Positions 1 through 38,827 of a stretch of DNA of 38,827 bases are shown one piece after another (the stretch's first letter is position 1; every line of letters begins with the position of its first letter). The translations under genes and the position numbers were made by a program. The notes beneath the pieces were generated by a model, which saw nothing but the letters and a program-made list of their open reading frames with translations, made no database searches and had not been told where the DNA came from. Source of the DNA: Octopus bimaculoides (taxonomy: Eukaryota); NCBI RefSeq assembly GCF_001194135.2, contig NC_068983.1:123789980-123828806 (forward strand). Direction: 5' to 3'.

Positions 1-33
<33 letters not shown>

Positions 34-879
34 GTGTGTGTGTGTGTGGATACAATATTAAGGATAATGGTGAGAATCGGTGGGATCTAGTCTTTTTCAT
101 TTGCAAAATCAGCCCCCTTTAATTTTGCTCAGATTGCTTTCAGTTTTGGTGTATCGATTCAACTCTGAATTTTGATTACAATCCAAAGCTCAATGTTGTC
201 CAGGGGAATGATTTTTATGTAGAGTGACAGAAACCCAACATATCATACCAGACAAATCTGCAGGTCATTTTCATTTTCACTGGCATGAGACTACAAAATA
301 ACAACATAATTGTTGTTTCATTGATTTAATCTTGTCACTTCTAATTCTGAGGTTAATAATGTTACCAACCTAACCATATACAAAACAATTTTCAACAGAG
401 CAGCCTCTTTCTTGAAGTACTATGCAGCTGTTGCTTTCCTGAGAAGCTATATTATGCAAGTAATATCACTACTACCACATGATCAGGGAACATTTAAGAA
501 TACGAAAGCAATTTGGTTTAACCCTTTCATAATTTAGACATCTTCAGGAATATAGGAGGCACAACTTATAATCAGTACAAAATTGCCATAAGTTCTTTAG
601 TGCACACACTGTTAAGGTTACCTATTTTGTCTAAATAATAATAGCTAACCTTACACCATCAAACAAGCCAAAAACAGAAATATACATTTACACTGTCTCC
701 ACCTCAATAACCATCTTAAAATTGTCAAAATAAGTCCACTTGTGGTGTGCCTTAGAAATTATACATTTTCAAAAGAATGATATACTGAACATCAGTTACA
801 CAATCTAATACAGTCCCAGTGGAAGTACATGGAGCTCACCACTTATGTCTTCAGTAGACATGACAGTCTGTACTCCTTT

Positions 880-1281
880 AGGTCTGTACTCCACTGCTCT
901 GTCACAATCTATTTGAAAGCTCAGTAACCAAGGACATCACTGCCTTACCATAACTTATAATAGTAGTGACACTGCTACACCACACTTCAACAAACTGCAA
1001 CTGTAGACTTTGCATATCTGAAAAGTTCCAGATACTAAAATAGCTCACAATATCCTCAACAGAAAACCTGAGTTGTTGTCCAACTGCCACCACAGGTGGG
1101 AATTCCTTTTACAGAATTTTTAGTCAGCCCCACATCTCAAACCAGATGCAATTTACCAGGGTCGACAACACTTTCAGCATCATGACCAACATTGAACAAT
1201 AAAAATCAACCTTACTAATAACTATTAAAGACTGGTTTTCACCGCTGAGTTGAAGATGGATTGTCATTTATTAAACATGTC
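880..1281 (+). mobile_element. Decayed Penelope-like element: C-terminal GIY-YIG region plus 3' UTR
   Basis: Frameshifted translation YSTALSQSI*KL..., CRLCISEKFQILK, NILNRKPELLSNCHHRWEFLLQNF* (stop 1121-1123) resembles the STxLSxxIWxL / CxLCxxEK / LNKRxELxSxCRH C-terminus of invertebrate PLE endonucleases (recognised from memory). Confidence 0.6.
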
Positions 1282-1674
1282 AGAATGACCACTGGCATAC
1301 ATTATGTATGTGTGTGAAAGTTTGGTTCCTCGATGAGTGTGTGTTTCTGCTAACTATAAATGTATAAACACAATTTTATGTTTAAACACAAGTTTGTACG
1401 ATAGTATTTTTATACTAGATATTTGTATAAGAATTTATTTTTCTTCTGAATATATGCATTGTCACTGTGTATATGTATGCCTACGTACAAATGTATGTGT
1501 GTGTGTGTGTGAGAGAGAGAGTGTGTCATTCTTACCTTATATATAATACATATCAGTATTTTATATATGGTCCTTTCAAAAGAAAAAAAATAATCAATGT
1601 TCCAATAAAAGATAGAAGTAGAGTGGATATAAATTCTTTTTGATCCAAAGAGAATTCAAAGACATATTCTTTAC

Positions 1675-2270
1675 CACCAGCACCACAACCACCACTAACA
1701 ACAACACTGTTACCTCCAACACTACCTCTGTATCAGGAACATTATATATCCATACATACATATGTATGTACATGTGTGTGTGTACACACAAACACACACA
1801 CACAACATTCTTTCTCCTATGGTTTGTCAACAGAAGGTTGGACACTACACATTCCAATACAGCCATTAACTTCCCGTTTTTATCATCACAACAGCCATAC
1901 CATCAACAACAACAACACCACAACCACCACTGCCACTGTCGCCACATCACCACCACCATCCCCACCATTACCACCGTCACCACCACTACCATCACCACAA
2001 CCACCACTGTCTCCACCAGCACTGCGTCCATCACTACCAAAATCACAATCACAGCTGCTGCCACTGTCAATGCATCACCATCAATATGACCATCACCACA
2101 GCCATCATAACTACCACCACATCTACCATCACCACCACCACCACTGTCACCACCACCACTACCACATCACAACCACTGCTACCGCCACCACCACTATTGC
2201 TGTTGTCATCACTGTTATCAGCAACACCAACATTATCCCCACAACCACCACCCCACTACCATTAACATTG
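1675..2270. repeat. Degenerate (CAC/CAT)n trinucleotide tract
   Basis: Visible directly; source of the spurious poly-His/Thr/Pro ORFs. Confidence 0.9.
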
Positions 2271-2510
2271 ACCAGGGCAGTCAGAGGCAAACTGCAGCCT
2301 GCAGACTTTCTGATTAGAATGCCTAATGAAAAATTACCTTGAATTTTTTTTTTAATAGCGCAGCCCACTTCTTGAGAAAGGTTGCCCATGCTTGGATGAG
2401 AGAGTATACTAACATGGCTGCTTGACATGGTAGAAATAGCAGTCAAATCTCTGTCAACTCACTGCTTACTGCCCTAAAAAAGCAGAAAAACTCATTGGAT
2501 AACAGAGTCC

Positions 2511-2760
2511 ATGATGGTGGTGGTGGTGGTGGTGGTGGTGTTGATAGTGGTGGCGGGTGTGTTCGTGGTCGTGGTGGTGGTGATTGTGGTGGTTGTGCTG
2601 AATGTTGTTGTTGTTGTGGTGGTGGTGGTGGTAGGTGTGTTCGTGATTGTGGTAGTTGTGGTGAATGTAGTGGTGGTTGTGGTGAATGTAGTGGTGGTGG
2701 TGGTGGTGGTGATGGCAGTAGTACTGGTGGTGATGGCAGTAGTACTGGTGGTGATGATGA
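2511..2760. repeat. Degenerate (GGT/GTT)n trinucleotide tract
   Basis: Visible directly; source of the spurious poly-Val/Gly ORFs. Confidence 0.9.
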
Positions 2761-3035
2761 AGGAAAAGTTCCATAAGTGGCTCGTCTGTTTTCCTATGTG
2801 TTCATTCTGTTGTCTGTATGTAAACAAAGTCCGTTTTTGTGCTTTATGTTCCCGTTCCTTTTTTGACGTCCTGTACCCAGATATGCATCTATATATGCAT
2901 GTAGATGTAGGTATGTACATAGATGTATGTATACATGCATATGCTCATATATCATTTGTATTATTAACATACCTGTTTCTGATTCTTACATATATATTTT
3001 GTTGAGTCAAAGGTTTTGCAATATTCTGGTAACTT

Positions 3036-3082
<47 letters not shown>
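3036..3082. repeat. (GAT)n microsatellite
   Basis: Pure array. Confidence 0.95.
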
Positions 3083-3083
<1 letters not shown>

Positions 3084-3377
3084 ATAGCTTCATAATTATG
3101 CATTTGCCAGTGACTCTACTGATGAACTATGGATGATTAATTAATCAATTGATTAACTAATTAATTGATTTATTTGATCATTAATAGTGAAATTCATGGT
3201 AATAGGGTTAACTGAGACTTTTATTCATTTAGATATCCTGCTCATTTACAAGCATTAAAGAAGAATCTTTCTTTTTGTAGTTTGGGTTTTGACTGCCCTT
3301 TGCAGCATGTTAAGAGTTCATATGGTGGTCTCCTCTCTGTGTATAAATTTTTATACACTATTATATANNNNNNNNNN

Positions 3378-3660
3378 ATCACTTAACATCCATTGTCCAT
3401 GCTGGCATGAGCTGGACAGTTTGACCTGGGCTGGTAAGCTGGAAAGCTGCACCAGACTCCAGTCTGGCATGGTTTTCTATACCTGGATGCCTTTCCTAAT
3501 GCCAACCACTCCAAGAATGTAATGGGTGCTTTTACGTGCCACCAGCGCAAGTGCCATTTGCATGACACCAGTATCTGCCACAACTGTGATTTTGATCCGC
3601 TTGATGGGTCTTCTTCTCAAGCACAACACAATGCCAAAGGTCTCAGTCATTGCCTCTGAG
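3378..3660 (-). mobile_element. SINE-like family B copy
   Basis: Reverse complement of the TTAGGAAGGGCATCCAG core and the CATGCCAGCATGGA 3' region. Confidence 0.8.
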
Positions 3661-3971
3661 ACCTTTGGCATTACAGTGATACATATATTTATATAAACAG
3701 TGACATATATATATATATATCATTCAAAGTGTACAGTATTATATATCCATTACAGCTGATCTTACCAATTGGTTTCATGCAGGAGATTCAACAAGGTGTT
3801 AGGTAACAAACCGATTATGTAACACTGCGGTCATCAGAGATAGCCTATATGGAATGAAATATGGCAACTGCTGTAATGGAAATATAACACTGTACACTTT
3901 GGATAATATACCCAGTCTATCGACAGATATACAAGTGCATTTTTTTCCTGACTTATGGACTCTTAGACGAC

Positions 3972-4023
<52 letters not shown>

Positions 4024-4295
4024 GTTTCATTAAATATATGACTACATTCAGGTTTTATCTTTTTATAAATTTTATATTTTCTTATTAGCATTTTACTGTT
4101 GGTTTGGAATAGTAAGTTCCTAAATGAGACATACATAAAAGCAAGCCGTCTCCTATAAAAACAAATATATATATATATATTATACATACATATATACATA
4201 CTTGCATGCATACATGCATCTATACGCACACACACANNNNNNNNNNNNNNNNNNNNNNNNNNNNNNNNNNNNNNNNNNNNNNNNNNNNNNNNNNN

Positions 4296-4359
<64 letters not shown>

Positions 4360-5940
4360 GTGTGTGTGTGTGTGTCTTCGTGTGTGTCTTCGTGTGTGTG
4401 TGTCTTCGTGTATGTGTAGGGGGTGTAAATGCATGAATCTATTAGGTGAAAAAATCAATAACTAGTATTGCAAACTCATCAAAAAACTATACTAAGCTTA
4501 TACTTAGATTTTCTCATTTCAATCGTTCAGGTCAGCTTCATTGTCAAACTTTCGATCAAGTTCATTTGCCCCCCTAAATGTGACCTAGATCAAATTAGTA
4601 AGAATACTGAGATAGGATTATACTTAGTGTTAAAGATAAACTCAAGATTAACCTTTGGTTTAATACAGGTGAGGTAATTACCTGGTTCTATCTCATCCAA
4701 AATGTGTAATCCTTTATTCTTCTTGTTTGACATTATTCCTCTGTTTCTCTGATTTTATTGAACAAAGCTTTCAATTCCACTGAGTAACTTACACTACTCT
4801 CTCTTTTAGATATTGGTATAATATCAATGGCAAGAAAAACCCTCATCTCTTTCATCAATAAGACATGGTATAGAACATCTAATAGTGACAATTTTTATAT
4901 AACAATGGGATTGTCAGACTTCTCACAAGTTACTGGTTTGGTTACCTTGTTCCTTCTTCGCCAATTCCACTTACATTTCCCAAATATTGAAGATAGCCTT
5001 TAAAGAGACAATGCTCTTCTTATCACCTCATGAGTACCTAAATTTTTATAGAAACTTTAATTTATTTATTACAATCAACAATAGTCATAAAATTGCTAAT
5101 TTTCTTCATACCACTTTATCATAAATTCAAATCCAATGAATATCTCAGATATATTAGTAATAAATTTAACCACCATAGGTTTGTCCTGAATAACATTTCT
5201 ATTAGAATCTCCAATCTATTGACTAATGAAGGTATGTATATTCAATAGCGATATCCCCTTATTATAATCAAGCCCTGTTTGTTAGTGGCTTCACTGATAA
5301 AATAAAGTACATTCAGAGCACTAAGCTCAAAATTTTGATTGTGCAATTAATCCCACACATTATACCAATTATGGCTGACTCTTATAGACTGAATATTGCT
5401 AATGGGATTATCTCTATTGATAATTTGAATACTCATGACTAATTCTCATAGAAGCTCCAGTGATAGAAATTCTTTCTCTATAGTTAATATTTTTGTTGGC
5501 CTTCTATCCCCATTTATGCCTGCAACAACATATGGGATTGACAGCTCCAATAGGGAGAACAGGTGTCATTCTCAAGGTATTTACTCTTTTTCAAAATGTT
5601 TGGATGGAATAGGAATAAGAGACATGAAGTTCTATGGTTTATACCTCCTTTCTGCTTGAAAGTTAAAGCCCTGCCATAATTATTCTTCAATATTCTTATA
5701 ACAAGATCTATTGTTAAAACAGGAAGGCCTAGCCAAGGTGGCCAAACTCCATGTGATCTTGGAAGCAAAAGAAATCTATCAAGGTTTTAAGAAAGAATAA
5801 TCACTGCCTAATGAACCAACAGTGAGACACAATCACCTTTTGCAGGCATCAGTTTTTTTAAAACATTTTCTTTTCATCATAGATCAATATGTTCTACCAA
5901 TGTTAGATAATTATTTACTTTTACTTCAGTTATATATATA

Positions 5941-8132
5941 TTGGGTCATCCCATAAATAATGCAGTTTTTTTCAATTGCATGAACTAAAAGTCGGAGAGA
6001 GACAAGATAAACTACTTCCAACAACTTGCTATAAAAGCAGGTAGTAATTTTATCTTGTCCTTATTCTTAGTGCAAGTTTTGAAGAGTGCAGTTGAATTTT
6101 AACAGTTATTTTTTTAAAGCTATAATGGAAGTGACAAAGGAGCATGTTTTGCTTTATGAGTTCAATAAAGGCAACAATGCAATAGAAAGTGCAAGGAATA
6201 TTAATGCAGTATATGGGGATCGGACAATAAGTGTAAGCCAGTGTCAACGGTGGTTCCAGAAATTCCAAGCTGGAAACAACAGCCTAGAATATGGGCCTCG
6301 TCCTGGAAGATTTGTAGAGCTTGAAGAGGACGTCTTGCAAACCCTAGTGGAACAAAATCCCATTGTAACTGTTGAGGAACTAGCAGAGAAACTTGGATTT
6401 GGTCATTCAACCATTCATCAACACCTGCGTGCCATTGGAAAAGTCAGCAAATTGGGTCAATGGGTTCCTCACAAACTTTCCAAGTCTAATCGGGCACTGA
6501 GACTGAATGGGTGCTCTTCTTTGCTGTCACATCTCACAAATGTGACCGAATAGTGACTGGTGACAAGAAATGGGTTCTCTATAAAAATGTCAGGTGCTGG
6601 AGACAGTGGGTAGGGAAAGGAGAAACACTGGCACCTCAAACTAAAGAAGGTCTTCACCCACGTTAGGTGCTGTTTGATGAGATATGAAAGGTTTAGTCGA
6701 CTTTGAATATCTAAACCCAAACCAAATGATAACAAAGGAGGGATCTTGTTCAAAACGGGGGGCACCAGTATTTTCTTAACGAAACACTTTTAAACTTGGG
6801 ACACTGGTAGAATGTGTCATATAAAACATCTTTTTCTCTTAGTCTTCTTAACAAAAAAACGTACATCGCAAGTTATTTCATGTTAAAGTTGTCGTATTTC
6901 TGTAATTTCAACCAATGACTGATGTCCATTCAGCCGTAAAAATTAAGTGCTGACTACGTAAACAAACGATTCGCAGCGGTGATAAAATTATTATTTCCTT
7001 GTCAAAAAATGGCTTAAGCATATTGGCAGTAGNNNNNNNNNNNNNNNNNNNNNNNNNNNNNNNNNNNNNNNNNNNNNNNNNNNNNNNNNNNNNNNNNNNN
7101 NNNNNNNNNNNNNNNNNNNNNNNNNNNNNNNNNNNNNNNNNNNNNNNNNNNNNNNNNNNNNNNNNNNNNNNNNNNNNNNNNNNNNNNNNNNNNNNNNNNN
7201 NNNNNNNNNNNNNNNNNNNNNNNNNNNNNNNNNNNNNNNNNNNNNNNNNNNNNNNNNNNNNNNNNNNNNNNNNNNNNNNNNNNNNNNNNNNNNNNNNNNN
7301 NNNNNNNNNNNNNNNNNNNNNNNNNNNNNNNNNNNNNNNNNNNNNNNNNNNNNNNNNNNNNNNNNNNNNNNNNNNNNNNNNNNNNNNNNNNNNNNNNNNN
7401 NNNNNNNNNNNNNNNNNNNNNNNNNNNNNNNNNNNNNNNNNNNNNNNNNNNNNNNNNNNNNNNNNNNNNNNNNNNNNNNNNNNNNNNNNNNNNNNNNNNN
7501 NNNNNNNNNNNNNNNNACATGAAATAAATCCGAATACAAAAATTTTTTTCTGTTCTATAACACAAAATAGATAAGTATACGAAGTTTGAAAGTCTTTCGG
7601 TACCAAAAACACTACATAAAACATTAATGAAAACTGGTGCCCCCGTTTTGAACAAGATCCCAAAGGAGATCTACTGTGAGCAGCTTGAGTAGCTTAAGTC
7701 AGCACTAGAAGAAAAACGACCATCTTTGGTTTCAAGATGAATGGTGTTCTTCCATCAGGATAATGCTCAGCCACATATAGTGAGGATGACATTCCAAAGG
7801 CTGGAGGAGTTTGAATGGGAAACAATGCCCCACCCACCATATTTGCCAAGCAATGCCCTATCTGATTATCATTTATTCTGCGGTCTTCAAAACCATTTGA
7901 ATGGAGAAAATATGAATTCTGTAGCTGAGGTCACAACAGTACTGGAGAAGTATTTTTCATCATGGACAAGTGAATTTTGGAAGAGGGGCCTGGCAAGTCT
8001 ATCAAATAGATGGAAGAGCATTGTAGAAAATGAAGGAGAGTATATTTTAGATTAAAAAAGAATTTTGTTTATTTTAATTTTGAAAAATAAAAGAAATATT
8101 AAAAAAACTGCATTATTTATGGGATGATCGAA
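5941..8132 (+). mobile_element. Mariner (DD34D) transposon, decayed, about 1.26 kb without the nested insert
   Basis: 32-bp TIRs (5941-5972 and 8101-8132, 2 mismatches) flanked by TA. Motifs WVPHKLS, IVTGDKKWVLYKN, FHQDNAQPH and HPPYLPSNALSDYHLF, with stops and frameshifts. Confidence 0.95.
6741..7660. mobile_element. Non-autonomous DNA transposon nested in the mariner, Merlin-like (8-bp TSD, GG...CC ends)
   Basis: About 28-bp TIR GGATCTTGTTCAAAACGGGGG(G)CACCAG at both ends; TSD CAAAGGAG at 6733-6740 and 7661-7668. Removing it restores mariner ITKEIYCEQLE. Centre is an N gap (7033-7516). Superfamily assignment is inference. Confidence 0.8.
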
Positions 8133-8775
8133 TACTTGCCCTAGCTTAGATTATCCTTATCAAAATTTTTGAATTTATTCCTTAACATAGTCTGATATCA
8201 TACCTTAAAATATATTCAATATTTAAGTCCCTTAGACTTGTATTTTTGATTAAATGATTATAAAATATTCATATATTTGTAGCAACCTCTTCTAAAAAAT
8301 TATCTTCCTTTAGCCTTCATTTTTATTTTATTTTCTTTAAATTTTCTTTTGTCACTTATACTACACGGCAAGGATGACTACTAAGCCTCCTCACTGGCCA
8401 GACATTTAGGAAGACATTTACTGGCTTCCCCTATCTCCTCTCCCTTAATTATATCTCTTTGATATCCACCCCAACCATATATCCTTGTATTTTGATTTAT
8501 AATACACTTTGCTATTCTGTCATTTGAATGAACACTCACTTATCTATTATGAATATCCCTCCTCCCTTTTTAACTCCATTCCTTCTTTCTATCCTCCTTC
8601 TATATATCTTTCCTCTTATTCCCTCCCACACTTTTTTTTTATTCTTTTGATCTTCCTTTGACATCAATGAAAAGTTTTTTCATTGATGTATTACCTATCC
8701 AATTACCCATCCACCCCACTTTTCCCCATCTTTTATTGAAGTGGGACCTTATATTTATATTAATTTCTTTTTAAT

Positions 8776-9185
8776 TCTTTTTACTTGTTTCAGTCATTTG
8801 ACTGCAGCCATGCTGGAGCACCACCTTGAATTTTTTTAGTCAAATAGATTCACCCCAGGACTTATTTTTTTTAAGCTTATTACTTATTCCATCAGTTCCT
8901 TTCTGCCGAACTGCTAAATTATATGGACATAAACACACCAACACCGGTTGTAAAGCGGTGATGGAGGGAGGGACAAACACTGACACAAAGACACACACAG
9001 ATATATATATATATATATATATATAGTGGTCTTCTTTCAGTCCATCTACCAAATCCACTCACAAGGCTTTGGTTGACCCAGGGCTATAGTAGAAGACACT
9101 TACCCAAGGTGATACACACTGGGACTAAACCCAGGACTATGTGGTTGGAAAGCAAGCTTCTTACCACACAGCCAAGCCTCTGCCT
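8776..9185 (-). mobile_element. tRNA-derived SINE family A, near full length
   Basis: Reverse-complement homolog of 28588-28996. Partial copies also at about 10202-10345 (-), 29370-29597 (+) and 31370-31505 (+). Confidence 0.85.
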
Positions 9186-9854
9186 ATGTATAAAGAATAT
9201 CTCTAACTGCTAGATTTATTCCTTCTGAGACAGATGAGATATATGACAACGCAGTTATTGCTTCAATTGATTTTATATTTAATATTTAATACCACTTTAG
9301 TACACATATATGTCTACATAATGCACATTACTGCATCTATTTGCCACAAAATCTCTGAAACAGCTGTAAAAGACAGTCTTGAGTTTTCTCATTTCTTCTC
9401 AATTGTATTTTTGCATATGGTATCTCTCAAGACGCCTACCTGTTTATGAAGGACTACTATGGGCTGTCTTTCTGATTTCTGCTTAATATTTTATATGCAT
9501 ATTTGTGTAACTTAATTATCAATATTTTCATGACATAAACAGCTACCTGTCCATCTTTTATTCTATCTTTATTTTTATTGGATTGACTAATACATTCCAT
9601 ATAGCTATCTTTTATTTACTTGGTTTATGTTTCCCATGGTTTGACATTGAATTTTAGGATTCTAATCTGGTCAGAGTACTTACTTGTGTCTATTCTATGC
9701 CTTGTAATATATTATTATCCATTATATGTGTGTGTGTGTGCGTGCGTATCATCTATTCTATCTATTCATCATATTTTGTTGAAATGCACATATGCCCTAT
9801 AAAGCTTTGAATACCACTTATTTTCTACTTATTTCTTTCTACTATATATATTTA

Positions 9855-9945
<91 letters not shown>

Positions 9946-10390
9946 ATTTATGATGAGCCAAAAGAAAGCACAAATGTACAAATTATGCTAGCCATCATAG
10001 TGCTATCAAAATTTATGACTGCTTTATACAGTAGTTGCATTATGCTACAGGTTGGAGATGGAAGCAAGATATGTCTTTTCTGACGAGTGGTCAACAATCC
10101 AAGAGACAGTCCATCAGGAGACTCCCTCCCTCTTTTCTCCTCACTTCAATTGCATACTGTACACACACACACACACGTATATATATATATATATATATAT
10201 ATCTTTTATCTTTCACATATTTCAGCCACTGGACTGTGACCATGCCAAGACACCCCGCTGAAGGGTTTTTGTCAAACAAACTAACCTCAGTGCTAATTTT
10301 CTTTTTCATCTGGTGCTTATTCTATCAGTCTCTTTTACCAAACTGCTATTAACTCCCAGCATACACATGCACACACATATAGACATGTGT

Positions 10391-10433
<43 letters not shown>

Positions 10434-10482
10434 TCAGTAAATCATAAATCTGAAAGCGAAGCACACTCTAAGCAATGGATTA

Positions 10483-10607
10483 TTTAGAGAATGTTAGTTA
10501 TGGTCGTTTCATAGGGTTACCCAGGGTTACATGTGTAAAGTTAAATGTTTTGTGGTTGTGAGACCTTGGGTAACCTTATGAACTGGCCATATCTAACCTT
10601 TTCTAAA
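10483..10607 (+). other. Long hairpin, 44-bp stem (pre-miRNA-like or MITE relic)
   Basis: Arms 10483-10526 and 10564-10607: 36 Watson-Crick pairs, 5 G-U pairs, 3 mismatches on the + strand. Confidence 0.7.
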
Positions 10608-11185
10608 CAAGTGCATATATACATATATATATATATATATATAATGCATTTCCTACTATATAATATGCAAATCTGAAATGTACATATTAAATGGTTTTAA
10701 AATATGACTATTTGGTTTGACTTCAATTTCACAACTATACATACATACATACATACATACATACATACTTACATACATACATATATATATATAAAATTCG
10801 AGAAGAGGTTATGTTTGCCTCATGAAGGGATAGTGTCATCCAAGGAAATACAGGTTCAATACCTAATATTTGGGGGTGGAATTTATTTCCTTAAAATAAT
10901 AGGTATGTATATAAAAACCTGTAGGAGGAGAAGAGAGAGAGAGGAGAATGAAGACTAGAAAGAGAGAGAGAGGGGTGAATTGAGACTAGAGAGAAAGGAG
11001 AATGGACACTAGAAAATGATTGGTACTTTATTTATTCATCTCTAAAGGATGAAACTTAAATTTGACTTTGACAAGATTTGAACTCAGAACATGCATACCC
11101 AGAATGAATACAACTAGACAGTCAATCCATTTGGCCACCTTTGTGTCCAAGCATGTTTATGTGTTTCTATGTGTGTAAACATACG

Positions 11186-11256
<71 letters not shown>

Positions 11257-11282
11257 TAATGTTTAGTTTTTGTCAAGTTGTA

Positions 11283-12536
11283 TCAGGCTGAGTAAAAAGT
11301 AAGCAATATTTTGAAACATGAAATTCATCACAATATATTTCAACAATGCAGAAATTTTATTCATCAAAGTAAGTACCATGACAATCAACATATTTTTGCC
11401 AACAAGTTACGGGTTTGTTTATTCTGCTAACATAAAAATCTGAAGTTCTGGAGCTGATGAACTCTTTGAACACACTTCCAGCATTGATTTGATTTTTGAA
11501 CTCCTTCGCTCACAGGAAATCATCAAGGTGCTTGAAAAGGTGGTAGTCGGTAAGAGAAAAGTCTGGGGAATAAGCTGGGTGGGGAAGAACTTCACAGCCA
11601 AGTTTTCTCAACTTCTGGAACGTCATTGGTGAAACATGTGGTCAAGCATTGTCATGAAGAATGATTGGCTCTCTTCTGTTGACCAGTCTAGGACAGAGGA
11701 ATTGCAGTTTTTCGTTCATTTTGGCAATTTCATAAGTTTTAAGAAGTTATAGTGGATCCAGCAATACACCAGCAAACAGTCACCATAACCTTCTTTTTGA
11801 AGAGCTTGAGTTTAGGGAAGGTTTTCGGTGCTTCATTTTGGCCCAACCACTGCAAAGAATGCTTTTCATTACCATACAGAATCCACTTTCCATCTCAAGT
11901 TACAATACAGTCAAAAAATGGATTAGTCTGGTTACGGAGTTGAAGTGACAAGCAAATTTCATATCTGCGCATTTAATGATTTTCATTCAATTCGTGTGGT
12001 ACCCATTTGTCAAGCATTTTTTGATTTTCTGATCACATGCAAATGGTTGCAGGCAGTTTTCTGGCTAACTTGAAGTTCTTTTACCAGTTCCCAAGTTGTT
12101 TTATGTGGATCTTTCTCAATGACGGTCTTTAATTGACCGTCATCAATGACAGATGGGCGTCCACTATGCTCACGAACTTCAAGGCTCAGGACTCCACTGC
12201 AAATTCGTTTAAGCCATTTTCAAACTGACCACTCACTGGTCATTTCCTCGCCAAATGTTTCGTTGATATCGTGAGCAGTTTCAGCTGCTTTATGTCCTTT
12301 TATGAAGTTGAATAGCAAAATTGCTTGAATATCATGCTTTGACAGTTCCATTTCAGATGATTGTAACAAAGGTGAAAAAAAATCAGTGTTAATTTATTGA
12401 TGTATTTGGGCAAGTCTATGTCTGTATTATCAGACAATGGCAAAACAATGTTTAAAAAAAAAAATGTTTAACTCTGCAAAAATTTGGTGCAAATTCTTCA
12501 TGGTGCAAAACGTTGCTTACTTTTTACTGAACCTGA
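11283..12536 (-). mobile_element. Second mariner (DD34D) transposon, decayed, 1254 bp
   Basis: TIRs TCAGGCTGAGTAAAAAGTAAGCAA and TCAGGTTCAGTAAAAAGTAAGCAA with TA TSDs. Minus-strand motifs LDKWVPH, IVT*DGKWI, ILHDNA*PH and HPAYSPDFSLTDYH. Confidence 0.93.
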
Positions 12537-12756
12537 TATATAAAAAACCCACTTAACATTAAACTGAAAAGATTCCTTAATACTTTTAGTAGAGTACATG
12601 TATTTTAAACCTATACCAAGAAAAGGTTGACTGTGAATTCGAAGTTTGACTTGTTCACCTTGGTCAAATTGGGACAAAGGTGAGCCACCTGAAACTTAGA
12701 AGTCATTATCAACCTTTACCTTGTAAGAGTTTTATACATACATACATTCATACATC

Positions 12757-12862
<106 letters not shown>

Positions 12863-13212
12863 AATTTGCTATTTTCTTTTACATACATATGTACATAGGT
12901 ACAAACATACATGCATACATACTAGTGTACATTAAACAGTGTGTATAGATCAATACTATAAATCTTGTTTAATGTCAGGATATATAATCTGTTAATCCTG
13001 TATGAGTATTTAACATTGTTACAGCCAGCTTGTGTAGGTATTAGCTAAGTCTGGGTTGTTGTTGTTGTTGCTGCTGCTACTGAAGGTGGTGGTGGTGGTG
13101 ATATAATGTTTACTTATGTATAAAAGTGTACAGGTGATCATGGTACCACCTATACTGTATGTGTGTGTGTGTGTTTGTACATATATAAATACATACACCC
13201 ACACACATACAT

Positions 13213-13251
<39 letters not shown>

Positions 13252-13261
13252 AATATATATC

Positions 13262-13497
13262 ATCATCATGTAAAAAGCACTGGTGCTGGTACCACATAAA
13301 AAGCACTGGTGGTGGGGCCACATAAAAGCACCCACTACACTCTGTAAAGTGGTTGGCATTAGGAAGGGCATCCAGCTGTAGAAACCAATCTAAAACAGAC
13401 TATAGAACATGGTGCAGCCTCTGACCAAGCCAGCTACTGTCAAGCCATTCCAACTCATGCCAGCATGGAAATCAGGTATTAATTGATGATAAGATAA
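13262..13497 (+). mobile_element. SINE-like family B copy
   Basis: Same core and (GAT)-type tail; 5' part is a ~26-bp tandem unit AAAAAGCACTGGTGCTGGTACCACAT. Confidence 0.8.
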
Positions 13498-13498
13498 G

Positions 13499-13540
<42 letters not shown>

Positions 13541-14032
13541 NNNNNNNNNNNNNNNNNNNNNNNNNNNNNNNNNNNNNNNNNNNNNNNNNNNNNNNNNNNN
13601 NNNNNNNNNNNNNNNNNNNNNNNNNNNNNNNNNNNNNNNNNNNNNNNNNNNNNNNNNNNNNNNNNNNNNNNNNNNNNNNNNNNNNNNNNNNNNNNNNNNN
13701 NNNNNNNNNNNNTATATTTATATGTATATGTATATAAGCAAGCTGATTGATTCATTAGAATGCTGGACAAAATAATTACCTGCATTTTATTTGTCTTAAT
13801 GTTCTGAGTTCAAATTCCACCAAGTTAACTTTGCCTATCATCCTTTCAGGGTTGATAAAATAAGTTCCGATTGAGCACTGGGGTAGGTTGAGGTGGTCAA
13901 TGTAATCAAAACAGCAGTGCCCCAGCATGTCCACAGCTCTCAACCTGAAACTAGTAAAAAAAAATATATTCATTGTATCATGTAGGTGAATAGGTAATTA
14001 TTGCACTGCCTAGCTGTACAGGAAATTGTGAA

Positions 14033-14287
14033 GGTGTGTGGCTTAATGGTTAGGATGTTGGACTCATGAATATAAGATTGTGCTATAAATTCCTGGACCA
14101 GGCAATGCATTGTGTTCTTGAACAAAGCACTTCATTTCACATTGCCTCAGTCCACTCAGCTGGCAAAAATGAGAAATCCTGTGACAGGCCGGCATTCCAT
14201 TCAGGTGAGGAATATATGCGTCATGAAACTGAGAAACCAGCCCTTATGAGAGAGCGTGACTCAAGAAGGTAACTTTACCTTTACCTT
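14033..14287 (+). mobile_element. tRNA-derived SINE family E
   Basis: Head GTGGCTTAATGGTTAGGATGTTGGACTC, CORE-like TTGAACAAAGCACTT segment, (ACCTTT)n tail. Confidence 0.6.
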
Positions 14288-14391
14288 AGGTACAGGAAAT
14301 TAGTGTGCCACCTTTGTATATAGCATTTGTGCCATCTAGGAGTGTCACCTCTATTGACAAATATATTTATAAGAGAAGAAATACTCTACAT

Positions 14392-14727
14392 CAGTGGTTC
14401 TCAACTGGGCTCCATATGACCCCCTGAGGGTCCCTACAAGATTTTGAGATGTCCACGCAATGAAATAGTAAATTGGGGATCCACAATAGTATTTTAAGGG
14501 CCCCTGAAAATTTTTTGCTTTAGATGTATGTATTGCAAGAAAACAGCTAAGTTTCTTTCTTTAACATTTCACATAGGTCAACTTATACAAGTTGTGTGAA
14601 ACAAAATACAAATTTTGAAAGAAGTTTCCATAAAACTAGTTTTTAAACATCGAATGGCTTTGGGGGTCCACCAGAGTTAAATAGAAATCAAAGGGGCCGA
14701 TAGGTAAAAGATGATTGAGAACATCTG
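14392..14727. mobile_element. hAT (Charlie-type) MITE, 336 bp
   Basis: TIR CAGTGGTTCTCAA / CAGATGTTCTCAA; perfect 8-bp TSD CTCTACAT at 14384-14391 and 14728-14735. Confidence 0.9.
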
Positions 14728-15104
14728 CTCTACATAGTCATTTAACCTGTGAGACATTGCAGTCAAATCTTCCTTATATCATATGCCAATACCTTAAAAA
14801 AGGAAGCACATATTACTCTGAGTAAAGAAAAGGATGGGATGGTCGCAGTTAGAATGTTTTTCTCTAATTGTAGGTCTGCTGCATCAGAGCTGAACAAAAA
14901 TATATTTTATGAATGAGGCACCTTTATGATAATCCGCGATGACAATGAAAAATATCATTAATCGTTGACATGAGGAGAAGTAGGAGGAAGGGTGGGTTGT
15001 TGATAATACTTCCAATCCCACCCTGACCTCCACTATAATAAATGTAAGGTAGAGATAGTTGAGTGAGATTAATACAGTCAATGATTCAGAGGAGACGGTG
15101 GGGG

Positions 15105-15325
15105 TGGGGGTGGGGTGATGATAATGAGGATAAGGATGATGGCAATGATGATGATGATGAACAAGAAAAGAAGGACAGTATTAGTGGTGGTATTGGTGGT
15201 GATGATGATGAGAAGCAGAGAAGGAGAAAGATTGTGGCAATGGTGGTGGTGGTGGTGGTGGTGGTGGTGGTGGTGGTAGTGGTGGCAGCAGTGGAGAATG
15301 TGGTAATTATAATGATGATGATGGT
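15105..15325. repeat. Degenerate (GAT)n/(GGT)n tract
   Basis: Visible directly. Confidence 0.85.
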
Positions 15326-16664
15326 TTTATTATAAGGATTAATGCTTAATAACCAACACTCTATAACAGAATGAATGACAAATGTATAGACACACAAATA
15401 CACAAACTCTCAAGCATGCACAAACACATATACACACAGTTATACATACATAGATACGCACATACAAATATTCTGTCATCTCTCTCTTGTTGGCAAACAC
15501 CAGATTTTACAATTCCTAAACATTTCTCTATATTCCTCTAGTCGTTCATTCTAAGATCTGGTAGTGACAGTTAGACTAGGCATTATTGATGAAGTCCAAT
15601 AATGATGAAACATGTCACCATGTTGCCAAAGTTCAAATTCACTCATCCTTATATTCTATTCATAATTAATTCTTATTAATTTAAACTTCCAGTTTATTAA
15701 TTTAAACTCACGTCTTTCTCAACCAGAATTAATCATTAAACTAATGATTTTCTTTTACACTTCTCATTAAATATGTAATTTTAATTAATATTCATTGTCT
15801 TCTTACTTCCTTAAATACATTAACACCTGCTGTACTATTATTCTTCAAGTAGCTGGTGTCCCTGGAGACTTCCCCTCCCCCACTCCATCTACAGTCATTC
15901 AACACATTACAAAATCAGGATCCAAACTTCCATTCTATGTAGAATATTGTCTTGAATTATTTTTCCCAGACTGTGTTTCAAGAAAATCAGTTTTTTGTTC
16001 CACTTTATTTTGAATGAAATGATCAACATTGTTCAACAAATATCCCTTTCTACTTTAGGCACAAAGCCTGAAATTTTGGGGGAGGGAGCCAGTCAATTAG
16101 ATCGACCACAGTACACAACTGGTACTTAATTTATCAACCCCAGAAGGATGAAAGGCAAAGTCAACCTTGGCGGAATTTGGACTCAGGACATAAAGACAGA
16201 CGAAATACCACTAAGCATTTTGCCCAATGTGCTAACGTTTCTGCCAGCTCACTGCCTACTGTTTAATAAATATTGCCTAATTTCTCACTGACTGTTCAAT
16301 AGTAAATTTAAGATAAACTTTGGTTAAATTTTTTTCATAAAACCTCTTATTGTGGTTTGTTTTTGTATTTCTTTTATAAGATTCAAATGAGGTCATCAGA
16401 AAGAGACATTTGTACTTCATTGTCTTACAATGATAAATGCTTGTACAACACAAGTACCACTCTCAGAGTTTCTGTGATTAGTACCTAATGACAGGTCAAA
16501 GTGAGATGAGCAGTAACCACAAGAAACCACAGGGTTTACACCTGATTATCCATCACCTAAGATGTTATAGCAACAACCTGGAATCCCTCACTCTCAGTGG
16601 ATTGTCTGCATGCCCTGACACCAACCAAGGGTATTTCTGTGTCTTTGTGCTCAGATGGATTGTC

Positions 16665-17061
16665 ATGTTGTTGTTTGTTTGTTGGCACTCCGTCTCTTAT
16701 GACGTCGAGGGTTCCAGTTGATCTGATCAACGGAACAGCCTGCTCGTGAAATTAACGTGCAAGTGGCTGAGCACTCCACAGACACGTGTACCCTTAATGT
16801 AGTTCTCGAGGATATTCAGCATGACACAGTGTGACAAGGCTGACCCATTGAATTACAGGTACAACAGAAACAGGAAGAAAGAGTGAGAGAAAGTTGTGGT
16901 GGAAGAGTACAGCAGGGTTCGCCACCATTCCTTGCCGGAGCCTTGTGGAGCTTTAGGTGTTTTCGCTCAATAAACACTCACAATGCTCAGTCTGGGAATC
17001 GAAACCGCGATCCTATGACTGTGAGTCCGCTGCCCTAATCACTGGGCCATTGCGCCTCCAC
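16665..17061 (-). mobile_element. tRNA-derived SINE family D, near full length
   Basis: Minus-strand head GTGGAGGCGCAATGGCCCAGTGATTAGGGCAGCGGACTC...GGTTTCGATTCC has Pol III A and B boxes but continues into a non-tRNA body. Confidence 0.75.
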
Positions 17062-18758
17062 TGGACTGTCATGTTATATATTAGTTAACCCATAGTTGAG
17101 GCTGTAATAGGTGTTGCAGATCTGAGCCAGATTAGGCCTGGAAACAATAGTGATTAAGAAGTGGTTCCACACTCCTCAAAACCCTGGAAATTCCAAACCA
17201 GATCTCCACTACCAGTTGCAGTTTAAAGGACATACCCAGGATATACATACATACCCACACATAACTACATACATACATGCAATTCCAGATATATAGATGT
17301 GTATGTATGTGTATATTGAGTATCTTATGATAGCCATTGCATAATAGGTATATCTAGTTATCTACGAATTGTGTGGGTGTCAAATTTTATGATAATAGTT
17401 GTGTGATAGAAAGTCTGTATCGTACGTATCGTATTTCTTTCATTGTCAGAGAAACAAAAGGAATCACATGGGAATTACCCCAGTTGACAATTGGGGAAAA
17501 ATTATGATCGATAATTCATCGATAGCAATGAAACTTCTAAATAGCATATTGATTTTATTGATTATATTGAGCCAAAGAATATATCCACTCATTATTGCTA
17601 TGGATTCATTGATTGGGGAAGTGAGTATTTATATATTCAACAACGTCCTATTGGATATTCTAATGGCTTTCACTTACACTTGTATAACTACTGTAGTAGT
17701 TGTGGTTTTCATCTATGAGTTTAGTCGATGACACCGTTTCCATTCTAATGTTATAACCTCTTATATTCAGTGGTTAATGTCTTCCAGGAAAATCTTAAAC
17801 TTCTGAAATCCATTTTGCTTTTTCATCAATATATTCTAATTTATTTCTGGGTTAACATGCAGTTTACTGTTATGAAAAAGGGAAAGTAAATTATCCTAAA
17901 AAAATGAAAGTAAATTGCAATAGAAACTGAATTTGACGACAATGACATCCCATAACTGCATGTAAACAATGTATGTGCCATAACCAACAAATTGAATGTA
18001 CAAGTATTTAATATAACATGAAAACCACACATATATTTTATATAAAATGAAAACAATCACACATTTCAGTGGTGTTCATTGCTGGATAAAGTATATTGAA
18101 ATAGTGTACCTCAGCTACTATTTCTGAAATACTTAAAATATCACTAGAAGTGATATGTTACTGTACAAGTAGGTGTGCCTGTGGACGTGGCATAATGAGG
18201 GAGTTCTTTATATTCATTTATGAAATTTTGGGATATTACTGTTGTCAGTTTTGGTTTCTATCAATTTATTTTCACTTTCATAGAACAATTTACTATCACT
18301 TTTTTATGATCGTAAACTTCAAGTTAACCATATTTCTTCCAGAGTGACAGAAACAATGAGGCACTGGACTAATTGTTTTAAAATATTTAGTTTTATTCTT
18401 CAATCAAAGTTGACTGAGTTCACCTTTTATCCTTCCAAGCATTGACAAGATAAGTAGCTGTCATATGTCTAAGTTGATAAAATGGTCCTTACAAAAAACA
18501 CTTCATATAATGGTTACAAACATGTGGCAATGAACAAAACAAAGGCATGTAAAATAAGGGATTATCAGAGACATTAGACATTCTAAAAATTTTGATATAA
18601 ATCTAACATACATAAACACTGGATAATTTGAAAAGAGATAATTTTAAAAAATAAACTAAAAAAAACATATAAGGTAACCCACTTATAAAACTGGTAAGAG
18701 CTCTCTACTTCAGTTGGACCAGAATACTCTGCTGCCAGTTATTGGCACTGCTATACTA

Positions 18759-18968
18759 CAGGGTGTCCACAAAGTCTAGGTACATGGAGTAAATAAAATC
18801 ATAACATAAACAATTAAATATAAGACTTGTTTTTCTGGAGTATGTTGAAAGAGAAAGTTTACTCAATAAAGATTACAGATTTATTTATTAACATTATAAT
18901 TAAATAAAATTGTTTTGTTTTAAAAGTATGTGTTAATCCCCATGTACCCAGACTTTGTGGACACCCTG
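18759..18968 (+). mobile_element. Tc1/mariner-type MITE, 210 bp, with a short transposase remnant
   Basis: 29-bp TIRs CAGGGTGTCCACAAAGTCT(A/G)GGTACATGG (1 mismatch), TA TSD. Internal DLFFWSMLKEKVYSIKITDL resembles the Tc1-family DFFLWGxLKxKVY motif. Confidence 0.9.
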
Positions 18969-19791
18969 TAGAATGTATCTGTGAACATTCTGATGTCAGA
19001 TTGGATCCAAGATTTCTCATATCCTATAAGAAATGGCACACTAATCAACTGCACATTTGGTTTTCACAATCCTTTAAGTGTTACATCACAAAGTCTATCA
19101 TTTAAGTGTTATGTCACAAATTCAGAGTCCCTCTTCTCTCCAGTAAGCACATTGTTTCTCCCTTCAATATTCTTCAATTCATTTAGCATTTCTACCAGAT
19201 TAACACTTGTTTTACTAAGAACTGAACTTCAATTAGACATGGTTGGGGAATGTGCTCTTCCCCATATGTTTTTAGGTTACCTTCTCTTCATCTGCATACC
19301 ACTGCTCATACTGAAAGCTGGGGCAGTGAAAGACACTGTGGATATTGTTGAGGTTGGTCATGACATCAAGCATCCCACATTCTATCAGTAAACCAGTTTT
19401 AGGATATCATAGTTAACTACTGTTGTCTTACCTTATAATTCTTATCTTACCCTATAACAGTTGCCTTGCCTTATAACAGAATATCATGCCTTAAAACTGT
19501 TATCTTACCTAATAACTATTATCTTGCCTTATACTAATCCAATACTTTATCTTTCCAATGTCTCTTGAATTATTTTGTCCTTTTCTAAATCTCATCAATT
19601 AGCAGCATGTTCCTCCCATTTTTATTGAGGTCTTTCATTTGTTCCATCAGTAAAGCACTGGTTTTTCATGCAACTGTAAAAACAAGTCTTAGAGAAAAGA
19701 ACCCCACATAACCTCATTCTATCTGATCTCATTTTAGGTAGGCTTTTCTGTTTAGTGAGTCTTTTTCCTCTTTATACTGACTGTCAATGTT

Positions 19792-19795
<4 letters not shown>

Positions 19796-19883
<88 letters not shown>
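19796..19883. repeat. (CT)n microsatellite
   Basis: Pure array of about 44 units. Confidence 0.95.
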
Positions 19884-19886
<3 letters not shown>

Positions 19887-22003
19887 GAGAGAGGAGATAG
19901 CATGTCTGTGGGTCAGAGATTTGGTTACATTTCATTGCCAAATATTTCAGTACTTAGTATCAATTCTAAAGATTTTTGGAATCACATTGCCATGACACCT
20001 GGTGCATTAATAAGTTTAGAATGTTTTGTAGTATACTGGAATGTTAAAACTAAATTGCTAGTTGCTATTTTTCTGAAAAACTTTGGCAAATAGTATCATA
20101 GGTGTGTATATTGGGTTAAAATTAATGCCAGAATTGTGCTTTTGATGATGAAGATAATGCCATCGCTAATTTTCAAAATAATCATTTTAAGTGATAAAAT
20201 TTTAAGACCTTTTCACAAATTTTTCTCCAAAGTACATTTTGTATTTAAAAACAATATTTGTGTCACAAGCAATCTCTTTTTTTAACCGTTTTAATACCAA
20301 CCTGCCTAAGAACACCTCAAATTCTATGATACAGACTTGTGTTAAATTGATCTAAATTATAATATTTAATAAAAAGTTATGTTAATTTTTGTTATAATTT
20401 ATGTTAATTTTTGTTATAAATGACAAAGTTATTTTACTAAATTCTTCATTTTCAAACTTAATTGACACAAAGACAATATCCCATCACAAATACAGTAACA
20501 AAAGGTTTAAACTAAGCTTTCTTACCATTCTTTGTGGCATCCTTTTCCATTTCAATTACCTTCAGTTTTTATTGTTTTACTTTTATTTACTCCATTTTTC
20601 TTGTTTTTAAACTGTTTTTGATGTTTTTGTTGAATTTCTCTTAGATTTTTGAAAGCTGTGTATGTTCATTTCATACAACTTTCAAAGAATTTTACATCAC
20701 TGGATATCTCTTTAAATCACTGAAAAAGATTATTATAAACAAGAGGGGAATATATTTGTTCCCCTCTTCAATATGTTCAATGTATTTGACATTGAACATA
20801 TTGAAATAAAATGAAAAATTTATTACATCTATTCACTGCTTCCATTCAGTTGATGATTAAATCTTAGTAAAACAACAGAGAGCAATCAGATTATTGTGTG
20901 ACAGATTATTAATGTACATCATAGCAAATTAAAATGTCTAAATATGAAATTACTTAATATGAAATTACTTTAAATTAAAGCTATGTTTGTCTTGATCTTC
21001 ATTTCTTGTATAAAGTAAATCTTTGAACTATAGAAAAAAAAAAACCTGATAAACAGTTTCATAATATCTTTCCATAAACAAAAACATAATAAATAAATAA
21101 AACATTTGTTTAAGTGTGATTAATAACTGCCATTATCAAATTAGCTGTTGAAATAAACTAGCGTTAACGACAAACTTTTTGCAGTTCAGATTTTTCACAC
21201 TTCTTCATTTCCCAGCAAATATATTTATTACACAGATGTTGGTTGATAAAGCAAATATTACTTTCTTTGTCTTTTCTTTCATTCTTGCCTTAAATATTTG
21301 TTCTTGGTTTGTCTTTTCACGGTTTATGAGATTATTGAATTAAATTTGCCTTTTAATTGGAATGGCAAATGCAATAAAGTACCAAACTGGATGCAGTTCA
21401 GTATTTTGCATTGTAGCTCTAGGTTATGATTTCAAACTTCCAACTTTGATTGTCATTTATCTAGCATTGATAAAATAATTACTAGTAATATATTGAATCC
21501 GGTGATCCTGCAATAACATAAGAAATCAATATATTCTAAATGATTGACTTCATCTTGAGGGAAAAAGATAAGCAAATGTAACATGAAGGATCCTTTTTTG
21601 CAGTCAGCCAACATGCTGGAAATAGCAAGGAAATCTCCCTTAGATTATACTCTATCTGCTTGTAAATGGAGGGACATATTGAATAATGTATTCCTAAATA
21701 TGCAATGCTCCAGAGGAGACTGCATCTTCATGGCTGAAACACCTTTGTTGATAAGTTTGATTAGTTACGACTGACCCATGGCTAACAACAGCCTAAGCGG
21801 AAGGAAATACATTTTACCCACTCTTTCCCAGCTATTGAATTACAGAATTAGATAAAGAAAGAGAGATTTATAGACATATAGATATGCATACAAGCTTCAT
21901 ATATATTTATACACACACATGCATACATATATATATATATAATGTATGTATGTATGTTTGTCTATATATGTATAGGTGTGTGTGTTGTTTGCATTAAGGT
22001 TCT

Positions 22004-22500
22004 GCAACCACAAACCTGAAGGCATCGTTGAAAATAGAAATGCAAAGATCCTATGGGATTTTATGATTCAGTGCGACCATGAGATAGAGAATAGGAAACC
22101 AGACATAGTCTTAATTGAGAAAGAAAACAAACTATGTTGGATCATAGACATAGCATGCCCAGCTGACAACAAGGTACACGATAAGGAAGAAAGAAAAGTA
22201 GAGAGATATGACAGGTTAGCTTGGGAAGTTAAGCAGTTGTGGTCAATGAAAAAGGTGGTAGTAGTACCAATAATTGTCGGAGCCCTGGGAACAGTGAGCA
22301 AAAATTTCGAGAAGTACATGGAACAAATAGGGGCTGCAATAAGGGTGAAGCACTTGCAGAAAATAGCACTGCTTGGAACCGCTCAAATACTCCAGAAGGT
22401 GCTTGAAAAATAAGAGGTGTTACCTTAGTTCACTGGTAGTGAACAGCTGACACTAGTACATCTCTAGGATTAGAAGCTGTGCAAAGGCAATGATGATGAT

Positions 22501-22533
<33 letters not shown>
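22004..22533 (+). mobile_element. 5'-truncated non-LTR retrotransposon with restriction-like endonuclease (R4/Dong-like)
   Basis: Open frame to stop at 22413 with ILWDF, RKPDIVL, IIDIACP, KVERY, VVPIIVGALG and LQKIALLGTAQIL motifs; short 3' UTR and (TAA)n tail. Confidence 0.88.
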
Positions 22534-22539
22534 TGAACA

Positions 22540-22576
22540 TGTATGTATGTACATATACATATATATGTATGTATAG

Positions 22577-22610
<34 letters not shown>

Positions 22611-22612
22611 AA

Positions 22613-22663
<51 letters not shown>

Positions 22664-22690
22664 GACAGTGAGATAGATAGATAGATAAAG
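22540..22690. repeat. Compound (TATG)/(GATA)/(GA)/(GACA) microsatellite
   Basis: Visible directly. Confidence 0.9.
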
Positions 22691-23567
22691 AGAGAGAGAT
22701 TTATAAGACATATAGATATACATACAAGCATACATATATATTTATACACACACACACACACATGCATACATATATATATAATGTATGTATGTATGTATGT
22801 TTGTCTATATATGTAAAGATGTGTGTGTTGTTTGCATTAAGGTTCTAGCTCAATGTAAATGTATTTTGAAGAAAATCTACTGGCTGCATATGGCAAAAAC
22901 AAATATAGGTATACAAATACATACATAGTATAATTGTGAATTTGCACAGATAACATATGTACATGATTACTGATTGGGTTGTAGGTGTAGCATGAAGACA
23001 ATAACTAAAAGCAGTGTATGAAGGATATGTAATGTAACTGAAGCCCTTCCATTTTCATGCCACACTTATGAGTAATGGTAAAGCATTGCAACCCAATCAA
23101 AATATTTATCAATAGATATGTATATACCAGTCACAGTAACTACACCTTATATATTGTGTATATGTCCTCATTTACCTTCTTTTCTATCCTTCTGTTCTTA
23201 TGTTTGCTTTCCTACCCTAATGTTCAAATATGAATTGTTTTGAACAGTATAAATAAAGATATTCTTCTCCAAAAGCAATAATAATTTGATTACTTTAGTG
23301 TACATAGCAACAAAGAATATCAGAGATTATATAGAAACTGAACTATATGCTTTTGTTTCACTGAAATCCAAAATTCTAGATTCTTTCATGACAGTATAAT
23401 TGGAAAACATACATTATTTGTTGGTTATATATAATATACTGTTGCTAAGCAACAAGGTAATCAGGGATTATCTATCTTTTGAATATTTAAGAAACTTGAA
23501 ATAAAGAAAAAAATTCTTAATAAAATAGATTTGTGCTGGTATTTTGCTTTTAATACTGGATAGTTTT

Positions 23568-23790
23568 AAGGTGGTGAGCTGGCAGAAATGTTTGCATGCT
23601 GGGTAAAATCATTAGTGGTATTTCATCTGTCTTTATGTTCTGAGTTCAAATTCCACTGAGGTTGACTTTGCCTTTCATCCTTTCACGGCCAATAAATTAA
23701 GTACCAGTTGCATACTGGAGTTGATCTAATCGACTGGCCCCACCTCCCCAAAAATTTCGGGCCTTGTGCCTAGAGTTGAAAAGAATATTA
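23568..23790 (+). mobile_element. SINE family C (Nin-domain-like core)
   Basis: GTTCTGAGTTCAAATTCC B-box-like motif and GTTGACTTTGCCTTTCATCCTTT...AAGTACCAG core. Further copies at about 11020-11140 (-), 13790-13925 (+), 16065-16258 (-), 29835-30100 (-) and 35805-36020 (+). Confidence 0.75.
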
Positions 23791-24745
23791 GATAGTTTTA
23801 GAAAATGGAAATGATTTGGCAGAATTGTTAGCATGCCAGACAAAATGCTTAGTAGTATATCATCAATTTGAGCTTCACAAAAGATCTGACAGAGGACTGA
23901 GATGATTGGTGGTTCACCATACTCAAAGGGACATTTTTGTCTCAGCATAAGTGAAGTCCTAAAGACATTATGTTTATATTCATACACTCACCGGGCCCTT
24001 CCTCTGCACCCAATCTGTCCCCATCAAGCCTCTTCCATCCCTCATTTTCCTAACACCCATCTCTTCACTCTTCTGACTACACCACTATTTAACTACTATA
24101 ATGAGATGAAAGCAGATAGTGCACATATTTCATCCCTCTTTCTACTACCAGTTACTTCTCCTTTTCCTTGGAACTACTTCCTTTCAAAACCCATCCTATA
24201 TTCTCAATATCATCCCTTTCCTCTTTATTCTCCCTGAACTTAAGACCATCTTAAGACCATCATATGATGTCTTTAATACCTATTCTGATCTGTTATCATT
24301 CTCAGTACATTCTCATATCTGCTGTCAATGGTTTCTTCCCCACTTTTGTTCCCCACTTTTGTTCCCCACTTTTGTCCCCCACTCATTATAGCCACCCCTA
24401 TGTACCTCTGCATCCGTCTCTGCCACTGTATATCTGTCTTCCATCCACCGCACTCTCCCACCCAAGATGTCACCTCCATATTTTCTGATTTACAACAGGT
24501 TTATTTTATAGCTGCTCTCCTCCCTTGCTGTACTGCCACTTATTTCCTCATTCCTGCAACACTCCTATTTGATTCACCTTCTCCCATCCCCAAACTGATA
24601 TTTACTATCTAACACACCTCCAACTTTCTTCTATTCACTACATACACCTCCACCCATCTCTAACCATCTGTCACTCTTCCCTCACACTCTAATGATCCTA
24701 TCACCCCACATCCTTACCAATTCTTTGTCCATATTTTATCATGTA

Positions 24746-26816
24746 TAGGCATACCTCACCCTACTTCATTAATTGGTTCCAGGAGACATGACTTAAGTTG
24801 AAAAATGACTCAAGTTGAATTAACTTGTTTCTAGGCTAGGCTGGGCCAAATTTACTTGTCTCTAAGCTAAACCAATAATAACCATCCCCACTTCTGTACT
24901 TTATTTATGAATGCATTTTCAATAATACATGGTGAATAAAAACATATTTTAAGCTTACAGACGAATATTTTTTTATTTTTTAATACAGTACAGTAAAAAA
25001 AAAGTAATCTAAATGTACAAATACAATTTGGTGGTGTTTACCATACATCATGGATGCTTTGTCTATGAATACGGTTTACTATAGGACATGGTAAAATAAA
25101 AGCCATTTTTAAGCTTAAAAAACAAATTCAGTAATTATTATTATTATTATTTTGCAATAGTAAAAAAAAACAAAATTATTTTTAATTTACCAATACGTAC
25201 ATACAATTTGGTGGTTTACATCATGGATGTAGATGGCTGTGGATCGTCAACATCAGCAGCTGGCTCTGGCTGTTCTTGTTGTTTGATGCGCTTAAAAAAC
25301 CGGTTGAGAATTCCTTGAACTGTCTTCTTCTTTTCCTCAAGGATTACATCATAAGGAGCAAAGGCTTTGTGACAAGCCCCCATAATCTTGGAAAAGCATT
25401 GAGTATTTGGATCCATATCCTCAAACATAGAAAGAATTTTTTCGATATATCCAATGGTAAAGTGATGTGGCTCAGGTTTAACTTCCTCTTCTTTATTTTG
25501 CTGCTTGTGAAGCTCTATCAAATAAATCTGTGAATTGAATAGTTTTCTCCTCCTTGGAAATGAATGAATGATCTGGCAATTTTTCCAATACAATCTTACA
25601 CTCTCTGAGTGGTTGGCGTTAGGAAGGGCATCCAGCTGTAGAAACTCTGCCAAATCAGATTGGAGCCTGGTGTTTCACCAGTCCTCAGTCAAATCGTCCA
25701 ACCCATGCTAGCATGGAAAGCAGACATTAAACGATGATGATGATGATGATGATGAATCCAGTTTCGTCTACGTTAAAAATCTGTTATGGAAGGAACCTGT
25801 TTTTTTTCAATGATTTTCTTTAATGCATTAGGAAATTCCACTGCTGTTTGTGCATCAGTTGATGCACTTTCACCTTACTTCTTAATGGAGTGATAACTTC
25901 TTCGCTCCTTTAATCTCATGAACCATCCTTGACTTGCCTTGAACTCTACATCTTTCTCATCTGGATATTTTTTCTTCAGGTCCTCAAACAAAAACAACGC
26001 CTTCTCTTGAAGGATTTCTTGTCTAATAATAGCACACTGGCAATTCAACCTAACAATCCAAAGAGAAAGAAGTCTTTCCATTTCTTCAAAGATTCTGCCT
26101 CTTTTCTTATTGATGACAGTGTTCTTCATCCCTAGGGCTTCAGATTTGATATGTGCTAAAATCTTGTTCTTATGTACAATCGTTGATACAGTTGTCCGAC
26201 TCATCCCAAAAGATTGTGCAATTGCTACCACTTTTTCACCTTTTACATGGCATTTTATCATAGCCAGATTATCTTCTAACTTTATAGCATGACACTTAGT
26301 ACTTTCACTATGAATTTTCTTAGGAGCCGTGGGGGCAAAAAATAAAATCACAGATGAATGACAATGAGAAAGTAGCCAATAAACAAATGTAAACAAATTT
26401 GAATTCAAAATAATTGTGGGAATCAGGAATGACAACGACACCTAATGGCTGATATTGGAACTACAATATCACACAATATGGAACTACAAGTGCAATATGA
26501 GCTCCGAAAGACTGATAAATAAGACAACAGAGCTGATTTCATGATTTCGTTCACTAAGCTACACTACTTTATGGTGTGTATTGTAACATTTACTGTATAT
26601 ATTTTAATATGATTTCATATGCTTTTATTCTTATTTATTGTACAGTAACATGATTTTATGAGCTTTTAATGGTTTTCTAGTGATTTTGTGATTCCAATAT
26701 TTATGGCAGACAAGCATAAAGTCAAGTAAAATGACTTAACTAGATTTTTATTTTTCCATATATTATTTTTGAAAACCGACATATAATCGAGAACAACTTA
26801 AGCTGAGGCATGCCTG
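24746..26816 (-). mobile_element. Tigger/pogo transposon, internal deletion derivative with a SINE insertion
   Basis: CENP-B-type HTH ORF 25875-26441 (FKASQGWFMRLK), QIFNVDETG-LYWK motif and C-terminal DPN...EKKK...NRFFK. Degenerate TIRs TAGGCATACCTCAC / CAGGCATGCCTCAG with TA flanks. Most of the DDE domain is absent. Confidence 0.85.
25595..25754 (+). mobile_element. SINE-like family B 3' fragment inserted in the Tigger
   Basis: Core plus (GAT)n tail; splits Tigger DETG from LYWK; AAT duplicated at both junctions. Confidence 0.85.
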
Positions 26817-27129
26817 TACTTACCTTCTTGTATCTTGTGAGTATGTTTTGACACCTCATCCCCACCATCATTGTCTTCTTTCCAGCTACTCTCACCCACC
26901 CATATATAATGCCAGGTAGCTATGTATTTCCTCTGAAGAAAAATACCAGTGCCTGTCCTTCTATCATACTTTAGCTTCTAAACACCTGGCATAAAGCCAC
27001 CTCCCACTCTGTTACAACTCCACTCAGTTGAGAGGGTTTCTTTTTGTCTTGCAAGTTACTTGGCTACCTCACTACTGCATCGTAAGCTTGATGGTCTAAC
27101 TACTGAGCCATGTACCTTCACAGTACACA

Positions 27130-27142
27130 GTATATATATATA

Positions 27143-27222
<80 letters not shown>
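27130..27222. repeat. (TA)n microsatellite
   Basis: Near-pure array; others at 1-28, 13501-13540 and about 38230-38280. Confidence 0.95.
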
Positions 27223-27226
<4 letters not shown>

Positions 27227-28329
27227 TACACATATTGGTATAGCACCAATAAAGCTGATGTTCAAATACAACTAAAGAAATTCTGAGATAATATTTATCC
27301 CCACTTAAACATGGATATTCTACTGGAACAAACTTCACTGCAGTAGCTACCATGAAAGAAACTCTCATCATTGCTGTCTCCAGTAGTCAAGTGTTCATCA
27401 TTGACAAGACCAAACAAGGTTGAAATCACGTGATTTGAAGATCTTGGTGCTGGAGGTAGCAGGGATTTATTGCCCTGCTAGCAATGTAAACAAGAGTGCA
27501 TTTTGCACCAAAAGCCAATACAAGAGTTTCCCTCATAGTAACTACTGAAGTAAAGTTTGTTCTAACAGAAAATCAACAATTAGGTGAGAATAAATGCTAC
27601 CTCTCAGTATTAATACTGCCTCTGTTGCTAATATATATTTTTTAAAGAAATTCCGTCTAGCAAGAAGTTATTTGCTGTTATTGAGAACCTGTGTGGATGA
27701 TTCTCTGACTTCTGGATAGAAGTGTTGCTACATTCCTGTATAACTGATATCTTTGGATAATTCCAAACTAAGAACTTTCCTATTTCTATTGTGAATATTT
27801 TTAAAATCTATTGATTCCAAAAATGGTATTTTTAAAATTTATCCAATGCTGTGTCAAGTTCAGTAATTGCTTGATTCCATAGAATCCATTGTCAATGTTT
27901 TTTTGCATTTTTTTCTTTTGATTTGATCAATCAAATGTTTTTATTGTTTTATTGATAAATACACCAAAAGCTGTAACATATAACAAAATGTGATTTGGTG
28001 AACTTTATGGCTTAGAAAACGATTCAGCGCTTCCTTAAGGTAAATGTCACCAAAATCAATATTATCACAAGATGTCAAGTGGGAACACATGAGAAGAATA
28101 ACTAAATATATAAAGTTTGTTATTGAACTCTGTAATTTCCATTGGACCGTAAAAAAAAATGCTGGCCTTGAGAAATTGAAACTCACCATAATGCAGCAGA
28201 AACAGTGAAAAGAAAACAAATTCAACAATTGGAAAAAGTAAAAATTAAGGAAATATCAATGAGATTTCATATCATTTCATTTCTGCTAAAATGTCATTGT
28301 GTTAAGTTTAAGTAAATTAGAGATTATAT

Positions 28330-28585
28330 AAACAATAACACCATTGGCAATGATGACAACAACATTGATAACGACATTAAGTAACACAGAGAGTGTATAA
28401 ACAATGACAATGACAACATTAAGTGACATAGTATATAAACAAGAATGACAATGACAACATTAAGTGACATAGTATATAAACAAGAATGACAACGACAATG
28501 ATGACAACAATATTTAGAGTATATAAACGATAACAACAAGAACAGCAACAGCAACAAAGTAACATAGAAGGTATATAGACATATA
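28330..28585. repeat. AAC-rich minisatellite with two exact 41-bp copies (28403-28484)
   Basis: Unit AATGACAATGACAACATTAAGTGACATAGTATATAAACAAG; the same motif vocabulary resumes at 29600-29830 and 30105-30150. Confidence 0.85.
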
Positions 28586-28587
28586 TA

Positions 28588-28996
28588 GGTACAAGTGTGA
28601 TTGTGTAGTAAGAAGCTTGCTTCCCAACCACAGGGTTCGGGGTTCAGTTCCACTGTGTGGCACTTTGGGCAAGTGTCTTCTACTACAGCCTCAGGCCAAC
28701 CAAAGCCTTGTGAGTGGATTTGGTAGACGGAAACTGAAAGAAGCCCGTCGTATATATGTATGTATATATGTATGTGTGTATATGTTTGTGTGTCTGTGTT
28801 TGTCCCCCCAGCATCACTTGACAACCGCTGCTGGTGTGTTTATGTCCCCGTAACTTAGCAGTTCAGCAAAAGAGAGACCGATAGAATAAGTACTAGGCTT
28901 ACAAAGAATAAGTCCTGGGGTCGATTTGCTCAACTAAAGATGGTGCTCCAGTATGGCCACAGTCAATTGACTGAAACAAGTAAAAGAGTAAAAGAG
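28588..28996 (+). mobile_element. tRNA-derived SINE family A, near full length
   Basis: tRNA-like head (GTGTAGTAAGAAGCTTGCTTCCCAACCAC...GGTTCAGTTCC), internal (TA/TG)n tract, (TAAAAGAG)n tail; homologous to the copy at 8776-9185. Confidence 0.85.
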
Positions 28997-29007
28997 TATA
29001 TATATAT

Positions 29008-29357
29008 ATGAGCATGATTATTGCCAGAGCAGCTGTCTGGCTTCCATGCCAGTGACATTTAAATAGCATCACTTGAGCATGATCGTTACCAGCGTCGCAT
29101 TACTGGCACTTGTGCCGGTGGCACGTGAACAAAACATTCGAGAGAGGTCGTTGTCAGTGCCGCTGGACTGGCTCCTGTGCAGGTGGCACATAAAAACACC
29201 ATTTTGAGCGTGGCCATTGCCAGTACCGTGTGACTGGCCCTCGTGTTGGTGGCACGTAAAAGCACCCACTACACTCTCAGAGTGGTTGGCGTTAGGAAGG
29301 GCATCCAGCTGTAGAAACTCTGCTAGATCAGATTGGAGCCTGGTGCAGCTTTCTGGT
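29008..29357 (+). mobile_element. SINE-like family B with internal ~65-bp tandem units
   Basis: Shares GTGGTTGGCGTTAGGAAGGGCATCCAGCTGTAGAAAC with several other copies in the window. Confidence 0.8.
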
Positions 29358-30184
29358 TTATATGTATATATATATGTATGTATCTGTGTGTCCTTGTGTC
29401 TTGTGTTTGTCCCCCCTCCAATGCTTAACAATCGGTGTTGGTGTATTTATGTCCCCATAACTTAGCAGTTTGGCAAAAGTGACCGAAAGAATCAGTACTA
29501 GGCTTAAAAACATGCACACACACACAACTGAAACGTCTTCAAGGCAGTGTCCCAGCATGGCTGCAGTCTAATGACTGAAACAAGTAAAAGATAAAGAATA
29601 GGGTATATAAACAAAAACAGCAATAACATTAAGTAACATTGATTGTAAAAACAACAACAATGACAACTAGAACAACAAGAATGATAATGGCCACATTGGC
29701 AATAACATAGGGAGTATACAGACAGTGTATATAAACAACAACAACATTAAGTAACACAACACAGAGAGTATATAAACATAGAGTATATAATAAACAGCAA
29801 CAATAATGATGACAATAACTAGAACAATAATTTCTATTTAGGGTACAAAACCTGAAATTTAGAGAAGAGGGTTAGTCAGTTATATTGGTTTCAAATTTTG
29901 GCTCAAGGCCAGAAATTTCAGGGGATGGGGTATGTTGGTTATATCAATTCCCAGCAATTAACTGGTACTTATTTTATTGACCCCAAAAGGATGAAAGACA
30001 AAGTTGACCTCAGTGGAATTTGAACTCAGATCATAAAGCTGGAAGGAATGTAGCTACGCAAATTTTCCAGAATGTTAACAGTTCTTTCTGCTTGTTGCCT
30101 TTGACAACAATAATAGCATCAATGATGACAACAACAATAACAATAACAAATGTATATTTACCAGATGTAGTTTACTTACATACG

Positions 30185-30330
30185 TTATCATCATCATCAT
30201 TTAACGTCCATGTTCCATGCTAGTATGGGTGGGATGGCACCACAAGAGCCGGCCAAGGCCGAAGCCTGCACCAGACTTCTGTGACTGTTTCGGCAGGATT
30301 TTTACAGCTGGTTGCCCTTCCTAACATCAA
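30185..30330 (-). mobile_element. SINE-like family B 3' fragment
   Basis: (ATC)n followed by TTTAACGTCC...CCATGCTAG and GCCCTTCCTAAC. Confidence 0.75.
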
Positions 30331-32270
30331 CCATAATGGTAAAATCTTCACTTTGGTAATATTAATTCTACATCGCAAACTGGAAATCAACAATGGAAGC
30401 ACACAGTCTATGATATCAAAATAGCTTCCATATTCAGAAACAGATGGGAAGTAATTGATCAAATATGTAGTTAAAGTTGGAGATGAAATACAATAGAAAA
30501 CACAGAAATATGAAAAAGAGGAAATAAATGTTTAACCTTTATCTATGATTCAGAGTAGAGATTACAGAATGCAATCCAAGTTAAACTACATTTTACAAAA
30601 AGGAAATTATGATGTAGTTTGTAATTGGAAATCTTCAGCAAGATTAAATGGGTAGTTAACATTTTGTGTCCTTTAATCAGCAAGGGAAGAGCAGCACCAG
30701 TGACATTTATTTTCTTCTGGGCCTCCAAGAATGATAGGTTAAAGACTGGAAATTATTTCAAACAAGAACCTGACCTGACTGCCAATAAAAAAGTGAACTC
30801 CGTTGAAGGCATTCAAGAGCCAGGTGCAGATGTTGAACCGAACAATGGAATAAATCTACCATCCAAAACATTGCTTCAGATAAATTCAAAACATGAGAGT
30901 ATCAACTTAATACAATCCAACCAGCAATGAAACAATATGACCACAAATAAAGACAAGGTGATTATGTCTAATTTCTGGAAGTTGGAGCTAGGGTTTCTAC
31001 TGCTTTCTTCTCTCTTTCCCAGACTTTCTATTTCTTCCAGACAAAAGACTAACAGGTAGTTTTTACTACCACATGTATAACAACTAAGTCTTTAGCTCTG
31101 CACTTTCAGTCTCATGTCCTTTGTCTTAGGGGTCCCAACTTGGTATAGTTCAGGTATGATATTAGGACTTTCAAAGTCATTAGAACTTGCAAGTATACTC
31201 TGACCTCTTCTGCCCACATATCACTTCTCATCACTCCTATGTTAATCATCTACCCATACTGCAATACAAGCATATGATCAGAGGGTTGTCTCACTATTTC
31301 AGCCCATATTTTTATTTATTTATATATTTATTTACTTATTTATCTATTGCTGAGTTCTTCATCCTGAAAATTTAGCTGACAGTCCCATAAGTTTTTTTTC
31401 CCTATCAAAAAATAAGCACTGTAGTCAATTCTTTCACCTAAAAATTCAGGGCTGTGCCCCACCATGTCTACAGTCTAATGTCTGAAACAGGTAAAAGATA
31501 AAACATAAAATAATTTATTTTCCTACTAAATGTTCATTTTGTCATGCAATTTATTTTTGCTTATTTTGTTATTTTATTTTTGTGTGGGCTTTTTTAATGT
31601 GAAAATGTCACCAAAATCAGAAAACAAAATATAAATTCTGTAAATATAATTCAATGTATTGAAGGTATCACAGCCATTGTAACATTTTTTTTTCTTCTTG
31701 TCTTTGGTTAGTAAGTGTTATTTCCTATTTGCTTCTATCTAGAAATCAAAGGAAGTGACTGTTATTCTCTTCATACTTTGTGGTTTTTTTTTTTTGAGCT
31801 GGACATCAATGTTTTGAAGCTGACTTATTTTCCATTACATCTCAGATAGATTCAGAACTGAGTTGCTGAAGCAGAAATATCGTTATAGCTAATATTCTGC
31901 TCAATATCACAGATTTGCTTGTCATTTGCTTAACCATAACCACTTGAGCATGTCCATTAGTGGCTGACAATATGTGCATCTCTGATTATGAGCAGTAGTA
32001 ATGGGCTGGGGGGAGGTGGAAATACAGGTGTTTTATTCATTAGGAGTAGTGTGGTGGGGAAATCATTGCCATGTGTTGAGAGGGATTCTTTGGGGTTTGG
32101 ATAAATATTGTAACAAAAGCAAAGTTTAAGGCAATATTAGCCATTTTTCATACTTTCTAAGTGTAAGCCAATAAGAAATAACAGTTGCTACCCAGGGACA
32201 AAAATCATGTTACACAGTGTAATTTAATACTATTTGACAGCTATTAATCAACATTTTGTTTCTATTGTAG

Positions 32271-32395
32271 ATTTCGTCAAAAGTTATCAGAGATCCTACA
32301 AAGCAATAAGGTGCAGTACACGATTATATTTTTTGTGGTCATTGATGGTCTTATAGTCATTCTTGAACTGCTTATTGACTTGGACATCATTAAAC
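32271..32395 (+). CDS. HVCN1: Voltage-gated proton channel (Hv1 family), exon encoding S0-S1
   Basis: Acceptor ttttgtttctattgtag|, donor |gtaagt. Translates (x)FRQKLSEILQSNKVQYTIIFFVVIDGLIVILELLIDLDIIK, aligning without gaps to human HVCN1 [41 protein letters not shown], with D112 (GAT 32344-32346), E119 and D123 equivalents. Phase 2 in, phase 1 out. Missed by the ORF track. Confidence 0.93.
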
Positions 32396-32492
32396 GTAAG
32401 TAGAAATAATTTAGTCCTTTAATTGATTTTTACAACCTGAGAAGATCATGTTCAAGAACTGTATGTATTCCATCACATACAATGGTAACATA

Positions 32493-32735
32493 TTCATCAT
32501 CATCATCAACATCATCATTTAGGCCTCCACTTTTCCATGCTTGCATAGATTGGATGGAATTTGATAAGGTGGATATTCTACAGACAAATGCTCTTCCTGT
32601 TGCTGTCACAGGTTTCCAAGTAAAGTAATATTTCCCTATGACCAGACATATCTCGGAAGATTGGAATTGACAGACACCGCTTGCATTATGACACATTTAC
32701 AGCTATCATGACATGTCAGGGCAAGGAGACGATAA
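32493..32735 (-). mobile_element. Degenerate SINE-like family B copy about 100 bp downstream of the Hv1 S1 exon
   Basis: (ATC)n tail, CCATGCTTGCAT and ATGCTCTTCCTGTTGC similarity to the other copies. Confidence 0.65.
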
Positions 32736-32891
32736 CACACACACAAACACCATACACGCACACACATGCATACATATACATATATACATGTATACACACA
32801 CATATATGAGGAAGTTCCAGAATAATAGATTATTAAATCCTACTCTGGTATTGAGTACTTTTTCTCATGGTCACTAAAATCCAATATGTGT

Positions 32892-32943
<52 letters not shown>

Positions 32944-33273
32944 AAATATATATACACACACATACATATACACACACATATATACATATACATACATAGA
33001 TACCTAAATGTGAGTGAGTGAGTGTGTGAGTGCATGTGTATGTGAGTGCGTGTGTATGTGAGTGCGTGTGTATGTGTATTTAAGTTACAATATATGGATT
33101 CAAGTGATTCAGCAGCACTCAAAAAAAGCTCCTTAATATATCATTCTACAAACCATATAGAATATATAGTACAATACAAGACAAAATGATAAGGAGTTTA
33201 TAGATCATAAATGATACTGAAATATAATTGTTTTGCAAGATTCTTGATGTGAAATCGTGTGTTGAAATAGATA

Positions 33274-33651
33274 TTGTTGTATTTGGGGATGGTCATGTTG
33301 CCAGTTTAGCTAATAAACGAACATGTATAAACAGGGGGATACAGATAATACAGGTACTCCCCATACACACGCATGCACTTTCTAAACATAGACACACATA
33401 GAGGGATATGCATGCGCAAATATAAACACATTGAATAGGAATACAAAATGGCTGATCGTTAATAAGGAGGGACACACAAATAAGAAAGAAGAAAGCAAAG
33501 GATCACTGATGAGGTCACAGAAGTGTGACGAAAGAACTTTGGCCGAAATATGATTAATGTAATATAAAGCTGAAGCAAATTAACACCAAATATATAGTGC
33601 GTGTGTTTTTATTGGCTAAACTGGCAATGTGACCATCCCCAAATACAACAA
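33274..33651. repeat. Foldback element with 44-bp inverted arms in an Hv1 intron
   Basis: Arms 33274-33317 and 33608-33651 differ at only 3 positions. Confidence 0.9.
33501..33555 (+). ncRNA. Degenerate minimal hammerhead ribozyme-like motif
   Basis: CTGATGA (33506-12), stem GTCACA-gaag-TGTGAC, GAAA (33530-33); one extra G before stem II; stem I imperfect. Confidence 0.4.
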
Positions 33652-33974
33652 GATACTGAAATAGTTTGATGCAAACGTTGATGGTTCTTGGACACCCAGT
33701 TATGCATTGCTAAGCTATTCTCTCATTTCTAGATCTTTCCACGCATTCATTCACCATTTGCTCTTAATACTTTTAATATGCGTTATTTACTTACATCTTC
33801 TTTCATAGGCTAATTATTTAAATTGACCCTTCAATATATAACTTCCTAATCTCTCTCTCTCAGCCTTCGTTTTACCTTAATTTTTCATGTAATTTTCTAA
33901 ATGAAATCTCTCCTTCCCTCCTGTGTTCTCAAGTTGGCTACATATTTTTTTTGTACCATCTCTCTAAATTAACC

Positions 33975-34495
33975 NNNNNNNNNNNNNNNNNNNNNNNNNN
34001 NNNNNNNNNNNNNNNNNNNNNNNNNNNNNNNNNNNNNNNNNNNNNNNNNNNNNNNNNNNNNNNNNNNNNNNNNNNNNNNNNNNNNNNNNNNNNNNNNNNN
34101 NNNNNNNNNNNNNNNNNNNNNNNNNNNNNNNNNNNNNNNNNNNNNNNNNNNNNNNNNNNNNNNNNNNNNNNNNNNNNNNNNNNNNNNNNNNNNNNNNNNN
34201 NNNNNNNNNNNNNNNNNNNNNNNNNNNNNNNNNNNNNNNNNNNNNNNNNNNNNNNNNNNNNNNNNNNNNNNNNNNNNNNNNNNNNNNNNNNNNNNNNNNN
34301 NNNNNNNNNNNNNNNNNNNNNNNNNNNNNNNNNNNNNNNNNNNNNNNNNNNNNNNNNNNNNNNNNNNNNNNNNNNNNNNNNNNNNNNNNNNNNNNNNNNN
34401 NNNNNNNNNNNNNNNNNNNNNNNNNNNNNNNNNNNNNNNNNNNNNNNNNNNNNNNNNNNNNNNNNNNNNNNNNNNNNNNNNNNNNNNNNNNNNNN
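33975..34495. other. Assembly gap inside an Hv1 intron
   Basis: N run; other gaps at 3368-3377, 4237-4295, 7033-7516 and 13541-13711. Confidence 0.98.
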
Positions 34496-34553
<58 letters not shown>

Positions 34554-34949
34554 CATGCTTGATCCTCTCTTCTCTTACTGGAAACCCTCTCTCTCACTGG
34601 TGGCATTCTCTATCACACCTGCAATTTCCTCTCCTGCTCTCTCTCTCTCCTGGGGCAAATGCAACTAGTTTAGCTGCCCACCTTCTTAATCTCACATTTG
34701 CATTATTGATATTCATATTCTCCTTTATCTATCTTTATTGATTTATTTATATCTGCAACTCCAGTAATGCTTAAGTTTAAGTTTTTACAATGTCCATAAT
34801 GCTTATACTTACAATGCTGCTAACACCTAGGGGCAACAATCTTAACACGCTTGAATGTTTGAATGATGACAGGTCGAAAGTAAGAACAGGTATAACATGT
34901 CTATCAAATGAACACGAAAACCTTCTTCTTTTCAGGCACTGAATAACAT

Positions 34950-35540
34950 CTCTCCTCCCTATGCTTCCTCCCACACTCCTTTCCCAGATCTTAGAGTTGG
35001 CACTGTCAATGTAGGCACACTGAAAGGAAGATCTAGAGAGATTGTAGAGATGCTTGAATGGAGACATGTTGATGTATGCTGCATACAAGAGGTAAGGTGG
35101 AGAGGAGCTTCAGCCAGGGTCCTCACAGGTGAGGCACATAAGTATAAAATCTTCTAGGAAGGTAACAACGATGGAGTAGGGGGTGTAGGCATACTCTTTG
35201 TGGAGAAATAAGTGGATAAGGTCATAGAGGTAGTCAGGGTATGTGATAGAGTGCTTAAGCTCAAGCTTTTCCTGCAGAATAGTATAGCTACAATTATCTT
35301 TGCATACACCTCACAAGTGGGTCTACTAAAGGATCAGAAGGACTACTTTTATGATACCTTTCTACAGGCTACCTCAAAGACGAGTGGCAATGACCTCATC
35401 TTTGTGGCTGGAGATTTTAATGGGCATGTCGGATAGCAATTCAGTATCTTCCATGGTGTTCATGGGGCCATGGAACGAAGAGGGAACTAGGCTACTGGAG
35501 TTCTGTGATGCATGCAACCTATTAATCTGCAACACTATGG
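34950..35540 (+). mobile_element. RTE-clade LINE fragment, AP endonuclease domain, decayed
   Basis: LRVGTVNVGTL, DVCCIQEVRW, GVGGVGIL, AGDFNGHVG motifs with several in-frame stops; inside an Hv1 intron. Confidence 0.88.
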
Positions 35541-36157
35541 TGGTGCATATTCTTTGGAGAATTTTCATTTGTTAATTAAAATATCTCTTCCCTTTATCTC
35601 AAAGTAGGAAAAACAGTATTTATTGCTCCATAATAAATTACTCTGGTAATGTTATATAATACTAGAAAAGTATTGCCAAAATCCGTGTGATGTACATGTT
35701 TTGAATATAAATGCTGAAAATTTTGTTCATAAGCTCTAACATGTGTTCTGTTTGGATCTGATATCTCAATTAATGGCTTATAGATTCTATCCTGTATGGA
35801 GTCTGAAAGTGGTGAGCTGGAAGAATAGTTAGTATATTGAACAAAAAGCTTAGTTGCATTTCTTCTGACTCTTTACATTGTGAGTTCAAATCCTGCTGAA
35901 GTCAACTTTGCCTTTCATCACTTCAGTTGATAAAATAAAGTACCAGTCAAGTATATGGGTCAATCTAAACGACTTGCTCCTTCCATTAAAAACTGCTAAC
36001 CTTGTGTCTAAAGTAGAATGAATAATGTATGGATGCTGTTATGTAGGAATCTAATGCTGATATAACATATTAGAAACAGTTCAACTAACAACAAATATAA
36101 CTGCCTTTTGTTTTAATTTTAATTTACTTTATATTTGATATTTTCTGTCTTTAATAG

Positions 36158-36576
36158 TTTCAGATAAGCCACCTGGTTATGTAGAATCCCATGAAGTGGA
36201 ATCACATGGGAGTCCCCATGACTCTCAAGACTCAACTACTCTCCACTCTATATTATCCAACGAAGATGATTACAATGAAGACCACCAGGTGGTGTATCAC
36301 AGAGGACATCATAATGCGGCTCTGGTGAAAAAACACGGCCGACATCATAACTATCACGATGAACATTCTATGGTCACTCAAGCTATTACAACTTTGAGTC
36401 AAATCTTGCTAAATAGTACGAGTGACTATGAAGAGGAGGACAACCACAGCATCTCTCATGGTCATGGAGAGGATCATGGTCATGGAGGAGGGCACCATGG
36501 CCATTCCGACAAAGAAATTGCAGAACATACCCTCCATTATGCTAGCCTTGCTATCCTGTGTATCTTTCTTGTTGAG
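36158..36576 (+). CDS. HVCN1: Hv1-family proton channel, exon encoding long His-rich S1-S2 loop and S2
   Basis: Phase-1 acceptor (AG at 36156-57, or alternative AG at 36162-63) matches the previous exon; donor |gtaagc at 36577. Ends LHYASLAILCIFLVE, matching human FHYMSITILVFFMME (H140, S143, F150, E153). Open throughout. Confidence 0.92.
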
Positions 36577-36949
36577 GTAAGCATGTTTTCCTGCTATTCT
36601 TTCCAATCTCAGTAAGAGGTGATTAAGAATATAAGGAAAAAAATAATTCTTTCAACAAGTTCCTTTTGTACAAAGTCAATATATCAGTTTCTCTTTCCTC
36701 AAGAGTTGGTACCATTCTTCATGGGTCGTTAGGTTTGTTAACAATGATTAGAACCATTCAGATTCTCAGAACTATAGTTCTGTTCTTAAGAACAAAAATG
36801 TATTTGTTTATTTATGTTTGTGAAAAGTGTAACAGAAATAATTGTCTAATTCTGGCATCAATTTCATTAGGTTAGAAGGGATTTGGAATTTATATCTTTA
36901 TATCATATCTTTATTGGTGTTCCCATTGCAATTGTATGTGGGCAGTAGA

Positions 36950-37128
36950 ATGCAGCCTGAGGGGAAAAGAGCAGTAGGGTGCACTAAAACCACATGGCAA
37001 AGGACAATTGATAAGGAAAGGAGATGAGAAGGGTGGAGAAACTGGAATGTGACCAAAACAGTGGCAGAAGACAGAGCTGGTTGGAGAGATTATGTTGAGG
37101 CACAGAGAGAACTAATTAACCATAAGTC
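36950..37128 (+). mobile_element. RTE-clade LINE 3'-terminal fragment
   Basis: PEGKRAVGCTKTTWQRTI...W...AEDRAGWRDYVEA resembles the GKRxRGRPKxTW...A.DR..WR C-terminus of RTE ORFs. Confidence 0.7.
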
Positions 37129-37232
37129 ACTCTATTTTATAATTAATTTTAATTGAAAGAAAAGGGTGACACTTATACACAGAATATATGAATATGAAAG
37201 GAAAAAATTTTGTACCAAGATTTAACATAAAA

Positions 37233-37440
37233 TTAGGAGTGCAACACATACATGAGTGCAACTTATACATGAATGTGACTTATATATGAGTGTGACTTAT
37301 ACATGAGTGCAACTGATACACAAGTGTGACTTAGACATAAGTGCAACTTACACATGAATGCAAGTTATACAGGAGTGTGACTTGTACATTAGTGTGACTG
37401 ATACACATGCAGGATTTATACATGAGTGTGACTTATACAT
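37233..37440. repeat. 17-bp minisatellite, consensus ACATGAGTG(TG/CA)ACTTAT, about 12 copies
   Basis: Eleven units in exact 17-bp register from 37250 to 37436, plus degenerate flanks. Confidence 0.92.
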
Positions 37441-37652
37441 AACTAAATATAGTAGGTAATTAGGTCTTAGAATATATGCAGAAAATAGAGCAAAATAGTC
37501 ATTGATCTAAATAAGCACAAGTTAGTAAAAGATCTTCAGTTATAGAAATAAAGTGTTTTCCCAATGTTTTCACTGTTTTATGTTTAGTTTCTTTTATGTT
37601 AAATAATTGAACACTGTTGTTTGCTATTATTCACATCAATTTATCATTTTAG

Positions 37653-37706
37653 GTCATATGTAAAGTTATAGCTGAAGGAACTCACCTATTGAAGCATAAA
37701 GCGGAA
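37653..37706 (+). CDS. HVCN1: Hv1-family proton channel, 54-nt exon encoding end of S2 and S2-S3 linker
   Basis: Acceptor ttatcattttag|, donor |gtatgt, phase 0/0. VICKVIAEGTHLLKHKAE aligns gap-free with human IIFKLFVFRLEFFHHKFE (K157, H168, K169, E171). Confidence 0.88.
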
Positions 37707-38230
37707 GTATGTATATATATCCTTTCATTTCCAAACGTTGTTACAAAATAATGAAATAACTATGATGAAGTTTCTTTTTCAAATATATTGTAAATCAGAT
37801 TCTTAACTCTTTACCTGTCCCATGCATCACATGTAACACACAAGACATATTACCCTTGTGTCCATGCATTATATATGATACACATTCGCAATTTTTTTTT
37901 CAACTACCAGAGTGACTTGGGTCTTATGAAAGGAAAACTAAGGGCAAAATAAAAGTCTCAAAACAAACATAGACATCTGGGACAGACTTATGAAAATGCT
38001 TTAGATTGGCAAAAGGTTAATGTTGATTATAAAATGAAATTTAATGTTGGATATTTATTTGTTCACTTTTCATATTAATTAGTTTATTTATTTTCTTTTA
38101 TTCCGGTTGACAAGCATTTCCCCTTTAAGTTATAGCTGAATTGAATATATATGCATATGTGTGAGTATATATATGTGTGTGTGTGTGTGTGTGTAGACAC
38201 TTATATGCATATATATATACATGCATACTT

Positions 38231-38277
<47 letters not shown>

Positions 38278-38619
38278 GCCATCCAAGAATCCATAAATCA
38301 GAAAAAGTATGCACCCATACATTTGTCATGAGTGCATACTTTTAACATAAAATATATTAACTGAAGTGTACTGTATTATATATCCATTATTGCTGATCTT
38401 ACCAATCAGCCCCACAGTGGGGATTCGCTGGGATGTAAGATAACAGCTCAATCATGTAACTTTATGCTCTTCAGAGTTCACAGTTACAGAAGAAAACATG
38501 GTGTTTTCTTCCATATCTGTCAGCTCTAAAGAGCACAGGGTTACATAATTGGGCTATTATCTAACATTCTGTTGAACTCCCACTGTGAAACTGATTGATA
38601 AGATTAATTGAATGGTTCC

Positions 38620-38827
38620 GGCCCATCAGGAATCACTGCAGAGATGCTCAAAATATCTGGCAGTGTTGGCTACAGCCTAGTCATCCGTATTACGAACCAG
38701 GTGATACACGAAGGAGTCATACCCAATGACTGGTGTAGCAGCACCATAGTAAACTGCTACAAAGGTAAAGGTGACGCTTTAGATACTAATAATTACAGAA
38801 GCATTAAGCTGTTAGATCAGGTTATGA
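38620..38827 (+). mobile_element. RTE-clade LINE fragment, start of reverse transcriptase domain (runs off window)
   Basis: Open frame GPSGITAEMLK...IPNDWCSSTIVNCYKGKGDALDTNNYRSIKLLDQVM. Confidence 0.88.

Follow-up and report, generated by a model that had tools for sequence, protein, structure and literature searches.

This locus in Octopus bimaculoides raises the question of whether exons that join two channel-like helices through a long histidine-rich loop belong to a genuine proton channel, and what such a loop might do. Within the window (the whole stretch of DNA analysed, 38,827 nucleotides), three exons with canonical GT/AG sites were identified (Table 1). Spliced together, they gave a single stop-free frame of 197 or 199 amino acids, depending on the acceptor of exon 2, which translated in the order FRQKLSEILQSNKVQYTIIFFVVIDGLIVILELLIDLDIIK (helix S1), loop and HYASLAILCIFLVEVICKVIAEGTHLLKHKAE (helix S2). 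These exons correspond to residues 33-231 of XP_052822498.1 and to coding exons 2-4 of LOC106880339. The window covers S1 and S2; the first coding exon, like S3 and S4, lies beyond its limits, and intron 3 continues past the window end.

Table 1. Positions of the exons, introns and loop elements in the window.
Feature	Position	Strand	Description
Exon 1, helix S1	32271..32395	+	Residues 33-73 of XP_052822498.1, split codon at each end
Selectivity-filter Asp codon GAT	32344-32346	+	D57, equivalent of human D112
Intron 1	32396..36157	+	3,762 bp; GTAAGT donor, AG acceptor
Assembly gap, 521 N	33975..34495	.	Inside intron 1; (TG)28 directly after
Exon 2, entire S1-S2 loop and first half of S2	36158..36576	+	Residues 74-213
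Cephalopod-conserved loop core	36337..36420	+	Near-identical in four cephalopods
His/Gly cluster HGHGEDHGHGGGHHGH	36457..36504	+	9 His in 16 residues, immediately outside S2
Extracellular extension of the S2 helix, SDKEIAEHTLH	36505..36537	+	AF2 helix begins at residue 191
Intron 2	36577..37652	+	1,076 bp
Exon 3, inner half of S2 and S2-S3 turn (VICKVIAEGTHLLKHKAE)	37653..37706	+	Residues 214-231, 54 nt

Hv-type channels are four-helix voltage-sensor proteins without a pore domain, in which the sensor itself conducts H+. Sequence comparison indicates that the exons almost certainly belong to LOC106880339 and that this gene, whose 656-aa product is annotated as an "uncharacterized protein", is a cephalopod ortholog of the molluscan Hv2 (AcHv2 type) voltage-gated proton channel. 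The best matches among solved structures were human hHv1 (PDB 5OQK, E=8e-23) and a mouse Hv1 chimera (3WKV, 2e-21), followed by Ci-VSP at 9e-5. S1 and S2-S4 aligned end to end with human Hv1, and the two proteins have in common the Asp filter, H140, the S4 Arg triplet with Trp, N214 and the coiled coil. Residues D57, R268, W270, R271, R274 and N277 fell in invariant or near-invariant columns of an alignment of 32 Hv sequences (A4). The full protein contained the S1 Asp filter, RLWRITR in S4, a C-terminal coiled coil (AlphaFold2 pLDDT ~90) and a disordered, cephalopod-specific C-terminal tail of ~330 aa, while its S3-S4 linker, VDVAQAAKDAAG, had no His at the site of human H193; octopus S3, S4 and gating are inferred from this predicted sequence together with an ortholog, ~40% identical, from a gastropod. 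Exon 1, which also encodes the external acidic residues of ELLIDLD, was matched by six mollusc Hv2 proteins (tblastn, E=1e-8 to 1e-11) and aligned with residues 7-49 of the human chain 5OQK. The octopus protein clustered with 24 long-loop proteins, 22 of them from named molluscs, apart from the short-loop Hv1-type proteins (100/100 bootstrap); the group includes AcHv2 of Aplysia californica (XM_005093050; P0012, 339 aa). The structure matches, invariant columns and clade placement bear out the Hv-family assignment made in a sequence-only reading of this DNA.

The exon junctions proposed in that reading were also correct, with canonical sites, an open frame and the same junction recurring in Argonauta and in an mRNA contig from another cephalopod. 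Exon 1 was bordered by the acceptor ttgtag and the donor gtaagt, and exon 3 by ttttag and gtatgt; nucleotide identity to the Argonauta exons was 84% and 85%, respectively. Haliotis, Aplysia and Argonauta each have a 54-nt exon at the position matching exon 3. The acceptor of exon 2 (donor gtaagc) was a tandem, aatag followed by tttcag, with an in-frame alternative 6 nt downstream at 36164. Acceptor 36158 is used by the RefSeq, O. vulgaris and Argonauta models, and a cephalopod transcript aligned gap-free to this version of the exon, which was a 100% match to residues 77-213 of P0054 and likewise identical to XP_052822498.1. All RefSeq models of the locus join the exons directly, and two annotation rounds agree.

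Besides microsatellites and the N gap, intron 1 contained the decayed remnant of a LINE endonuclease (about 34990-35440; an Exo_endo_phos match with its frame interrupted by stop codons). The gap lies wholly inside the intron, with 1.6 kb separating it from each splice site, so that frame continuity across it is irrelevant. It probably conceals no exon, because the position and phase of the intron (phase 1 after ...II-x) are common to Haliotis and Aplysia, and because the gap-free Argonauta hians locus matches in both, with an intron of 1,055 bp and conservation limited to the three exons. Intron 1 showed no conservation with this Argonauta intron past ~25 nt at each splice site. A further reason is an RNA-seq contig from another cephalopod (Logan SRR9970006_10522), which held an uninterrupted 744-aa ORF where S1 runs straight into the loop (...DLEIIK-FPEEGNGH...) with no extra sequence. 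Intron 2 contained part of a LINE 3' tail, together with a 17/51-nt minisatellite at 37237-37442.

The loop itself (K73-L199 with acceptor 36158) was 127 aa long, an insertion of ~115 aa relative to human Hv1 in the alignment to 5OQK. Our recount agreed with the earlier length and counts, giving 22 His (17%) and 23 Asp/Glu (18%), with 7 Lys/Arg; outside the loop, His made up 2.3% of the full-length protein. Two N-glycosylation sequons and zero Cys were present. The computed pI was ~5.6, with a calculated net charge of ~-15 at pH 8 and ~+8 at pH 5. Its place between S1 and S2 puts the loop on the extracellular or lumenal side. Most of it is predicted to be disordered (AF2 pLDDT <50 at residues 80-104, 106-144 and 159-186), apart from a single conserved amphipathic helix. 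This helix, SMVTQAITTLSQILL (36367-36411), follows GRHHNYHDEH in the loop core and precedes the sequon NST (36412-36420). It was the sole in-loop helix predicted by AlphaFold2 (residues 144-158, pLDDT 52-57), and its hydrophobic moment was the loop maximum, a value reached in 1% of shuffles. The HGHGEDHGHGGGHHGH cluster consisted partly of a TCATGG x5 micro-repeat, and all Hv2 orthologs had a His-rich stretch at its position, ending HHH[ST] or HHGHS. K192, E196, H197, L199 and H200 were invariant among nine Hv2-type proteins (alignment A3), and the invariant E-H-x-L-H turn atop S2 closes the loop right above the H140-type site. H200 (CAT, 36535-36537), the equivalent of human H140, was invariant in 32/32 Hv sequences (A4).

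Thirteen of the 22 loop His were identical across four cephalopods; between Octopus and Argonauta 19 of 22 were retained, 8 of them via CAT/CAC changes. Codon comparison of this pair (loop pN 0.175 vs pS 0.734) indicates that the loop is under purifying selection, with omega values that are rough since dS is saturated. Across the Hv2 clade, in a chiton, gastropods, a scallop and cephalopods, loops measured 64-134 residues with 14-23% His and pI 5.6-6.3, and His was ~2% outside the loop. The earlier remark that some molluscan Hv paralogs have extended S1-S2 loops thus proved accurate. Novelty of the octopus loop did not survive comparison with its orthologs, as the AcHv2 loop is published and those of Nucella (129 aa), Babylonia (126 aa) and the transcript-derived P0065 (134 aa) are His-rich and as long or longer; the clade range likewise shows that the octopus loop is not unique and that longer ones exist.

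The closest characterised relative is AcHv2, whose S1-S2 loop has 79 residues and 14 His and which was studied by patch clamp (Chaves et al., FEBS J, PMC10911540); we counted 15 His in 78 aa. Both proteins have the S1 Asp, RxWRxxR in S4, the H140 equivalent and the juxtamembrane motif H-H-H-[ST]-[ND]-K-E-x-A-E-H-x-L-H, and their S1, 54-nt S2 and S3-S4 exons are at matching positions. The AcHv2 loop is likewise long and His-rich, with pI ~6. The octopus loop is longer (127 vs 78 aa) and more acidic (23 vs 9 Asp/Glu), with two sequons against five, one loop exon against two, and an amphipathic helix conserved in cephalopods but absent from Aplysia; the octopus protein also has the additional C-terminal tail, and the two sequences are ~40% identical. 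AcHv2 is selective for protons, begins to activate at very negative voltages and passes inward current; its expression is strong in gut and gill, and molecular dynamics found no fold in its loop (PMC10911540). Human Hv1, whose S1-S2 loop is 6-12 residues long and His-free, opens solely under an outward gradient, in contrast to the inward current of the Hv2 type. AcHv3-type "unconventional" channels differ from the octopus protein in S4 (xPWRxxR, with R1 missing and Pro present, vs RLWRITR) and show leak and weak voltage dependence. The AcHv3 loop, huge at 299 aa, has just 13 His and is less His-enriched than that of octopus, so loop expansion per se does not need His.

We tentatively propose, at somewhat short of an even chance, that the loop acts as a tethered polyampholyte that can be titrated. 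Positioned at the channel's outer mouth, it would gather protons, buffer them and bind divalent cations loosely, and would thereby adjust the supply of protons nearby and the surface charge that the channel senses, rather than serve as a discrete gating sensor. By orthology with AcHv2, the octopus channel would open at negative voltages and carry inward H+ current. The invariant E196/H197/H200 face might provide the second Zn2+ ligand, for which human Hv1 uses H193 in its S3-S4 linker. Identity, loop anatomy and mechanism taken together form the best explanation overall, to which we give about even weight. The AcHv2 recordings used strongly buffered solutions, which would hide an antenna effect; this is not evidence for the mechanism.

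Disordered (HX)n or His/carboxylate clusters beside a cation or proton pathway occur in the loops of ZIP (SLC39) and ZnT/CDF (SLC30) transporters and in proton-pump antennae. The likeness to the octopus loop is one of functional analogy with zero homology, and the transporter loops are mostly cytoplasmic. A metal/pH-sensor role, as first suggested, is a candidate function that the available results do not support. In its strict form, a dedicated multivalent Zn/Cu/Ni sensor whose metal occupancy sets gating, or a decoy against Zn2+ block, we consider it unlikely. In its favour, the HGHGEDHGHGGGHHGH cluster and the paired His are similar to the transporter loops, the 22 His are accompanied by 23 carboxylates, the cluster lies <=11 residues from the H140 equivalent, and the H193 equivalent is absent; however, Cys is absent from the loop. 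The Aplysia channels are inhibited by Zn2+ less strongly than those of mammals, but this holds for all three paralogs, short-loop AcHv1 included, and is therefore not attributable to the loop. AcHv2 retains Zn2+ inhibition, and its pHo dependence, 44 mV/pH in tsA201 cells, is that of AcHv1 (PMC10911540). The loop is thus without obvious effect on either measured property, which by analogy would argue against the earlier idea that it protects the channel from Zn block.

The loop could instead be a glycosylated structural or interaction ectodomain, in which the helix and NST sequon contact the other subunit of the dimer or a putative extracellular or lumenal partner and His richness is secondary, serving for example pH-dependent binding. 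The most conserved cephalopod block, VTQAITTLSxxLLNST, consists of an amphipathic helix and a trailing sequon rather than of His only, other molluscs' Hv2 loops have 3-6 NxS/T sequons, Hv channels are dimeric, and the octopus coiled coil is confidently predicted. This seems improbable nonetheless, as the block is cephalopod-only (with a faint echo in P0065) whereas His richness and pI ~6 are clade-wide, and AF2 confidence in the helix is low.

Action in an acidic intracellular compartment, with the loop facing the lumen, its His protonated and the domain cationic, appears very unlikely. A review reports that several molluscan Hv channels have motifs for intracellular targeting and suggests that they act in organelle acidification, and the cephalopod cytoplasmic tail is long and alternatively spliced, with conserved short motifs; GFP-AcHv2 in tsA201 cells, however, gave distinct fluorescence at the plasma membrane (PMC10911540). 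That the His-rich exon is missing from mature mRNA, or that the gap conceals frame-changing sequence, is scarcely credible: intron 1 does contain a gap, and the two Aplysia loop exons mean that exon structure within the loop is not invariant, but splice sites are canonical with compatible phases, the junction recurs in the mRNA contig and in gap-free Argonauta, exon 2 is under purifying selection, and the RefSeq models agree.

The long, His-rich outer loop of this mollusc-wide channel type is real, conserved and already published for Aplysia AcHv2, and the octopus gene adds an ordinary member to the known Hv2 subfamily.

Exon 2 of the window, used as a translated query in an exhaustive HMMER search, matched exactly one protein, XP_052822498.1 (P0054, 656 aa, the product of LOC106880339), with 100% identity over all 137 residues. 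A word-indexed protein search with the spliced three-exon fragment returned no cephalopod and also missed the protein of its own species, which a profile search likewise missed. No Pfam family was assigned to the 197-aa spliced fragment, which is too short and is interrupted by the loop, the His-rich extracellular stretch between S1 and S2; full-length P0054 gave a partial Pfam Ion_trans match at residues 194–277. Among solved chains, P0054 matched human Hv1 (E=8e-23) and mouse Hv1 (E=2e-21), followed by the Ciona voltage-sensor phosphatase (9e-5). The alignment to human Hv1 fell into two blocks (31–73 to 7–49 and 195–288 to 56–146), which indicates that ~115 residues are inserted in the octopus protein where the human protein has ~6. 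The predicted protein aligned to human Hv1 over S1 and S2–S4, giving a four-helix voltage sensor, and AlphaFold2 placed helices at residues 44–68, 191–227, 229–250, and 257–329, with nothing pore-like afterwards. The Asp filter was present as D57 in VVIDGLIV (GAT at 32344–32346), aligned to D112 of human VVLDALLV in a column nearly invariant among 32 Hv sequences. Downstream of the window, the predicted protein carries the S4 signature RxWRxxR (LRLWRITRIING), and R268, W270, R271, R274, and N277 (the Asn after S4) occupied invariant or nearly invariant columns. AlphaFold2 also supported a C-terminal coiled coil outside the window, as a helix continuous from S4 to residue 329 (pLDDT 88–95 over residues 290–330). 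Human H140 corresponded to the invariant H200 (CAT at 36535–36537), and the counterpart of human H193 was missing, as the S3–S4 linker VDVAQAAKDAAG contains no His. To our knowledge, the H140/H193 Zn2+ pair is not required across the whole Hv family.

Relatives of the channel were found widely in molluscs. Full-length proteins of Haliotis, Pomacea, and three scallops covered the spliced fragment end to end, loop included. The profile search added one chiton, a large number of gastropods, and Aplysia LOC101850633 (P0012, 339 aa), which we identify as the published AcHv2 from its length and from the paired His of its loop. Full-length P0054 as query also recovered O. vulgaris (89% identity), Argonauta (62%), and two proteins derived from transcripts. 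In a neighbour-joining tree (209 well-aligned columns, 100 bootstraps), whose sequences did not include AcHv1, AcHv3, or CgHv4, a group of 25 long-loop sequences, P0012 and P0054 among them, was split in 100/100 bootstraps from Hv1-type proteins with short loops (oyster, bird, and sponge). The four cephalopods grouped in 100/100 bootstraps. Assignment to Hv3 was rejected: the S4 of P0054 reads RLWRITR, not xPWRxxR (R1 missing, Pro before Trp), the S4 definition of Chaves et al. (PMC10911540) and a 2023 review. On these sequence comparisons, LOC106880339 classifies as an Hv2-type proton-channel gene, the cephalopod ortholog, and the RefSeq "uncharacterized protein" can now be named accordingly. 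A proton-selective, voltage- and delta-pH-gated conductance has been demonstrated for the ortholog AcHv2 only (PMC10911540). A Hv1-like protein of the amphioxus Branchiostoma lanceolatum (P0027, 318 aa) was placed with the mollusc long-loop clade in 86/100 bootstraps; its S1–S2 loop of ~85–95 aa is His/Gly/Thr-rich, with several NxT sequons and four Cys, indicating that long His-bearing loops are not confined to molluscs.

The C-terminal tail was a separate point of variation. Downstream of the coiled coil, P0054 has a disordered Ser/Thr/Pro-rich tail of ~330 aa (residues 338–656, outside the window), and tails of this kind (200–400 aa) occur in cephalopod and some caenogastropod Hv2 proteins (P0062–P0065, P0008–P0010) and are missing in Haliotis, scallops, and Aplysia. 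The end of the cephalopod tail is conserved (...ILPP[IV]N...LKSPRQ...RRKSF[IV]EDKM.DSPTQKDPGAPR), with an RRxS site within it. Isoforms X1–X3 arise by alternative splicing right after the coiled coil.

The composition of the loop was investigated next to that of its relatives. From ...DLDII to the His of LHYASL, it comprised 127 residues, with 22 His, 23 Asp/Glu, 7 Lys/Arg, no Cys, and two NxS/T sequons, which confirms the length and residue counts of the sequence-only reading. That reading had also proposed a comparison with mollusc Hv paralogs, which gave loops of 64–134 aa with 14–23% His throughout the long-loop clade (17% in the octopus), whereas His made up ~2% of the remainder of the same Hv2-type proteins. 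Loops equal to or longer than that of the octopus occur in Nucella (129), Babylonia (126), and the transcript-derived Hv2-type protein P0065 (134). The AcHv2 loop, with 79 residues and 14 paired His, did not fold in molecular dynamics (PMC10911540). Such a loop is thus an already published hallmark of the subfamily, and its novelty, which the sequence-only reading had left to be checked, did not hold. The computed pI was 5.6–6.3 in every Hv2-type loop measured, which means that every loop carries a net negative charge at pH 7–8 and a net positive one once the pH falls to 6 or lower; for the octopus loop, the calculated net charge moved from about −15 to about +8 from alkaline to acid. The pI stayed within this range in chitons, gastropods, scallops, and cephalopods; like the His fraction, it was steady over four or more classes of mollusc, whereas loop length and sequence drifted.

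Between Octopus and Argonauta, the loop had a pN of 0.175 and a pS of 0.734, with an omega of ~0.07, compared with ~0.015 for S1 and S2 (both rough values, as dS is saturated). This substitution pattern indicates purifying selection on the loop. Nineteen of its 22 His were kept between the two species, eight of them through a CAT/CAC change, which points to upkeep at the protein level rather than repeat inertia, and 13 were identical in four cephalopods. The only repeat in exon 2 was one short micro-repeat, TCATGG x5. Elsewhere in the window, a 102-aa ORF on the minus strand (2466–2774) was about half His (HHHHQYYCHHH...); it derives from a simple repeat, is neither conserved nor spliced, and is unrelated to the Hv2 gene. 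Chance His-rich ORFs therefore exist in this genome, and exon 2 is unlike them. Selection together with the steady composition makes a stronger case for a function than the published description, which covers a single species.

AlphaFold2, run on 32 aligned sequences, gave pLDDT <50 over most of the loop. The sole helix predicted within it (residues 144–158) was of low confidence (pLDDT 52–57) and lay exactly over a block nearly invariant in cephalopods, GRHHNxHxxHS[MI]VTQxIxT[LV]xxx[IF]LLNST. The hydrophobic moment of this segment exceeded that of any other part of the loop and was matched by 1% of shuffles. The S2 helix began at residue 191, three turns ahead of H200, and this juxtamembrane stretch follows the motif ...HHH[ST]NKExxEHxLH[YA]xSL, present in the window as HHGHSDKEIAEHTLHYASL, with D or E instead of N in octopods. 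K192, E196, H197, L199, and H200 were invariant in the nine Hv2-type proteins aligned. The loop is a selected, mostly disordered, and probably glycosylated His/carboxylate polyampholyte, anchored right above the outer mouth of the channel. The cephalopod-specific helix and sequon block and the invariant E-H-x-L-H turn are clear first targets for mutagenesis.

By orthology, the octopus channel would open at negative voltage and could carry inward H+ current. AcHv2, which was cloned with AcHv1 and AcHv3 by Chaves et al., is proton-selective, with a very negative activation voltage and inward current, and is strongly expressed in gut and gill (PMC10911540). Such a threshold with inward H+ current is known in AcHv2 only (PMC10911540). 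A loop of this anatomy would titrate within the physiological pH range and may serve to collect and buffer protons locally and to bind divalent cations loosely, setting local proton supply and surface charge, and the invariant face E196/H197/H200 may stand in for the missing H193 in completing a Zn2+ site; we regard this as a tentative proposal, somewhat short of an even chance. The wider proposal is doubtful: throughout the clade the loop would serve as a charge switch titrated by pH and as an antenna that collects protons, and it would enable Hv2-type channels to pass a sizeable inward H+ current out of sea water or hemolymph that is alkaline and poorly buffered; cephalopods would have added to it a folded amphipathic helix and a glycan coupling the loops of both subunits.

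Several other explanations of the loop were considered. It could, with lower probability, be a structural or interaction ectodomain built around the conserved helix and glycan, a reading that draws on the same near-invariant block and sequons and on a helix of low predicted confidence. A channel residing in organelles, with the loop facing the lumen, is unlikely. A dedicated metal sensor or decoy, for which the many His side chains could speak, finds no support in AcHv2, which is Zn2+-sensitive and blocked no more weakly than the short-loop AcHv1; all three Aplysia paralogs are inhibited less than mammalian channels (PMC10911540). These data give no support to the earlier idea that the loop shields the channel from Zn2+ block. 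Nor do they favor the strong version of a loop acting as a pH sensor, as the pHo dependence was ordinary, at 44 mV per pH unit in both AcHv2 and AcHv1 (PMC10911540). The AcHv2 recordings used heavily buffered solutions and no loop mutant (PMC10911540), and consequently they do not bear on the proposed antenna role.

The last alternative, that the His-rich exon is an annotation artefact, is contradicted by the gene model: the three exons proposed from the sequence proved real, with canonical splice sites, one open frame of 199 aa (197 aa with the acceptor at 36164), and the identical RefSeq protein. The spliced frame runs from FRQKLSEILQSNKVQYTIIFFVVIDGLIVILELLIDLDIIK through a long hydrophilic stretch to HYASLAILCIFLVEVICKVIAEGTHLLKHKAE and corresponds to residues 33–231 of XP_052822498.1. 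S1 and S2 are the sole voltage-sensor helices inside the window; S3, S4, the coiled coil, and the tail lie downstream in a gene spanning 121 kb. The first coding exon (MHSEGK...) was searched for in the window and was absent; in Argonauta, its counterpart precedes the S1 exon by 46 kb. The tandem acceptor (t)ag|tttcag| of exon 2 is common to Octopus (window 36156–36164) and the Argonauta hians locus L004 (48693–48700). The second AG, which if used swaps Leu-Ser-Asp for His at the extreme start of the loop, was initially preferred from the Haliotis alignment (IIK-HKPPGY) and then dropped, since 36158 (IIK-LSDKPPGY) gives a gap-free fit to the transcript contig and the orthologs of other cephalopods, as it does to the gene models, all of which choose the first AG. 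Splicing at 36164 may nevertheless occur.

Intron 1 (32396–36157) contains a 521-N gap (33975–34495), ~1.6 kb from each splice site and directly followed by (TG)28. As the gap lies in a spliced-out intron, continuity of the reading frame across it is irrelevant. Five lines of comparison suggest that it probably hides no exon. All RefSeq isoforms at the locus join the exons directly, their differences being confined to the C-terminal tail. The end of the S1 exon falls on an identical codon position and phase in Haliotis cracherodii and Aplysia californica, where the loop opens the next exon. The Argonauta hians locus is gap-free (0 N in 81.5 kb), with an equivalent intron of just 1,055 bp, and its model also uses the tag|tttcag acceptor to connect S1 with the loop. 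Conservation between this locus and the window was limited to the three exons plus ~12–25 nt of splice-site flank. In another cephalopod, an RNA-seq contig (Logan SRR9970006_10522, 3,783 nt) has an unbroken 744-aa ORF in which S1 runs straight into the loop (...DLEIIK-FPEEGNGH...). Two exons (74148–74285 and 76105–76239 of the Aplysia locus L002) code for the AcHv2 loop, compared with one in Haliotis, Argonauta, and Octopus, which indicates intron gain or loss within the loop. Because structure inside the loop is not fixed, an octopus-specific cassette exon is a formal possibility. For the gene model, the gap is harmless.

The coding segments are set in eukaryotic, AT-rich sequence crowded with microsatellites and transposon remains (table). 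The two mariner/Mos1-type halves are parted by an N gap (7033–7516), and the dispersed repeat shared by Octopus and Argonauta probably represents a SINE family that octopods have in common.

Coding exons, transposon remains, and repeats in the window
Feature	Position	Strand	Evidence or remarks
Coding exon 1, S1	32271–32395	+	acceptor ttgtag|, donor |gtaagt
Coding exon 2, loop and start of S2	36158–36576	+	acceptor aatag|tttcag|, donor |gtaagc; second in-frame AG at 36164
Coding exon 3	37653–37706	+	acceptor ttttag|, donor |gtatgt
Mariner/Mos1-type transposase, N-terminal ORF	6086–6553	+	HTH_48 E=2e-19
Likely C-terminal catalytic half, FHQDNAQPH...SDYHLF	7741–8055	+	appearance only; no Pfam match
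Tc5/pogo (Tigger-like) DNA-binding-domain ORF	25875–26441	-	HTH_Tnp_Tc5 E=8e-11; weak CENP-B_N
LINE AP-endonuclease fragment, intron 1, just right of the gap	~34990–35440	+	Exo_endo_phos E=5e-6; three stop codons
LINE C-terminal tail, typical, intron 2	36944–37100	+	
Reverse-transcriptase-like start, intron 3, runs off the window	38605–38827	+	by eye; no Pfam match
17-nt / 51-nt minisatellite GAGTGCAACTTATACAT, intron 2	37237–37442		~12 copies
Dispersed repeat copies, ~100–170 nt	9013–9122, 25585–25757, 28640–28763		70–88% identity to the Argonauta locus (many L004 sites)

Similar octopus genes were mentioned by Chaves et al. (PMC10911540), and the 2023 review lists XM accessions for four putative O. 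bimaculoides Hv channels. LOC106880339 is probably among these four transcripts; XM_014930220 is on the list, and its match to XP_014785706.1 is putative. Our literature search found no paper on the function of the Hv2 loop or on the cephalopod version. The octopus gene is an ordinary cephalopod ortholog in a known, already recorded channel subfamily, and its novelty is low. It changes little for the field, as Hv2 channels with long His-rich loops have been published, one of them has been recorded, and the octopus gene was already in RefSeq. The remaining interest is in what the strongly conserved composition of the loop does. If it acts as an antenna and charge switch, its deletion would alter the inward current, activation threshold, or metal sensitivity of the channel at low buffer.
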